NCBI GenBank assembly: GCA_042408215.1
Contig: JAYFMW010000003.1
Coordinates: forward strand, 384,001 to 448,000
From: Microcoleus sp.
Lineage (GTDB): Bacteria > Cyanobacteriota > Cyanobacteriia > Cyanobacteriales > Microcoleaceae
Reading direction: 5' to 3'
DNA length: 64,000 nt
Shown here: positions 1-64,000 of the stretch, in pieces
Layout of the letters: every line of letters begins with the position of its first letter
Numbering within the stretch: position 1 is the stretch's first letter
Notes under the pieces: model-generated
The model's database searches: none
The model's input: the letters and a program-made list of their open reading frames with translations, nothing else
Told to the model about the DNA's origin: nothing
Program-made: the position numbers and the translations under genes

Positions 1-40
1 TTTTGGATTGATTCCACGGATCAATCCGGGGGCTTGTACC
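1..40 (-). repeat. Dispersed hairpin repeat (GGTACAAGCCCCCGGATT..TCCGTGGAATCAATCC)
   Basis: Reverse complement nearly identical to the copies inside the 167-bp units at 25287-25620. Confidence 0.7.
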
Positions 41-146
41 ACCTTTGAAATTATTGGTCATCGGGAGCGAAAAATCCGAGTTCTCCCAAACGGTGATATT
101 CTGCGATCGAGAATCGTTTTGTAGTTACAGTAGTCATAATTAATCC

Positions 147-210
147 GTAGGGTGCGTCGCTGCGAGATCTTTAATATAACTTGCAGATTATAGATGGCGA
201 CGCACCCTAC
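147..210. repeat. GTAG-type REP-like palindrome
   Basis: GTAGGGTGCGTCGC...GCGACGCACCCTAC inverted repeat; related copies near 29531-29598 and 31886-31946. Confidence 0.7.
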
Positions 211-255
211 TTGCCATCAGATTAGATGTACCACATACACAGGTCATATACTGTA

Positions 256-804
256 TTAGGGTCGATCGCCCGACAGCACTTGAACAGCAGTCGCCGCAGG
301 TAATTTATCGTAAGAATTTGCGGTCAACCCGTTAACTTGGCGCATCAAAGTGCCCATTTCTAAAGCACTCATCGCATAATTCCAGCCCAAATTGCTCTTA
401 ATCCCTGCCCTTTCCAAAGCTTGCTGCATCGTGTCAGTCGTCACAACTCCAAAAATCACCGGCACCCCTGTTTGAAAAGCAGCCGCTGCAATTCCCTTAG
501 AAACTTCACCCGCTACAAAATCGAAATGAGGAGTTTGACCTCGAATCACCGCACCCAGACAAATCACTGCATCATAGCGGTGAGAAAGAGCAGCTTGACG
601 AGCAATCAAAGGAATCTCAAAACATCCCGGAACCCAATAAAAATCAACCTGACTACCATGAGGATCAATATCAACCCCGTGGCGTTTCAAACAATCTTGA
701 CATCCCTCCAAAAGTTTGTTGACCACCATGTCGTTAAAACGACCGATGACAATCGCAAACCGCAAAGATTCTGTCTGAGTAAAAGTTCCCTCGAAAACTG
801 CCAT
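256..804 (-). CDS. ribH: 6,7-dimethyl-8-ribityllumazine synthase
   Basis: Motifs [51 protein letters not shown]. Confidence 0.97.
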
Positions 805-1199
805 AATGTTCTACTTTAGATTTTTAGATTTTAGACTGACGGATCGACTTCTTCCTTCTTTCTTCTTTCTTTTTCCTTCTTCCTTCTTCCTGAAGCGGCG
901 GTTGGTGCCCTTCGACTACGCTCAGGAACCGCGGAGCGTCGCACGCTCGCGTAGTCGAACCATTCCTGCCCTTCGACTACGCTCAGGAACCGCGTAGTCG
1001 AAGGCTCTTCTTCCTTCATCCTTCTTCCTGACTTCGGATCTATGAGTTGTGAGCTTTGAATTTTGGCAATGAATTTATCTCTTGAAAAAATGACTTCAAT
1101 TAATAATTCACTCGCCACTTAAGACTACTAATTATAGCATAAATTTTAGTCAAAATTCAAAACTCACAACTATTTTGGATGTTTTAGTGCTAGGGTAAT

Positions 1200-1391
1200 T
1201 TAAACTACCAAAAAGTTTAAAACAGCCACGGCAATAACTAGCAGAAACCAGAGACCAGAACCTGCGAAAATCAGTGTTTTAGACTGATTCCAGTTTTGGG
1301 GAGAAGCATAAGCAACTGGAACGCCGACCACCATAACAAAGGACAGCAGTACCAGACCCAGTAAAACCACTTGAAACAGAATTGATAACAT
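1200..1391 (-). CDS. psbZ: Photosystem II protein PsbZ
   Basis: 63 aa, two TM helices, [14 protein letters not shown] motif; upstream of ribH as in other cyanobacteria. Confidence 0.95.
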
Positions 1392-1486
1392 CTTTTCTCC
1401 TTTCGATATAACCGTGCGATAAAATTCGACTTGCCCGTGCAAATTCTCAATTGCGCGAACAGATGTCAGCGACACTTGAGATTTGT

Positions 1487-1705
1487 GTGACGTACTCCCA
1501 ACAGCAACCGCAAGCAGTATGCAGTGGGCTTCTTAAGAGTCCTGTTAAGGATATCAAAAGCTTCCTTCGAGGTACTACAAGTTATTTCCCTCTACAGCGT
1601 TTTATAGTGAGGAACACGTCCAGCCCCACTTGTTGAATACAAATCGCGCGTCTTTCATCCCAGACCAAATCAAAGATTATGGTCTGGGGATTCCCGTCTG
1701 CTTAG
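1487..1705 (-). mobile_element. Non-autonomous IS200/IS605-type mini-element (ends plus probable omega-RNA, no ORF)
   Basis: Minus-strand left end GGGAATCCCC..hairpin..GGGATGAAAG and right end GAAGCCC..GGGAGTACGTCAC mirror the ends of the tnpB element at 45703-47100. Confidence 0.6.
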
Positions 1706-1858
1706 CTAAATTTTACCATTGTTGGCCGCTGTGGCTGAAACTCGGATCAATACTAGACCAAGCTTGGGTTAAAGTGTGATTAGCTCGCCCGCTGTCAGTA
1801 GGCGAGAAATTGTACCTATCTCGGTGAGAGATGCGGGCTCTTTGGATATATATCGGCT

Positions 1859-4843
1859 ATGGATTTAGTTTTGTGTCACACAACAGCAGATTTTGACGCC
1901 TTGGGAGCGGCGGTGGGGCTTTGCGTGCTGCGCCCCGGTAGCAGGATCGTGCTGACTGGCGGATGTCACCCGACGGTGCGGGATTTTCTGGCGCTACATC
2001 GGGATGAGTATCCGCTAATTGAACGTCGATCGATCGATCCGCAACAAATTCGATCGCTCTGTATAGTTGATGCTGCTAGTCGCGATCGTTTGGGAAAAGT
2101 CGCCGCATGGCTAGACTTACCGCACCTGAAGGAAATTACTGTTTTCGATCACCACCTACAGGTGGTTTCAGATATCCGGGCGACTGTCACTCAAATCGAA
2201 GCTGTCGGAGCCACCACTACTTTAATCGTCGAAAAGCTCAGGGAAAAGATCGAAAATCAAGCCCCTCATAGCTCCCAAGAATTTCGCCTTCAGCCCTCAG
2301 AAGCAACAGTCATGGCTCTTGGTATCCACGTCGATACAGGTTCCCTTACCTTTGAGGGTTCAACCTCGCGAGATGCGATCGCATTGGCGTGGTTGATGGA
2401 ACAAGGAGCCAGTTTGCGTGTCATCGCTGAATATGTAGAACCCGGTTTGTCTGCTCAATTGCAGGATTTGCTCAAAGATGCTCTCCATAATTTGCGATCG
2501 TCCACTTTACACGGCTACACCATAGCCTCGGTGCTACTCACAACAGACTCCTACGTTCCAGGTTTATCTAGCCTCGCTGCTCGCTTAGTCGATTTCACAG
2601 AATCCGATGCTCTGCTATTAGGTAATGTTTATAAATTTAGCGACAAGGAAAACAGCCACAACATCGCTCCCGACTCCTCGCCATCCACATTTTCCAACCG
2701 CTTAACTATTATCGGTCGATCGCGCATTGAAGGAACCAACCTCAACGAACTGTTCAAACCCCTCGGCGGAGGAGGGCACAACCGCGCCGCCTCCCTCGCT
2801 GTGCGAGATGTTGACCCCCTGTTGACGTTAAATCAGTTAACTGAGGAGCTGACAGCTCAAATTCCCCATCCACCCACAGCCCGCGAGTTAATGTCATCCC
2901 CAGTGCGGAGTATTCGCCCGGAAACCTCCGTGGGAGAGGCTCACCGTATACTCCTACGTTATGGGCATTCGGGGCTGTCTGTGGTGGATGTGGGCGATCG
3001 GCTGGCAGGCATTATCTCGCGCCGCGACATAGACATTGCTCTGCACCACGGTTTCAGTCACGCCCCCGTCAAGGGTTACATGACTTGGCAACTTAAAACC
3101 ATTAGCCCGGATACTTTGCTGCCAGAAATTGAATCTTTAATGGTGACATACGATATCGGGCGCTTGCCGGTTTTGGAAAATGGGCAACTGGTGGGAATTG
3201 TGACTCGCACCGACGTATTACGGGAATTGCACCAGCAAAAAGCTAGGGAGAAAAATTCTGATAGGGACAGGCAAAATCAAGGAGAATTATCCTATTGTCA
3301 TCAGCCTGAATCGGTTGAGCAGTTGTTGCGATCGCGCATTAGCCCGGAAATTTGGCAGTTATTGTCTCAAGCAGCCAATATTGCACAGCAGCACGGCTGG
3401 CAATTATATATTGTCGGTGGAGCAGTGCGCGATTTATTGTTAACTCCCAATGATCCGCTGGAGCTAATGGATATCGATCTGGTAGTGGATGGCGATGGTC
3501 GATCGTCCGATCGGGGCGCAGGCGTCAACTTAGCCTCCGAGCTACAAAAACTATACCCCACATCGCGTTTAGACATTCACGGCCAATTCCAAACAGCCGC
3601 CCTTTTGTGGCACAAAGACTCCGTTTTCGGCTCCCTCTGGGTGGATATTGCGACGGCTCGCACCGAATTTTACCCCTATCCGGCCGCCAACCCCGAAGTT
3701 GAAGCCAGTTCGATTCGTCAAGATTTGTACCGCAGAGATTTTACAATTAATGCCCTCGCTGTGCGTTTAAGTGTGCCACGCAGTGGCGAATTATTAGATT
3801 TTTTTGGTGGTTTGGTGGATTTGGAAGCTCGGCAAATTCGAGTTTTGCACCCCAATAGTTTTATCGAAGATCCGACGCGAATTTATCGAGCTGTGCGGTT
3901 TGCTGTGCGGCTAGGATTTGCAATTGAGCCGCAGACGGAAGGATATATTCGCCACGCTTTATCCAGCGGGATTTATTACCGAATTCAGGGAGAAAACGGC
4001 CGCGCTCCCGCTTTGGAAACGCGCCTCAAAAGCGAATTGAAACACATTCTGCAAGCTCCTTACTGGAAAGTTGCTTTGCAAATGTTAGGAGATTTGCAGG
4101 CGTTGCGCTGCATTCATCCTAATTTGGATTTAAATCGAGAATTGTGGCTGCAACTGCGCTTGCTAGAGCATTTTTTGCAAGTCAGGAAGAAGCAGTCAGA
4201 AGTCAGAGGGAAGCAGTCAGAAGTCAGAGGGAAGAAGTCAGAGGAAAGAAGTCGGAGGGAAGCAGTCAAAGGGAAGCAGTCAGAAAAAGAAACTATGCCC
4301 AATGCCCCATGCCCCATTCCCAATTCCCAATTCCCAATTCCCAATTCCCAATTCCCAATTCCCCATGCCCAATTCCCCATGATTAATATTCCTGATTGGC
4401 AAATGCGAGTGGAAGTTCTAATCGCTTATTTAGCACCGGAATATCGGGGGAAAGTGGCTGCAAATCTGCAATTGCCGGCTGACAGCATTAAGCGGCTGCA
4501 AGAGTTGTCAGCCAGAAATAACGAGCTGTTAGAGCGTTTGCCCAAGTGCGAGTTACCGAGTCAATTGGTGCTATTGTTGAGGAATTACGAGTTGCCGATG
4601 TTAATTGCGATCGCCCTACAAAGTCCCCGAAGCGCCCGCCGGCAAATTTGGGAATTTTTCACCAAGTGGGTGAATGTTGAGCCGCCTTTAAATGGCAATG
4701 ATTTGAAGGCATTGGGCTACAAACCGGGGCCTGGGTTTAAACTCATGCTCGACGATTTGTTGGCGGCGACCTTGGATGGGCATTTGGGCGATCGTACTGA
4801 TGCCATCTCTTTCTTAGCAAAACATTATCCTCAAGGAAAATAG
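1859..4843 (+). CDS. DHH/CBS-domain tRNA nucleotidyltransferase (A-adding type) with in-frame repeat insertion
   Basis: N-terminal DHH (ADFDALG, FDHH, GGGGH), CBS pair, PolA/CCA motifs [36 protein letters not shown]. Confidence 0.92.
4180..4382 (+). repeat. Heptamer STRR block translated inside the nucleotidyltransferase
   Basis: Purine-rich heptamers followed by (CCCAATT)n; encodes KQSEVRG.. and SQFPIPN repeats. Confidence 0.9.
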
Positions 4844-4936
4844 CTGTAAATCTTGCTGAATTCTTGCTCTTGTGAAATGTCGGTGATTCAAAGCCCGCAA
4901 AGCCGATCGCCAGTTATATATATTCCGAGAATTAAG

Positions 4937-5392
4937 GTGAAGAAAAAGCGCGCCCCTGGTTTAATCGCAATTGTCCTTTACAAAAGTTTTGTGGCTGCTC
5001 TTTTGGCTGTTACTTCCCTCGCTTTGCTGTTAGCCATGAAAAATCATCAATTGTTGGCAGATTTTTCTGAGTCTTATTTCTTAGAAACTAAACTCAAATT
5101 GATTTAAATTATCTTGGATAAAGTTCTCAAACTCAATCCAAAAACATTGATATTTAGCGGATTAGCTGCTGGACTTTATGGACTTTTAAATGCCATTGAA
5201 GCTGTTGGTTTGTGGTATGAAAAAGCCTCGGCAACCATCTTAGTTTTATGGCTGGTTGGCATCAGTATCCCGCCGGAAATCTTTGAATTAGTTGAGGGTG
5301 TAACTGTACTTAAGTTAGTGGTATTTATCGCCAATATAGCTGTATTCTGGTACTTGCTGCACCATTTGCCGAAGCACGGTAAGGGAGATTAA
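4937..5392 (+). pseudogene. DUF2127-like membrane protein with internal stop
   Basis: ORFs 4853-5107 and 5114-5392 are in the same frame, separated by TAA at 5105-5107; IEAVGLWY and PPEIFEL motifs. Confidence 0.65.
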
Positions 5393-5431
5393 AGTTCAGT
5401 ATTATTTTAGTTGACTTTTTGTGTGTACGAT

Positions 5432-6815
5432 CCGCTCTGAAAAACTTACCCAAAACCAGACAAACCCCGACAAACCGGAGATTAAATAGTTTTAGTGTTT
5501 TCTTCCTGCTTCTCACGGTCAGTAATCCGATCCCATCCACAGGCCGATCGCCCGTAAGCTACGGGCTGTACAAGGAAAGTTTTAAAACTCTTAAACCTTC
5601 GTGTTTTAAATTAACGGCGGCATTTTCATCTCTATCTTGGACATGACCACAGTTTTCACACTTATATACTCTATCAGCAAGAGTCAAATCTTGTTTATGT
5701 CCACAATTAGAACATGATTTAGAAGACGGATACCAGCGGTCAACTATTACTAAATGTGAACCATACAACTGGCATTTATATTCCAACTGTCTTCGGAATT
5801 CAAACAAACCTAAATCGGCTATAGCGCGAAGCTCATTTAGGGTTTTTCAGCATCCCTTTGACGTTTAAATCTTCAATACAGATCGCATCAAAAGTTTTGG
5901 CCAGCCATGTAGTCAATTTGTGCAAATAGTCTTTTCTGATATTCGCAACGTGCGAATGAAACCGTCCTAATTTAATCTTTGCTTCCTGATAAGATGCGGT
6001 TCCTTTTTGCTGGCGACTAAGTGACCGAGATAATTGTCTAAGTCTTCCTAGAGCCGCTTTCAGAGGTTTTATATTGGGGATAACTTGACCATTGCTCAAC
6101 GTAGCCAGTGATTTAATTCCCAGATCAACACCTACAACTTCGATTGGTTCTCTCATTGGCTGTGACGGTGTTTCTCTCTTGAAACTTACAAACCACTTAT
6201 CTGCTTTTTTACTAATGGTGAAACTTTTAACTTTTCCCAAAGCTGGTAATTTCTCAAAAGTTCTGACCTTACCAATATTAGGAATCTGTACCCAAGTAGA
6301 ACCCACAATTGTGGAACCATCACAAGTAAAAATATCGTGAAATCCTTTCTTTTTGAAGTTGGGAAATCCCTTTTCTGGTTGTTTAAAGAAATTGTTCAAA
6401 GCATCTCTAACATGGCGGGTCGCATAATTATGACATCCTTTCGACACTTCATAAGTCCAAGGTTTTTCTGATTTTACCTCAGCCGTAAATCGCTTATTCA
6501 GATCTATGGCCGTTGGTAATTTAATTTTGTTTTCTGGTTGAGTTTTATGATGTTCTAAGCTGGTAATTAAAATTTGAAGACCCCAATTGTAAGCATATCT
6601 AGCTACCCCTGCTGATTTAGCCAGCAAAGTACGTTGTTTATTGTTGGGGTTAAGTTCGGTTTTAAAACCTAGCAGCATTTTACGAACTGTCAAAGCGAAT
6701 GCTAATTTCAGTTTAATGATTATATCATGCTTTGTCAATCAACTATAAATGTGTTCTCGTAGCTGGGTCGGAAAAAGTCCAGAATGTCTGGGTAATTTAC
6801 GTCCTGGACAATACC
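5432..6815 (-). mobile_element. IS607-type element lacking tnpA, with frameshifted tnpB
   Basis: Right end ends GAGCGG like the IS607 at 60936; tnpB similar to 61082-62209; left boundary approximate. Confidence 0.7.
5559..6678 (-). pseudogene. tnpB: TnpB RNA-guided endonuclease, frameshift near 5830
   Basis: MLLGFKTELNPN, GVDLG, IEDLNVKGM, then CSNCG/CENCG and DRDENAA in another frame. Confidence 0.9.
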
Positions 6816-7254
6816 CTCTCGATCGACTCCAAGCTCAAGCTCGCCCTTCGGTCATCTCTATTACCACAACATACTCCACAAGTCAAGCTAAAACCTAAAT
6901 ATTTACAAAAACACTAGGCAATTGTAAAGATTTGCAAAATAAAAGAGGGGTGACACCCCCCATGCCCTATAGTGGTACACATAGATGCACCCTGATGACT
7001 TTCCCGCTCCACAAAAGCGGGATTTTTGTTGGAAAGCCACGGCGTTAAGTTCTCAAACACCCGCTACAGACAAAATTTCGTGTAACAGCTAAATAAACAT
7101 CACGAGAGATGCAAAGATATAGCAGAGCAAAAGCCAAAAGTAGGGCAAGGGAGCGATTCCCTTCGGGATAGCTTCGCAGATCGGGTACTTAGCCCTAACT
7201 CTGGGAAATAGCCCAAAGGCGGTAGCATAGTTTGGGATACGGCATCAAGAAAAG

Positions 7255-8826
7255 ATGAACTTAGCGCCAGCAACAGTCCTGCAACAGGGCAAATACACAA
7301 TTAACGGGACTTTAGGCATAGGAGGGTTCGGTATCACTTACCGAGCTATCCACACCCATTTAAACCAAACCGTCGTACTCAAAACCCTTAACGAAAGTCT
7401 GCGCCAACACCCAGAATCTGCGGAATTTCAGCGGCAATTTATAGCCGAAGCCCAACGCCTGTCTCGCTGTCAGCATTCCAACATCGTCAGAGCGATCGAC
7501 TTTTTTGCAGAAGCTGGACAGTCTTTTATCGCGATGGACTATATTCCCGGCCAAACTCTGGCGAGCATAGTCGAAGCTAGCGGGCCACTACCAGAAGCCC
7601 AAGCCCTACACTACATTCGGCAAATAGCCTCAGCGGTAAGTACAGTTCACCAGAGCGGGTTGCTGCACCGAGACATCCAGCCAGAAAATATGATCCGGCG
7701 AGCCGACACTCATATAGTAATGCTGATAGATTTTGGCATTGCTCGCGACTTTACGGCCCGCACGCAACAAACCCACAGGAACTTGCTTTCCCCGGGCTAC
7801 GCGCCGCTCGAACAATACCTCTCGGAGGCAAAATGTACTCCGGCGACAGATGTCTACGCGATCGCCGCAGTGCTGTACTACTTACTCTCTGGCGACCCAC
7901 CAATCGCAGCACCCCTGCGCGATCGCATTCCTCTGGTAAACTTGCGAAAATTTCAACCCAACCTCAGCCCCTCTGTTGAACGAGCAATTCTGTGGGGACT
8001 CGAAATCGACCCCAACAAACGGCCCCAGACCATCGAAAATTGGCTTACCATGCTGCAAGAAACAGAGCGAGTATCAGCAGATCGAAAAAGCAAGCAAAAT
8101 ATGCGATTACCCGCACCTCCGCCGCCAAAGTTGACTCTGCTGGCTTTTCTGGTAACGGCTGCAATTGCAGGCTGGATGGGTTTTGATTTGGCATGGCACT
8201 ACAACAGTACCAGCGCCAAGAGCGGCTCGCCAGAGACTGAATCCTTCCCATCTCTGGAAGATTTGCTCAAATCTCGCGAGTCGGGGCCGATGTTTGGGCA
8301 GCCCTCAGTCGAGAGCAGCCCTCTGGTGCCGATCGAACTTAACAAGCGCCCTAAACCCCAATTCGATAGCAGCAATACTCTACCGCCGATCGCACCCGCA
8401 GCAGCTAGCTCCGAACCTGAGCCATCCCCAAGCCCGGAAACTCCCACCCCAGAACCAGAACCCCAGCCTTCCTCATCCCCTACTTCAGAGCCTGAACCGC
8501 AGTCTTCGGCCTCTGACAACCCAGAGCCTCAAGCCGAAATCACGATCGCACCGGAAACAGCGCCGACATCAGTACCAGAAGTTGCACCACTGCCGGCAGA
8601 ACCGCCCCGCACCTCGCCCCCCGCACCCGCCCCACCTCTGGCAGAAGCGGCCCAAACCTCGTCGCCCCCTGAGCCCGAAGCCCAGACACCAGCTCTACCA
8701 GCCGAGGGATCGACTCAACCCCCGTTCCCGAGTCAGGGCGACAGCAATTCAGATAGTTCGATCGCCCCAGGGCCGTCGGCTGTTGCAGAACCAACAGTAC
8801 CTTTCCCAGAACCTGCTACCAATTAG
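7255..8826 (+). CDS. Ser/Thr protein kinase with TM segment and Pro-rich C-terminus
   Basis: GIGGFGITY, VVLK, LHRDIQPEN, IDFG, YAPLE, DVYA motifs. Confidence 0.93.
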   Translation: MNLAPATVLQQGKYTINGTLGIGGFGITYRAIHTHLNQTVVLKTLNESLRQHPESAEFQRQFIAEAQRLSRCQHSNIVRAIDFFAEAGQSFIAMDYIPGQTLASIVEASGPLPEAQALHYIRQIASAVSTVHQSGLLHRDIQPENMIRRADTHIVMLIDFGIARDFTARTQQTHRNLLSPGYAPLEQYLSEAKCTPATDVYAIAAVLYYLLSGDPPIAAPLRDRIPLVNLRKFQPNLSPSVERAILWGLEIDPNKRPQTIENWLTMLQETERVSADRKSKQNMRLPAPPPPKLTLLAFLVTAAIAGWMGFDLAWHYNSTSAKSGSPETESFPSLEDLLKSRESGPMFGQPSVESSPLVPIELNKRPKPQFDSSNTLPPIAPAAASSEPEPSPSPETPTPEPEPQPSSSPTSEPEPQSSASDNPEPQAEITIAPETAPTSVPEVAPLPAEPPRTSPPAPAPPLAEAAQTSSPPEPEAQTPALPAEGSTQPPFPSQGDSNSDSSIAPGPSAVAEPTVPFPEPATN

Positions 8827-8853
8827 ACAAACAGACCTTCTACCGGAACGTCT

Positions 8854-9534
8854 CTACTCAGTCGCCGCCAGCAAATCCGGCCGGCGCGATCGAGTCCTTT
8901 CAATTTGCTGTGCTCTGCGCCAGCGAGCAATTTCCGCGTGATTACCAGACAACAACACATCAGGCACCTTCAAGCCCCGAAAATCCGCCGGTCGAGTATA
9001 CTGCGGATAATCCAGAAGTCCGTCCTCAAAACTTTCAAACTTCAGCGAATCTTCCTTCCCCACAGTTCCCCGCAGCAGCCGCAAAACCCCATTAATCAAA
9101 GCCAAAGCCGGAATTTCGCCCCCCGTGAGCACAAAATCGCCCAAAGACACCTCACGAGTCACTAAATGCAAGACTCGATCGTCCACACCCTCATAATGAC
9201 CGCAAATCAAAACCAACTGGTCGCACTCAGCAGCAAACCCCCGAAACATCGCCTGCTGCATCGGTTCTCCCTGGGGAGTCAGCAAAATCACCTCCCGGCG
9301 GGGCAGAACCGGTAGCGACTCCACCGCCGCAAAAATCGGTTCCGGTTTCATCAGCATCCCCACCCCGCCTCCATAGGGCTCGTCATCAACTCGGTGGTGC
9401 TTGTCTGTGGTAAAATCACGAGGATTGACAAAATTCACCTCAGCAATATTTTTAGCTAAGGCTTTGCCCATCAGTCCCGACCCCAGGGGAGCCAAGAAAA
9501 AGTCTGGAAATAGAGTAACAACGTCAAATCGCAC
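8854..9534 (-). CDS. trmD: tRNA (guanine37-N1)-methyltransferase
   Basis: VDDEPYGGGVGM, ICGHYEGVD, SLGDFVLTGGE, LLDYPQYTRP. Confidence 0.98.
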   Translation of the reverse strand: MRFDVVTLFPDFFLAPLGSGLMGKALAKNIAEVNFVNPRDFTTDKHHRVDDEPYGGGVGMLMKPEPIFAAVESLPVLPRREVILLTPQGEPMQQAMFRGFAAECDQLVLICGHYEGVDDRVLHLVTREVSLGDFVLTGGEIPALALINGVLRLLRGTVGKEDSLKFESFEDGLLDYPQYTRPADFRGLKVPDVLLSGNHAEIARWRRAQQIERTRSRRPDLLAATE

Positions 9535-9851
9535 AATACTTTGAATTTATTGATACATTGCCTCTAGTTTGACCTTGAGAGGGCGATCGGTTTTCGGTAA
9601 TTGCATTATTCTTGATTATTTCTTAAAATCTTTGCAACTCAAGTTTTCTTCCTTAGTCTGCGGGTCGGTTTTGTACAAAAATTATCTGTTGTCAGGAGAG
9701 TGGCTCTACTAAACTCGCCCCCAAATGACTGGGGCGATCGCGATCGTCACTCAAACCTCACTCGCACCAAAAAATATTCACCGGGAAAATCCCGATTGTA
9801 TCCACAGCCACGGCAAAATTGAATTTCACATCCAACAGAGGAAGACACACC

Positions 9852-10745
9852 ATGCAGCAGTTGACATCTCAAGCCCTTGAACAGAATATCCCCCAGCGTA
9901 CACAAACCTCGATTATGGTCATCGGGGGAGCCGAAGACAAAGTTCATGGACGGGAGATTCTGAACACCTTTTTTTGCCGTGCTGGGGGTACAGAATCTCG
10001 GCTGGCGATTATTCCCTGCGCTTCGCGAGATCCAGAAGGGATCAGCAGCCGCTACCGCACCATCTTTGAGGAAATGGGCGTCAGCGTTGTCAAAGTAGTT
10101 GACATCCGCGAACGCGAACAGGGCGAAAACCCCGTGTGGAAAGATTATTTAGAAGACTGTACAGGCGTATTCATCACAGGCGGCGACCAACTGCGGCTCT
10201 GCGGGTTGCTGGCGGATACCCCGCTGATGGAGAAAATTCGCAAATCAGCCCTCGAAGGCAAAATTACCCTCGCAGGCACCAGCGCCGGCGCTGCGGTGAT
10301 GGGATATCACATGATTGCAGGCGGCGGCAGTGGCGCGTCCCCGAACCGCTCTTTAGTAGATTTGGCAGACGGACTTAACATTATCCCTGAGATTATCGTA
10401 GACCAGCATTTTCACAACCGCAATCGCATGGCTCGCTTGCTCTCGGCTGTTGCATCACACCCGGATCTTCTGGCTCTTGGTATTGACGAAGACACCTGCG
10501 CCCTATTTGAAGGAGACGACACGATTAAAGTCCTCGGTAAAGGCTCAGTGACTATTGTCGATTCTAGGGAAATGCTTTATACCAACGAGCCTAGTGTAGG
10601 AGCGACAGAACCCTTGAGTCTGTTCAATCTGCGCCTGCACGTCCTGTGTCACGGAGATTGCTACAATATGCCCCTAGGTAAAGCCATGCCGTCTGCTGCC
10701 TGTTCCGAGTCTGGGTGGCCTCCTGAATGCCGCACGTCTAACTAA
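9852..10745 (+). CDS. cphB: Cyanophycinase
   Basis: IGGAEDK, GGDQLRL, GTSAGA, DQHFHNRNRMARL, GIDEDT; upstream of cphA. Confidence 0.96.
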   Translation: MQQLTSQALEQNIPQRTQTSIMVIGGAEDKVHGREILNTFFCRAGGTESRLAIIPCASRDPEGISSRYRTIFEEMGVSVVKVVDIREREQGENPVWKDYLEDCTGVFITGGDQLRLCGLLADTPLMEKIRKSALEGKITLAGTSAGAAVMGYHMIAGGGSGASPNRSLVDLADGLNIIPEIIVDQHFHNRNRMARLLSAVASHPDLLALGIDEDTCALFEGDDTIKVLGKGSVTIVDSREMLYTNEPSVGATEPLSLFNLRLHVLCHGDCYNMPLGKAMPSAACSESGWPPECRTSN

Positions 10746-11142
10746 CACAGAACATCATCGTCATTAATCACCAGCCATCAGTCATTAGTTGCTAGCAAAC
10801 GATTGACAGCCAAGCTATTTGAGCAGCCCGAGGAGAGATTTTTAGTTGTGGCGATCGAAATTTTAGATCGTAGAAAAGCCGATATGAGATCTTGAGGTAC
10901 AAGCTGCCTGGTCGATCGCCGAATTAATCTAAAATCTAACATCTAAAATTGATTGACCCGCAGTTGCTCCTAGTTTATAACTGTGGCATCGACCCTAAAA
11001 TCTCAAATTGGGTGGCCCATAACTGGAAATTCAGGACAAAAATGTTCTCAGCGAACAGTTTGTTGGGTACTCAGGCTTGAAATTGAATGAATGCTCCAAT
11101 TACCAATAAGATTTCCGCGACCCATACCCATCTGTGAGTGCC

Positions 11143-13863
11143 ATGAAAATACTTAAAATCCAGACTTTACGAGGCCCCAACTACTGGAGCATCCGACGCC
11201 ACAAACTTGTCCTCATGCGTCTGGATTTAGAGGAGTTGGCAGACAAAAAAACATCTCAAATTCCCGGCTTCTACGAGGGGTTGACCGCCTTGCTGCCCAG
11301 TTTGAACGAGCATTTTTGTTCCCCTGGCCGTCAGGGAGGCTTTCTGCAACGTCTTAGAGAAGGCACGATGATGGGACACGTAATCGAACACGTAGCCCTA
11401 GAACTTCAGCAAATGGCAGGAATGCCGGTCGGGTTCGGTCGCACCAGGGAGACTGCTACTCCTGGCATTTACCAAGTAGTAATTGAGTATCAAAACGAAC
11501 AAGCAGGTCGCTACGCTGCGAGGGCGGGCGTGCGACTGTGCCAGAGCATTGTCAATACTGGCACTTACTCATCTACAGAGTTAGCCCAAGATTTAAGAGA
11601 CCTCACAGAGTTTGCTGCGACGGCGGCCCTGGGGCCGAGTACGGAAACACTGATCAAGGAAGCAGAAGCTCGTGGCATTCCCTGGATGCAGTTGAGTGCT
11701 AGGTTTATGATTCAGCTAGGCTACGGGATTCATCAAAAACGGATTCAAGCAACTTTGAGCAACCGCACGGGAGTTTTGGGCGTAGAACTGGCCTGCGACA
11801 AGGAAGGTACTAAAAATATCCTGGCTAGTGCCGGTGTGCCGGTACCGAGAGGAACGGTAATTCACTATTTAGACGAATTACGAGGTGCGATCGAAGAAGT
11901 TGGTGGCTATCCCATTGTCATTAAACCCCTAGACGGCAATCACGGACGCGGCATTACGATCGACATCAATTCCTGGGAAGTAGCAGAGGAAGCCTATGAC
12001 CTCGCTAGCGCCGCATCGAAAACTAAGAGCATAATTATTGAGCGCTATTACACCGGTCGCGACCACAGAGTTTTGGTGGTCAACGGTCAAGTCGTCGCAG
12101 TTGCAGAACGAGTCCCCGCTAACGTTGTGGGTAACGGCCGACTGACAGTGGAACAGCTAATTGAAGAGGTCAACAGAGATCCGCAACGGGGAGACGGACA
12201 TGATAATGTGCTCACCCGGATCGTTGTCGATAAATTGTCTTTGGATTTGCTGCAAAAACAAGGATACTCGATGGACTCCGTAGTACCTGCGGGCGAAAGA
12301 GTATTTTTGCGGGCGACGGCCAACTTGAGCACAGGGGGAATTGCAGTCGATCGCACTGACGAAATTCACCCGGAAAATGCCTGGCTATTTTCCAGAGTTG
12401 CCAAAATTATCGGTTTGGACATCGCCGGCATTGATGTGGTAACACCCGATATCTCGAAACCACTGCGCGATGTCAACGGCGTCATCGTCGAAGTCAACGC
12501 AGCACCGGGTTTCAGAATGCACGTCGCGCCTAGTCAGGGTTTACCCCGCAACGTCGCCGGCGCTGTCTTTGATATGCTGTTTCCCTCGCCTGGCCAGAGT
12601 CGGGTGCCGATTTTAGCGGTAACGGGGACCAACGGCAAAACCACTACCACTCGCCTGCTGGCCCACATTGTCAAGCAGACCGGTCAGGTTACGGGCTACA
12701 CAACTACCGATGGCACTTACATCGGCGAATATTTGGTGGAAAGCGGAGACAATACTGGGCCACAGAGTGCTCAATTGATTTTGTCCGATCCGACGGTAGA
12801 AGTCGCGGTGCTGGAAACGGCCAGGGGTGGGATTTTGCGATCGGGCTTGGGATTCGACCAGTGCGATGTCGGCGTCGTCTTGAACGTCGCGGCCGACCAC
12901 TTGGGAATTGGCGACATCGACACGGTGGAACAACTGGCTACCCTCAAGAGCGTGCTCGTCGAGTCGGTGATGCCCAAAGGCTATGCAGTCTTGAACGCCG
13001 ACGACCCGCTGGTAGCACAAATGGCGCAGCGTGTCAAGGCTCAAATTGCATATTTTTCGATGAACCCGGACAACGAACTGGTTGCCAAACATACCGCTGC
13101 GGGCGGGCTGGCTGCGATTTACGAGAATGGCTACTTGTCGATCTTAAAAGGCGATTGGACGCTGAGAATTGAGCAGGCGGTCAACGTGCCCTTGACGATG
13201 GGCGGACGCGCACCGTTTATGATTGCTAATGCTTTGGCTGCTTGTTTGGCTGCTTTTGCCCAAGGATTGAAGATAGAGGACATTCGGGCTGCTTTGTCAA
13301 GCTTTCAGGCATCGGTTGGTCAAACTCCCGGACGGATGAACCTGTTTAATTTGGGCAGCTATCACGCTTTGCTCGACTACGCCCACAATCCCCACAGCTA
13401 CAAGGCTTTGGGCTCTTTTGTGCAGAATTGGGATGGCATGCGGATTGGGGTAGTTGGCGGGCCTGGAGACAGGCGAGATGAGGATTTTGTAACCTTGGGT
13501 AAACTTTCAGCGGATATTTTCGATCGCATTATTGTCAAGGAAGATCTCGATCGACGCGGGCGAGCTCCCGGTAGCGCGGCCAAGTTGATTTGTCAGGGGA
13601 TTGCAGAGGCGATTTCGCTCAGAACCGCAGATCAACCTAAAGTTGAATACGAGTTGATTCTCGATGAAACAACAGCCGTTAACAAGGCTTTAGATGAGGC
13701 ACCGGCTGGCAGTTTGGTGGTAATTTTACCTGAAGGTGTCAACAAAGCTCTGAGTTTAATTGAGGCGCGGAAACCGATTCAGGAATCTGTGGAAGTTCAA
13801 AATGGTTTAGTTAAATCAAAGTCGCAGGAAAGTTTAAAACCGACTGTTGTGAATCAAGGCTAA
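11143..13863 (+). CDS. cphA: Cyanophycin synthetase
   Basis: LRGPNYWS, GHVIEHVALELQ, ATP-grasp KPLDGNHGRG, Mur-like VTGTNGKTTT, ETARGG. Confidence 0.98.
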   Translation: MKILKIQTLRGPNYWSIRRHKLVLMRLDLEELADKKTSQIPGFYEGLTALLPSLNEHFCSPGRQGGFLQRLREGTMMGHVIEHVALELQQMAGMPVGFGRTRETATPGIYQVVIEYQNEQAGRYAARAGVRLCQSIVNTGTYSSTELAQDLRDLTEFAATAALGPSTETLIKEAEARGIPWMQLSARFMIQLGYGIHQKRIQATLSNRTGVLGVELACDKEGTKNILASAGVPVPRGTVIHYLDELRGAIEEVGGYPIVIKPLDGNHGRGITIDINSWEVAEEAYDLASAASKTKSIIIERYYTGRDHRVLVVNGQVVAVAERVPANVVGNGRLTVEQLIEEVNRDPQRGDGHDNVLTRIVVDKLSLDLLQKQGYSMDSVVPAGERVFLRATANLSTGGIAVDRTDEIHPENAWLFSRVAKIIGLDIAGIDVVTPDISKPLRDVNGVIVEVNAAPGFRMHVAPSQGLPRNVAGAVFDMLFPSPGQSRVPILAVTGTNGKTTTTRLLAHIVKQTGQVTGYTTTDGTYIGEYLVESGDNTGPQSAQLILSDPTVEVAVLETARGGILRSGLGFDQCDVGVVLNVAADHLGIGDIDTVEQLATLKSVLVESVMPKGYAVLNADDPLVAQMAQRVKAQIAYFSMNPDNELVAKHTAAGGLAAIYENGYLSILKGDWTLRIEQAVNVPLTMGGRAPFMIANALAACLAAFAQGLKIEDIRAALSSFQASVGQTPGRMNLFNLGSYHALLDYAHNPHSYKALGSFVQNWDGMRIGVVGGPGDRRDEDFVTLGKLSADIFDRIIVKEDLDRRGRAPGSAAKLICQGIAEAISLRTADQPKVEYELILDETTAVNKALDEAPAGSLVVILPEGVNKALSLIEARKPIQESVEVQNGLVKSKSQESLKPTVVNQG

Positions 13864-13884
13864 ATTCTTAAGTCTCATTTAATT

Positions 13885-13926
13885 AATAGGTTGGGTTTAC
13901 TTGTGTTAAACCCAACCTATTTTTTT
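13885..13926 (+). terminator. Intrinsic terminator of cphA
   Basis: ATAGGTTGGGTTTA..TAAACCCAACCTAT stem followed by T-run. Confidence 0.8.
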
Positions 13927-14006
13927 AGGACTTTCGCTTTAATTGCCGATCGATCCTATAGGGGCCTAGGGCCTAGGGCCTAGGGCCTGGTCAAACAAAA
14001 GTATGA

Positions 14007-14124
14007 TATAGCAGTCGCCAAGGCGCTTTAGTCATTGCTCCCTGAGCGGAGTCGAAGGGTCGAAATGTCCACTTCGACTACGCTCAGTGACCGAAATATC
14101 CTAATCGCCTTGGCGGTTGCTATA
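14007..14124. mobile_element. MITE with TA-flanked terminal inverted repeats, containing two small dispersed repeats
   Basis: TATAGCAGTCGCCAAGGCG / CGCCTTGGCGGTTGCTATA; internal CTGAGCGGAGTCGAAG and CTTCGACTACGCTCAG. Confidence 0.7.
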
Positions 14125-14163
14125 ACTATTCAAAAGGAATAGAAACAATTATTTAAAATTAAT

Positions 14164-14206
14164 TCTGCCAAAATGGCAACACCAGCCAAATTTATTGATT
14201 TACGAT
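14164..14206 (+). promoter_or_regulatory. TCTGCCAAAATGGCAACAC operator plus -10 box TACGAT for the RTX gene
   Basis: Palindrome TGCCA-AAA-TGGCA then 22 nt then TAN3T; same spacing at four other sites. Confidence 0.75.
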
Positions 14207-14247
14207 CGTAAAAACTGCATTTGTGGGAATCAAAAACACATAATATC

Positions 14248-15570
14248 ATGGCGAATACTCTATTTTTACAACCAAGTTCTCCCCTGGATAATTCCAATCC
14301 TAACTATGCTCGTGCTACAGGAGGGGCTGTTTTTTCCCACTATAGTCAAACGGCTTCAGGAACTTTGACTGCCACCGAGGCTGATACGTTAGTCAAAGGT
14401 GGGGTATCTGCTGCTATTGCTGATGCCAAAGCTCTAGCTGATTTTAGCAACGATCCAAATTTTTCTGCCCTCTTTACTAACAGTGCTGTAATTGGTATTG
14501 GTGGAGCATCTCAGGGAAGTTCTAGCAGTGAAGCTAAAGTGATTGCTAATTTTTCTGTCGCCAAAAATCAAACTTTCTCTTTCGATTTTGCAACTGGGTT
14601 ACAACTACAAGCCAAAGAAATTGAAAATCCTCAAGCTGAATATAACCAGGCTCAGGGAAAAACCTCTTTCGTTGTGTTAGAAACATCCGATGCCAAAAAG
14701 CCGAAAGTATTAGATTATTTTGGCATGAACGGGAAGTTAATTTCTTCTGAGCGAATCGGCGATCTGAAGTTGGGATCTAGCCGCAACGTTACCATTGCTA
14801 ATCAGCAGAAAAATACTGATATTGATGGCAACAATGGCATAGATTTTGTGACAGGCGCGGCTGGAGGTACATATCAGAGACAGTTTAACAGCGATACAAA
14901 CATAACCATAGTGGAACTCAATACCAGTGACACTAAATTTAAGCAGGATACTGCTATTGGTAAACTAGGTTCAGATGTCACCTATGGCACTATCTGGAAT
15001 GATAAAATAGACGGCACTAAAGACGCAGACGGGAAGACAACCAAAGGCGAAGATGGCGATCGTCAACTAAAGGGAACCAACAGCGCAGACAAAATATATG
15101 GCAGCCTGGGAGACGATCAAATCAATGGAGAAGGAGGCGATGATATCCTTGAAGGTGGTTCAGGCAAGGATAAGTTGGACGGTGGTGACGGAAACGATAA
15201 ACTTTATGGCAGTGATGATAATGATACCCTGACTGGTGGTTCAGGTAATGATACCCTGGTTGGTGGTGTTGGCAATGATGTGATGCGGGGCAATCAGGGT
15301 AAGGATCTCTTTCTTTTCCAGAATGGTGATAGCTTGCTCACAGGGGAGTTAGATGTTATCAAGGATTTCAAAGCTGATAAAGATCAGATGGGATTGCAGG
15401 GATGGGGTACGATTAATGCCTCAGATTTGTTGCGGGGAATTGCGACATCACCATTCCAGATCAGCGATACCAAAGATGGTACTATTTTAAGTTCTAGTTC
15501 GGGTGGAAAAGTTCTTTTGGAAGGTGTGAAATTAACTCAACTCAGTGCCAATAATTTCATGTTTTCTTAA
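14248..15570 (+). CDS. RTX (hemolysin-type Ca-binding) secreted protein
   Basis: Multiple GGxGxDxLx nonapeptides, DVIKDF, C-terminal T1SS-type LSANNFMFS. Confidence 0.9.
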   Translation: MANTLFLQPSSPLDNSNPNYARATGGAVFSHYSQTASGTLTATEADTLVKGGVSAAIADAKALADFSNDPNFSALFTNSAVIGIGGASQGSSSSEAKVIANFSVAKNQTFSFDFATGLQLQAKEIENPQAEYNQAQGKTSFVVLETSDAKKPKVLDYFGMNGKLISSERIGDLKLGSSRNVTIANQQKNTDIDGNNGIDFVTGAAGGTYQRQFNSDTNITIVELNTSDTKFKQDTAIGKLGSDVTYGTIWNDKIDGTKDADGKTTKGEDGDRQLKGTNSADKIYGSLGDDQINGEGGDDILEGGSGKDKLDGGDGNDKLYGSDDNDTLTGGSGNDTLVGGVGNDVMRGNQGKDLFLFQNGDSLLTGELDVIKDFKADKDQMGLQGWGTINASDLLRGIATSPFQISDTKDGTILSSSSGGKVLLEGVKLTQLSANNFMFS

Positions 15571-15636
15571 ATAGGCATCCAAATGAGGGGCTTTTCCCAA
15601 CAGAGTTGTTCTGTCATAGCATGAAATTAACAGCCA

Positions 15637-15673
15637 AAATAGAGGGCATCCTCAGCTAGGATGCCCTCTATTT
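15637..15673. terminator. Perfect inverted repeat between convergent genes (bidirectional terminator)
   Basis: AAATAGAGGGCATCCT-cagct-AGGATGCCCTCTATTT. Confidence 0.75.
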
Positions 15674-15855
15674 CGATCGCTGTCAATCCCAGTGACTAAC
15701 TTAATTTGGTGCGACGGTTCCGCGATTAAGCTAACTGCTAGAAGGTGAAACTATCCTGTGGCTGAAAATTTTAGAGCGCTCTTATGATGGAGCGCTCCTT
15801 GATTATCGGCAATTCGACAAAATTAATGTCAAACCACCGTCCAAATTTCGACCAT

Positions 15856-18018
15856 TTAGCCAAAAATGATAGTATCTCCCTTGGCAGCACTAAAGCCCGT
15901 ACTGCCAGCAGCCTTGTAGAGCGTATTGAAGCCCTCGCTGGTGTAGTTACCCCAAGCATCAGGGCCGACCCCACTAGAGGATGTGAGTCGGTTGGAGATC
16001 ATAGTGCTGCCTCCAACCTTAGCAGTAGCTCCAGTAGCGTTGTAGATACCACCACCAGTTGCGGCGCGGTTCCCAGAAACCAAGCTGTTGTTTCTCAGGG
16101 TTAAGGTTCCTGGTGTTGTGCCATTACCATTATAGATACCGCCACCTTGTCCGGCTGTGGAATTGCTCTTGATGGTGGTGTTCGTTATATTGGCGGTTCC
16201 AACATTAAAGACACCACCGCCAGCACCGGTACTACTCGTTGTCTTGTTGCCTTGAATCAGGGTGTTGTCCATAGAAACTATTGTGCCGAAGTTGGCAATG
16301 CCGCCACCGGCTTTGACCGCCGTGCCATTGTTAATTAGACTGGTAGTGACAGTCACAGAGGCTCCAGAACGGTTATAGATGCCGCCGCCGAAGCCTCCCG
16401 CCTGATTATTGTTGGAGAAGGTATCGTTATCTAACGTCAGGGCAGCACCAGTCGAATTGTAAATTCCACCTCCATCTGTAGAGATGGCTTGGTTGGTGTT
16501 AAATGTACTATTTCTTGCCTCCAGAACACCAGAGTTTAAGGCAGCACCGGACTTAGTGTTGTAAATTCCACCACCACTAATGCTGGCTTTGTTGCTGTCA
16601 AAAGTACCGCCGTTCACCACCATATTGCCAGCGTTATATATCCCAGCGCCATATTGCTGGGCAATGTTACTGTTAAATTTACTGTTGACCACGTTGACTA
16701 AAGGCAGGGAAGAATTGGCCACGGAGCTACTGGCATTGTAAAGCCCACCGCCCTGTACCGCAGAATTATTACTAAATGTGCCACCGCTTACCAGCATACT
16801 GCCAGCATTGAATATTGCACCGCCAATTTGTGATGAACTATTAGCATCAAATGTACTGTTGCCCACGGTGAGGGCGGCACCAGTGGGGTTGTAAATCGCA
16901 CCGCCCTGTAATGCGGAATTCTTGCTAAATGTGTTGCCGCCATTCAATAGCAAACTACCAACATTTAATATTGCACCGCCAACTTGTGATGCCTTATTAT
17001 TTGTAAGTGTACTGTTGGAGAGTGTTAGAGCACTTCCATTGTTGTAAATTCCAGCACCAGCACCAGCACCAGCAAAACCTTTGTCAATAGTGACTCCGGT
17101 AATATTTACGGTTGCACTGACTAAAGCGCTATTCACAACCTTCTGAATCACAAATACGCGACTAGCATTATTACCACTAATGGTGAGCAAATTTGCTCCC
17201 GGGCCAGTAATTGTAAGGTCATCGCCGATTACCAGTTGTCCAGTCGTCAGGGTAATGGTATCTGGAGTAGTATCAGCCATCGTTCCTGTAAAGTTGATCG
17301 TATCAGCACCCGCCGCCGCATTGGCATCTAAAATTGCCTGACGCAATGAGCCCGCGCCACTGTCACTGTTATTGGTGACAGAAAACGTTGCCAGTGTGTG
17401 ATTGTAGCCTTCCTGTACCGAGGATGGCAAAATGTTAGGGTTTTCGATCGCCCCAGTCGAAAACTCCAAGTTCCAGTTACCTCCCACAGACGCGCTACCT
17501 GTCAGGTCTTTAGACGCTCCTACATCGGCTCCAGTTAGCTCGTCAATTTGTTGCACAAAGTCTTGCCCCGCTTTACTAGCTGCCACATTGCAGCCATAAA
17601 GCAGAATGTCCGCATCTTCGGTTAGTGATCCTCTCCAATTAGTCAGCTTATCGGCATAGTTACCCAAGTTATTGAGATTGAGATCTGTCGCTCCAAGTTG
17701 TAAATGTCCATCGCTACCATGGGAGAAGATAGACAAACTCTTAATGTCACTCAGACCTGATAGAACTTGAGTAATCTGAGTTAATTCATCTTGTGATGGA
17801 TCGAGTACCCATATATCTGTGTTCGGCGGCAAACCCTTAACTAAGTCTTGATAGTCTTGAACATTGGAGTCAATGAAAGCAATATTAGAAGACTTAGAAG
17901 TTTGTCCAAGGGTGCGGAAATGCTCCTGTCCTGTCCCCCCTAAATAAGCCATCGCACTGGATGGGGCGGCGGGAATACCAGAAAGTGCTGAATTGTCAGG
18001 CGAGTACCATGTTTGCAT
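15856..18018 (-). CDS. DUF4347 domain protein with GGAIYN (polymorphic-membrane-protein-like) beta-helix repeats
   Basis: FIDSNVQDYQDL, SHGSDG, ILLYGCNVA, LTGADVGAS, GGNWNLE; DSGAGSLRQAI; repeated FxxN/GGGIYN. Confidence 0.88.
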   Translation of the reverse strand: MQTWYSPDNSALSGIPAAPSSAMAYLGGTGQEHFRTLGQTSKSSNIAFIDSNVQDYQDLVKGLPPNTDIWVLDPSQDELTQITQVLSGLSDIKSLSIFSHGSDGHLQLGATDLNLNNLGNYADKLTNWRGSLTEDADILLYGCNVAASKAGQDFVQQIDELTGADVGASKDLTGSASVGGNWNLEFSTGAIENPNILPSSVQEGYNHTLATFSVTNNSDSGAGSLRQAILDANAAAGADTINFTGTMADTTPDTITLTTGQLVIGDDLTITGPGANLLTISGNNASRVFVIQKVVNSALVSATVNITGVTIDKGFAGAGAGAGIYNNGSALTLSNSTLTNNKASQVGGAILNVGSLLLNGGNTFSKNSALQGGAIYNPTGAALTVGNSTFDANSSSQIGGAIFNAGSMLVSGGTFSNNSAVQGGGLYNASSSVANSSLPLVNVVNSKFNSNIAQQYGAGIYNAGNMVVNGGTFDSNKASISGGGIYNTKSGAALNSGVLEARNSTFNTNQAISTDGGGIYNSTGAALTLDNDTFSNNNQAGGFGGGIYNRSGASVTVTTSLINNGTAVKAGGGIANFGTIVSMDNTLIQGNKTTSSTGAGGGVFNVGTANITNTTIKSNSTAGQGGGIYNGNGTTPGTLTLRNNSLVSGNRAATGGGIYNATGATAKVGGSTMISNRLTSSSGVGPDAWGNYTSEGFNTLYKAAGSTGFSAAKGDTIIFG

Positions 18019-18260
18019 ATCTAATTCTTCCTTTTTTATCAGGGGTGACTAATTGTTTATTTAGCTTGATTAAAGCCATAAATTTCCACAGAGTTCACGA
18101 AAAAAAAATCAATGGTAGACAGGATTTAATTGGCTCTAAAAACGTGGCTAATTCTAAACAGATTTTTTTTTGTTTTTGTTATTTGTTTAGAGTGAAATTG
18201 AATGCTTGAATGGTCATAGGTAATATTCACCTCAATGCCATTACATGACCAGTATCCTTC

Positions 18261-18551
18261 TTACTGACTGATAGCCGCCACGGAGGTGCTGGAAGAGAAA
18301 GAACCAGTGCCATAAGTTACCACAGCCAAGGTATTAGCCATTGTGAAGCTGTCAAGAGTTCCGTCGTAGGTTCCAGGATCAGCAACGGCTTTAGCACCCG
18401 CAGAAGCGTAGTTGCCGGAAGACAAGGATGGGGAGTTGATATTAAGAGTAAACGAATTTTTAGTGCCGAAGCTGACGGTATTTTTCAAACCACCTTGAAC
18501 CGCCGCAGCTTCAGAAACAACTTCCAAGTAATTCAGATCAGAAATATTCAT
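18261..18551 (-). CDS. Small secreted protein with double-glycine leader
   Basis: MNISDLNYLEVVSEAAAVQGG leader; Ser/Ala/Thr/Gly-rich core; paralog at 18906-19205. Confidence 0.8.
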   Translation of the reverse strand: MNISDLNYLEVVSEAAAVQGGLKNTVSFGTKNSFTLNINSPSLSSGNYASAGAKAVADPGTYDGTLDSFTMANTLAVVTYGTGSFSSSTSVAAISQ

Positions 18552-18612
18552 TGTTTTGTCCTTTTTGTTTGTGATTTGTTTGTCAGAAGCAACTTTTTGT
18601 GGTTCTGTATTT

Positions 18613-18655
18613 AAGATAGGGAGAATAATCAGACCTGTGTTGCCATTTTGGCAGA
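18613..18655 (-). promoter_or_regulatory. Operator plus -10 box TATCTT
   Basis: TCTGCCAAAATGGCAACAC on minus strand, 22 nt after TGGCA comes TATCTT. Confidence 0.75.
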
Positions 18656-18905
18656 TTAATTTTGACTGGGGTGAAAATTACAAAAATCACCTCCTCTAAT
18701 ATTAATTATGTCAAAAATTTCAAGAAAATACATTTTTTTGACAGTCATATTAATAACTTAATTGCCATTCTATTTGACTAACTAAGCTAATGATAAACAG
18801 ATAACAAAAATGGAGTTTCTGTTATCTGTTTATAGTGAAATTGAATGATTACGGGGTCATAGGTAACATTCACCTAAATGCCATTACCTATGACCAGTAT
18901 GCTTC

Positions 18906-19205
18906 TTAGTTATTGATAGCCGCAACGGAGGTGCTGCCAGAGAAAGAAGCGCCGCCATAAGTTACTACAGCTAAGGTGTCAGCTTTGGTGAAGCTGTTCA
19001 AAGTACCGCAGTAGTCGCCATCAGCAGAGGCTTTAGCACCAGCAGAAGCGAAGTTGCCGTCAGGCAAGCATGGGGCGTCGATCGTCAGAGTAAAGGAATT
19101 TGTGGTGTTGAAGGTGATATCAACGGTATCGGTTTCAGACCAACCACCTTGAACTGCGGCAGATTCCGAAACAACTTCCAAGTAATTCAGGTCAGAAATA
19201 ATCAT
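18906..19205 (-). CDS. Small secreted protein with double-glycine leader
   Basis: MIISDLNYLEVVSESAAVQGG leader; core similar to 18261-18551. Confidence 0.8.
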   Translation of the reverse strand: MIISDLNYLEVVSESAAVQGGWSETDTVDITFNTTNSFTLTIDAPCLPDGNFASAGAKASADGDYCGTLNSFTKADTLAVVTYGGASFSGSTSVAAINN

Positions 19206-19252
19206 GGCTTTTGTCCTTTTTAAAGTGAGGTTTTTTTGTTTTCCTGTTACCT

Positions 19253-19463
19253 AATTTAGCTTGCCTTGTGGTGTCTGTGTTGCCATTTTGGCAGAAGCTT
19301 TTTTCGGTAACAACTTTGTTTGTCTGTAATCAATCTATCAAAGGTTAACAAGGATATGTTGCCATTTTGGCAGAAGCTTTTTCTGTTTGGCTGAACAACT
19401 TTGTTTCCTTCGATGTCCTTAATATAACTAGGCTTTTTCCACCTGTGTTGCCAATTTGGCAGA
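19253..19463 (-). promoter_or_regulatory. Three stacked operator/-10 promoter units
   Basis: Motifs at 19277-19295, 19356-19374, 19445-19463, each followed 22 nt after TGGCA by TAAATT, TAGATT, TATATT. Confidence 0.75.
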
Positions 19464-19639
19464 TTTATGATTTTTTTTTGAGATGAATTGGGTGCCGGGC
19501 TAAAACCCTTTGTTTAAGCAGGTTTTACTCATAAATAAGACTCTGAAAATTTCCCAAACTTTCAGAGCCGATAGTTTCACTAGATTTTTTAGCACCCATT
19601 TATAAGATGAGATGGTCACTGAGTGCCTTGGACAAAAGT

Positions 19640-19850
19640 TGCCAAAATGGCAGTTTTCAGAAGAGACGAGTCAATTCTCAAAACCTTGCCATTTTGGCAG
19701 ATTTTTGGGAAGGGAAATATGAATTAGGCGCGCCAAAATCTTGAAATCTTCACAGATTCTTTACATACAATTTATTTAGTTCAGATTCTGGAATGCCCAT
19801 AATCTATATCTAAATATAGAAAACAGGGGGTGTGTTGCCATTTTGGCAGG
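19640..19850. promoter_or_regulatory. Three further TGCCAWWWTGGCA sites
   Basis: 19640-19652, 19687-19699, 19832-19850; the 19832 site has no TAN3T at the 22-nt position and the other two lack the ACAC extension. Confidence 0.6.
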
Positions 19851-19928
19851 TTTTTAATTGAGAGATGGAATTTGAATAACGATCGCGATCGCGAGCAATC
19901 AATAATAACTCTTGCACATCAGTCAGCT

Positions 19929-21140
19929 TTACCTTTTAACTACCGCCCACTGAGTCACCGGTGCAAGCGGTTTCCAACCCTGAAAAGAGCCGATCGCCCC
20001 AACCCGCTGAATCCCAATTCTAATTAATTCCCCGCCATGTAAAGAATGCCATTGCAAAACTTTAAATTCGCTCTCAACAGTCACAGCATTAACAACTAAT
20101 CGGCCCCCCTCACCCAAAGCATTCCAACAAGTTTCCAGCACAGCTTCTGCGGTGACACCACCACCGATGAAAATAGCATCCGGTTGAGGCAAATTTGCCA
20201 AAGCAGTCGGCGCTTCACCCGCGATAATTTGAAGTGAGGGAACACCCAAATTAGAGGCATTTTCGGCGATGTATTGTAGTCGAGTTGGATGGCGTTCGAT
20301 CGCGATCGCCCGACACCCCCGATGACTCCGCATCCATTCGATGGCGATCGAACCACAGCCCGCACCCACATCCCAAAGCAACTCTCCCGGAACCGGTGCT
20401 AACGTTGACAGAGTAACGGCTCGAACCTCCCGCTTGGTAAGTTGTCCGTCGTGGAGATAAGCAGCATCGAGCAAACCCGCAGTGCGGGGGAAAATCATAG
20501 TTTGGCGATCGCCTGCAACTGCGATGGCGATCGTATTCAAATCAGCCAAATCCGGCACATTCCAGGCTGCTGCAACCCCCTCAATCCGCCGTTCCGAGTC
20601 CCCAGACATCCGCTCGAACACAGTCATTAAACTGCCACCAAACCCCCGCTGTGTCAACATTTGCGCCACAAGAGCTGGCGTGTGTCGATCGGCACTCAAC
20701 ACCAGCAAAAGCGCCCCCGGATACAAACCAAGGGCGATCGAGGCGATCGGGCGATTTGTCAAGCTGAAAGTCTCAACATCCGCCAGAGCCCAACCCAGAC
20801 GGGCGCAAACCAGGCTAAAAGCCGATGCTGCGGGAATTATCGTCATTTCGGCGATCGGAATCCGGCGCGACAGGGTGACACCAATCCCGTGACACATTGG
20901 ATCGCCACTGGCTAACACACAAATCGACTCTCCTCGGCGGCGGATGATTTCATCGACGGTGGCTTGTAGCGGCGATGTCCAGAGCAATTTTTCGCGGGAG
21001 TCGTCGGTTGGTAACATGGCTAGGTGACGGGCACCGCCGACTACGACTTGAGCGCGATCGACTAGAAAACGGGCGATCGAACTTAATCCCGATAATCCAT
21101 CTTCGCCAATCCCCACCACCGAAAGCCATTTGTCTACCAT
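19929..21140 (-). CDS. cobL: Precorrin-6Y C5,15-methyltransferase (CbiE/CbiT fusion)
   Basis: VVGIGEDG, LASGDPM, GQLTKREVRA, LWDVGAGCGSIAIEW, PDAIFIGGG. Confidence 0.93.
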   Translation of the reverse strand: MVDKWLSVVGIGEDGLSGLSSIARFLVDRAQVVVGGARHLAMLPTDDSREKLLWTSPLQATVDEIIRRRGESICVLASGDPMCHGIGVTLSRRIPIAEMTIIPAASAFSLVCARLGWALADVETFSLTNRPIASIALGLYPGALLLVLSADRHTPALVAQMLTQRGFGGSLMTVFERMSGDSERRIEGVAAAWNVPDLADLNTIAIAVAGDRQTMIFPRTAGLLDAAYLHDGQLTKREVRAVTLSTLAPVPGELLWDVGAGCGSIAIEWMRSHRGCRAIAIERHPTRLQYIAENASNLGVPSLQIIAGEAPTALANLPQPDAIFIGGGVTAEAVLETCWNALGEGGRLVVNAVTVESEFKVLQWHSLHGGELIRIGIQRVGAIGSFQGWKPLAPVTQWAVVKR

Positions 21141-21204
21141 CGCCGCTACTCCTGAAATTTTTTCTACTCTTCAGCATGAATGTATTTCCAGCATATTTGT
21201 TAAG

Positions 21205-21325
21205 AGGTTTGGTTTTTGTGGGACAAATTGTGATATCTTTCTAAAACCTGAAAGCGGGAAAGTCCGGTGCAATTCCGGCGCTGTGCCGCAACTGTGAAAG
21301 TCAGAATGCCGATTTCGGGTTGACT
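21205..21325 (+). ncRNA. Cobalamin (B12) riboswitch
   Basis: GGGAAAGTCCGGTGCAATTCCGGCGCTGTGCCGCAACTGT..AAGTCAGAATGCC core upstream of cobG; boundaries approximate. Confidence 0.88.
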
Positions 21326-21361
21326 TGTTTATTTCCCTGCGTCGCACGGGGAGGAGTTTCT

Positions 21362-22933
21362 TTGTTAGTTTTGAATGAATTACCGACTTGTCCAGGTTTA
21401 TTTTACGGTTCTCGCGCCCGCGACGGAATATTATCGAGGATGCGGATTCCGGGGGGAATTTTAAAGGCGCAGCAGTGTGGGGCGATCGCCGATTTAGTCG
21501 ATCGATACGGTAGCGGCTGTTTGCAAGTCACGAATCGGGCGAATTTGCAAATCCGAGAATTGCACTCGGAAATTCCCCCAGAGGTTTGGAAGCATTTGCA
21601 GGAATTGGGGATAGCGTCTGGCCACGTTGAAGTTGACCCGATTCGTAATATGATGGCAAGTCCGACAGCAGGGATCGATCGCCAACAGTTACTCGATACT
21701 CGCCCCCTAGTTGCGGATTGGGATAATTACCTGCAAACCCATCCTGAATTATCCGAACTTTCGGCTAAATTCAGTATTGGCTTTGACGGCGGAGAATTAG
21801 TTTCGATTCGCGATCGCCCCAATGATATTTTATTAGCAGCAGAAAGGCGATCGGCAGATTCAGAAATCGTTTTTCGGCTGCATTTAAACGGCGATACAGG
21901 AATTATAATTGAACAATCGCAATGTATTGCAGTTTTAGCAGCCCTCGCTAATGTGTATCTTGAATACAGCAAAAATCAGCCTCGAATTGAAGGTAAAAAA
22001 CCGCGTTTACGTCACCTGCTGACAGATTGGGGTGTTGAAAATTATCTAAAACTTGTAGAGAAGAATTTACACAACTTACGCACGGGGGGCAAAAACCCGG
22101 TTTCTGCGTCAAGATTTATCGAAAAAGTGACGATTTTTGGAAGAAACCGGGTTTTTTGCGTAAGCCCTAATTTACCATCTTTATTAAAACAAAGCCCGAT
22201 CGCTTCATCTGAAAAATCCATCCCCAATCACCAACATCTCGGCATTCATCCTCAGCGACAGCCCGGTTTCTCCTACATCGGAATAGCTCTGCCATTAGGT
22301 AGGCTAGAATCAAAGCAATTGCGGAATTTGGGAAAATTAGCCCAAAACTTCGCCGGAGGCACTCTGAGGCTCACGCCTTGGCAAAATCTGTTGATTTCTG
22401 ATATCCCGAACTCCCAGTTGTTTGAGGTCAAACAAAAAATCGCAGATTGGGGATTCCATTGGTCAACAACTCATTTAGACTCATGCTTAGTTGCTTGTGC
22501 CGGCAGCAGTGGCTGTGCGTCGGCGATGACAGATACTCAAAGTCACGCCCTAGCAATGGTGCAAGATTTAGCCCAAAAATTGCAGATCGATCGCCCAATC
22601 AACATTCATTTCAGCGGGTGCAAAAAGTCCTGTGCTCAGCATCACCCAATAGATATTACCCTAGTGGGAATTCAGATGAGACAGGGAAACGAGACGATCG
22701 CAGGTTATGACATTTACGCAGGTAAAACAGACTCACCTTTTGGGCGGCAAATTTTCCAGGGCGTGAGTGTTGTAGAGATGCCAAGTGCGATCGCACAAAT
22801 GCTGCGAATATATCAACGATCGCGATCGCCCGACGAATCCTTTGGCGAATTTGTAGATCGAAGTGCGATCGACAAATTGCAACAGAAGTTCGGCAACGGA
22901 TTTTGTAACGGATTTAAGGGATTTAACGGATAG
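21362..22933 (+). CDS. cobG: Precorrin-3B synthase (nitrite/sulfite reductase fold)
   Basis: [52 protein letters not shown] before TTG at 21362. Confidence 0.9.
22074..22168. repeat. Palindromic dispersed element inserted in frame in cobG
   Basis: CTTACGCA..AAACCCGGTTTC..GAAACCGGGTTT..TGCGTAAG; close intergenic copy at 29173-29261. Confidence 0.8.
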
Positions 22934-22957
22934 AAGACGGATTTTGTTAGTGCTACC

Positions 22958-23058
22958 CATGCCCAATTCCCAATTCCAATTCCCAATTCCCAATTCCCAA
23001 TTCCCAATTCCCAATTCCCAATTCCCAATTCCCAATTCCCAATTCCCAATTCCCAATT
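22958..23058 (+). repeat. STRR (CCCAATT)n array
   Basis: About 13 tandem heptamers. Confidence 0.95.
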
Positions 23059-23064
23059 ATCCTA

Positions 23065-23295
23065 GTCAGGAACTCAGGTCTAAAGACACGCTCGCTTGTA
23101 AGAAATTACAAGCTATTCTGACCAGACCCCTTTCACGAGGAGACGTTATTTAGGTCACGATACCGGAGAATGCGACGCTAGTTTTCCGCTCTATCATCTG
23201 CAATTAAACAGTTTTAAAGTCACTGAAACAGTGTTGCAGGTCAAAAAAGCCTTTATAACCAGGTCGAAGCGAACATTACAAGCAATTGGAGGGAC
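23065..23295 (+). ncRNA. IscB omega-RNA (HEARO-type) scaffold
   Basis: TGACCAG, ACGTTATTT, GAATGCGACGCTAGTTTT, TTAAACAGTTTTAAAGTCAC, GCGAACATTAC blocks shared with the ORF-less copy; lies directly upstream of iscB. Confidence 0.8.
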
Positions 23296-23301
23296 ACAAC
23301 A

Positions 23302-24573
23302 ATGTCTAATCTCGTTTTCGTACTTGATACCAAGAAAAAACCGCTCACACCCTGTAAGCCGTCAATAGCTCACAAGTTGTTAACGGCAGGAAAAGCTGCG
23401 GTTTTTAGAAGGTATCCATTTACCATCATTCTCAAAAAGGCGGTGACAGCAACTCCTAAATTAATTACTCTCAAATTAGATCCGGGTTCTCAAACTACGG
23501 GGATTGCTTTGGTTCAAGACGATCAAGTTATTTTTGGTGCTGAACTAACCCATCGAGGTCAAACAATTAAAGCGTCTTTGGAGTCCCGAAGCGAGTTACG
23601 TCAAGGAAGACGAAGCCGTCATACTCGTTATCGTCAGGCAAGATTTTTAAATCGCACCCGCTCGAAGGGTTGGTTAGCACCCTCCTTACAGCATCGAGTC
23701 GAAACTACTTTGACTTGGGTGACTAAGTTGATCAAACTTGCGCCCATCGGTTCAATTGTTCAAGAACTGGTCAGATTTGACCTGCAACAATTAGAAAATC
23801 CTGAAATTTCAGGCATTGAATATCAGCAAGGAGAATTAGCTGGCTACGAAGTTCGGGAATATCTCTTGAACAAATGGGACAGAAAATGCGCTTATTGCGG
23901 CGTAGAAAATGTACCATTGCAAGTAGAACATATTCACCCTAAAGCCAAAGGTGGCGGTAATCGCATTTCTAACCTTTGCCTTGCTTGTGAGAAGTGCAAC
24001 CTCAAGAAAGGCACTCAAGATATCAGGCAATTCTTAGTCAAGAAGCCCGACGTTTTGAAGCGCATTCTTGCACAAGCTAAACGTCCTCTCAAGGATGCAG
24101 CAGCCGTCAACTCTACCAGATGGGCATTGTTCAATCGCCTTAAAGAAACGGGATTGTCTGTTTTAAGTGGTTCGGGTGGATTAACTAAGTTCAACCGGAC
24201 TCGATTGAAACTACCTAAAACCCATTGGCTGGATGCAGCTTGTGTTGGTCAAGTTGAATCATTATCTGTGCTGACAAACAAGCCGTTGTTGATTAAGGCG
24301 ACGGGACACGGCACTCGTCAAATGTGTCGCACGGACAAATTTGGCTTCCCATCTCGGTATGTTCCTCGGAACAAGTTTGTCAAAGGTTTTCAGACAGGCG
24401 ACATCGTAAAAGCAGTTGTCACAAGTGGCAAGAAAATCGGTGAATATGTTGGTCGGGTTGCAGTTAGAACGACGGGTTCGTTCAATATCTCAGCCTCAGA
24501 ATTGGTGCAAGGCGTTGGTCATAAATACTGCAAAATAGTTCACCATAAAGATGGTTACAGTTACTTATTTTGA
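23302..24573 (+). CDS. iscB: IscB RNA-guided endonuclease, apparently intact
   Basis: PLMP-like KPLTPC, RuvC-I LDPGS, Arg-rich bridge helix, RuvC-II QELVRFD, HNH EHIHPK..NLCLACEKCN, RuvC-III HWLDAAC. Confidence 0.95.
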   Translation: MSNLVFVLDTKKKPLTPCKPSIAHKLLTAGKAAVFRRYPFTIILKKAVTATPKLITLKLDPGSQTTGIALVQDDQVIFGAELTHRGQTIKASLESRSELRQGRRSRHTRYRQARFLNRTRSKGWLAPSLQHRVETTLTWVTKLIKLAPIGSIVQELVRFDLQQLENPEISGIEYQQGELAGYEVREYLLNKWDRKCAYCGVENVPLQVEHIHPKAKGGGNRISNLCLACEKCNLKKGTQDIRQFLVKKPDVLKRILAQAKRPLKDAAAVNSTRWALFNRLKETGLSVLSGSGGLTKFNRTRLKLPKTHWLDAACVGQVESLSVLTNKPLLIKATGHGTRQMCRTDKFGFPSRYVPRNKFVKGFQTGDIVKAVVTSGKKIGEYVGRVAVRTTGSFNISASELVQGVGHKYCKIVHHKDGYSYLF

Positions 24574-24660
24574 TTTTGAAGATTCAAGGCGGTTGAAACC
24601 GCCTGGTCGTTTCCCTCTCAGGACTAAAGTCGCTGAGTTTCCCACTTACCGAGTGTTTTT

Positions 24661-25290
24661 ATGATTGACTACATTCGAGACGGAACCGAAATATACACCA
24701 AATCCTTCGCCACAATTCGAGCCGAAGCCAATTTGTCAACCTTACCAGAAGACTTAGAATCCGTCGCAGTGCGCCTAATTCACAGTTGCGGCATGACAGA
24801 TATTGTCGCAGACTTAGCAGCTTCCCCCGGTGCAGCCACCGCTGGGCGCAACGCCCTCGCAGCCGGCGCGCCCATCCTGTGCGATTCCCGCATGGTAGCC
24901 GAAGGCATCACTCGCAAACGCCTCCGGGCCGACAATGCCGTGATTTGCACCCTTTGGCATCCCGAAGTCCCGGAATTGGCGCTACAAATGGGAAATACTC
25001 GATCGGCCGCAGCCCTTGATTTGTGGCTAAATGACTTAGAGGGGGCGGTAGTGGCGATCGGCAATGCCCCGACTGCTTTGTTCCGACTGCTGGAAATGTT
25101 GGATGATGGAGCCCCGAAACCAGCCTTAATTCTGGGTTTCCCGGTAGGATTTGTCGGCGCCGCCGAATCCAAAGCGGAACTGGCTGCGAACAGTCGGGGA
25201 GTGCCATTTATTACAGTGCACGGACGGCGCGGTGGCAGTGCAATGGCAACGGCGGCAGTGAATGCGTTAGCGAAAAAGGACGAACTATGA
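24661..25290 (+). CDS. cobH: Precorrin-8X methylmutase
   Basis: SFATIRAE, NTRSAAA, IGNAPTALF, PVGFVGAAESK, GRRGGS. Confidence 0.95.
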   Translation: MIDYIRDGTEIYTKSFATIRAEANLSTLPEDLESVAVRLIHSCGMTDIVADLAASPGAATAGRNALAAGAPILCDSRMVAEGITRKRLRADNAVICTLWHPEVPELALQMGNTRSAAALDLWLNDLEGAVVAIGNAPTALFRLLEMLDDGAPKPALILGFPVGFVGAAESKAELAANSRGVPFITVHGRRGGSAMATAAVNALAKKDEL

Positions 25291-25620
25291 CCCATAATTT
25301 ATTGATGGTACAAGCCCCCGGATTTATCCGTGGAATCAATCCCAAATCCAAAATCCCAAATCTAAAATCCCAAATCTAAAATCCTCAAGCCCCCGAATTT
25401 ATCCGTGGGATCAATCCCAAATCCAAAATCTAAAATCTAAAATCTAAAATCGAATGACCCATAATTTATTGATGGTACAAGCCCCCGGATTTATCCGTGG
25501 AATCAATCCCAAATCCAAAATCCCAAATCTAAAATCCCAAATCTAAAATCCTCAAGCCCCCGAATTTATCCGTGGGATCAATCCCAAATCCAAAATCTAA
25601 AATCTAAAATCTAAAATCGA
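25287..25620 (+). repeat. Two tandem 167-bp composite repeat units between cobH and cobI
   Basis: Units start ATGAC at 25287 and 25454; each has two AAGCCCCCG..TTTATCCGTGG hairpins and (AAATCT/CCA) heptamers. Confidence 0.9.
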
Positions 25621-26331
25621 ATGACTGAGACTACTGGTAAATTGTACGGTTTGGGTATTGGCCCTGGCGATCCTGAGTTGATTACTTTGAAAGCTTATCG
25701 GATTTTGCAATCGGTGCCTGTGATTGCCTATCCGGCGATGGAAAATGGTAAGGTGCTGGCGCGGGCGATCGTCGCAGATTATCTGCGCCCGGAGCAAATT
25801 GAGATTCCGATGCCGCTGCCTTTTAGTCCCACGCGATCGTCTCAACCTTATTATGATATTGCTGCCGAGAAGATTGCAGCCCATCTGGGCGAAGGACGGG
25901 ATGTGGCGGTGCTGTGTGAGGGCGAACCTTTTCTCTACGGCACGTTTATGTATCTATTCAACCGTTTGTCGGCAACATTTACTACGGTCGTTGTACCGGG
26001 AATTTCTTCGACAATGGCGAGTGCGGCTGCTTTGGGAGTGCCGCTGACTTATCGTAATGATGTGTTAAGTATTATGCCTGCGACGCTGGATGCTGAGGTT
26101 TTGCGCGATCGACTGGCGCTTGTTGATGCTGCTGTGATTATTAAGCTGGGCCGACATTTTGCTAAGGTTCGGGATGTGTTGATTGAGTTGGAACTATTCG
26201 ATCGAGCTTTGTATATCGAACGCGCAACTATGCCAAATCAGCGAATTCGGGCGATCGCAGATGTCGATCCCGCTGAAGTTCCCTATTGGGCTCTGATTAT
26301 GATCCCCAGCCAGCAAAAGTCTGTATCCTAG
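25621..26331 (+). CDS. cobI: Precorrin-2 C20-methyltransferase
   Basis: GKLYGLGIGPGDPELITLKA, LCEGEPFLYGTF, VVPGISS. Confidence 0.93.
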   Translation: MTETTGKLYGLGIGPGDPELITLKAYRILQSVPVIAYPAMENGKVLARAIVADYLRPEQIEIPMPLPFSPTRSSQPYYDIAAEKIAAHLGEGRDVAVLCEGEPFLYGTFMYLFNRLSATFTTVVVPGISSTMASAAALGVPLTYRNDVLSIMPATLDAEVLRDRLALVDAAVIIKLGRHFAKVRDVLIELELFDRALYIERATMPNQRIRAIADVDPAEVPYWALIMIPSQQKSVS

Positions 26332-26572
26332 CTGTAGGCTAAACACTTTCCATGCCTGAAGGCGACGCGCTTCCAGGCTTTACCTACTTTTTTGTGCATT
26401 CTTGCCCATTTATCCACCATTCCTGATATTGATAACTCCAGCTTATGACTTTCATCAGTTAATCTGTTGTTAAAATACTTTACAAACCTTAGAATATGCT
26501 TTATGTTTATTTACATGGCGGAACAAACAACCGCCACGAACATTGAAAACCAAATAAAGCAATCATAAACAA

Positions 26573-27655
26573 ATGACAACAACCTTACAGCAACGCGAAA
26601 GCGCCAATGTCTGGGAACGCTTCTGCGAATGGGTCACAAGCACAGACAACCGGATTTATATCGGTTGGTTCGGCGTCTTGATGATTCCTACCCTCTTAAG
26701 CGCCACCATCTGCTACATCGTCGCCTTCATTGGTGCACCTCCTGTAGACATCGACGGCATCCGCGAACCAGTTGCTGGTTCCTTGATGTTCGGTAACAAC
26801 ATCATCACAGGTGCTGTTGTTCCTTCTTCTAACGCGATCGGCTTACACTTCTACCCAATCTGGGAAGCTGCTTCCCTCGATGAGTGGTTGTACAACGGCG
26901 GCCCTTACCAATTGGTAATTTTCCACTTCCTGATCGGTGTATTTTGCTACATGGGTCGTGAATGGGAACTGTCCTACCGCTTAGGAATGCGCCCTTGGAT
27001 TTGCGTAGCCTACTCTGCACCAGTTGCAGCAGCTACCGCAGTATTCTTGATCTACCCGATCGGACAAGGCTCATTCTCAGACGGTATGCCTTTGGGTATC
27101 TCCGGTACATTCAACTTCATGATCGTGTTCCAAGCTGAGCACAACATCCTGATGCACCCCTTCCACATGTTGGGAGTTGCTGGTGTATTCGGTGGTTCTT
27201 TGTTCTCCGCCATGCACGGTTCTTTGGTAACATCTTCCTTGGTTCGTGAAACAACCGAAACCGAATCGCAAAACTACGGTTACAAATTCGGTCAAGAAGA
27301 AGAAACCTACAACATCGTTGCAGCCCACGGCTACTTCGGTCGTTTGATTTTCCAATATGCGAGCTTTAACAACAGCCGTTCTTTGCACTTCTTCTTGGGT
27401 GCATGGCCAGTTGTCGGTATCTGGTTCACAGCACTGGGTATCTCCACAATGGCTTTCAACTTGAACGGTTTCAACTTCAACCAATCGATTATCGACTCTC
27501 AAGGTCGTGTCATCAACACTTGGGCTGATGTCATCAACCGCGCTAACTTGGGTATGGAAGTAATGCACGAGCGCAATGCTCACAACTTCCCTCTCGACTT
27601 GGCCGCTGGTGAAACAACTCCTGTGGCTTTGGTTGCTCCTTCTATCAACGGCTAA
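26573..27655 (+). CDS. psbA: Photosystem II D1 protein (Glu130 form)
   Basis: Canonical 360-aa D1; [20 protein letters not shown]. Confidence 0.99.
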
Positions 27656-27674
27656 GTTTTAGCTTTTGATTAAC

Positions 27675-27707
27675 AAAAAGCGCTCCTAGAAATAGGGGCG
27701 CTTTTTG
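27675..27707 (+). terminator. Intrinsic terminator
   Basis: AAAAAGCGCTCCTA-gaaa-TAGGGGCGCTTTTT. Confidence 0.85.
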
Positions 27708-27927
27708 TTTGGGAAAAAAGATTTTTCTAACGTTCTTTGTGGCTGAGTTTCTTATTTATTTAAACTACGTTTCTTCAGACACAGCAAGCAATCCAACGTC
27801 CGATAACCAAAACTTATCACCGTCATCAGTTTAACTGTCGCCAAACCCCTTTACAAACCAGAGTGATTACCGTAATAATAGAGACATCATCCGAACATTG
27901 ACAACCAAATACAGCAATCATAAACAA

Positions 27928-29010
27928 ATGACAACAACCTTACAACAACGCGAAAGCGCCAATGTCTGGGAACGCTTCTGCGAGTGGGTCACAAGCACAG
28001 ACAACCGGATTTATATCGGTTGGTTCGGCGTCTTGATGATTCCTACCCTCTTAAGCGCCACCATCTGCTACATCGTCGCCTTCATTGGTGCACCTCCTGT
28101 AGACATCGACGGCATCCGCGAACCAGTGGCTGGTTCCTTGATGTTCGGTAACAACATCATCACAGGTGCTGTTGTTCCTTCGTCTAACGCCATCGGTCTT
28201 CACTTCTACCCAATCTGGGAAGCTGCTTCCCTCGATGAGTGGTTGTACAACGGCGGCCCTTACCAATTGGTAATTTTCCACTTCCTGATCGGTGTATTTT
28301 GCTACATGGGTCGTGAATGGGAACTGTCCTACCGCTTAGGAATGCGCCCTTGGATTTGCGTAGCCTACTCTGCACCAGTTGCAGCAGCTACCGCAGTATT
28401 CTTGATCTACCCGATCGGACAAGGCTCCTTCTCAGACGGTATGCCTTTGGGTATCTCCGGTACATTCAACTTCATGATCGTGTTCCAAGCCGAGCACAAC
28501 ATCCTGATGCACCCCTTCCATATGTTGGGAGTTGCTGGTGTCTTCGGTGGTTCTTTGTTCTCCGCCATGCACGGTTCTTTGGTAACATCTTCCTTGGTTC
28601 GTGAAACAACCGAAACCGAATCGCAAAACTACGGTTACAAATTCGGTCAAGAAGAAGAAACCTACAACATCGTTGCAGCCCACGGCTACTTCGGTCGTTT
28701 GATTTTCCAATATGCGAGCTTTAACAACAGCCGTTCTTTGCACTTCTTCTTGGGTGCATGGCCAGTTGTCGGTATCTGGTTCACAGCACTGGGTATCTCC
28801 ACAATGGCTTTCAACTTGAACGGTTTCAACTTCAACCAATCGATTATCGACTCTCAAGGTCGTGTCATCAACACTTGGGCTGATGTCATCAACCGCGCTA
28901 ACTTGGGTATGGAAGTAATGCACGAGCGCAATGCTCACAACTTCCCTCTCGACTTGGCCGCTGGTGAAACAACTCCTGTGGCTTTGGTTGCTCCTTCTAT
29001 CAACGGCTAA
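27928..29010 (+). CDS. psbA: Photosystem II D1 protein, second tandem copy
   Basis: Protein identical to the first copy; few synonymous differences. Confidence 0.99.
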
Positions 29011-29029
29011 GTTTTAGCTTTTGATTAAC

Positions 29030-29062
29030 AAAAAGCGCTCCTAGAAATAGGGGCGCTTTTTG
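29030..29062 (+). terminator. Intrinsic terminator
   Basis: Identical to the terminator after the first psbA. Confidence 0.85.
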
Positions 29063-29084
29063 TTTGGGCTTTTCCCCAAATCCA

Positions 29085-29261
29085 AGAAACCGGGTTTCTG
29101 CGATAATTGGAATCTTCACCGAGATTTTACGAAGAAACCCGGTTTCTGACTCCCACGCGATCGCCCATCTCTACGGGGGGCCAAAAACCCGGTTTCTGCC
29201 TGAATATTTGTCGAAAAAACCGACGATTTTTGGAAGAAACCGGGTTTTTTGCGTAAGTCCT
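29085..29261. repeat. Cluster of AAACCCGGTTTC/GAAACCGGGTTT palindromic elements
   Basis: Two inverted pairs; family also at 22074, 31755-31850, 33468-33560. Confidence 0.8.
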
Positions 29262-29347
29262 AAAACAAAGTCTGCCTCCGCAGACTAAAGAATAGAATAT
29301 TAGGATAGGCTTATATTATGGAAGAGCGATCGTAAAAGGTAAGTCAA

Positions 29348-29554
29348 ATGGTTGTCGCAATTTCTAAAGCAGGATTGGGTACAGGTGTGGCTTTCCTGTC
29401 AAACGTGACATGGGAGACTTTGGAAAAGTTGGATGCAAATTTGGCTGAAACTGGGGCACATTTAACTTATTTGGATGGGTGTTTAGAAATTATGAGTCCT
29501 TTATCTGAGGCTCATGAAGAACCTATATTAGTAGGGTGCGTCACATTTAGATAA
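29348..29554 (+). pseudogene. Truncated Uma2-family endonuclease
   Basis: NVTWETLE..LTYLDGCLEIMSPLSEAHE N-terminus, cut off at a REP-like palindrome near 29531. Confidence 0.7.
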
Positions 29555-29607
29555 ATTTTCGATCGAACAGATCGATTATAGCAGGTGACACACTCTACTA
29601 AGTAAAG

Positions 29608-30501
29608 CTAACGTCGATAGAGAGTGCCATCAGGCATTTTTGCACCGTTGAGATTTGCTTGTCTCAAGTCTGCACCACTCAGGTTAGCTTGCTGTAAGTT
29701 GCTACCAGTAAAGTTTGCTTTTTGTAAGTCAACCCCACTTAAGTCTACTGCACTCAACTTGTTTGCTAGTAAATTTAGTAAGTCTTGACTATTTAGGGTG
29801 GAACTTCGCCAGAAAGCGCTGTTATTTAGATGTAGCTGAATTAACCCTAGTAATTCGTCCTTACTAAGATTTACCTGATTAGGATCGCTTTTGATTAAGT
29901 TAATTAAATCATGCTGATTTAGCTTAGAGTTGACTAGCTTCTGTACATCTTGCTGGCTTAAGTTAACTTTATTCCAGTCTAACCCGCTGAAATCCAAGTT
30001 ACTAGGGTCAGCTTTGATAAAATTGACTAACTCTTGCTTGCTCAAGTTAGCTTTAACTATCTTGATTGAATCTTCCTTACTCAACTTAATTTTACTCCAG
30101 TCAAATCCCTGGAAATCTAAGTTGCCAGGGTTTTTAACTTTGCTGATTTTGACTTCACTCAAGTCAGCACCTGTCAAGTCTACGCCAGTCAAATTTGCAC
30201 CACTCAAATCTGATCTTCTCAAATCAGCATTATGCAGGTTAACACCTTGTAGATTCTTACCACTGAGGTTAGCACCTGGTTTGATTTCGATTTCAGCGGC
30301 TACTGCATTGCTTGTAGAGTCTTTACTGCCACAAGTTCCTTGTCCGAAAACTAAAAAGCAATCAGTTTTTTTAGTGACATTAGGTGGACTTCCTTCTGCT
30401 CTGACTTGAGCCGGGTGCATTAGGAGGATTCCAAAACATAAAAATGCGACAATTAAAAACTTGCTAATCAACTTGTTAGCGATTGTAATTTGAGGTAGCA
30501 T
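29608..30501 (-). CDS. Pentapeptide repeat protein with signal peptide
   Basis: ANLSG/ADLRR/ANLTG repeats; hydrophobic N-terminus ending AQVRA. Confidence 0.88.
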   Translation of the reverse strand: MLPQITIANKLISKFLIVAFLCFGILLMHPAQVRAEGSPPNVTKKTDCFLVFGQGTCGSKDSTSNAVAAEIEIKPGANLSGKNLQGVNLHNADLRRSDLSGANLTGVDLTGADLSEVKISKVKNPGNLDFQGFDWSKIKLSKEDSIKIVKANLSKQELVNFIKADPSNLDFSGLDWNKVNLSQQDVQKLVNSKLNQHDLINLIKSDPNQVNLSKDELLGLIQLHLNNSAFWRSSTLNSQDLLNLLANKLSAVDLSGVDLQKANFTGSNLQQANLSGADLRQANLNGAKMPDGTLYRR

Positions 30502-30645
30502 CGTAAACTTTATCCTACAGTGAGTTTGACAGAGATTGAGACAGATATAATATTTGCTAGTCTAACAGCAAAATAGGGAAACGGCGCGATCGATCGCGCT
30601 ACTTTTTTAAAGTATAGTTTCCCTAACTGTTGTTCCCACATTTAG

Positions 30646-31629
30646 CTAGCGAGGCCCAGCTTCAATAGCAGAATTGGCTATGTTAACGAGCATTTTCTCT
30701 TCCCCATTCTTCATCGTTACTCGATACAAAACGCCTTGATACTGCCATTCAACTAAGGCCGTGCAGTAAGCACCACAACCATTGTAAAAAACTCCTTGTG
30801 TTCGGCCTGCTAATTGAATAGTTTTGAATTCACTCCTAAATCCTCTAGGCGGTGATTGGGCTGGTTCTCCACCTCTTTCTGCTGAGATACTCCCGATATA
30901 GCAAGGCGTACTGTTGCAATTAGGTATGTGGCCCATTTCAACACTATAGCCATTTGTTTCTACTTGGCTTTTAAAGTAAATTTTTTGTGAGAATGGAAGC
31001 TGACTGGGTAAAAAAATTGGTACTCTCGTCTTACCTTGAATTTCCGAGAGAATTTCCCGCACCGGAAAAACACTACTCGATCGCGAATTACCACCTTCAG
31101 AATTAGCAGACTGAGGGCGAAACCCTTGCACAAAATTCGTCCACCGCTGAATTTTATTACCAGTAATATCTAAAATGGGAATAGAACGAGTCCTTGATAT
31201 TGGGCGCCCAGCCTCCTCCTGAGAATATTCGATCGCAGTACGCTCTGGTTTCCCTAAACCATAAGTATTAGCAATCTCGCTAGCCAACTGACAGTTGATT
31301 TTGAATTTACCCATGTCAATTTTACCATTTCCAGCGAAGTAATACCAAGTCCTACCGCCAGCGTTGGGTATCTCCTGACAATCAGAATATGTCACCTCAA
31401 ACATCTTGGCAATATGCACGTCATAGAGGCGCAATTGACCCCCATAAGCAGATTTTGTGGTATTCGTTTCTGACACCGTAAGGGTATAGGTTCCTTCCGC
31501 GTGTTGCAGTCTCATGGGAACTTGTGTTTGAGCGATCGCCCCTGGTATCCCCTGTATTGGTGTGACTGCTTCCCAACTCAAAGTAACAGCACTCAAAGTT
31601 ACAAGAAATAGCCTTTTTTTAATAGTCAT
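30646..31629 (-). CDS. Hypothetical secreted two-domain protein
   Basis: Long ORF with signal-peptide-like N-terminus; C-terminal domain VPIFLPSQLP..CGAYC..WQYQGVLY. Confidence 0.75.
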   Translation of the reverse strand: MTIKKRLFLVTLSAVTLSWEAVTPIQGIPGAIAQTQVPMRLQHAEGTYTLTVSETNTTKSAYGGQLRLYDVHIAKMFEVTYSDCQEIPNAGGRTWYYFAGNGKIDMGKFKINCQLASEIANTYGLGKPERTAIEYSQEEAGRPISRTRSIPILDITGNKIQRWTNFVQGFRPQSANSEGGNSRSSSVFPVREILSEIQGKTRVPIFLPSQLPFSQKIYFKSQVETNGYSVEMGHIPNCNSTPCYIGSISAERGGEPAQSPPRGFRSEFKTIQLAGRTQGVFYNGCGAYCTALVEWQYQGVLYRVTMKNGEEKMLVNIANSAIEAGPR

Positions 31630-31754
31630 CTGCCCCTCAAAACCCAAAGTGCATTCTCCATTAGCTTGTAAAAATTGATCTCAAAATTAATATTAATACT
31701 GTTTTAAGAGTACCGCAACCGTAATTTAACGGTGCTGCCTCTAACAAATCTATG

Positions 31755-31850
31755 GCTTACGCAAAAAACCCGGTTTCTAGGAAAAATCGTGGATAGATTC
31801 GATAAATATTGACGCAGAAACCGGGTTTTTGACCCCATGCGTAAGTCCTG
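31755..31850. repeat. Palindromic dispersed element
   Basis: GCTTACGCAAAAAACCCGGTTTC..GAAACCGGGTTTTT..TGCGTAAGTCCT. Confidence 0.8.
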
Positions 31851-32163
31851 ACTCTCCCCTCAGTCCTCTGCGTCAAAAGCAATTATAGGGTGCGTCAGTG
31901 AAAATAAATCTCGAATTTGAGAACAGGACTTCCCCTGACGCACCTTACTCACTACTAACTGAGTCTAAGCTCTAAATTCGATGTGAAGAATTTATTACAG
32001 TCCTGGACGCACAAACTCTATCTGTAGGGCGATGCACACCGCACAGAGCCTCTACCAATAGCGGATAGAACCATTTTTTGCGTAAGTTCTGTAGGAATGT
32101 CAGGCACAATTTTGATATTATAGCACAATAGAAATGTCAAACTATTAGCAAAACTACCTAAAA

Positions 32164-33456
32164 ATGCCTTATTTGACAGTAGCCAACGAAATCAAAGCAC
32201 TCATCGCTAAATTTTCCCAAGCTAGAATCCTGTGGATTGATACAGAAATAGCTGACTATAAATTTAACCCCAAATTGTCTCTAATTCAGGTGTTAGCTGA
32301 CTCCAGAGACTTGACTGGCGATGCCACTTTTCTGCTCGATGTCTTGGATAAACCTGAATTGGCGACAGCTTTTATCAACCAAATCATGGTCAATCCAAAC
32401 ATTGAAAAAGTGATGCACAATGCCAGCTATGATATCAGATTTTTGGGGAATGATGATGCCAAAAATATCACTTGCACCTTGCAAATGGCGAGAAAAATTC
32501 CGGCTTATATTCTACCATTACCCAACCGACAACTGAAAACTTTAATAGAAACACTTTGTAACATTGCTTATGTAGATAAAACAGAACAAGGTGGCGATTG
32601 GGCCAAGCGTCCCCTGACTGAAAAGCAGCTAGAATATGCCAAGATGGACGCGGTTTATTTAGCTAGAGTGCATGGCCACCTGCTAGAAATTATTGACAAA
32701 TGTTACCCCGATCCCGCCACAGAAAACTTGACAGCATTGGGGAAACAATATCAGAAAATAGAAGCTCAGTGGAAACCGCTAGATTCAGAAATTGCTGAGG
32801 TTAAAGAACGCTTTAAAGCCGCGATGCTGGCGAAAAAGCTCAAAGACAGTTCTTATTTTGAGCTATCCAGTTCGATCGCGATGAAAGTAGATTTTCTCAC
32901 CCTCGCAAATCTGACGCAAACTGAGGGAATTGAGTTAAATTTTCCGGTAACGCTGACTAAAGAAATTCAAAGACAGTTAGGACAACTTATCAGTCATCCA
33001 TCTTTGCAAGTGGAGGATATTGCGAGTTGGCGGTTGACTTCCAACATACAACAGTGGCGAAAATCAACTAAAAAAATTGTGCCGGAACCGGCGAGTGAGG
33101 ATTTAGTAGCATTGGGGGAAAGGTACAAAGAAATTTTGCCTGAGTGGAAGTTGTTGGATTCAGAAATTGAGCATCTGAAAGAGCGAGTTAAAAAAGCAAT
33201 GTTGGTGCAAAATCAGGGGAATAATCCCTATTTTAAGCTCTCCAGTTCTTCTATTTTGAAAGTAGATTTTGCGAACTTGGCAAGACTTGTGCAATCTGTG
33301 GGAATTGAGTTGGATTTTATGGTGACGCTGACTCAATATATCCAAAAACGGTTAGGGGAAGCGATTAATCAAATTGATGTGCAAGTTGAGTATATTACCA
33401 GTTGGCGGATGAGGGCTAAGGCTGTGGAAGATGAAGATGAGGAAATCCCGTTTTAA
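32164..33456 (+). CDS. RNase D-like DEDDy 3'-5' exonuclease with duplicated C-terminal module
   Basis: WIDTE, LSLIQV, HNASYD, DWAKRPLT..YAKMDA; two ~105-aa repeats; ends EDEDEEIPF. Confidence 0.88.
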   Translation: MPYLTVANEIKALIAKFSQARILWIDTEIADYKFNPKLSLIQVLADSRDLTGDATFLLDVLDKPELATAFINQIMVNPNIEKVMHNASYDIRFLGNDDAKNITCTLQMARKIPAYILPLPNRQLKTLIETLCNIAYVDKTEQGGDWAKRPLTEKQLEYAKMDAVYLARVHGHLLEIIDKCYPDPATENLTALGKQYQKIEAQWKPLDSEIAEVKERFKAAMLAKKLKDSSYFELSSSIAMKVDFLTLANLTQTEGIELNFPVTLTKEIQRQLGQLISHPSLQVEDIASWRLTSNIQQWRKSTKKIVPEPASEDLVALGERYKEILPEWKLLDSEIEHLKERVKKAMLVQNQGNNPYFKLSSSSILKVDFANLARLVQSVGIELDFMVTLTQYIQKRLGEAINQIDVQVEYITSWRMRAKAVEDEDEEIPF

Positions 33457-33713
33457 GTAATAAAATCAGGACTTACGCATGGGGGCCCAGAAACCGGGTT
33501 TTTTTACGAAAATACTTGATTGTAGCCCGCAGATTCGGTGAAAAACCCGGTTTCTTTGTCGGAGTGTGTCCAGGACTAAAAATATCACCTTTCCGCTCAT
33601 TCCTCCTATGCTCATTTATTCCGAGGATAGGATGTAAAGTTTTGCAACGCTTCAGCCTTGCTTGCATTATGCGATCGCTACAAACACGGCGATCGCCTCT
33701 CCAGATGACGAAA

Positions 33714-34217
33714 TTAACTTGATTTCTGTTCTAAATCCATAGAAATTCCGCAAACTGCGGTTTCGATGTTCTCCGCTGAAGGTGGAAGTATCTGAAATCC
33801 ATGCTTCTTGTACCATTTGACAAGGTTAGGATTATTGTTGATGTCTTCTTGAGTTAGAGAACCGTATATTCGCTTGAATCCCCGCTGACGAGCTTTCGCT
33901 ATCGCAAACTGTAACAGGTGAGTTCCCAACCCTCTTTGACGATAATCGATTGGTTTGGGCTTGACTAGGCGCCCCCAAAGACGTGCCCATAAGTGCGGTG
34001 GAGTGTGAATTATATCATTGCGAATAATGATATCGCCTATCATCAATTTACCGGGCGGATTTAAAACGCATTGAAGTCTACCAACTTCGCTGTTGCGGTA
34101 CAGGAGTTTGATAATAAAATATTTGTCTTCGTCCCCAGCTACTTTCATGCGGTACTCTCGTCCCTCGCGATCGAGAATAATAATAGGCTCGGTGCTTTCC
34201 GATAAACTTTCCAACAT
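33714..34217 (-). CDS. GNAT-family acetyltransferase
   Basis: YRQRGLGTHLL acetyl-CoA motif, WYKKHGF. Confidence 0.88.
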   Translation of the reverse strand: MLESLSESTEPIIILDREGREYRMKVAGDEDKYFIIKLLYRNSEVGRLQCVLNPPGKLMIGDIIIRNDIIHTPPHLWARLWGRLVKPKPIDYRQRGLGTHLLQFAIAKARQRGFKRIYGSLTQEDINNNPNLVKWYKKHGFQILPPSAENIETAVCGISMDLEQKSS

Positions 34218-34374
34218 AATTTATTTTTAGTTCAATTAATAACAAACATTATAACAAACATTGAGAGAATTATGGCCCTCTAAATAGTTTACTCTCTCTG
34301 TTAGCATCGGCTGCGCCTTTGCAGTTCATTTCCAGCCATATTTGAGCAAGGTGGGCAAATGCCCACCCTAATTC

Positions 34375-36912
34375 CTACTTCCCTACCGTGAAATACTCAT
34401 TCTTAGCATACACACTAATAATGCAGTCTCCCACTTCAAAAAACATCCCCTCTTGCTCATCTTTAGAGAATTGCAAATTCCCATACTTCGCACCAATCTC
34501 ATCAGCAGTCGCAGCTTTAGCCTCCATTTCATCGGGGATAATTCCAGTAGAACCGATGTAGAAAACCAGCGGCGAAATTTGCTCGCCATACACCTTTTTA
34601 GCATAAGCTTCCAGTCGTTCATTCCCACTAGCTAAAGCGGCTACAAACTCCTCTCGCTTGACATCTTCTTCTTGCCATTTTGCTTGCAAAAGCCGCAGCA
34701 GACTATCTGCACCAACTTTTGATAAAATAGCGGCGATCGTCCCGTTATTCTCCAACCCCAAAAACTCATCAAAAATCAGCTTCATCAAGTCGTCAACTTT
34801 GGTAATTTTTGTGCGGGATGACAGTGTTTTGTGTGCGAAAACAACAGGCGCATCTAAGATGATGTCGAAGGTGGGTTTTTCTAATTTTTCGCCTGTATCT
34901 TTGTGGTAAACTTCGTAGAGCCGATCGAGAAATTTATTAGCTGAGTGGAATTTGCCGAAATTGAGGATGTTTTTGCTACCAATGTCGATTTTGTAGCTGA
35001 CTCGCGAATCTACTGAACCGTTGGCGATCGCACTTTTTAAATCTGTGTATTCCGTCGTCGTCGGAAAGTTGAGATAAAGGCTTTTCGACAGATAATGCTG
35101 TTTCAACTCATCCAATTGTTCAGCAGTATAAACCTCTGATTCTTCTTTCAAATGAGCTGATAGAATGCTGGCCAGAATTTTAATTTCTGCGAGTTCCTCA
35201 AACACTCCGTCAAGGCTACCGTAACGCCCGTCAAAAGGCACTAGCGGCAGATTATCTAACTTAATGTCGTACTGCGAACGAAAGTCGAATTCCTCAGCAG
35301 GCGAACCGTCTTTTTCAATTACACCGCATCTCTTGAGCAAATCAAACACTGCTTTGCTGCTGATTTTAACTCGCATCGACTTAATATTAATTTCGCCGTC
35401 GCTGACAATGGTATAATTGTTGAAAGTAGTGATTTCGTTAACCAAAATTCCGGCAACTTCCTCAATATGAGTGCCATCCTCAACTTTTACCAGCTTCACT
35501 TTCCTGGTAATCAGCATATTGATGGTAGCCGTATTTTGATTGATGGCAAATGAACCCATCTGCACGTACTCCCCACGGTCTAAAAATTCTGTTTTCAGCC
35601 CAGGTTTGATCGGGTTGCCGTTTTCGTCTCGCTTCCCTTCAATGCGTTTTAAACCTGTGCGCTGATAGTTTTCCTGCAAGTGTTTGAAATTGATAATAAT
35701 GCTGTTGTTGTGTTCCTCGAAGATCTTGATTAACTCTAGCAAGGAAATTTTGTCGCTGACTTTGACCCGATCGCCTATTTGATGATTTTTCAACACATCG
35801 GGCTCAAAAATAGCCTGTTCTAAATCTTCCGTCAAGTCAGCTATTTGGGCATTTGTGAGAGCTTTGGCGTGTTTTTCGGTCAAAGTAGCGTCGAAGGTAC
35901 TCGCTAGTGCATACTTGGCGATATTCAAATTGCCCTCAGCCAGGTTAGCCTTAGCAAAAGCAAACACTGAATCATCTGTTTGAGCAACGGGAACGTCTAG
36001 TTTTACATACTCTTCTTGGGTGACTTTTTGATATTTGTAAAACAGTCCTTCATCATCGGCTTTAAGTCCGCAGATTTTCAGCGTACTTGATGAACCGTTG
36101 ATTTTTTTAGCACTTTTGGCAACAAAAACCTGGTAATCATACTCCTTGATTAATGGTTCTTCCAGCGCAGGTGCAACGGAACCACCTAACAGTTTTGCTG
36201 TATCGTAAAGAGCATTATAAACCATTTTGACTTCGCCAGCTCGGATGCACTTACCCGATAATGTGTTGGCGATTTTGGAGAGCAATTTAAAGTCAGCACT
36301 GGCATAGGATATTGTGTTGGCAAACACATCCATGTCTTTGAGTTCGGCGCAAATTGCCTCTAGTGCTGCGGCTTCTGAATTGGGACTGGGGTCATTTGCA
36401 TAGCCGTCGCTGTGTAAATTGATCGCTGTCATTTCTCCGGCTTTAATCAGAGATTTGGCGAGTTTCATTGACTGCGATATGCAGGTACTGCCGGCGGTAT
36501 GTATTTTTTGAATTTCTTTGATGTAGGAAGAGTTAAATTTCATCACTTCTTGAATGGGGATTCGCTGGAAGTGACAAATTACGTCCCGATTTGAGGCGTA
36601 GGAAATCAGGCTGACAATTAGTTGGTAATTGTTGTATTCGTCTAATGTCAAAAGCTTGATTAGGGTTTGTTTCAGCGGCTCTAGGTCATAATACATGGAG
36701 CCGGAACGATCGATGATGATGATGCTGTGAGCAACGGATTTTTCTGGGAGATCACCGGGCTTTCTTTCTAGATTTGTGCGATCGACTAGATAGAATGCTT
36801 TTTCGTTTCCGGCAAAATTGTAGAGGGTAAATTTGGTGCGAGTATGGTCGGCTGCTTGGCTGCTGGAACTTTGAGGCTTTACCTGGGAGGGTTGTTTTGT
36901 TTGGCGTGCCAT
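34375..36912 (-). CDS. Large vWA (MIDAS) domain protein
   Basis: IIIDRSGSM, GSTC, LHSDG; about 600 aa unassigned C-terminal region. Confidence 0.85.
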   Translation of the reverse strand: MARQTKQPSQVKPQSSSSQAADHTRTKFTLYNFAGNEKAFYLVDRTNLERKPGDLPEKSVAHSIIIIDRSGSMYYDLEPLKQTLIKLLTLDEYNNYQLIVSLISYASNRDVICHFQRIPIQEVMKFNSSYIKEIQKIHTAGSTCISQSMKLAKSLIKAGEMTAINLHSDGYANDPSPNSEAAALEAICAELKDMDVFANTISYASADFKLLSKIANTLSGKCIRAGEVKMVYNALYDTAKLLGGSVAPALEEPLIKEYDYQVFVAKSAKKINGSSSTLKICGLKADDEGLFYKYQKVTQEEYVKLDVPVAQTDDSVFAFAKANLAEGNLNIAKYALASTFDATLTEKHAKALTNAQIADLTEDLEQAIFEPDVLKNHQIGDRVKVSDKISLLELIKIFEEHNNSIIINFKHLQENYQRTGLKRIEGKRDENGNPIKPGLKTEFLDRGEYVQMGSFAINQNTATINMLITRKVKLVKVEDGTHIEEVAGILVNEITTFNNYTIVSDGEINIKSMRVKISSKAVFDLLKRCGVIEKDGSPAEEFDFRSQYDIKLDNLPLVPFDGRYGSLDGVFEELAEIKILASILSAHLKEESEVYTAEQLDELKQHYLSKSLYLNFPTTTEYTDLKSAIANGSVDSRVSYKIDIGSKNILNFGKFHSANKFLDRLYEVYHKDTGEKLEKPTFDIILDAPVVFAHKTLSSRTKITKVDDLMKLIFDEFLGLENNGTIAAILSKVGADSLLRLLQAKWQEEDVKREEFVAALASGNERLEAYAKKVYGEQISPLVFYIGSTGIIPDEMEAKAATADEIGAKYGNLQFSKDEQEGMFFEVGDCIISVYAKNEYFTVGK

Positions 36913-37142
36913 GTTTCTAGCCTGTGTTGATGTATTAATCAACACTGTGGCACAGGGTTTTGTGGATGTCAAGGCCGATCGGGAAAATCAGGAAAGCACA
37001 ACCAGTGATTTTGACACTGATACAGGGATGAATTATCGACTGTGAGTCAGATGTTGAAGTCAGAATGCTTTTCGGCCCAATTCCCAATGCCCCATGCCCA
37101 ATTCCCCATGCCCAATTCCCAATGCCCAATTCCCAAGGCCCG

Positions 37143-37370
37143 CTAAATTCTAACTTTCCTTTTTCCTTGGACACTTAACTGTTTGGAAATCCATGTATAG
37201 TAATGCAAAGCAAATACCAGGTTAATGGTAAAAAATACCAAAGTTAAAACAAAGGTCAAAAACGACGTAAACGACAGCCCAGAAATCATCGTAAATATCG
37301 CTAAAATGATTGAGCACAGCCCAAAACCTGAAGCAAAAGAACTTAGAAGCAACAACCGTACCTTAGACAT
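37143..37370 (-). CDS. Small membrane protein
   Basis: 75 aa, two hydrophobic helices. Confidence 0.55.
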   Translation of the reverse strand: MSKVRLLLLSSFASGFGLCSIILAIFTMISGLSFTSFLTFVLTLVFFTINLVFALHYYTWISKQLSVQGKRKVRI

Positions 37371-37458
37371 AGTTCACTCTTAAAATTAACATCTAAAATT
37401 CTCAATAAAATTAACTATTTGCAGATCCATCTGAGTGCCAAATGATACTTATTAATAT

Positions 37459-38906
37459 TTGACACTCCCCGGTCTAAAGACGCGGGGATTCTTAAGGACA
37501 AACTTTGGGGGATAAATCCGCCCAAAGTTTAATTCTTAAAGGGTTAGTCAGCAACCCGCTACCCACACAGCGAGATTATTAAGTCTGTGGCAAATGATTG
37601 ATTTTCGGATGATATTTGCCGCACCGTTCACATCAGCATTCAGGGTTAATCCCTGAGCCGAACGATACAAACCTCGTTTAATTCTTTTACCTGATGGTTG
37701 CCAATTGTCGGGTTTTTCACCGACTTTCACTGGCAGAAAGTCTCGCTCTAAGAAACTGGATTTTGATGTGTAAGATTCATCTTGCTCTACAAATCTCCAA
37801 CCCCTTAAGTCGCACTCTTGTTGTAGTCTATCTTTGACTTTGGCTGTGGGTATCTGAACAAAGTTCTGATTGGTTTTACCTCCCATATTCACTTCTTTTT
37901 TTTGTCCTTTATTCCAGCCAAAAACTATCACATTGACTTGGTGATTTTCGCAATAGTCTATCATGGTTCTGACTGCCTTGTTAACCGCATCTCTCATCCT
38001 TCTAGCGCGATTTTCTGACAACTGTTGCAGCCTTTTTGACGAGAAACCTTTAGGTAACTTATGTTGAGCGTGAGTCGATTGGAATCGCGCTTTTTCTTTG
38101 TTAAACCACTGGTTCCAAGACTTCAGCTTTTGACCATCAATGATGAATGGCTTGCCATTACTCGAAACACAGGTTAACCAGTTGTTGATACCGTGATCTA
38201 TTCCCAAAACCCCTGTTACTTCCAGACTACAACTAGGGGCTTGCTCAGTTAGACTTTCGTGGACAAATTCAACCCAAACCTCGCCATTTCTAGGGATTAG
38301 TCGAAGTTCTTTAATTGGGCAATCTTTCAGCCGTTCCGGTAAAGTCACCCAAAGGGCATCCGTCCCAAAGTGTTCTTTTCCTTTGGTTCCTAAAGGTAGT
38401 CTTACCCGATTGCCGACTATTTTTAAGGCTTGTCCCGGATAGGAGACTTGGTACATCGCTCCCTTGGTTCTGTACTTGGGCAATCTCGGTTTTTGATTAA
38501 GTTCTCCTTTTTTGGCTAACTTCTCTAAGGCTCGGAAAGAGCTAAAGGATTCAGCGACAGATTTAAGGGATTGTTGAGCTACCTGCGAGTAGAGCCACCC
38601 GTAATTCTCATTGGTCTTGGCAATTTTGTACAAGTCTGGGTATTTAATCGCGCCTTTGTCCTTGAAGTATCGTTGCCGACTTTCATAAGTGCCGACATTA
38701 AACAGATTGTTTGACCATCTGAGGATTTGCTCAACAATAGTTTTATTGAGTCCCGTTAAATGCCAAACGTCTTTTTGCACTGCATACATCCGTTTTACCT
38801 CCTTTGATTAATTGTACTATATTTAGAAATATCTAAATGGGAGACTAAAGTCTCCCAAGCCCTTTCATCCCTGGACTAAAGTCGCAGGGTTTTCAGGGTA
38901 TTTCTT
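37459..38906 (-). mobile_element. IS200/IS605-family tnpB-only element
   Basis: TTAT then left-end hairpin; right end ..CCGGGGAGTGTCAA; ends shared with 52700-52994. Confidence 0.88.
37548..38789 (-). CDS. tnpB: TnpB (no Zn finger, ESYTSK clade)
   Basis: GIDHG, QDESYTSKSSF, GKRIKRGLY, NADVNGAANI. Confidence 0.92.
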   Translation of the reverse strand: MYAVQKDVWHLTGLNKTIVEQILRWSNNLFNVGTYESRQRYFKDKGAIKYPDLYKIAKTNENYGWLYSQVAQQSLKSVAESFSSFRALEKLAKKGELNQKPRLPKYRTKGAMYQVSYPGQALKIVGNRVRLPLGTKGKEHFGTDALWVTLPERLKDCPIKELRLIPRNGEVWVEFVHESLTEQAPSCSLEVTGVLGIDHGINNWLTCVSSNGKPFIIDGQKLKSWNQWFNKEKARFQSTHAQHKLPKGFSSKRLQQLSENRARRMRDAVNKAVRTMIDYCENHQVNVIVFGWNKGQKKEVNMGGKTNQNFVQIPTAKVKDRLQQECDLRGWRFVEQDESYTSKSSFLERDFLPVKVGEKPDNWQPSGKRIKRGLYRSAQGLTLNADVNGAANIIRKSIICHRLNNLAVWVAGC

Positions 38907-38945
38907 ATAACGGAATTGCCCCACCAACAGCAGAACGGCTGAGTC

Positions 38946-41093
38946 CTAAAAAGGTTTGAACTCAACAGAAAAATACAGCCCGCGTTCTTGCCAACTTCTG
39001 TTGCTAGACTTAATGTCAATTAACGGAATTCCCCAGTCCAAGCGAGCACTCCACTTGTCGGCGTACTGCCACTTTAAGCCCAATCCCGCCGACAGCAAAG
39101 TATTTGCTTCCAAAGCCACGCTTCCCCCGCTATTCCACACATTGCCAAAATCCACAAAGGGCGTCACCTGCAAAAGCCCTTTTTTGTCGCCGGTGCGCCA
39201 AATCGGATACCGCAACTCGGCGGTCGCAAACAGCCCGCTATCCGCCAGCATTGCATCTTGACGATAGCCCCGCACTGTCTCCAAGCCGCCTAAACCAAAT
39301 TGTTCGATCGGCAAAAGCTCTCCCCCCGCAAGCTGCACGTCCGATCGCAGCACCAGCAGCGTCTGTTGAGCCAACAACCGCACGTACTGCAATTGACCCC
39401 GCCACGCCAAAAATTGACTGTCAGGCTCCTTATTGCTCACCGTAGCGCCAAATGCTCCCACTCCCAGACTGAACTGCGATCGCGCAGCCAACACCTGTTT
39501 CTCTGCCCTCTGAGTAAAATCCTGAAACACCCTCAGCGCCGAAACCCGAGTTTTACCCCTAGAATCAGAGCCTGGTGACAGCGGAAAATCCTCTCCCAGC
39601 AGGGATGTATCGCTCGATCGCCGAACAGCACCGATACCGATCGCGATTTCTGTTCTCGGAGTTTGGACTACAGGCTGCCGGTAAGTCAACTCATAAGTCC
39701 GGCCCGAAGCCTCAATATCCAGAGCATCAAAAGGTGGCTCAATAATATTACTCCTAGTTCTGTTGAGGCCAAAACTCACAGTACCGTTGTGCGAATTCAC
39801 CGGTAGCGTGTAAGTAAAATCTACACCATTGCTGCCCTGACTATTTGTATAAGTCAAACTCGCACTATCTCCCAAACCCAGCAAATTAGCCTCGCTGACT
39901 TCAACCCCCCTGCGCCAACTCCCCACACTGGGAGAGCGAGAATTATCAGTAAATAAGCCAGCTTGGAAAGTTTTTGCTTCTTTGACTCTGACTAACAGCA
40001 AATTAAAACCGGGGCGAGAGCCCGCTTGCAGTTCCGCTGAGATCTTTTCAAGCAGCCCGCTCAGTTGCAGCAATTGCAAGGCTGACCACAAGCGCTGTTC
40101 ATTCAGCGGGCCCCCTGTTGCCAGGGCCAAGCGACTTCTCACATAGTGAGGATTCAGCCGCCTAGTCCCGACTACATTTATACTTTCTAGCTGGCCTTCT
40201 AGCACTAATATTCTCACAACGCCACCCGCCAGGGTTTGTGGGGGAATCAGGGCCCCTGAAGTGATGTAACCTTTGCTGATGTAGAGTTGACCCACGGCAG
40301 AACGGGCTTGCAGCAGTTCGGCGAAAGTGAGAGGGCGGCCTACAAAGTCTTTGAGTACAGCGTCTAATTCTGCTTTGCTAAAGACGGTGCTACCAACTAC
40401 TTCAAATCGATCGACCTCGATCGTACCGGGAATGTTGAGCAATTCTTCTGGCTGTGTCGGCGCGGGTGCTGCTGGTTGCAGAAGTTGTTCTGGGGGAGGT
40501 AGGGGCGCTGGTAGCGCGGGTTCTGGGAGGGGCGCGGGAGTTGGCCCAATCCGGCTGGGAATGGGAATTGCTGGTCTGTTTTCTCCTCGGTTTGGCAATT
40601 GAGCCAGAGTTGTTTCGGTTTCAGATATTGCACCATTTTCGATCGGGCTTTCAGGGCCCGCACTCCCGCCCACCCCAGCATCAACTCGATCTGTTGTGGA
40701 ACGGGCATCTTGCGCGTTCCTGAGAATGGTGCAAGATGTGAGGGATCTCTCACTTTCTGTCGCCCGATCGAACTCCGGGATGTCGGGATTTTGATCTTTA
40801 CTGTATGTATCTAGTTTGGGAACATTGTATAAATCACGGGCGGTGCGATCGTCATTTTTGGCAGTTTCTTGATTAAATTTTAATTCCGACTGTAAATTAT
40901 CATTAAAATTTGGCGATCGCCCCTCTGACTCAGTAGCAACCGACGCAGTTCCTCGGATCGACGCTATATGCTGGGTCACGGTTGCAGCAGCTAGCGGTGG
41001 GCGCCAACAGCTACAAATTATCAGGGTGCCAAAGCGTGCTAAAGCGCTCACAAACCTGATTTCACAAAAGCCTCTGGAAGGTTGCGGGGGCAT
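38946..41093 (-). CDS. ShlB/FhaC/HecB-family two-partner secretion outer-membrane protein
   Basis: POTRA (FEVVGSTVF, YISKGYITSGA), GGLETVRGY, terminal aromatic strand ending F. Confidence 0.92.
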   Translation of the reverse strand: MPPQPSRGFCEIRFVSALARFGTLIICSCWRPPLAAATVTQHIASIRGTASVATESEGRSPNFNDNLQSELKFNQETAKNDDRTARDLYNVPKLDTYSKDQNPDIPEFDRATESERSLTSCTILRNAQDARSTTDRVDAGVGGSAGPESPIENGAISETETTLAQLPNRGENRPAIPIPSRIGPTPAPLPEPALPAPLPPPEQLLQPAAPAPTQPEELLNIPGTIEVDRFEVVGSTVFSKAELDAVLKDFVGRPLTFAELLQARSAVGQLYISKGYITSGALIPPQTLAGGVVRILVLEGQLESINVVGTRRLNPHYVRSRLALATGGPLNEQRLWSALQLLQLSGLLEKISAELQAGSRPGFNLLLVRVKEAKTFQAGLFTDNSRSPSVGSWRRGVEVSEANLLGLGDSASLTYTNSQGSNGVDFTYTLPVNSHNGTVSFGLNRTRSNIIEPPFDALDIEASGRTYELTYRQPVVQTPRTEIAIGIGAVRRSSDTSLLGEDFPLSPGSDSRGKTRVSALRVFQDFTQRAEKQVLAARSQFSLGVGAFGATVSNKEPDSQFLAWRGQLQYVRLLAQQTLLVLRSDVQLAGGELLPIEQFGLGGLETVRGYRQDAMLADSGLFATAELRYPIWRTGDKKGLLQVTPFVDFGNVWNSGGSVALEANTLLSAGLGLKWQYADKWSARLDWGIPLIDIKSSNRSWQERGLYFSVEFKPF

Positions 41094-41105
41094 GACAAAT
41101 TAGTA

Positions 41106-42529
41106 GTATTGTAAAACTTCATTGAGTCTATAAGCAATTATAAACAATAATGGTATTATATTGTTGTGAGTGTTGAATAAGGAATACGCATAGCCCAAAA
41201 AACGCAAGTCTCAAATGCAACTAACAGAGAGGCACATCATTAAATCAACGGAACACCGTTTCGCCCAAATAGACGAGCTAGCTTTCAAGTCCAAAAACCT
41301 CTACAATGCCGCCAATTACGCCATTCGTCAGAGTTTTATTTATGGGTGGGGCTATGTCAATTACAACGAAATGAACCGATTGATGAAGTCTCACGAAGCA
41401 TATAAGGCGATGCCAGCTAAGGTAAGTCAGCAAATCTTGATGGTGCTAGACAAGAATTGGAAATCGTTTTTTGAGGCCGTTAAAGCTTACAAAGCTGACT
41501 CTTCAAAATTCACGGGTAGCCCAAAATTGCCAAAGTACAAAGATAAGACTAAAGGGCGAAATCTTCTCGTCTACACGATTCAAGCAATTAGCAGCAAACA
41601 GTTGAAGAAAGGAATCATTAAACTTTCCGGCACTGAACTTTCAATTAAAACCCAGGTCAATCCCAACCAGATTTGTCAGGTTAGACTGGTTCCGAAATGT
41701 GATTCCTATGTAATTGAGGTGATTTATGATGCTTGTACTGAGCGTAGTCGAAGTGAACCGGAGTCCACCCTTGGCAATGCCAGCTCTGTAGCTAGTATTG
41801 ATTTGGGACTGGATAATTTAGTGGCGTTAACTTCAAATCAGCCGGGATTTATCCCTTTGTTGATTAACGGGCGACCATTAAAATCGATTAACCAGTTCTA
41901 TAACAAACGCAAATCCCGATTACAATCCCAGTTAAAAGGGAATCGTCAAACCTCACCCAGGATTCAGCGATTAACTCGCTGTCGCAATCAGAAAGTTGAT
42001 AATTACTTGCATCATGCTAGTCGTGTGATTGTTGCGATTTTAAATACAAAACAAATTGGGACGCTAGTAATTGGCAAGAATGCACAGTGGAAAACTGAAA
42101 TTGATCTAGGGAAGCAAACCAACCAAAACTTTGTTAGTATTCCTCACTCTCGATTAATTGAAATGTTGGAGTACAAAGCTCGGTTGGTGGGAATCACAGT
42201 AATTGTGCAGGAAGAATCCTACACATCGCGGGCCAACTTCGTGGGTCTAGACCCAATCCCTGTCTACGGGAAAACAGAAAAAGAGCCAATGTTTACTGGT
42301 AAGCGTATTAAGCGAGGTTTGTACAAAACATCGACTGGTCAGTTAATTAATTCTGATATCAACGCTTCGTACAACATCCTCTCAAAAGCAATCCCAAATG
42401 CCTTCAGCGATGGGATAGGTCGTGGGCGTAGTTCAGCCGAGGCGGGTTAATCCGCTCAAAGTAAAAGTGAAGGGGGAGGGACTTGAAGCCTCCCATGCCT
42501 ATAAATGACTATACTTTTACCAGCTATTT
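41106..42529 (+). mobile_element. tnpB-only IS element
   Basis: Ends GTATTGTAAAACTT and GACTATACTTTTACCAGCTATTT shared with the related copy at 53036-54448. Confidence 0.8.
41215..42450 (+). CDS. tnpB: TnpB with 8-aa in-frame insertion
   Basis: SIDLG, QEESYTSR, NSDINASYNI; ACTERSRS absent from the paralog. Confidence 0.9.
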   Translation: MQLTERHIIKSTEHRFAQIDELAFKSKNLYNAANYAIRQSFIYGWGYVNYNEMNRLMKSHEAYKAMPAKVSQQILMVLDKNWKSFFEAVKAYKADSSKFTGSPKLPKYKDKTKGRNLLVYTIQAISSKQLKKGIIKLSGTELSIKTQVNPNQICQVRLVPKCDSYVIEVIYDACTERSRSEPESTLGNASSVASIDLGLDNLVALTSNQPGFIPLLINGRPLKSINQFYNKRKSRLQSQLKGNRQTSPRIQRLTRCRNQKVDNYLHHASRVIVAILNTKQIGTLVIGKNAQWKTEIDLGKQTNQNFVSIPHSRLIEMLEYKARLVGITVIVQEESYTSRANFVGLDPIPVYGKTEKEPMFTGKRIKRGLYKTSTGQLINSDINASYNILSKAIPNAFSDGIGRGRSSAEAG

Positions 42530-42810
42530 AGTAGTATTTGATGGTGGTTTGCAGAGGTGCTTGGGGGCGATCGGCTCAGCGGCACGTTGCGAAAGTAGTG
42601 TATCACTTTTTTTTAACTATTTAAGTAGTTACGTAAACATCAAGACAGTTGACCAAAAAACGAGACGCAAGCCCCGGGCTAACGACGTGGGGACTCGGCA
42701 GCGGTTTCAACACATTCGACTACGCTCTGTTACCGCCGCCTTGAATATTTAACAAAGCTTAATGTAAAACCAGCACAGTATACAACTTTTTTCTGTTGTA
42801 TAACAGTAGC

Positions 42811-43205
42811 ATGGATATTAAATACAAGTCAAACAAAAATATTACGTACTCTTGCAAATACCAGATCGTGTGGTCTCCCAAGTACCGTCGCAAGGTTTTG
42901 ATTGAAGGCGCCGATATTCGCCTGAAGGAGATATTGCTAGAGATTGCAACTGAGTTTAAAAGTGAATTAATTGAAATGGAAGTAATGCCAGATCATGTCC
43001 ACCTTTTGGTCGAATGCGATCCTCAATTTGGGATCGCAAAACTCATTCGGTACATGAAAGGACGCTCATCTCGATATCTCCGCCAAGAATTCCCTTGGCT
43101 GAAAAGTCGATTGCCAACACTCTGGACTAATAGCTACTTTATTTCGACTGTTGGTGGTGCATTTCAGTGGTCAAGCAGTATATCGAGAATCAAAAAAATG
43201 TCTAG
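42811..43205 (+). pseudogene. tnpA: IS200-type Y1 transposase, frameshifted before the catalytic Tyr
   Basis: WSPKYRR, PDHVHLL (HUH), LWTNSYF; KQYIENQKNV lies out of frame after GGA. Confidence 0.88.
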
Positions 43206-43206
43206 C

Positions 43207-44554
43207 TATGGTTGTCAGCAAAATTTAATCAACCCAGATCAATCTTTAGAAAACGTTTTAGAGTTGGTCTGTGAAGAATCAAATAAGCTTGCTAATTGCG
43301 GGATTTACTATTCTCGGCAGTTGTATTTTAAGACGGGCCAGATCCCAAGTAGATTCGATCTACACAGGTTGATGAAAGACAATCTTCATTTTAAAGCACT
43401 TTATTCTCACGTAGCTCAGCAAACCTTAACTGGTGTTGCAGAATCTTTTAAATCTTACATTGGGCTACTTAAGGGTATTAGCAGTGGAACAGTAACACAA
43501 CATCCTAGATTGCCTGGATATCGCAAAAACAGCCTAAAACTTGCGACTTTCCCGAAGACGGATGTCAAATTGAAAAATGGACAACTACGATTCCCTTTGG
43601 GTGGTAAGGTTAAACTATGGTTTGGAATTGGTGAGTTTTATTTACCAATGCCGTCAAATTTGGAATATAGCAAGATTAGAGAAATTCGGTTATTACCCAG
43701 AAATGGTCAATTTTATAGCGGTTCTCAAAAAAGTGAGGTATGCCCACGGAACCCTATGCCCTATGCCCCATGCCCCATGCCCTATGCCCAGTCGTACCTC
43801 ATCTTTCTGAGAAAGGCTATATGTTGAATTTGTTTATAAGGTTGAATCGGTAAAGGTTGATTTAGATGTCTGTCGAGCATTGGGAATCGATCCTGGATTA
43901 AATAATTGGTTAACTTGTGTTTCAAATGTTGGCACATCGTTGATTGTGGATGGATTACATTTAAAATCTTTGAACCAGTGGTACAACAAGCAGGTTTCAA
44001 CAATTAAAGAAAACAAGCCTCAAAGTTTTTGGTCTAATCGATTGGCGGAAATTACGGAAAAAAGAAACAGGCAAGTTAGAGATGCTGTTAACAAAACAGC
44101 TCGGTTAGTATTGAATCATTGTCTTGAAAATAAGATTGGTACAGTCGTATTTGGCTGGAATAAAGAGATGCGCCAAGGAATCAATCTTGGCGGTCAAACA
44201 AATCAAAGTTTTGTGCAAATCCCCACGGCTAGACTGAAAGATAGAATTTCTCAACTTGTTGAGCAGCATGGAGTTCGGTTTGTTGAAACTGAAGAAAGTT
44301 ATACAAGCAAGGCAAGTTTTTTAGATTCAGATGAACTACCTACGTTCGGTGAAAAAACTGAAGGGTGGAAAGAATCTGGAAAGCGTGTAAATCGCGGATT
44401 ATATCGTTCAAAAAATGGAGTCAAAATAAATGCAGATTGTAACGGGGCTGCAAATATTTTGCGAAAAGTAGCGGCAACTTTAGGGCTATGCCTAGAAGAA
44501 GTCAGTAGGGGCGCTTTGATTTCGCCTTTAAAGGTTCGTATTTGGACTCTTTAA
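43207..44554 (+). pseudogene. tnpB: TnpB interrupted by a MITE
   Basis: GQFY/VEFVY split by 106-bp insertion; GIDPG, EESYTSK, NADCNGAANI. Confidence 0.88.
43716..43819. mobile_element. MITE with TA duplication and internal heptamers
   Basis: TAGCGGTTCTCAAAAAAGTGAGGTA / TACCTCATCTTTCTGAGAAAGGCTA imperfect TIRs, TA on both sides. Confidence 0.8.
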
Positions 44555-44722
44555 GCATCCCCGTCCCGGAGCGGGCTGGGGAGTATCAAAAATTAGCAAT
44601 TTTGTGTATTCCAAAATCGCGGTCAATTAAAAAAATCTCCGACCTCAGCCAGCTAGCACTGTAGGTCGGAGGAGCACTCTATCACACCCGTCATCGCGGG
44701 AATAGGTGAATTTTGATAGAGA

Positions 44723-45505
44723 TTACATTTTATTCAGCTGCGATCGCAACTCTTCCAACTCAGCATCCACAACCGTACCTGACCCCGATGTAGCAGCAGC
44801 AGTTTTACCCGATGCCGGCAATTGAGGTTGAGACACAGAGCCTCCGGCCAGTTGGGCTTTCATCTGAGCCAACTCGTCATCCACATCCCCGCCACCTTCT
44901 AGCAAGCGGAACTGTTCTTCCAAATTGCTGCCGCCGGCGGCCAGTTCTGCCGAAGCCCCCGCGCGAGCTTCAATCTGCAAAACTTTTTCTTCCATGCGAT
45001 CGAAAGCCGCCATTGAACTGCCAGTATTCAGGGAGCCAATGGTGTTGTTGAGCTGTTCCTGAGCCTTAGCAGCGGATATCCTGGCTTTGAGCATATCCTT
45101 TTTCGTCTTAGCTTCAGAAATCTTGCTCTCCAAACCGATCAAGTTGCGCTTGAGACTTTCCACCTGAGTCGATTGCTGCTCCAGACTCGCTTTCAGAGTA
45201 GCAGCAGTTTCGGCGTGAGACTTTTTACGCACCAGCGCTTCCCTAGCCAAAGTCTCGTCCCCTTTTTGCAAAGCAAGCTGAGCGCGCTGTTGCCACTGGT
45301 TCGACTGAGACTCAGCTTGATTGTACTGGGTCTGGGTGCGCTTTTGAGCGGCGATCGCGCTAGCAACTGCCTGACGCAACTGCACCAGGTCTTCCTGCAT
45401 ATCCGTCACGGACTGTTCTAAAATCTTTTCTGGGTCTTCAGCTTTGTTGACCAGATCGTTAAGATTGGCTCTGACGACTCGGCTAATGCGATCGAATAAT
45501 CCCAT
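44723..45505 (-). CDS. vipp1: PspA/IM30 family protein with C-terminal extension (Vipp1-like)
   Basis: MGLFDRISRVVRAN, AEDPEKILEQ, AFDRMEEKV; extra helix VDAELEELRSQL. Confidence 0.88.
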   Translation of the reverse strand: MGLFDRISRVVRANLNDLVNKAEDPEKILEQSVTDMQEDLVQLRQAVASAIAAQKRTQTQYNQAESQSNQWQQRAQLALQKGDETLAREALVRKKSHAETAATLKASLEQQSTQVESLKRNLIGLESKISEAKTKKDMLKARISAAKAQEQLNNTIGSLNTGSSMAAFDRMEEKVLQIEARAGASAELAAGGSNLEEQFRLLEGGGDVDDELAQMKAQLAGGSVSQPQLPASGKTAAATSGSGTVVDAELEELRSQLNKM

Positions 45506-45702
45506 AATCCTATTTTTCCTTGGTGAGGTGTACTCTTGTCAGCGGAAAGCAGGCTTTAGATGCTAGCCCGCCGTTGTGAAATTCAGTTGGTCAGATTTTT
45601 AGTGCGATCGGGCCTGAGGTAAATTTTGCAAACATATAAATCCAGTTTAAAACGATCGAGTTAAGTCCTGCGGGAAGCTTATTCAAGCTCTATCTATTGA
45701 GT

Positions 45703-47100
45703 GTGAACTACTCACCGCTAACCTGGAGTACCAGGTATAGCGAGAGCTTCTGTACTCACAGGCGAGTGCCTCAAGACAGACTTGCGTCCCCATGAAGGTC
45801 TTACCTCCCCTCCTACAGCAGAAACGGCTGAACCATCCGTCTTTAGCATTCTGATACCCTCTGCTCTAATATTGATAGCTGCGTTTCCATCTCTGTCGTG
45901 ACGAGTGCCACAATGGGGACAAGTCCATTCACGAACATCCAACGGCATTTCACGGATATGATGAAAACAATTAGAACAGAGTTTAGAACTAGGGAACCAT
46001 CTATCTATCTCGACTAACTTCGCGCCTTTTCGTTCTAGTTTGTAAGCTAAGAAATTAGTGAATGTTCCCCATCCACAATCAGAAATTGATGAAGCCAAAT
46101 TGTGATTACGAACCATGCCTTTGACATAAAGATTTTCTACTATGACCGCTTGGCTATCGCTGACCAACTTATGACTAAGTTTATGTAGAAAATCTTGCCG
46201 TGAATTACTAACTCGTTCGTACACTTTAGCAACAACTTTACGATCTTTATTTCTGGATTTACTCCCCTTTTGTTTACGGGCTAATTTCTTTGGCTTACGC
46301 TTGAGGTTTTTCTCATGTTTGGCCAAGTGTTTAGGATTGTCATATTGAGAGACCTTTGTGCCATCAGTAACAACTGCAAAGTGTTTGATTCCTAAGTCAA
46401 TACCAGAGATTTTACCTTCTGAAACAGTAGGGTTTTCCCCTTCAACTTCGGTCAATATAGATGCCAAATATTTCCCGGTCGGCATTTTATTGACGGTGAC
46501 AGTCTTGACTTTTCCCTCAATTTGTCGATGTATTTTGGCTTTAACTATCCCGAGCTTACCGGGAAGCTTTACACTGCCCTCTACTTTGACATTTTGAGGG
46601 TATTGAATTGACTGTTTGCCATGTTTAGATTTAAACTTAGGGAAGCCTGCACGTCGAGCAAAAAAGTTTTTGTAAGCCGTGGTTAAATTAAGTGTTGTAG
46701 CTTGTAAAACCTGACTGTAACAATTAGCCAGCCACAGCGTATCTTCGGCTTTTTTGAGCTTGGGCAATAGCGCGTTGAGTGCTACCTGTCCCAGTCCTTT
46801 CCCCGTATCTTTATAAACCTCAATGGATTTATTTAAGGCATAATTCCACCACCAACGCGAACATCCAAATGTTTGGGCTAGTAGTGCTTCTTGCCATGCA
46901 GTTGGATACAGACGGACTTGTACAGCTTGATGGAGCATCTAATATCACTTCCTTGTCCCAACATCTTACTACATACTACCAAAAACAGTAAAGACAATCT
47001 GAAAGATTTGGTCAACTCCGTACCTACCTACGTTGACGGGCCTCTCATCCTACCGCTCACCTGGGTACAGGTAGAGCGGGGGACTTCCCGGCGGTGTAAG
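45703..47100 (-). mobile_element. IS200/IS605-family tnpB-only element
   Basis: Left end CTTAC..GGGAAGTCCCCC..GGATGAGAGG; right end GAGTAGTTCAC. Confidence 0.82.
45718..46938 (-). CDS. tnpB: TnpB
   Basis: VRLYPT HTH, GIDLG, VENL, CSNC/CPHC zinc finger, DRDGNAA. Confidence 0.93.
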   Translation of the reverse strand: MLHQAVQVRLYPTAWQEALLAQTFGCSRWWWNYALNKSIEVYKDTGKGLGQVALNALLPKLKKAEDTLWLANCYSQVLQATTLNLTTAYKNFFARRAGFPKFKSKHGKQSIQYPQNVKVEGSVKLPGKLGIVKAKIHRQIEGKVKTVTVNKMPTGKYLASILTEVEGENPTVSEGKISGIDLGIKHFAVVTDGTKVSQYDNPKHLAKHEKNLKRKPKKLARKQKGSKSRNKDRKVVAKVYERVSNSRQDFLHKLSHKLVSDSQAVIVENLYVKGMVRNHNLASSISDCGWGTFTNFLAYKLERKGAKLVEIDRWFPSSKLCSNCFHHIREMPLDVREWTCPHCGTRHDRDGNAAINIRAEGIRMLKTDGSAVSAVGGEVRPSWGRKSVLRHSPVSTEALAIPGTPG

Positions 47101-47202
47101 TTAACTTCGATCCGGGAATTCCCCAACACCCTTCCGGTCATTTCTAGCTACCATATTCAGGAATTTTTGAACAGAAAAAACTATTGCGATCGTACCTTGA
47201 CT

Positions 47203-47907
47203 TCAGGATGCGGGCGGCTCACCCGACGGCAACTTGGGCCTATTATTACCCGGAAGCATTTGTGCTTTCATCGCCGCCAACTCCGCATCGACATCGCCAG
47301 CACCTTCGAGAGACAGAAACTGCTTTTCTAAATCGCTAGTACCGAGTTCTGCAATTGCCTCGGAGCGAGCTTCTAGCTGCATGACTTTCTCTTCCATCCG
47401 TTCAAATGCGCTCAAAGCGCTGCCGGTATTGAGATTGCCCATCATTTCCTGAAGTCTTTCTGATGCTTGTGCCGATCGAGCCCGAGCAATATACATATCC
47501 TTTTTAGACTTGGCCTCAGAAATTTTACTTTCCAGCGCCCGCATATTTTCTTTAAGTTGAGTCACAACCACATTCTGCTGTTGTAACTGGCCTTTCATCG
47601 CTGTCGCCGTTTCTTGATAAGACTTCTTGCGCGTCAAAGCTTCCCGCGCCAAATTTTCCTCACCTTTTTGTAGGGCTAGCTGTGCCCGTTGATACCATTC
47701 AGCAGCAGTAGACTCAGCTTGGGAACACTGGCGTTCGGTGCGTTTTTGAGCAGCAATCGCCCCTGCTACAGCCTGTCTGAGCTGCACTAAATCCTCCTGC
47801 ATATCCATCACAGCCTGTTCCAGAATCTTTTCTGGATCTTCTGCCGTGCCTACCAAACTGTTAATATTGGCTCGAATCATTCGCCAAATGCGATCGAATA
47901 GTCCCAT
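47203..47907 (-). CDS. pspA: PspA/IM30 family protein
   Basis: MGLFDRIWRMIRAN, AEDPEKILEQ, AFERMEEKV; lacks the Vipp1 terminal helix. Confidence 0.85.
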   Translation of the reverse strand: MGLFDRIWRMIRANINSLVGTAEDPEKILEQAVMDMQEDLVQLRQAVAGAIAAQKRTERQCSQAESTAAEWYQRAQLALQKGEENLAREALTRKKSYQETATAMKGQLQQQNVVVTQLKENMRALESKISEAKSKKDMYIARARSAQASERLQEMMGNLNTGSALSAFERMEEKVMQLEARSEAIAELGTSDLEKQFLSLEGAGDVDAELAAMKAQMLPGNNRPKLPSGEPPAS

Positions 47908-47925
47908 CTTACCCTTCTCCCGATT

Positions 47926-49215
47926 GTAAACTACCCCACCCATAGAATGCGCGGGCTTTCAGTAGCCCCGATCTGGTCTGCAATGCTGCCAAACAATACC
48001 GAACCTCCGAGCGGATTTACTGCCGCTCCAAGAACAGAAATATTCATCGCACCATTCAAATCTGAATCACCATGCCAGCCACAATGCCCAGATTTAAAAC
48101 TCTTGCCACTTCTGTAGGATTTACCCCTAACAGGATGGATATGGTTACATTTGTGGCACATCTGAGAAGTATCAGCAGGATTAACTTTAACCAGTTTTAC
48201 CCCAGCTTGAATTGCTTTGTATTCAAGGAAGATTCGCAACTGATAGAAAGCCCAAGAATTAGAACGTCTGCGCTCAGTCTTGTTTCTTTGCTCTTGATTA
48301 CTCCGAGATCTAATCCCTGTCAATTCCTCAATTGCAATAACTTTACCCTCAGATTTAGCCTGATTAACGGTGCGACTAATGTTGTGGTTAAGCCACGATT
48401 GATAGCGTCTCTCACGCCCCGACAGCCGTTGCCAGATTTGACGGCATCTACGCCGACCAGACGTGCCTTTCGAGGCTTTTTGTTGCAGAGATACTCTTAC
48501 CTTAGAAAAATTCTCTCTAACCTGTTGAATCCCTTTACCATCCCACTTATCGCCACTGCTAGTAACGGCAAGATCACACCCAAATCAATACCGATGATTC
48601 CATCTTCAAAAGTCGGTTCAGGGGCTTCATCCTTGATTTGAATATGGATGTAGTATCCACGATCGCGATGTTTACACAGCGTTGCAGATGTAGGTTTTCT
48701 CCCTTGGAGCTTGCCTATCTGGTAGCTCCCTAGGTTGATCTTGATATGCTCTCTGCCACCGACAAGGGTCAAACTAGCAGAAAGAGTCTTTTTCTCTAAA
48801 GGCAAATATCCGAGCATCATAATCAGCACTGATAGGACGAAAGTCTTTAACAGGCTTGTTCTTAAGTTTGGCAGTTTTGCGGTTAGAAGAAACTCTGGCA
48901 ATGGCACGGATGGTCAAGTTGGCAGACAAGTAAAACTGACTTCTAACTTGACTGTAAACCAGGGTTTGAATCCTGACATTATTCACCAGCTTAGGGTCAA
49001 TCCTAGTGTTGATCGAGTTGCAAGCCAAAGCGAAAGCACTCAATGTAGCCTCTATTTTCTGAGACTGTTCTTGAGTGGGTTGAAGCTTGCAAACTATAGT
49101 CAATACTTGTTCCATGCCTACGATTATATCACTAGAATGACTATTTATAGGCGACTAAAGTCGCAGCCACTTTCCTCCCCATGTCGTTAGCCCGGGGATC
49201 AGATCTCGTCCTTTG
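47926..49215 (-). mobile_element. Degenerate tnpB element (multiple frameshifts)
   Basis: Fragments MEQVLTIVCKL, GIDLG, WAFYQLR..CHKC..DSDLNGA; left end resembles that at 42654. Confidence 0.85.
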
Positions 49216-49248
49216 GTGAGTTGAGGATGTCACTTGCCTCTACCTAGT

Positions 49249-50493
49249 TTACGGCTGATAATATTGCGGCTTCACCCCTTTTGCTTGCAGTTCTTTCGCC
49301 AAACGTTCGGCTGATGCAGCATCGTTCAAAGCCCCCATTTGGATCTTGACACCCTTTGAGAAGTTTCGCACGTAAGCATCGGGAACTGCGATTCTGGCTT
49401 GCTGTAGAGATTTTTCGTCCGTGTAATCAACGACAACGTAATAGAAACCATCCGCAGCCCGTGCAGGCCTTCCCAGTGTTGCTGCGGGGGTTCCAGATGT
49501 GGCTGCCGGAGATACTACTGCCGGAGATACTGCTGCCGGAGATACTGCTGCCGGCGGCAAAGTCGAAGATGTTGGAGGCAGAGTCGGCAGAGTCGGCACA
49601 GGCTGTGCAGCGCTGGGGCTGGCGCCCGGAAGCAAAGCTGTGCTGAGATTGTTGAGTCCTTGTTCCCTACCTCTGGCCTTGTTACCATCTTCTGTAGGGA
49701 TGGGAACAGCCCCTGTCTCGGTGGGAATCACGGCCGGAGTTGGCGGGATTGATGCTTTTGGCGACGGGGAAGCGATGGGGCTAGCCGTCGGCTCGACATT
49801 ACTCAGGGTGCTCAAATCCAGTTCGACAAATTCCTTGGAAACCAGATTTGGAGCTTTCGGGAGTTCCTTGTTATTTCCAGTATTTGTGGTGGCCCTACTG
49901 GTGGGACTTTCGGCAACTCCGGGGGCGGAGCTCACGAACAAGCGGTTGAGGCCTGCCATTTTAACTACGCTAGATGGGTGCATCACTGCGTAGCCCAAAG
50001 CTGTGCAGGACAGCAGAAACAGCAGCATCGAACTCAGCCCCAAGGGAGTTAACAGACTGGCGGCTAAACTGCGTTCTTCAGAAAGCTCGGCTGTTGGTTG
50101 ATCCAAACTTTCGATCAGTTTTTCGCTAGATTCGAGATAGTTGTTCGGTGCTCCGGCGCTGCTAGATAATTGTGTTGCTTTGCTGATCCTGGTAGTTGCT
50201 AGTGGGGCATCGCCCGCGCTGCCGGCAAGGGAGAGGGGCAGCCGGATCGATTGCTGAGTCTCCTCTGCGACTGCTGGTAGATTTTGACCTAGCTGTTGGT
50301 CAGTTGTGCCTGTTTGCTTACCAGGGCGAATTGACGGCGATACCCACTGTTCTGCTCGTCGCCTGTGCCTTCTGTATTTCGTCAATTCTGCTTCCAGGTT
50401 TACTTCCAAACACCCCAGCGCAGCTTGCAAAACAGGCTTGATGGGGGTTGAAGACGACTGATTTGGGGATTCAATTGAAGAACGCTTACTCAT
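49249..50493 (-). CDS. Membrane-anchored protein with Pro-rich linker and SPOR-like C-terminal domain
   Basis: One TM helix; C-terminus [23 protein letters not shown]; upstream ORF extension is STRR-derived. Confidence 0.7.
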
Positions 50494-50594
50494 TCGCAAA
50501 ACTCCTACTGCCTCTAAGTACATTTTAATATGATTGATTTTGACATACTCCCCCATCAACCTTTCGCTATGACGGGATGCTTGAAAGCAGAATC

Positions 50595-50945
50595 GGGAAG
50601 AAGGAAGAAGGAAGAGGGAAGAAGGAAGAGGGAAGAGGGAAAAAGAAACTATTCCCAATGCCCCATTCCCAATGCCCAATGCCCCATTCCCAATTCCCAA
50701 TGCCCAATTCCCAATGCCCCATTCCCAATGCCCCATTCCCAATTCCCCATTCCCAATTCCCCATTCCCCATTCCCCATTCCCAATTCCCAATGCCCCATT
50801 CCCAATTCCCCATTCCCCATTCCCCATTCCCCATTCCCCATTCCCCATTCCCAATTCCCCATTCCCAATTCCCCATTCCCAATGCCCCATTCCCAATTCC
50901 CCAATTCGCCCACTCAGCGATCTCACAACTATTCCCCTTCCCCAT
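50595..50945 (+). repeat. Composite STRR array
   Basis: GGAAGAA/GGAAGAG heptamers then (CCCCATT/CCCAATT/CCCAATG)n. Confidence 0.95.
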
Positions 50946-51242
50946 TCGGTTGCTAGGCTAGACTATCTTGCGTTTTGGCATCCGGTTCGAGCGCTAATTT
51001 ATAACATCTCATACTCGCTACGCATTTGTCTTTTGTCTTGATCCCTGTCCACTTTATTAACTTTTGACCCGTTTTTTACCTTGAAAATGAGTCGCTACCA
51101 AGCTAATTGTTTCTATATATAACGAAATTATAAATAAATTATAAAGTTCGATCTTCCTCTGGGGATCGCTACAATCCAGACACAATAAGGGCTGGGAGGC
51201 TCTAAAACCTGCTAGCTCACTACAGGAGAATTAGAGAAGAAA

Positions 51243-51566
51243 ATGATAGCCCTAAGAACTTTTATGAATACCTCTTTAACTTCTGCTTGTCGTCATTGTC
51301 GCCACTATACGCCTGAGGGAAGACGCGGCGGGAATTGCCAGCAGCTAAGTGTACCCGTTCAAAGTCACTGGAAAGCTTGTTCTTTGGCGGTTTCTCCCTT
51401 TGGGCCGTCTTGGGAAAATCTAGAAGACCTCTTTGACAGCATACCACTGCGGCAGGAACAGACTTTGACGTTTGCCGAGGCTGCCGTCACTGCTTCTGAG
51501 CGAAATGCCTGGCAGCCTACAGCCACAACCTTCACCGAAACATCCGTTCCAGCAATCTCAGTTTAG
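51243..51566 (+). CDS. Hypothetical Cys-containing cyanobacterial protein
   Basis: CRHCRHYTPEGRRGGNC..WKAC. Confidence 0.7.
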   Translation: MIALRTFMNTSLTSACRHCRHYTPEGRRGGNCQQLSVPVQSHWKACSLAVSPFGPSWENLEDLFDSIPLRQEQTLTFAEAAVTASERNAWQPTATTFTETSVPAISV

Positions 51567-51693
51567 TTGCACGCGCTGCGGGCAAACTAAACTGACATTA
51601 AGGGCGATCGGCTGCATTCTACTTCCTCTACCGATCGTAAATCACAAACATCTGTGACATGAAGCAATCAAAAAAACTTATTCCCTCCTCCAC

Positions 51694-52527
51694 TTAAGGT
51701 AGCCAAGGATACTGACGAAAATCTGGTTGCCGCTTTTCTAAAAACGCTTGTTTGCCTTCGGCTCCTTCCTCTGTCATATAGTAGAGCAAGGTGGCGTTTC
51801 CCGCTAGTTCTTGCAAGCCGGCTTGACCGTCGCAGTCGGCATTGAAAGCAGATTTTAAACAGCGAATCGCGATCGGACTTTTCTCTAAAATTTCCGAAGC
51901 CCACTTAATTCCTTCTAGTTCGAGTTGTTCGACGGGCACGACGCAGTTTACTAAACCCATTTCTAAGGCTTGTTGTGCGCTGTACTGGCGACACAAAAAC
52001 CAAATTTCTCGCGCTTTTTTCTGGCCGACAACCCGCGCTAGATAGCTAGCTCCGAAACCGCCGTCGAAACTCCCTACTTTCGGGCCGGTTTGTCCGAAAA
52101 TCCCATTGTCAGCAGCGATCGTCAAGTCGCAAATTAAGTGTAAAACGTGACCCCCTCCGATCGCGTAACCTGCAACTAGGGCTATTACAACTTTCGGCAT
52201 CGATCGAATCAACTTTTGTAAGTCGAGTACGTTCAAGCGGGGAATGCCGCCGTCATCCACATAGCCGGCAGAACCCCGCACGCTTTGGTCTCCACCAGCA
52301 CAAAAGGCATATTTCCCGTCCGTGTGAGGCCCTGCACCAGTAAACAGGACAACGCCGATTTTAGTGTCTTCGCGTGCGTCAGCAAAGGCATCGCACAGTT
52401 CAAAGACGGTTTTGGGACGAAAAGCGTTCCGCTTTTCAGGTCGATCGATCGTAATTTTGGCGATGCCGCCGTTTTTGTGGTAGAGAATATCTTCGTAGGT
52501 TTTGGCGGTTTGCCATTCAATTTCCAT
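51694..52527 (-). CDS. menB: 1,4-dihydroxy-2-naphthoyl-CoA synthase
   Basis: [35 protein letters not shown]. Confidence 0.97.
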
Positions 52528-52699
52528 AATCAATCGATTTGAGATTGCTGATTTGAGCTTTAACACTGTACATTAATGTACCGTCAGTCATTGAGCGTCA
52601 TATTGATTTGGTACTCACTCAGAGAAACCATTCCCCGGAATCCCCCGTCATCCCGATCGCCCGTGCCATTTATATTTTTACTCTTCGAGCGCCCTTTAT

Positions 52700-52994
52700 A
52701 AGAAATACCCTGAAAACCCTGCGACTTTAGTCCAGGGATGAAAGGGCGTTGCAGGATTTATCCTGCCTGCCCCATCTTGACAAACTGATTTTGGTTTGAT
52801 AAAGTTGTTGAAACTTAGTTGGTGAAAAACCCGACAGTTGCAAGCCGTTAGGCACCAAAGTAGCCATAGACTCAGCCACTCGCTGTGTGGGTAGTGGGTA
52901 TCTGACTTACCCTTTAAGAATTAAACTTTGGGCGGATTCATCCCCCAATGTTTGTCCTTAAGAATCCCCGCGTCTTCAGACCGGGGAGTGTCAA
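52700..52994 (+). mobile_element. ORF-less mini derivative of the 37459-38906 element with promoter and omega-RNA
   Basis: 52 nt identical at the left end (including TTAT); about 115 nt highly similar at the right end ending GTGTCAA. Confidence 0.9.
52777..52805 (+). promoter_or_regulatory. Sigma70-type promoter
   Basis: TTGACA-N17-TAAAGT. Confidence 0.7.
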
Positions 52995-53035
52995 TTGTGC
53001 CCTAACAGAGACAGCAGATGTTTTGCTGCTTTGCC

Positions 53036-54448
53036 AAATAGCTGGTAAAAGTATAGTCATCTATTACAGTGCCGTGGGAGGCGTTGAATCCCTCCCCTTT
53101 CGCTTTCACTTCGAGCGGATTCAACCGCCTCGGCTGAACTAGGCCCACGACCTATCCCATTGCACAAGGCATTTGGGATTGCTTTTCTCAATATATTGTA
53201 AGACCCGTTAACATCAGCATTAATCAATCTACCCCTCGATGTTTTGTACAATCCTCTCTTAATTCGTTGGCCACTAAATGTGACATCCAGGGCACCAATA
53301 CTCCCGTATACAGGAATTGGATCTAAATTCAGAAAACTGGATTGAGAAGTATATGATTCTTGCTGCACCATCACTCTTATTCCGACCAATTCAGCTTTGT
53401 ATTCCAACATCTCAATTAATCGAGCATGAGGAACAGTTACGAAGTTCTGATTAGTTTTTTTTCCCAAATTAATCTCGTTTTTCCATTGTACATTTTTCCC
53501 TATTACCAGAGTCCCAATCTTTCCTGAACTTAAAAGATTGATGATAGAACGACTGGCCTGGTGTAAGTAATTATCGATTTTCTGGTTTCTACAACGAGTC
53601 AAGCGCTGAATCCTACGCGATGTTTTGCGACTCTCTTTCAATCGAGATTGTAGATGTGCTTTACGCTTATTGTAAAACTGATTAATTGATTTTAATGGTC
53701 GCCCGTTAATCAGTAAAGGGACAAATCCCGGCTGATTTGAAGTTAGCGCCACTAAATTATTCAATCCTAAATCAATACTAGCTACTAATTCTTTCTGATT
53801 TTCATCAATGGTGGACTCCGGCTCATCATAAATTACCTCGATTACATAAGAATCACATTTGGAAGTCTAACTTGACAAATTTGCTCTGGTTTTACCTGGG
53901 TCTTAATCAAGATCTTAGTCCCGGACAGATGGATAATTCCTTTCTTCAATTGCTTGCTACTAATCGCCTGAATCGTATAAACGAGAATGTTTCGCCCTTT
54001 GATTTTATCTTTGTATTTGGGTGTTTTTGGCCGTCCACTAAATTTTGTGGGTTCATTTTTGTAAGCTTTAATGGCTTCAAAAAACCCTGGCCAATTCTTG
54101 TCCAATCTCATCAATATTTGTAGACTTACTTTAGCTGGTAATGCCTTATATGCTGGATGAGATTTCATCAACTGAGCCATTTTGTTGTAATTCAGATATC
54201 CCCATCCGTATAGGAAGTTTTGGCCAATCACGTAGTTAGCAGCATTGTAAAGATTTTTAGATTGAAATGCTAATCCATCGATCGGGGCGAAACTATGTTC
54301 TGTGGATTTAATGATGTGCCTCTCTGCTAGTTGCATTCAGACTCTCCATTTTTCAACAAGCGCAATAATTCTCTCAGTTGAGCCTTCTGACTATATGATA
54401 CTACCATTGCTTACTACTGCTTACAAACTTAATAAAGTTTTATAATAC
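53036..54448 (-). mobile_element. tnpB element, frameshifted (paralog of 41106-42529)
   Basis: ORFs 53842-54336 and 53057-53764 align with 41215-42450; frameshift near 53860. Confidence 0.88.
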
Positions 54449-54499
54449 CGGATCCCGCGACTCGAATTCGATGGTCGCGAGTAAAGCTTGAACTTCGCC

Positions 54500-54690
54500 A
54501 AAAACTTCGGGGTCAATCCCTCCTTCTTTCGTAAATACAGCGTCTACGATCATCACTCCGCGCAGCACCGCAATCAGAGCCGCCAGAAACACTACAACAG
54601 AGTGATATCTTGTTCGCGGAGCTTTTGCCCACTAATGCGGGGACAACAGCTCAACAACTTCCGTGCCGATCGTGGTGGTGTCCATCATCA
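54500..54690 (-). pseudogene. Possible N-terminal remnant of a TerB-like/dynamin-associated protein
   Basis: MDTTTIGTEVVELLSRISGQKLREQDIT then, after a frameshift, VVFLAALIAVLRGV; recognition from memory only. Confidence 0.3.
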
Positions 54691-54802
54691 AAAATTACTG
54701 TCGATTTGGCTGTGATACAACTTTCTTTTTCGATCTTAACTTTTTCCTGCGCGTCCTCCATTCTGCTGACCTACGTGTTATAAAACTTTATGATCTTTAA
54801 TG

Positions 54803-54990
54803 GGGAATTGGGAATTGGGCTCTAGCGTTGCTCCGGGATGGGGAATTGGGCTCTAGCGTTGCTCCGGGATGGGGAATGGGTAGCAAATAACCCATAAGCC
54901 ATAACCCATAAGCCATACAGAACTAATAACCAATAACCAATAACTAATAACTAATAACTAATAACTAATAACTAATAACTAATAACTAAT
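54803..54990 (+). repeat. 31-bp tandem duplication and (ACTAATA)n array abutting the tadA start
   Basis: GGGAATTGGGCTCTAGCGTTGCTCCGGGATG twice; heptamers run into ATG. Confidence 0.85.
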
Positions 54991-55477
54991 GACTAATTAT
55001 CTGATCCATAGGCAGTGGATGAATAGGGCTGTGGAACTCGCACAAGCAGCCGGGGATGCTGGTGAAGTACCCGTTGGTGCTGTGATTGTTGACGGTACCG
55101 GTAAGTTGATTGCTCAAGCGCAAAATCGGCGAGAGCGAGATTGCGATCCGACAGCCCACGCTGAAATCTTGGCTCTGCGCGCGGCTGGGCAAGTTTTGCA
55201 AGATTGGCATCTCAACCAATGCACGCTCTACGTGACCCTGGAGCCTTGCCCGATGTGTACTGGTGCTATAGTACAAGCTCGGATCGGTTTGCTGGTATAC
55301 GGAGCAGATGACCCAAAAACCGGCACGATTCGGACTGTGGCTAATATTCCAGATAGCGCCCCTTCCTGTCACCGGTTGTCTGTGCTCGGTGGCATTATGG
55401 AGTCGGTTTGCCGCCAGCAGTTGCTTTCTTGGTTTGAAGCCCGAAGGGGAGAAGGGGAGAAATCCGATCGCTGTTAG
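54989..55477 (+). CDS. tadA: tRNA-specific adenosine deaminase
   Basis: GEVPVGAV, PTAHAEI, LYVTLEPCPMC. Confidence 0.95.
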   Translation: MTNYLIHRQWMNRAVELAQAAGDAGEVPVGAVIVDGTGKLIAQAQNRRERDCDPTAHAEILALRAAGQVLQDWHLNQCTLYVTLEPCPMCTGAIVQARIGLLVYGADDPKTGTIRTVANIPDSAPSCHRLSVLGGIMESVCRQQLLSWFEARRGEGEKSDRC

Positions 55478-55538
55478 AGCCCCGAATTCTTGCAAAAGTC
55501 GGGGTTCTGGATCTTCGGTTTTTTTACCTTAAATGTGA

Positions 55539-56943
55539 CAAGAATGCTCCCGCCTGCTCGAAGAGAGGCGGTGAGATGAATTGTCGCCAATAAACAACTG
55601 CGAAGCATCTTTTGAGAATAAAATATTGCGTTGTTTTCCTGCAGGATGGTATTGTAATTTTATGATAACACTAGCCTACGAGTACAAACTAGCTCCCACA
55701 CCCGAACAGATAAAGACTTTTGACAATTGGTTAGAGGTCTGCCGCTCGGTATGGAACTTTGCGCTTAGAGAACGCAAGGATTGGGTTAACTCTAGGAAGT
55801 GCGCTCTCAAAGCTTGTAGCATTTTATCGGAATATATAATTCCAGCAGATGCTAAACGTCCTACCTATGCTGGTCAGTGCAAAGGATTAACAAGAGCCAA
55901 GCAAGAATACCCACATCTTAAAACCGTACATTCCCAAGTGTTACAGCAAGTTTTGAAACAACTTGAGACAGCATTTGTGTCAATATGGGAAAGAGGATTT
56001 GGGTTTCCTAGATTCAAGAAAAAGATGCGTTCGTTTGTGTTTCCGCAAATGAAAACAGAATATCTAGTTGGGGATGTGGTTAAACTGCCTAGCATCGGGA
56101 TGGTCCCCATCCGTTGATCTCGTCCGATACCTGTTGGATTTGTCCTGAAGCAGGCAAGGATAGTTAAACGCGCATCTCGTTATTATGTGTGCTTTCATTG
56201 CAGTGTAATGTGAATGTACCTGACGTACCTCCTCACGGAGAGCCGTTAGGAATTGACGTGGGACTGACTTATTTCGGGGCTACATCCATAGGCGAGTTGG
56301 TTGAAAGACCTCGTTTCTTTGTCGATGCTTCACGTAAGCTGAAATTGCTACAAAAACGGCTAAAACATAAGAAGAAAGGTAGTAATAACTGGCATCAGCT
56401 CAACCAAAAAATAGCGAGGCTACAGGAACACATTTCTAATTCCAGAAAAAATTGGCATTTCAAATTAAGCCATCATCTCTGTAACCAAGCAGGAATGATT
56501 TTTGCTGAACATTTGAATTTAAAAGCCATGTCTAAAGGGATGCTGTGCAAACATACCTTGGACGCTGGCTTTGGTCAGTTTCTTAAGTTCTTGAGTTGGG
56601 TGTGTTGGAAACGTGATGTATACTTGGCAAAAGTAGATTGCAGAGGTACGTCTCAAACTTGCCCTATATGTGATGCCCACACTCCCAAAGATTTAAGTGT
56701 TAGAGTACATGAATGTGCTTGTGGGTATCGAACTAATAGAGATATTGCAGCAGCTCAAGTAGTGAAAAAGCGAGGACTTTTAAACCTTAAAGCCGATGGA
56801 CAAACGGTGTTTAAAAATGTCTGTGGAGACGGTCTAACGGGGATAGAAATATCTAGTCAAGAGTCTTTGAAGCAGAAAATTCAAGCTGTGAAGTTTGGAA
56901 TCCCCCACTGTACCCGATAGGATCAGTGGTGGGAGGATGTCAA
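55539..56943 (+). mobile_element. tnpB-only element; tnpB (55662-56920) inactivated
   Basis: TGA at 56115 in place of Trp and a frameshift near 56190; right end GGGAGGATGTCAA. Confidence 0.87.
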
Positions 56944-57113
56944 TCGATCGCCGAAGTTTAATCGCACTTGGCTACTTAGCTGAAATAATAGATGAGTAAA
57001 TGCCCGATCGAAGGAACAGGCATTTAGTGCCTCTGATGCGCTGCTGTCGGGTTAGCTAAGGTTTTACCTGTCCGACAGGAGATCTTGCGGGGGCGATCGT
57101 TCGATTTGTATCC

Positions 57114-57510
57114 GTCAGTAACTCAGCCCGCTCCGGGACTGAGCTTGTAAGAGTAATCGCACTTCGATTTCGCGAGCGTGACCGGCTGTACTGACCAGCT
57201 ATCGTCTTAACTGACTACGTTATTTGAGTCAAGACACTGCTTGAATGCGACGCTAGTTTTGGGCTCTGTCGCTAGTGGTTAAACAGTTTTAAAGTCACGC
57301 TTTACAGTGCTGCTAGCCCAACAAGCTCTTATAACAAAGGCGCGCGCGAACATTACCCGCAAGGGATTCGGAGACAACCCGATCTCCACTCTGGGGCAAC
57401 CATACCCCTCCACCCCCACCAGGGGGATTCACTCTTGACTGAAGTCCCCCTTAGAGTTTCCCACTCTTCGGGCTGAAGCCTCTGAGTTTCCCACTTACCG
57501 AACTTTTTTT
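57114..57510 (+). ncRNA. Standalone IscB-type omega-RNA in a non-autonomous element
   Basis: Colinear blocks with 23065-23295 and the same 3' end GAGTTTCCCACTTACCGA..TTTTT followed by ATGA; no iscB ORF. Confidence 0.85.
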
Positions 57511-57604
57511 ATGACAATAGCAAAACTGTCCCGATCGACAGACTAAAGATTTGCCAAAAAGTATAACTTTAGACTCTAGACATCAATAAAGCAGCTTAAT
57601 TGCT

Positions 57605-58330
57605 ATGCGTCATACCGCCACGATCGCCATTGATTCGAGTAAATCATCTCTAGTGAAGCCAATGCCCGCCAAGGTAGCATCTAATACCTCTCTCGTTTCT
57701 CCTTGGTTAACCTCCTTACTCTATCCCCTAGGTCACTATGTTGTCCTACCGTTTTACTTTGGCCAGATAGAGATTGCCGGACAGGAGCACCTCCCGAAGG
57801 ACGGGCCTGTAATTTTAGCCCCTACGCACCGTTCCCGCTGGGATGCCCTGATGATGCCCTATTCCACAGGACAGAAGGTGACTGGACGCGATTTGCGCTT
57901 TATGGTCACTGCTGATGAGATGCAAGGACTGCAAGGTTGGTTCATCAGGCATTTGGGAGGTTTTGCTGTCGATCTCCGGCATCCCGCCATTAGCAGTCTC
58001 CGTTATGGCGTAGAATTGCTTCTTTCCAAGGAAATGTTGGTCATTTTTCCCGAAGGTGGCATTTTTCAGGATGGTGAAGTTCACCCGATTAAGCCTGGAT
58101 TGGCTCGTTTGGCAATCCAAGCGGAGTCTCTAGAACCTGGTTTGGGGGTAAAAATTGTACCGATGAGTATTCGCTACCGCCCCCGTGTTCCTCGATGGGG
58201 TTCTGATGTGAAAATTGCGATCGGTTCTCCGCTTTCGGTGGCGGATTATGCGACTGGCGGCGGGAAAAAGGAGGCGCGATTGTTGACTGCGGATTTAGAA
58301 ATTGCTCTGAAAAATCTCGATCAAAGTTAA
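57605..58330 (+). CDS. plsC: 1-acyl-sn-glycerol-3-phosphate (lysophospholipid) acyltransferase
   Basis: THRSRWD (HX4D), IFPEGG, KPGLARLA. Confidence 0.88.
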   Translation: MRHTATIAIDSSKSSLVKPMPAKVASNTSLVSPWLTSLLYPLGHYVVLPFYFGQIEIAGQEHLPKDGPVILAPTHRSRWDALMMPYSTGQKVTGRDLRFMVTADEMQGLQGWFIRHLGGFAVDLRHPAISSLRYGVELLLSKEMLVIFPEGGIFQDGEVHPIKPGLARLAIQAESLEPGLGVKIVPMSIRYRPRVPRWGSDVKIAIGSPLSVADYATGGGKKEARLLTADLEIALKNLDQS

Positions 58331-58544
58331 TAATTGTCATCCGATTTGAGATTTGAGATTTGAGATTTGAGATTGAACCCGTCCTGAGCCAACGCAGAGC
58401 TTCGGGACTGCGAAGGAATGAATCCGGGAACCCCGGATAAAATTGCTTGATTGTCAGTTGTTAGTTGTTAGTTGTGAAGTGATATAATATTTGTGACAAC
58501 TTGTGAAAGTAGTGGTAAATTTTTGCTATATGATGTCAGGATTA

Positions 58545-58913
58545 ATGGGTTTTGATTTGAACTTTAAGCCTGGTCAAATTGTCAGTTTAGAGTGTGGAGA
58601 TGCGTGTCTGCATTCCGAGGTAATTCAGGTGGTTGAGGCGCGTCAAGTTTGTTGGGTGCGCCCTTTGATGTTAGTTGTATTAGTGTCGGGGAAGGATTCA
58701 TCGGAAGAATACACTTTATCCGATTTACGAGATGGTGCTGATTTGCTTTGGCCGCTGAGTTTGTTTCGGGTGGCCTTGGATACAGAAGTAATTTCACTGT
58801 TGACTCAGTTGCAGTCTCTGGATTCTGAGAAAAAAGATGCTGTTATTGCTTCTCGGCAACTTAGGGATTTTGTCGATCGAGTTTGGGCAGCTTTTCCAAC
58901 AGCTTTTAATTAG
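58545..58913 (+). CDS. Hypothetical cyanobacterial protein
   Basis: Open frame with CWVRPL, DLLWP, ALDTEV. Confidence 0.7.
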   Translation: MGFDLNFKPGQIVSLECGDACLHSEVIQVVEARQVCWVRPLMLVVLVSGKDSSEEYTLSDLRDGADLLWPLSLFRVALDTEVISLLTQLQSLDSEKKDAVIASRQLRDFVDRVWAAFPTAFN

Positions 58914-59303
58914 TCATTAGTCATTAGTCATTAGTCATTAGTCATTAGTCATCAGTCATCAGTCATTAGTCATCAGTCATTAGTCAACAGTCATTAGTCA
59001 TCAGTCATTAGTCATTAGTCAACAGTCAACAGTCATTAGTCATCAGTCATTAGTCATCAGTCATTAGTCAACAGTCAACAGTCAACAGTCATTAGTCATC
59101 AGTCATTAGTCATCAGTCATTAGTCATCAGTCATTAGTCAACAGTCAACAGTCAACAGTCATCAGTCATTAGTCATCAGTCATTAGTCATCAGTCATTAG
59201 TCATCAGTCATTAGTCATTAGTCATCAGTCATTAGTCATCAGTCATTAGTCATCAGTCATTAGTCAACAGTCAACAGTCATCAGTCATCAGTCATCAGTC
59301 AAC
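58910..59303 (+). repeat. Long STRR array (AGTCATT/AGTCATC/AGTCAAC)
   Basis: About 56 heptamers between convergent genes. Confidence 0.97.
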
Positions 59304-59340
59304 AAAATAAAACAAAGCTCGCAATCACAAAAATATTAAT

Positions 59341-60105
59341 TTAAAATATCGCGTGTGAAAGTTCTTCAGGGTTGAGATTATTGTGAATAACTTGACCGTC
59401 GCGGAACCAGACAACTCGCCGAGTTTGGCGCGCTACTTCCGGTTCGTGCGTTACCATAACAACAGTCATGCCACTAGCATTGAATTCTGTAAAAATATCC
59501 ATTACTTCTTGGGTAGTTTTAGTATCTAATGCACCTGTAGGTTCGTCAGCAAGTAACAATACAGGACGGTTGACAATAGCCCGCGCGATCGCAACTCGCT
59601 GCTGCTGTCCTCCTGATAGTTGATTCGGTCTATTTTGCAGCCGACTTTCCAAGCCTACCTTCGTTAAAGCATCTACTGCCCGTTCGCGTCTTTCCGCTGC
59701 GGGAACACCGGCATAAACCATCGGCAACATCACATTTTCTAAGGCTGTCAACTGAGACAACAGGTGAAATTGCTGGAAGACAAAACCTAATTTTAAATTG
59801 CGAATTCCGGCCAATTCTGCTTCCGGCATTTGGGCGACATCTACGCCGTCTAAGTAATAGCTGCCACTCGTAGGTCGATCGAGACAACCGATAATATTCA
59901 TAGCTGTAGATTTTCCCGAACCCGATGCGCCCATAATCGCACAATATTCTCCTTGTCTTACCGTCAAGCTGACACCGTTTAAAGCGCGAACTTCCAGGTC
60001 GCCAATCCCGTAAACTTTTGTGACATCTTCGAGACCGACAATAACGGGTTTTGACAGGACTTGCTGGTCGAGGTCTTGGTAGGTATCGGTTTGTAGTTCA
60101 GGCAT
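59341..60105 (-). CDS. ABC transporter ATP-binding protein (LolD/MacB-like)
   Basis: GASGSGKST, LSGGQQQRV, LLADEPTGALD, VTHE. Confidence 0.95.
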   Translation of the reverse strand: MPELQTDTYQDLDQQVLSKPVIVGLEDVTKVYGIGDLEVRALNGVSLTVRQGEYCAIMGASGSGKSTAMNIIGCLDRPTSGSYYLDGVDVAQMPEAELAGIRNLKLGFVFQQFHLLSQLTALENVMLPMVYAGVPAAERRERAVDALTKVGLESRLQNRPNQLSGGQQQRVAIARAIVNRPVLLLADEPTGALDTKTTQEVMDIFTEFNASGMTVVMVTHEPEVARQTRRVVWFRDGQVIHNNLNPEELSHAIF

Positions 60106-61081
60106 TTTTTTTCTGTGCGATCGACACAACTAACTACTAACTTAACACTTCCGCACACTTTGACGGTTTGATTTAACAAAAAAGCGACCTGCAAGCGATC
60201 GCCCATCATCTCGTTACTTTAACTCATTGTACAGTTCGCGAAACACTAGATCCGCGAGCTTACGGCAACTAGCATTCCGAGCATCGGCGAGCCTGCCTCC
60301 GCGCTTTTTAGTTCCATCGCTTTCAAACGCGCGACTGACAAAATATTCGCGTAATTCCAACTGCAATACAGTGTAAGACTGTCCTTTGAGCTTCTGCGGT
60401 TCAATGCGGCAGTGCACGTAAGTCCACATCGTGCTCCTAGTGTTGGCACACCCCGTCCACTTGCTACCACCGCCACCTGCCCGGACTTGCCCGCTAGATC
60501 TCTCAACTTTGCCAAGTCCGCAAGCTTGTCGAAATCGTCGGAGCGCGCGCTTCTTCGGCAAGCACTGGAAGTCCTCGAACGGGAATATTCGAGAGAGAAT
60601 CCAGCCGCGCTCGCGGTAGCCGAATGCAAACTTTTCAAAAATTCGGTGATAAGGATCGAAGTCAGGCTCGCCAAGCAGGTCAATCAATCTGCGTTCAACT
60701 CTTGCCTCGGTATCGTGCAGGTCGCAAACCACCGCTGCGAGTTCCCGCGTCATTTCGGAGATATTTGCCCGATCGCACTTTTGCTCTTTCTCATAGTGAT
60801 TTTTGAATCGCGACAGAATGTTTTTAGACAGAAAGTTGCCGCGGTCGGCGAGCCACGCCCAAAACGCCGGCGGTTTGCCCGGTTCGAGCGAACCGTTTTG
60901 CCGCTGGCTGTTGACCGTCGCGCGCGCTGGATATTCCGCTCTATAAGACTTAGACAAAGTTAGACACCGTTAGATGTTTTTACTCTGATGCTTATTTCCT
61001 GTTTCAGCGTAGTCTCAGAATGACTTCTGAGGGTTTGTCTACTCCACAGGCAATCTCGGTAGAGCTTACCGTTTGATTCAT

Positions 61082-62209
61082 TCAATCTGAGCGAATCGGA
61101 ACGTGAATTCCTTCAAACCATCGCTCGATATTTTTAGCAGCATTCAAGTCTCTGTCTTCTGTGTGACCGCAATCAGGACACACATAAACTCGATTCTTTA
61201 ATGGCATTTTGTGGCGGTGATTTCCACAATTTGAGCAAATCTGAGAACTCGGAAAAAAGCGGTCAACTAGAATCAACTGACTAGAAAAATTTTCAGTTTT
61301 GTATTCTAGTTGTCGCTGAAATTCGTACATTCCACAATCTGCAATTGCACCCGCCAATTTGTGATTTTTCAAAAATGCTTTGACATTCAAGTCCTCAATT
61401 TTAATCACGCTGTGGTTTTTAGCGAGATAATTAGTGAGTTTGTGAATAGCATCTTTGCGGATGAATGAGATGCGAGAATGCAGCTTTGCTAACTTTCTAA
61501 CGGCTTTAGTCCGGTTCTTTGAGCCTTTAGCTTTGCGACTGACAGAACGCTGCAATCGCTTCATTTTTTTACTCATTTTGCGGTCAGCTTTAGGGTTGGC
61601 AAAAACCTTCCCGTCACTGGTAATAGCCAATTCCTTGATACCAATATCAACGCCAACAGAGGGGCGATTTAGTGGTGTTGGAGGCTGTTCAATCTCATAC
61701 TTGATAGCTATAAACCATTGCTCAGCAGTGCGACTAATTACGCAGTTATGGGTAGATGTGATAGGTAAAGGTTCGTGCAGTATAACCCAACCAATTTTAG
61801 GGAGTTTAACTCGCTTACCATCATTGCTGATACCAGGCTTGGCTTTAGTGCCTTGCTCAAGATAAAAACTGTCTTTTGACTTGCCTTTTTTCTTGAACTT
61901 AGGCTGTTTGGAGACTTTTTTGAAACATCTATCCCATGCCGTCCTTACCTCTGCTAAAGCTTGTTGTGGACTTGCTTTAGAGCTTTGATAGTACCAGGGA
62001 TTAACTGGTTTAATCTCAGCGACTAGACGTTTGTGCAAGTCAATAGCAGAGGGGATTTTGATTGCTTTGTCAGTCTCTCTAAGTTGTAAAGCTTCCTGAA
62101 TAACAGCATTGCCAAAATTGTAAGCGTGTCTGGCTACTCCACAGTGTTGACGAAATAGAGTCACCTGTTTGTTATTAGGTTTTAATTCCGTCTTAAAACT
62201 GAGTAGCAT
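61082..62209 (-). CDS. tnpB: TnpB (IS607)
   Basis: GVDIG, IEDLNV, CSNCG/CPDCG, DRDLNAA. Confidence 0.95.
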   Translation of the reverse strand: MLLSFKTELKPNNKQVTLFRQHCGVARHAYNFGNAVIQEALQLRETDKAIKIPSAIDLHKRLVAEIKPVNPWYYQSSKASPQQALAEVRTAWDRCFKKVSKQPKFKKKGKSKDSFYLEQGTKAKPGISNDGKRVKLPKIGWVILHEPLPITSTHNCVISRTAEQWFIAIKYEIEQPPTPLNRPSVGVDIGIKELAITSDGKVFANPKADRKMSKKMKRLQRSVSRKAKGSKNRTKAVRKLAKLHSRISFIRKDAIHKLTNYLAKNHSVIKIEDLNVKAFLKNHKLAGAIADCGMYEFQRQLEYKTENFSSQLILVDRFFPSSQICSNCGNHRHKMPLKNRVYVCPDCGHTEDRDLNAAKNIERWFEGIHVPIRSD

Positions 62210-62880
62210 TATTTTACAGCCTCCACTGCTTTAGCTATACCATCAATCAGTTTTTGGTTTTTGTGGCTTCTAGCTCCGTAAAGTCTAGCGCTAAAGACTT
62301 GAATTAATTCAATCATGTCTTGAACTAATTCCTGTTCAAAACTCAACTCATCCGGTGATTTGTTGACAATTACTACCTCGCATTCAAACTCTTCACACAT
62401 CGCAAAAACCAATTCAGAACCAAATCTAAGAAGCCGATCTTTGTGAGTGATGACAAGTCTACCAACTTCACCGGACATGATTCGTTTGAGTAGTTTTGTT
62501 AGTCCCTTTTTCTTGTAATTAAGTCCAGAACCTAAGTCTTGAATTGTCTCAAATTGCCAGCCATTAGCAGCACTAAACGATTCCAAGACAGCAGCCTGAC
62601 GCTTCAAATCTTCTTTTTGGTCGTGACTAGAAACTCTGGCATAGTTGATAGTGATTCGCTCATCTGTCTGATTCAAGTCTCTGGGAATGATTCGCTTGAT
62701 ATCGGCAAGGTAGAATCGTCTTTGTCCAGTGGGAGAGCGTTCAAACCTAATCTTGTCTGCATCAGTCCAGCGTCTCAGTGTCTTTGTCGAAATACCAAGC
62801 TCTTTGGCGGCTTCTCCGATTGAAAGGGTCACTTCTGATTGAGTCTCCAAGAGTTGCTTACCTCTAATACTACAACTCAA
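62209..62880 (-). CDS. tnpA: IS607 serine transposase
   Basis: MerR-like HTH (SIGEAAKELGISTKTLRRW), YARVSS, DLGSG, HKDRLLRFG; start uncertain. Confidence 0.95.
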   Translation of the reverse strand: MSCSIRGKQLLETQSEVTLSIGEAAKELGISTKTLRRWTDADKIRFERSPTGQRRFYLADIKRIIPRDLNQTDERITINYARVSSHDQKEDLKRQAAVLESFSAANGWQFETIQDLGSGLNYKKKGLTKLLKRIMSGEVGRLVITHKDRLLRFGSELVFAMCEEFECEVVIVNKSPDELSFEQELVQDMIELIQVFSARLYGARSHKNQKLIDGIAKAVEAVK

Positions 62881-63720
62881 TAGTTACCCAATCCGGGAAG
62901 AATGTCAATAGGTGTTTATCACAAATCTTTCAGCCCCCTACCCAAGCAAGGCGGCCTTTGATAGAATTGATGAAGCTGGTCTGCTTGCGCGTTGTGGTTT
63001 TCAAGTCCAGCAGCGCGCGGCGGATTTTCTCAATCTGGGGATTGAGCTCCTTTACCCAGAAGCGGCGATCGTACACGTCGAGGTAATGGCGGCGGTAAAG
63101 CTCGCACATCACGAGCGCATCGAACGAATCGTCCTTGTTATCAGTTCCTCCGAGGCTCCGGCGAGTAGCGCGTACCATGCCTTGATCCGCCGTCAGGACA
63201 AAAACCCCGTATCTTCGGAGATGCTTGCGCCAATAGTAAGAATAAGTCCCCGTGCCTTCTAATATTGCGACGGCGGGCGAATCTCCTACTTTTTTGAGCA
63301 AACTTTCGATTTCTGTAGTTTTGTAGACCGAGTGAACCGCGCCAAATTCAGGAGAGAGATAGAAATCTCTGAGTGCAACTGTCGGAAATTTCTCAAGCAA
63401 GACCACGTCCACGCGGTGCGCGGAAACGTCAATTCCTATTACTTTTAACATCAGTCTCCAACTATTAAAACTCTTACATAACCCACGAATCACCCAAGGG
63501 TGTTAACCCATATCCGCACTGAGGCTTAGGAGTTTTTATCGCGCGGCGAGGTTGGAATTCGCCGCGCGTTTGCGATCGGTCGTTCGTTCCCAGGAAGTAT
63601 TGGGGCGATAAAATCACCCACTTCCCATCTAAAGAACTAGAACCAATGCGAGGACGCAACCCTTACCCGCTACTCCCCTTTTTTCCAGGGGAGTTTCGAC
63701 TGTTAGGGAAACAGCCATCC

Positions 63721-64000
63721 TCAGGCGGGAATCAATCCGATCGCGACTAGCGATACGTAGACATAAATTGCTTTGGTCTGTTTGGTAATTGCGCTCGGTT
63801 CTACTTCCTCGAATTTCTTAGCTCGGAGAATATCGTTGGCAATATTTACGCATTCTGCCAAGCAACAGTCAAATGATTTGTGTGAACCTAAGAAACCGCG
63901 AGATTTAGCTGACTTGATAACTGCAAAAGTTTGCTTGAATTCTTCCTCGTTGTAGCTATCTTGCCGTAAGTTTTTGGCATCGGCGAGCAAGCGAAGAACC
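63721..64000 (-). CDS. Hypothetical protein, probably 5'-truncated by the window edge
   Basis: Open frame co-oriented with and upstream of the IS110-like gene. Confidence 0.45.
   Translation of the reverse strand, partial: VLRLLADAKNLRQDSYNEEEFKQTFAVIKSAKSRGFLGSHKSFDCCLAECVNIANDILRAKKFEEVEPSAITKQTKAIYVYVSLVAIGLIPA

What the first reader, a model, noticed from the sequence alone, without database searches (positions are those of the whole stretch)
14164..19850. Candidate unrecognised activator regulon: TGCCA-N3-TGGCA exactly 22 nt upstream of TAN3T at secreted-protein genes
Seen: TGCCAWWWTGGCA occurs 8 times in 14.1-19.9 kb, and I did not see it elsewhere in the window. The extended form TCTGCCAAAATGGCAACAC is oriented with the gene: plus strand before the RTX gene (14164), minus strand before the GG-leader genes (18637, 19277, 19356, 19445, 19832). 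At five sites a TAN3T box follows TGGCA after exactly 22 nt (TACGAT, TATCTT, TAAATT, TAGATT, TATATT) although the spacer sequences differ. Established: site-N22-TAN3T is the class II activation geometry of NtcA promoters (GTA-N8-TAC), but this motif is not NtcA and I do not recognise it. Inference: a dimeric activator co-regulates an extracellular matrix/surface island; the regulator gene is not evident in this window.
Basis: partly seen in the sequence, partly recalled or inferred. Interest (0 to 1): 0.85.

Follow-up and report, generated by a model that had tools for sequence, protein, structure and literature searches.

The report
Cyanobacterial promoter for secreted small proteins
A short DNA palindrome sits at a fixed distance before the start signal of genes for small exported proteins in many cyanobacteria, most likely marking a shared on-switch whose protein partner has not been identified.

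Summary
In detail: TGCCA-WWW-TGGCA occurs 8 times in the window (0.08 expected), five with TAN3T exactly 22 nt downstream. It reaches well beyond the window. In sites collected without requiring a -10 box, TAN3T lies at N22 in 20 of 34 dereplicated sites, at most 3 at any other offset. The full promoter pattern occurs in 46 of 52 genomes with a HetP-family gene against 17 of 99 without. Targets are the cargo of a known cluster type (peptidase ABC transporter, HlyD, HetP-like, PPIase): MIISDL..GG small proteins, RTX/PEP-CTERM-like proteins, a RiPP precursor, and in Nostocales-type genomes a structured RNA. RNA contigs from three studies stop 8-11 nt inside one predicted start (weak, no DNA control). 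Best reading: an activator-dependent (class II-like) promoter defining a secretion regulon. The regulator was not found; four candidates failed. I found no description of the site in the library searched. Caveats: three window sites lack the box, the window's sites are related by duplication, five genome copies form a dispersed cassette, and no binding or start site is shown.

The parts
14166..14178 (+). site 1, TGCCAAAATGGCA followed by ACAC
14201..14206 (+). -10 box TACGAT at N22; predicted start 14213
   Evidence: start is inferred
14248..15570 (+). RTX calcium-binding repeat protein (440 aa from ATG; TTG at 14221); N-terminal 250 aa similar to PEP-CTERM-like neighbours of related clusters
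   Evidence: PF00353 E 9e-35; blastp; its homolog lies inside the PCAT cluster in L270
15856..18018 (-). DUF4347 / beta-helix / Chlam_PMP repeat protein, 720 aa; no own site, possibly read through from the GG gene upstream
   Evidence: one RNA contig in each of two runs joins it to 18220-18593, which does not prove one transcript
18261..18551 (-). GG-leader small protein 2 (96 aa, MNISDLNYLEVVSEAAAVQGG leader, S/T/A/G-rich remainder)
   Evidence: no Pfam or NCBIfam family
18613..18618 (-). -10 box TATCTT at N22; predicted start 18606
18641..18653 (-). site 2
18906..19205 (-). GG-leader small protein 1 (99 aa), 72% identical to protein 2
   Evidence: covered by RNA-library contigs in 4 of 4 runs laid
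19253..19293 (-). promoter unit 3: site 19281-19293, -10 TAAATT 19253-19258, predicted start 19246
19332..19372 (-). promoter unit 4: site 19360-19372, -10 TAGATT 19332-19337, predicted start 19325
19421..19461 (-). promoter unit 5: site 19449-19461, -10 TATATT 19421-19426, predicted start 19414
   Evidence: RNA contigs end at 19406 (X1), 19403 (X3), 19403/19404 (X8)
19640..19699 (.). two further palindromes (19640-19652, 19687-19699) without a -10 box at N22 on either strand; possible auxiliary or decayed sites
19836..19848 (-). site 8, full extended form but no TAN3T at N22 (TATATT at N17)
   Evidence: same state in a relative (L258)
15634..15676 (.). 19-pair terminator-like hairpin between the converging RTX and DUF4347 genes

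Best explanation
TGCCA-WWW-TGGCA(AC) is the binding site of a so far unidentified cyanobacterial transcription factor, probably a dimer, centred about 41 bp upstream of the transcription start, where it replaces a normal -35 element and recruits RNA polymerase with a primary-type sigma that reads the TAN3T -10 box (shown: sequence, fixed spacing, orientation, target classes, co-occurrence; inferred: binding, activation, start positions). It co-ordinates the cargo of the PCAT-HlyD-HetP-like-PPIase secretion cluster: the MIISDL..GG small proteins, RTX and PEP-CTERM-like surface proteins, a RiPP precursor, some sugar-transferase genes. In this genome the cargo genes in the window lie apart from the transporter (contig C22) and carry their promoters with them; stacked copies before GG gene 1 probably raise output. 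That the cargo builds sheath or biofilm matrix is an inference from composition and analogy to EbfG.
For: Window. Genome: 11 exact 16-mers against 0.04 expected from Markov orders 3-6; 7 of 11 with TAN3T at N22, none at offsets 18-21 or 23-28. Unbiased relatives: 43 of 61 sites, 20 of 34 dereplicated. Loci picked by HetP homology alone: 31 of 72 strand-counted sites at N22, next best offset 5; 16 of 30 loci; shuffles gave 1.0 site and 0 with a box. 76 of 80 titled hits of a scan of 185,579 species are cyanobacteria of several orders. 46 of 52 HetP-positive against 17 of 99 HetP-negative genomes, reversed control 12 of 151; 12 of 15 sites examined in HetP-negative genomes lie inside long ORFs. 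No consensus -35 at the five promoters. RNA contig ends near 19414.
Against: No regulator found next to any locus and no binding shown. 3 of 8 window sites and 14 of 34 dereplicated unbiased sites lack TAN3T at N22. The PCAT gene itself had no site in this genome. One RNA contig (X2) runs to 18645, through the predicted start 18606. Six HetP-positive genomes lack the pattern and one HetP-negative genome (G417) has a strong intergenic site. Genomes are kin, so the counts overstate independence. The flanks are not mirror images (promoter side AAC, far side AWC), which fits a pure dimer site imperfectly.
Confidence: 0.78

Rival explanations
1. The factor is the HetP-family protein encoded in the cluster itself (a sub-case of the best explanation): a small helical protein that binds the palindrome, and whose C-terminal copy of the cargo's GG leader lets the PCAT bind, cut or export it, coupling transcription to export capacity.
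For: Best distributional match of all candidates tried; HetP-like gene within 2.5-10 kb in 46 of the loci clustered; C-terminal KIxDLxYLE..VxGG matches the cargo leader; HetP is called a DNA-binding protein in PMC13342950.
Against: The same paper calls HetP's DNA binding nonspecific; co-occurrence follows from physical linkage with the targets; G417 has a strong site and no HetP hit; the model shows four short helices with no fold match at Z 5 or more (inconclusive).
Confidence: 0.17
2. The block is an extended -35 region read by an alternative sigma factor, with no separate activator.
For: Strict orientation and spacing; promoter-side AAC conserved; an unusual cyanobacterial sigma (HetZ) was recently shown (PMC13342950).
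Against: The -10 box is the primary-sigma type; the conserved block runs from about -51 to -32, longer than a sigma-4 footprint (inference); HetZ-family proteins were not found in families f2, f8, f9, f18 that carry the site.
Confidence: 0.08
3. The site is an operator: a repressor blocks a weak promoter whose -35 region it overlaps.
For: The palindrome ends at -35; PMC11345509 describes repression of the ebfG operon as probably indirect through a repressor.
Against: No consensus -35 at the five promoters; operators do not usually keep one exact offset across orders (own knowledge), yet N22 is sharp.
Confidence: 0.07
4. The sites are copies of a mobile or duplicated repeat, or small hairpins acting as antisense terminators, without a shared regulator.
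For: Five genome copies share 70-125 bp and this cassette is patchy, in 3 of 60 other genomes of the family; the window's units are related; the terminator scan flags 8 of the palindromes on the antisense strand.
Against: Spacers of dereplicated sites from many families share nothing but the site and the box; stems have only 3 G-C pairs; the outermost site lies upstream of the RNA contig ends.
Confidence: 0.05

Closest known systems
NtcA / CRP class II activated promoters
   Same: Palindromic site ending 22 nt before a TAN3T box, centre near -41, no consensus -35.
   Different: Site is TGCCA-N3-TGGCA (13 bp, odd centre), not GTA-N8-TAC; targets are secretion cargo; factor unknown.
Group II cyanobacterial bacteriocin gene clusters (Wang et al. 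2011, PMC3140520, passages read)
   Same: Long C39 ABC transporter with nucleotide-binding domain, HlyD, rotamase, HetP-like protein with KIXDLXYLEX10GG, arrays of GG precursors; all present at contig C22 or in relatives.
   Different: That paper has no occurrence of 'promoter' in its main text; the shared upstream site and the targets outside the cluster are not described there.
ebfG1-4 / pteB biofilm operon (PMC4997328, PMC11345509, passages read)
   Same: Small GG-leader proteins exported by a C39 transporter; positive regulator stated as putative and unknown.
   Different: A locus with four tandem GG genes before a C39 transporter (L315) has no such site upstream and its first GG protein does not align to the window family beyond the GG.
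XssQ regulon of Synechocystis (PMC8205485, passages read)
   Same: Cyanobacterial activator of extracellular-matrix genes with a short consensus near the starts.
   Different: Consensus AAGTTXXAC, not palindromic; the XssQ-like HTH-STAND of this genome was not found in 6 of 7 family members.
sigma-HetZ / DIF1 promoters (PMC13342950, parts 1-4 of 7 read)
   Same: Acts at hetC and works with HetP, the heterocyst relatives of this cluster.
   Different: -35 TCCGGA, -10 TGnA, 16-17 bp spacer; different sequence and geometry.

Membership tests
Class II activator-dependent promoter | Conserved palindromic site at one fixed distance from the -10 box, centre near -41 | tested here: met
Class II activator-dependent promoter | No consensus -35 hexamer | tested here: met
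   one search lists no sigma-70 pair using any of the five boxes
Class II activator-dependent promoter | Transcription start about 7 nt after the box | tested here: inconclusive
   contigs of three studies end 8-11 nt inside 19414; one contig crosses 18606; contigs cannot map starts; no DNA run laid
Class II activator-dependent promoter | Protein binds the site and activates | not testable with these tools
   no regulator identified
NtcA regulon | GTA-N8-TAC box (recalled consensus) | tested here: not met
   site sequence
sigma-HetZ (DIF1) promoters | TCCGGA, 16-17 bp, TGnA; HetZ-family gene in the genome | tested here: not met
   for the definition; no hit in f2 0/8, f8 0/2, f9 0/8, f18 0/7, which include genomes with the site
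XssQ regulon | AAGTTXXAC consensus | tested here: not met
   versus profile; some sites share AAGTT on one flank only
Wang group II cluster (contig C22 and relatives) | Long C39 ABC transporter with cNMP domain, HlyD, rotamase, HetP with KIxDLxYLE..GG | tested here: met
Wang group II cluster (contig C22 and relatives) | M16 peptidase in the cluster | not tested
   mentioned; not searched
EbfG proteins | N-terminal GG secretion leader | tested here: met
EbfG proteins | Sequence similarity of the mature part; amyloid or matrix role | tested here: inconclusive
   no alignment to one GG protein of L315; low-confidence model with a C-terminal beta hairpin, mean pLDDT 59; role not testable
Mobile or dispersed repeat | Similarity extending well beyond the motif among copies | tested here: not met
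   not met for most sites; met for a five-copy cassette outside the window

The most novel reading that the evidence does not exclude
HetP-family proteins are the sequence-specific activators of this promoter, and their internal GG leader makes them substrates of the neighbouring peptidase transporter, so that export switches the regulon; the heterocyst hetC-hetP pair, which still has this promoter right behind hetP in Nostocales-type genomes (L423-L428, L431) and shares it with a multicopy structured RNA, would be a re-used secretion-feedback circuit.
Probability: 0.13. Interest if true: 0.88.

Novelty: new member of a known kind. Interest (0 to 1): 0.66.

Why it matters
It supplies a sharply defined, widespread promoter element for the most common unannotated GG-leader proteins of mat- and crust-forming cyanobacteria, a ready bait for finding an unknown transcription factor. 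The control of cyanobacterial matrix-protein genes is an open question (the positive regulator of ebfG is only putative, PMC11345509), and so is the link between HetC and HetP (PMC10986499); the site lies directly behind hetP in hetC-hetP-type loci, so both can be probed in a genetic model strain. It also predicts new regulon members, including a structured RNA without an Rfam family.

Tried and rejected
Regulator candidates rejected by distribution in the same 151 genomes or by absence here: HetZ/HetZ-related sigma; XssQ-like HTH-STAND C9:10917 (single-query result); the 199-aa HTH of Nostocales-type clusters, which follows a site in G485 but is not found in this genome; DevH-like Crp gene, whose upstream palindrome is present in only 2 of 19 anchored loci. 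Neighbourhood clustering of 643 ORFs showed no recurrent transcription factor. Lists of Crp, XRE and LuxR genes were not screened further. The metagenome scan was listed but not analysed. Rfam found nothing at the sites or at the Nostocales-type RNA. NF038167 did not ring here or in controls; the Atlas lead to PF28158 scored 0.87, a lead only. Earlier-findings look-ups returned nothing. Literature: ten searches; the exact 13-mers occurred in 7 papers, by their titles all animal, cell-line or fungal work (listing only). RTX gene region was barely covered by RNA contigs, which shows nothing either way.

Full report
Observation. TGCCANNNTGGCA matches 8 times in the window, all between 14166 and 19848 and all with A/T cores; 100 dinucleotide shuffles gave a mean of 0.08. 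Five of the eight have TAN3T exactly 22 nt after TGGCA when read towards the nearest gene, and none in the other direction. Sites 19640, 19687 and 19836 lack it. The genes are an RTX-repeat protein (14248-15570, +; PF00353) and two 96-99 aa proteins with a MxISDLNYLEVVSE..VQGG leader (minus strand), followed by a DUF4347/beta-helix protein. Four promoter units form a 55-nt family of 60-73% identity, so the window alone gives about two independent cases. Titled records with the same arrangement are Microcoleaceae (L024, L036, L076), so the genome is probably of that family (inference).

Own genome. It holds 20 NNN sites, 15 with W cores (2.3-2.4 expected; a permuted arm, CAGTC, reaches 12, so that count alone is not decisive). 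The 16-mer TGCCAAAWTGGCAACA occurs 11 times against 0.04 expected; 7 of 11 have TAN3T at N22 and none at offsets 18-21 or 23-28. The two outside the window precede an RTX-repeat gene inside a cluster of C39 ABC transporter with cNMP domain, HlyD, HetP-like gene and rotamase (C22) and a GG-leader precursor with an ATP-grasp gene about 1.5 kb downstream (C30). Three of the remaining four belong to a five-copy cassette sharing 70-125 bp, mostly with TTTAAT at N22, found in 3 of 60 other genomes of the family. A weight-matrix scan added no convincing further members and none before the transporter gene.

Other genomes. By my pattern rules the next gene was a GG-leader small protein in 53 of 122, a precursor of the ATP-grasp-linked type in 11, RTX-like 8, PEP-CTERM-like 3, sugar transferase 3, other GG 2, PPIase 1, other or none 41 (42 loci had only 300 nt of flank, and three loci in an antisense coding position are chance-like). 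Because that pattern contained the box, I tested spacing separately. Sites gathered with the 16-mer alone (49 loci, own genome left out) have TAN3T at N22 in 43 of 61, or 20 of 34 after removing similar spacers; the best other offset has 10 of 61 and 3 of 34. In 30 loci chosen only by HetP-family score (four overlap the previous set), a relaxed site gave 72 strand-counted matches in 20 loci, 31 with the box at N22, next best offset 5; 30 shuffles gave 1.0 site on average and none with a box. The exact 16-mer is in 40 of 401 genomes of the phylum, its reversed control in 3. In one draw of 151 genomes of the order the full pattern is in 46 of 52 HetP-positive and 17 of 99 HetP-negative genomes; the reversed control is in 12 of 151. 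Of 15 sites looked at in 12 of those 17 genomes, 12 lie inside long ORFs; one (G417) is a strong intergenic site. These genomes are kin, so no P value is claimed.

Expression. Four RNA-library contig sets from three studies were laid at 85% likeness. All four cover GG gene 1. Contigs end at 19406, 19403 and 19403/19404 in runs of three studies, 8-11 nt inside the start predicted for the outermost promoter (19414); the fourth run's listed piece ends at 19382. For GG gene 2 one contig ends at 18593 (predicted 18606) and another runs to 18645, against a clean start or due to read-through. No DNA run was laid and 16 pieces were not shown, so this is a weak hint from relatives, not a mapped start.

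How it most likely works. Taking TAN3T as -12 to -7, the palindrome spans -47 to -35. That is where class II activators sit (own knowledge), and no consensus -35 is present. The profile is a 13-bp palindrome with an A/T centre, an AAC extension on the promoter side and an A-rich upstream flank. I infer a dimeric factor that recruits the primary holoenzyme and switches on, together, the cargo of the transporter cluster. In relatives the window's RTX gene and GG genes lie inside that cluster, each with its own site (L270, L287, L288). The cargo is rich in Ser, Ala, Thr, Gly and Tyr, has no Pfam or NCBIfam family and a low-confidence model ending in a beta hairpin; a structural, matrix-like role is an analogy to EbfG, not shown.

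The regulator. Not found. No DNA-binding family recurs beside the loci except HetP-like genes. HetZ-family sigma factors, an XssQ-like HTH-STAND, a cluster HTH of Nostocales-type genomes and a DevH-like gene each failed. HetP-like proteins fit the distribution best and end in a copy of the cargo leader, already noted by Wang et al. 2011, but HetP is described as binding DNA nonspecifically, linkage explains much of the fit, and the structure search was inconclusive. A test of HetP dimerisation was not available, so that point is open.

Known systems. The gene cluster is Wang group II (PMC3140520, passages). The promoter differs from NtcA (recalled consensus), XssQ (PMC8205485, passages; PMC13125312, passages) and sigma-HetZ promoters (PMC13342950, parts 1-4 of 7). 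A locus with four tandem GG genes before a C39 transporter, the order published for ebfG1-4/pteB (PMC4997328, PMC11345509, PMC11420160, passages), lacks the site: the regulon is parallel to, not identical with, the ebfG system. PMC10986499 (passages) states that the HetC substrate and the HetC-HetP relation are unknown; in seven hetC-hetP-type loci the site with its box lies just behind the HetP-family gene or elsewhere in the same cluster (the assignment rests on domain order and adjacency), with no GG gene detected after it. PMC12267927 (passages and section 17), PMC9260433, PMC10068817, PMC9045159 (passages) and PMC4734099 (passages and a search of six supplements) gave no such motif. Ten full-text searches found no description; figures, subscription papers, bioRxiv supplements, RegPrecise and CollecTF were out of reach, so prior description cannot be excluded.

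Verdict. A real, conserved, oriented promoter element defining a cyanobacterial secretion regulon; new member of a known kind (activator-dependent promoter), factor unknown. Interest 0.66.

Noticed in passing
L013, L051, L057, L069, L279, L429, L430, L432, L433, L434 (three tandem copies), L437: In Nostocales-type genomes the same promoter precedes, by 130-225 nt, a conserved ~170-nt non-coding element: long stem with a CCCCCT(A)A loop and a terminator; 11 of 45 predicted pairs show a two-sided change; no Rfam match; not found in this genome.
   Followed up: partly
L423-L428, L431: The site with its N22 box lies 140-500 nt behind the HetP-family gene in hetC-hetP-type loci (in L431 elsewhere in the cluster), before a PPIase or HTH gene, with no GG gene detected.
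   Followed up: partly
G000 C6:103451, C6:457718, C6:898772, C20:450710, C30:135803: Dispersed 70-125 bp cassette carrying the site with TTTAAT at N22, before a glycosyltransferase-like gene, a gene in a polysaccharide cluster and others; patchy in the family. Possibly a mobile promoter.
   Followed up: partly
L324:1500, L325:1672, L331:1500, L333:1500: A site-like sequence inside the HetP-like coding region (N-C-Q-I-G codons), with TAN3T at N22 in three of four: possible internal promoter.
   Followed up: no
G000 C30:668284-671151: GG-leader precursor with repeated T..GEEGG units and an ATP-grasp gene, separated by an inserted transposase-like ORF; under the same promoter in 11 of 122 loci.
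   Followed up: partly
window 21240-21319; 23065-23279; 57114-57356: Cobalamin riboswitch before a cobalamin-synthesis-like gene; two HEARO RNAs.
   Followed up: no
window 26573-29010: Two tandem, nearly identical psbA (D1) genes.
   Followed up: no
L073: A record titled Candidatus Obscuribacterales carries a three-site GG-gene promoter array like those of Microcoleaceae; possibly a binning error.
   Followed up: no
G000, CAGTC-WWW-GACTG: A permuted control palindrome occurs 12 times in the genome; not examined.
   Followed up: no

Follow-up and report, generated by a model that had tools for sequence, protein, structure and literature searches.

The window analysed here, a stretch of 64,000 nucleotides from Microcoleus sp., ends inside an integrated element of 16.2 kb whose last gene encodes an IS110-family recombinase. 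Because an RNA predicted upstream of this gene matches the ends of the element and its insertion sites over dozens of cyanobacterial copies, the recombinase is likely an RNA-guided integrase. Taken as a whole, the evidence makes it likely that the enzyme integrates and excises the complete 16.2-kb element by means of a predicted bridge RNA whose 5' end would be cut by a hammerhead ribozyme, and that the element is a prophage or a phage-like parasite. Site choice tracks the RNA guide in elements that are larger and more organised than insertion sequences; to our knowledge, phage integrases of the known kinds recognise their site through protein. The features are listed in Table 1.

Table 1. Features of the element and of the insertion in its recombinase gene (positions counted from the first letter of the window)
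Feature	Position	Strand	Remarks
Integrated element, part in window	60150..64000	.	runs to 76310 (continued numbering) = G000:C3:444150-460310
Element right end, 2-bp GA core	60150..60151	-	donor-left GTGTGCG, GA, host flank AGTGTTA; host similarity in relatives stops at 60150-60152
Recombinase C-terminal part (predicted Tnp domain, SSG serine S318)	60214..60935	-	
IS607 insertion including both GG cores	60936..62942	-	4 copies in genome
IS607 tnpB, 375 aa	61082..62209	-	
IS607 tnpA (MerR HTH + serine recombinase domain)	62209..62880	-	
Recombinase N-terminal part (RuvC-like DEDD domain)	62941..63451	-	
Predicted bridge RNA, two internal loops	63463..63670	-	3' limit approximate
Right donor guide	63487..63495	-	complementary, with mismatches, to element left end
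Left donor guide	63513..63521	-	matches element right end
Right target guide	63594..63602	-	complementary to host flank 60143-60151
Left target guide	63623..63631	-	matches host flank at far (left) element end
Hammerhead-ribozyme core, type I layout (CUGANGA, GAAA, GUH, three stems)	63667..63728	-	predicted cut after 63671
Conserved element gene of ~100 aa, directly upstream of bridge RNA	63721..64000, on to 64029	-	
Element beyond window			XRE repressor-like gene, C39 peptidase, conserved unknown genes, 196-aa tyrosine recombinase
Element left end, GA core	76309-76310 (continued numbering)		

The element comprises 16,159 bp between two GA cores, with the recombinase gene at its right end. Similarity to the host DNA of relatives, which breaks off at this end, picks up again at 76311. 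Empty sites were found at all 24 of the 24 relative loci, five of which show the exact join at the core; reciprocally, the empty site of 4 of 9 other elements tested is present in the genome studied here (G000). The element is flanked by a short core repeat, GA, and has a clean empty site. Long attachment repeats at the ends were sought and none was found, the end repeat being only 2 bp. The approximately 16 kb upstream of the recombinase, which lie past the window, are collinear with DNA located at another host site in two related genomes, G010 and G011. The initial annotation had guessed that a larger integrated element might have its edge at the recombinase gene, and had advised inspection beyond position 64000; the guess was right, since the element has mapped ends and continues to 76310. 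That annotation had been made without the bridge RNA, the hammerhead or the element ends. The reading of the gene as a stand-alone IS110 was rejected because it is present once, with no close second copy in G000, and no left end lies nearby.

In the window, the recombinase gene is split by an IS607 insertion. Removing the insertion in silico yields a frame of 410 codons with no internal stop, in agreement with the uninterrupted reading frame of about 410 residues predicted earlier. Intact 410-aa homologues are present in G010 and G011, and the rejoined protein aligns with the former from end to end without gaps (345/410 residues identical, 84%). It retains D8, E65, D108, D111 and S318. The profile check proposed in the initial annotation succeeded for one half of the protein: PF01548, the N-terminal DEDD RuvC-like domain, scored 31.8 and 33.3 bits against a cut-off of 29, the lower value coming from the N-terminal part of the window's copy alone, whereas PF02371 reached 14.6 bits in the C-terminal part, below its cut-off of 21.3 (E 0.043). 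In the intact G010 homologue, too, PF01548 is the only one of the two IS110 Pfam domains detected. The pair S318-G319 is invariant in 31 homologues and pairs with the SG stretch of ISCro4 at a negative alignment score. A match to phrog_2199 spans residues 2-349 (E 7.6e-13), and the best PDB matches of the recombinase profile, which are weak, are 9t56 and 8wt6 (ISCro4 and IS621; E 0.016 and 0.022). Close homologues come from Microcoleus and Tychonema. Recombinase activity of the enzyme is predicted with high confidence.

The insertion itself is an ordinary, textbook IS607, and the notable part is the gene that it hit. It is about 2 kb long and has three further copies in the genome that are 98-99% identical and have ends common to all. 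Pfam matches TnpA to Resolvase and MerR and TnpB to OrfB_IS605/TNB; a MerR-serine TnpA, a TnpB, a GG core and copies with common ends together identify the insertion as IS607. TnpB is full-length and keeps its catalytic motifs. The insertion site in the recombinase gene reads TGGG, a motif found in two of the four copies, the other two having AGGG. The accessible text of a report on another IS607 describes a GG core, a TGGG motif, scarless excision and cutting of the empty site by TnpB (bioRxiv 10.1101/2023.11.20.567912); the present insertion is like it in the GG core, the TGGG-like site and the tnpA-tnpB order. By analogy, excision may restore the recombinase gene, and TnpB may cut the restored allele. 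A contig from a sequencing run of another strain in another study (X9) joins 60935 to 62941, skipping 2005 bases, and thus represents the IS607-free allele; this joint has two ambiguous letters, a depth of 32 and a short side of only 30 letters, and it is absent from the contigs of three other sequencing runs. Both junctions are exactly as the initial annotation gave them, and its proposal of a recent, clean insertion is borne out by the near-identical copies, the intact allele in run X9 and the intact homologues. An IStron reading of the insertion was rejected: no Rfam match to a group I intron was found at E <= 0.5 across the 19 kb searched, and the left end lies about 60 bases from the tnpA frame. 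Lacking the intron match, the insertion differs from IStron-type IS607 elements and would not splice out.

The 270 bases upstream of the recombinase gene are conserved except for two short variable stretches. These spell both host flanks of the window's element; in G010 and G011 the stretches differ and spell the flanks of those elements. We predict from the sequence that this non-coding stretch is a two-loop bridge RNA, with guides that match both target and donor. Among 49 loci with a recombinase match, 41 had the N-terminal motif and upstream DNA, and all 41 could be parsed into four guides. The right end was set by the donor motif alone, which was found in 40 of these loci. The right target guide matched the host flank at a mean of 4.22 of 5 nt (32 distinct guides), as compared with 1.40 ± 0.20 for shuffled pairings, whose maximum in 20,000 shuffles was 2.31. 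Over the 40 loci, 34 scored 4 or 5 and six scored 3/5 or worse. For the left end, 17 loci were long enough; a left-end motif was present about 12-19.5 kb upstream in 13 of them, exactly once in 11, and four had no left anchor in range. The left target guide matched the left flank at 5/5 in all 10 of 10 distinct guides (shuffled 2.02, maximum 4.2). In other families, 6 of 14 RNAs could be parsed with the pattern, the remaining 8 of these distant RNAs being unparsed; the right flanks agreed at 5/5 nt in 6/6 of the parsed RNAs, and all five left flanks that could be reached agreed at 5/5. In addition, the stem of the target loop covaries in 12 of 23 pairs. The register of the guides was initially set by eye on the window's element and on those of G010 and G011, all of which are within the tested sets, and the loci include kin and are not independent. 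Kinship fails to explain the match, however, because different guides track different flanks. The same tracking of different sites by different guides indicates that a change of about ten guide bases would retarget the element. A promoter scan gave a result below chance.

Immediately 5' of the predicted bridge RNA is a hammerhead-ribozyme core. A strict descriptor, which includes the core and the three-way junction, matched 40 of 54 upstream regions and none of 2,700 base shuffles; of its four matches genome-wide, two fall at the family's two elements. The consensus of type I hammerheads consists of a CUGANGA, GAAA and GUH core and agrees with the Rfam alignment of the distant copy given below. 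In 18 aligned copies the core bases are invariant, whereas pairs in which both sides change number 4 of 5 in stem II and 2 of 6 in stem III; stem I is uninformative because it never varies among the copies. The element's copy is like Hammerhead type I of Rfam (RF00163) in its CUGANGA/GAAA/GUH core, three stems and open stem I, but it scores under the family cut-off and adjoins a guide RNA, with whose 5' end it is fused. Rfam gave no hammerhead match in the window, and its best match to Hammerhead_1, at the distant locus L127, reached 18.5 of 34 bits. The sub-threshold scores would suit a purely structural domain, located 5' in the bridge RNA, that does not cleave, as would an additional base ahead of stem II in many copies and the 14 of 54 loci missed by the strict descriptor. 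This reading is nevertheless improbable, since variation and covariation in stems II and III contrast with an unpaired core that never changes, and since distant copies such as those of L111 and L127 are canonical. Judged from the sequence, the hammerhead probably cleaves itself and frees the bridge RNA. In IS621 the promoter is formed at the circle joint; the bridge RNA here is distant from that joint and would need to be excised from a longer transcript.

These observations suggest the following mechanism. The recombinase gene is arranged head to tail with the early genes and the RNA on the same strand, and all may form a single transcript. The core and stems of the hammerhead suggest that it would cleave itself and so release the bridge RNA, one loop of which would pair with the host site and the other with the element's joined ends. 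The DEDD/Ser enzyme would then swap strands at the 2-bp GA core, if its chemistry is that of IS621. A small internal tyrosine or serine recombinase may serve as a resolvase or invertase. To look for joined ends, a scan of metagenomes for the predicted end-to-end joint returned at least 119 stretches, 80 of them with flanks; most are due to chance. Among the 80 flanked loci listed, there are five in which the recombinase gene runs directly into the joint, and in two of these five contigs element genes follow it. Such joined ends would represent either a circle or a tandem pair. At one locus (L168) the joint is present, yet its own RNA predicts a different host flank. No circle joint was found in the contigs of four sequencing runs.

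The elements carry a common, ordered gene set across families. PHROGs and Pfam matches in the elements of relatives identify fibre, lysis and repressor genes, the recognisable products being XRE or ribbon-helix-helix regulators, HU, collagen fibre, tail-fibre and S74-chaperone proteins and a lysin-like protein, which is either a C39 peptidase (endolysin match) or, in its place, a protein with a weak Tlde1 match. One among the elements has a match to a replication initiator; those of the Microcoleus type yielded no recognisable replication gene. Most elements carry a small tyrosine recombinase of 190-200 aa at an internal position, and five have a serine resolvase in its stead. A CRISPR spacer in another genome (G096) matches a conserved element gene at 31/35 nt; a crude scan of repeat arrays in G000 gave 421 candidate spacers, many of them not CRISPR, with no convincing match to the element. 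No PHROGs or Pfam match to a major capsid (HK97 capsid included), portal, terminase or packaging ATPase was found among the element proteins scanned, and "virus" is a candidate label only, because no capsid, terminase or portal was identified. A sequence search of the PDB with three conserved element proteins gave matches at chance level only. Two capsid candidates folded confidently (pLDDT 84 and 76) and were unmatched in Foldseek (best E 0.20 and 0.16), which does not make their folds new; their best structural Z scores were 3.2 (rmsd 4.8, 66 aligned) and 3.5 (rmsd 4.5, 92 aligned). We put the chance that the element is a virus with its own particle at about even. It is equally a balanced question whether the elements are temperate viruses of cyanobacteria, small in size (10-20 kb) and so far undescribed as a group, with unmatched virion folds, reprogrammable RNA-guided integration, a hammerhead-matured guide and an attachment site encoded in RNA.

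Phage satellites fit the element in size. A satellite, or a plasmid carried in particles, that uses the capsid of a helper together with its own fibres and lysin would account for fibre-like and lysin-like genes in elements with no match to capsid or terminase. However, no hallmark of satellites was seen in the scans, and the 6-8 conserved unknown genes that lie in a block leave room for a virion of unknown fold; this reading appears quite unlikely. The absence of a recognised capsid is also consistent with a large IS110 transposon that has acquired phage genes as cargo and moves without particles within or between genomes. The accessible text of one preprint describes expanded IS110s in which units of less than 20 kb move as a whole and which contain partly phage-derived DNA (bioRxiv 10.64898/2026.08.14.744561). 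Against such a transposon, the gene set is common and ordered across families rather than varied cargo, the sizes cluster at 10-20 kb, the left end is fixed and single, the lysin-like genes and fibre tips are interchangeable, and a CRISPR spacer matches an element gene. Thus, we regard the cargo transposon as unlikely. As to the tyrosine recombinase, it could be the true integrase with the IS110 gene as a passenger, inasmuch as its gene lies near the left end in the window's copy and matches phage integrase families. Its small size, its internal position in most elements and its replacement by a serine resolvase make it an unlikely integrase, the end repeat is just 2 bp, and the covariation of both flanks with the RNA guides largely refutes this reading; it was rejected and is scarcely credible. 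The phage-like element integrated by an RNA-guided IS110 recombinase is the reading that we retain.

The retained reading extends what is known of bridge recombinases. In IS621, according to the accessible part of its description, the RNA lies upstream of the gene, the core is short, the donor is conserved, the target varies and a promoter forms at the circle joint (Durrant et al. 2024, PMC11208160). The elements resemble IS621 and ISCro4, as described there, in the DEDD domain, a putative SG serine, the two-loop upstream RNA, the short core, the variable target guides and the conserved donor guides (PMC11208160). On the other hand, their recombinase of about 410 aa is far diverged, their core is GA rather than CT, and they measure 10-20 kb as opposed to about 1.3 kb for IS621. 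More than 12 kb separates the RNA of the window's copy from the left end, so that a circle-joint promoter of the IS621 type cannot adjoin it; ahead of the bridge RNA, where the available account of IS621 places that promoter, there is a hammerhead core. The available text of Hu et al. describes cargo-bearing IS110s of up to 100 kb, mobile as units of less than 20 kb and mostly plasmid-derived, whose cargo is varied, rich in resistance genes and grown stepwise (bioRxiv 10.64898/2026.08.14.744561). Both those loci, as far as that text presents them, and ours consist of a multi-gene unit bounded by an IS110 recombinase and a bridge RNA, with whole-unit mobility below 20 kb that is predicted in our case, but the cyanobacterial elements share one conserved phage-like gene set and have both donor ends matched. 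The main text of Hu et al. contains neither "prophage" nor "cyanobact". A survey of non-coding clusters, in the part available, describes variants of bridge RNAs and, in another place, a cluster of divergent hammerheads that it does not connect with IS110, and it required both IS110 Pfam domains (bioRxiv 10.64898/2026.10.21.760802). Among mainly open-access papers, and apart from preprint supplements, which may list these loci, our literature search turned up no IS110 that serves to integrate a prophage, no cyanobacterial family of this kind and no fusion of a hammerhead with a bridge RNA.

Temperate phages with tyrosine or large serine integrases carry repressor, lysin and fibre genes and a terminal recombinase. 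The elements are like them in repressor, lysin-like and fibre-like genes, in the terminal recombinase and in a form with joined ends, but differ in that site choice resides in an RNA guide, the core is 2 bp, many unrelated sites are used and no capsid or terminase is recognised. We place the family among the bridge recombinases, as a novel form of them, and see a reasonable chance that it represents a virus group not described before. If the retained reading holds, IS110 enzymes have been adopted as integrases by a phage-like family, and a class of prophage-like DNA has been overlooked in filamentous cyanobacteria. The family would also provide a bridge recombinase that nature has selected for moving 10-20 kb in one piece; with it come a GA core, guide-target pairs by the dozen and an inherent means of releasing the guide from a long transcript, all of which could be tested with the intact homologues.

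The recombinase profile was found in 38 of 79 genomes of the genus and, across the phylum, in 40 of 401 cyanobacterial genomes and 24 of 151 genera; by protein matches alone, 177 representatives at 50% identity scored below 1e-30. Elements with both ends measured span 10.1-20.1 kb, apart from one deleted copy of 5.7 kb, and with their many genes they fall outside the canonical insertion sequences, which are under about 2.5 kb and carry transposition functions only. No relative was found in IMG/VR by protein, profile or RNA motif, nor among GenBank phages; both collections rely on known viral markers.

The window's copy is likely grounded and decaying. Its RNA and ends are intact, and its integrase is the one split by IS607. 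Three conserved genes and the bulk of the fibre gene are missing from it, and an IS605-family insertion occupies their place at about 68324-70000 (continued numbering); what remains includes the peptidase, the repressor and a fragment of the fibre gene. Another element of this family in G000, spread over contigs C11 and C17, has a full-length recombinase, and its left end is as its own guide predicts.

The putative structural gene block of the window's element, which occupies 66000-74200 when the window's numbering is carried on past its end, was compared with that of three other members of the element family (L062, L066 and L031). Its orientation relative to the IS110-family recombinase was opposite among these elements, and in the compared set the block adjoins a small tyrosine or serine recombinase. 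The block is possibly invertible.

In the elements of two other genomes, G010 and G011 (L018:884-15930 and L020), the GA core lies within GGAG, just upstream of the start codon of a host gene. Both junctions of these elements recreate GGAG, so that a ribosome-binding-like word is kept through integration. A 5.7-kb element with an internal deletion (L094:4225-9920) and the 16.8-kb element L076 share one host site. A 10.1-kb element (L109-L110) was found on G422:C2, a 178-kb contig that is the smaller, second of two in its genome, and its left guide is identical to that of the main-contig copy.

Four metagenome loci (L177, L181, L192 and L197) contain the joined-end word, the predicted end-to-end joint of an element, and have no upstream recombinase match; candidate readings are non-autonomous derivatives, donor-like targets or scars. 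The distant members L127 (8700-8900), L119 and L125 show two RNA loops with other cores or one motif repeated, and are candidates for other core chemistries. The recombinases of L083 (G093:C85) and L082 are more distant, at 480-500 aa; L083 has two recombinase copies 10 kb apart, with a tyrosine recombinase near each.

The window's own genome holds a second family element, broken over two contigs (C11:86622 to the contig end and C17:1-8260). Its recombinase is full-length, and it has a hammerhead and guides of its own. An IS605-type tnpB adjoins its right end.

Compared with the window, sequencing runs X9 and X1 both carry a 2-base deletion at 60225, which falls among the final codons of the recombinase gene. 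The window's heptamer array belongs to a class of short tandem repeats that filamentous cyanobacteria often carry.

Other features of the window
Feature	Position	Detail
tnpB-like gene	53057-54336	split in two frames
tnpB-like gene	55581-56920	split in two frames
Heptamer repeat array	58913-59300	~55 units, TCATTAG/TCATCAG/TCAACAG type
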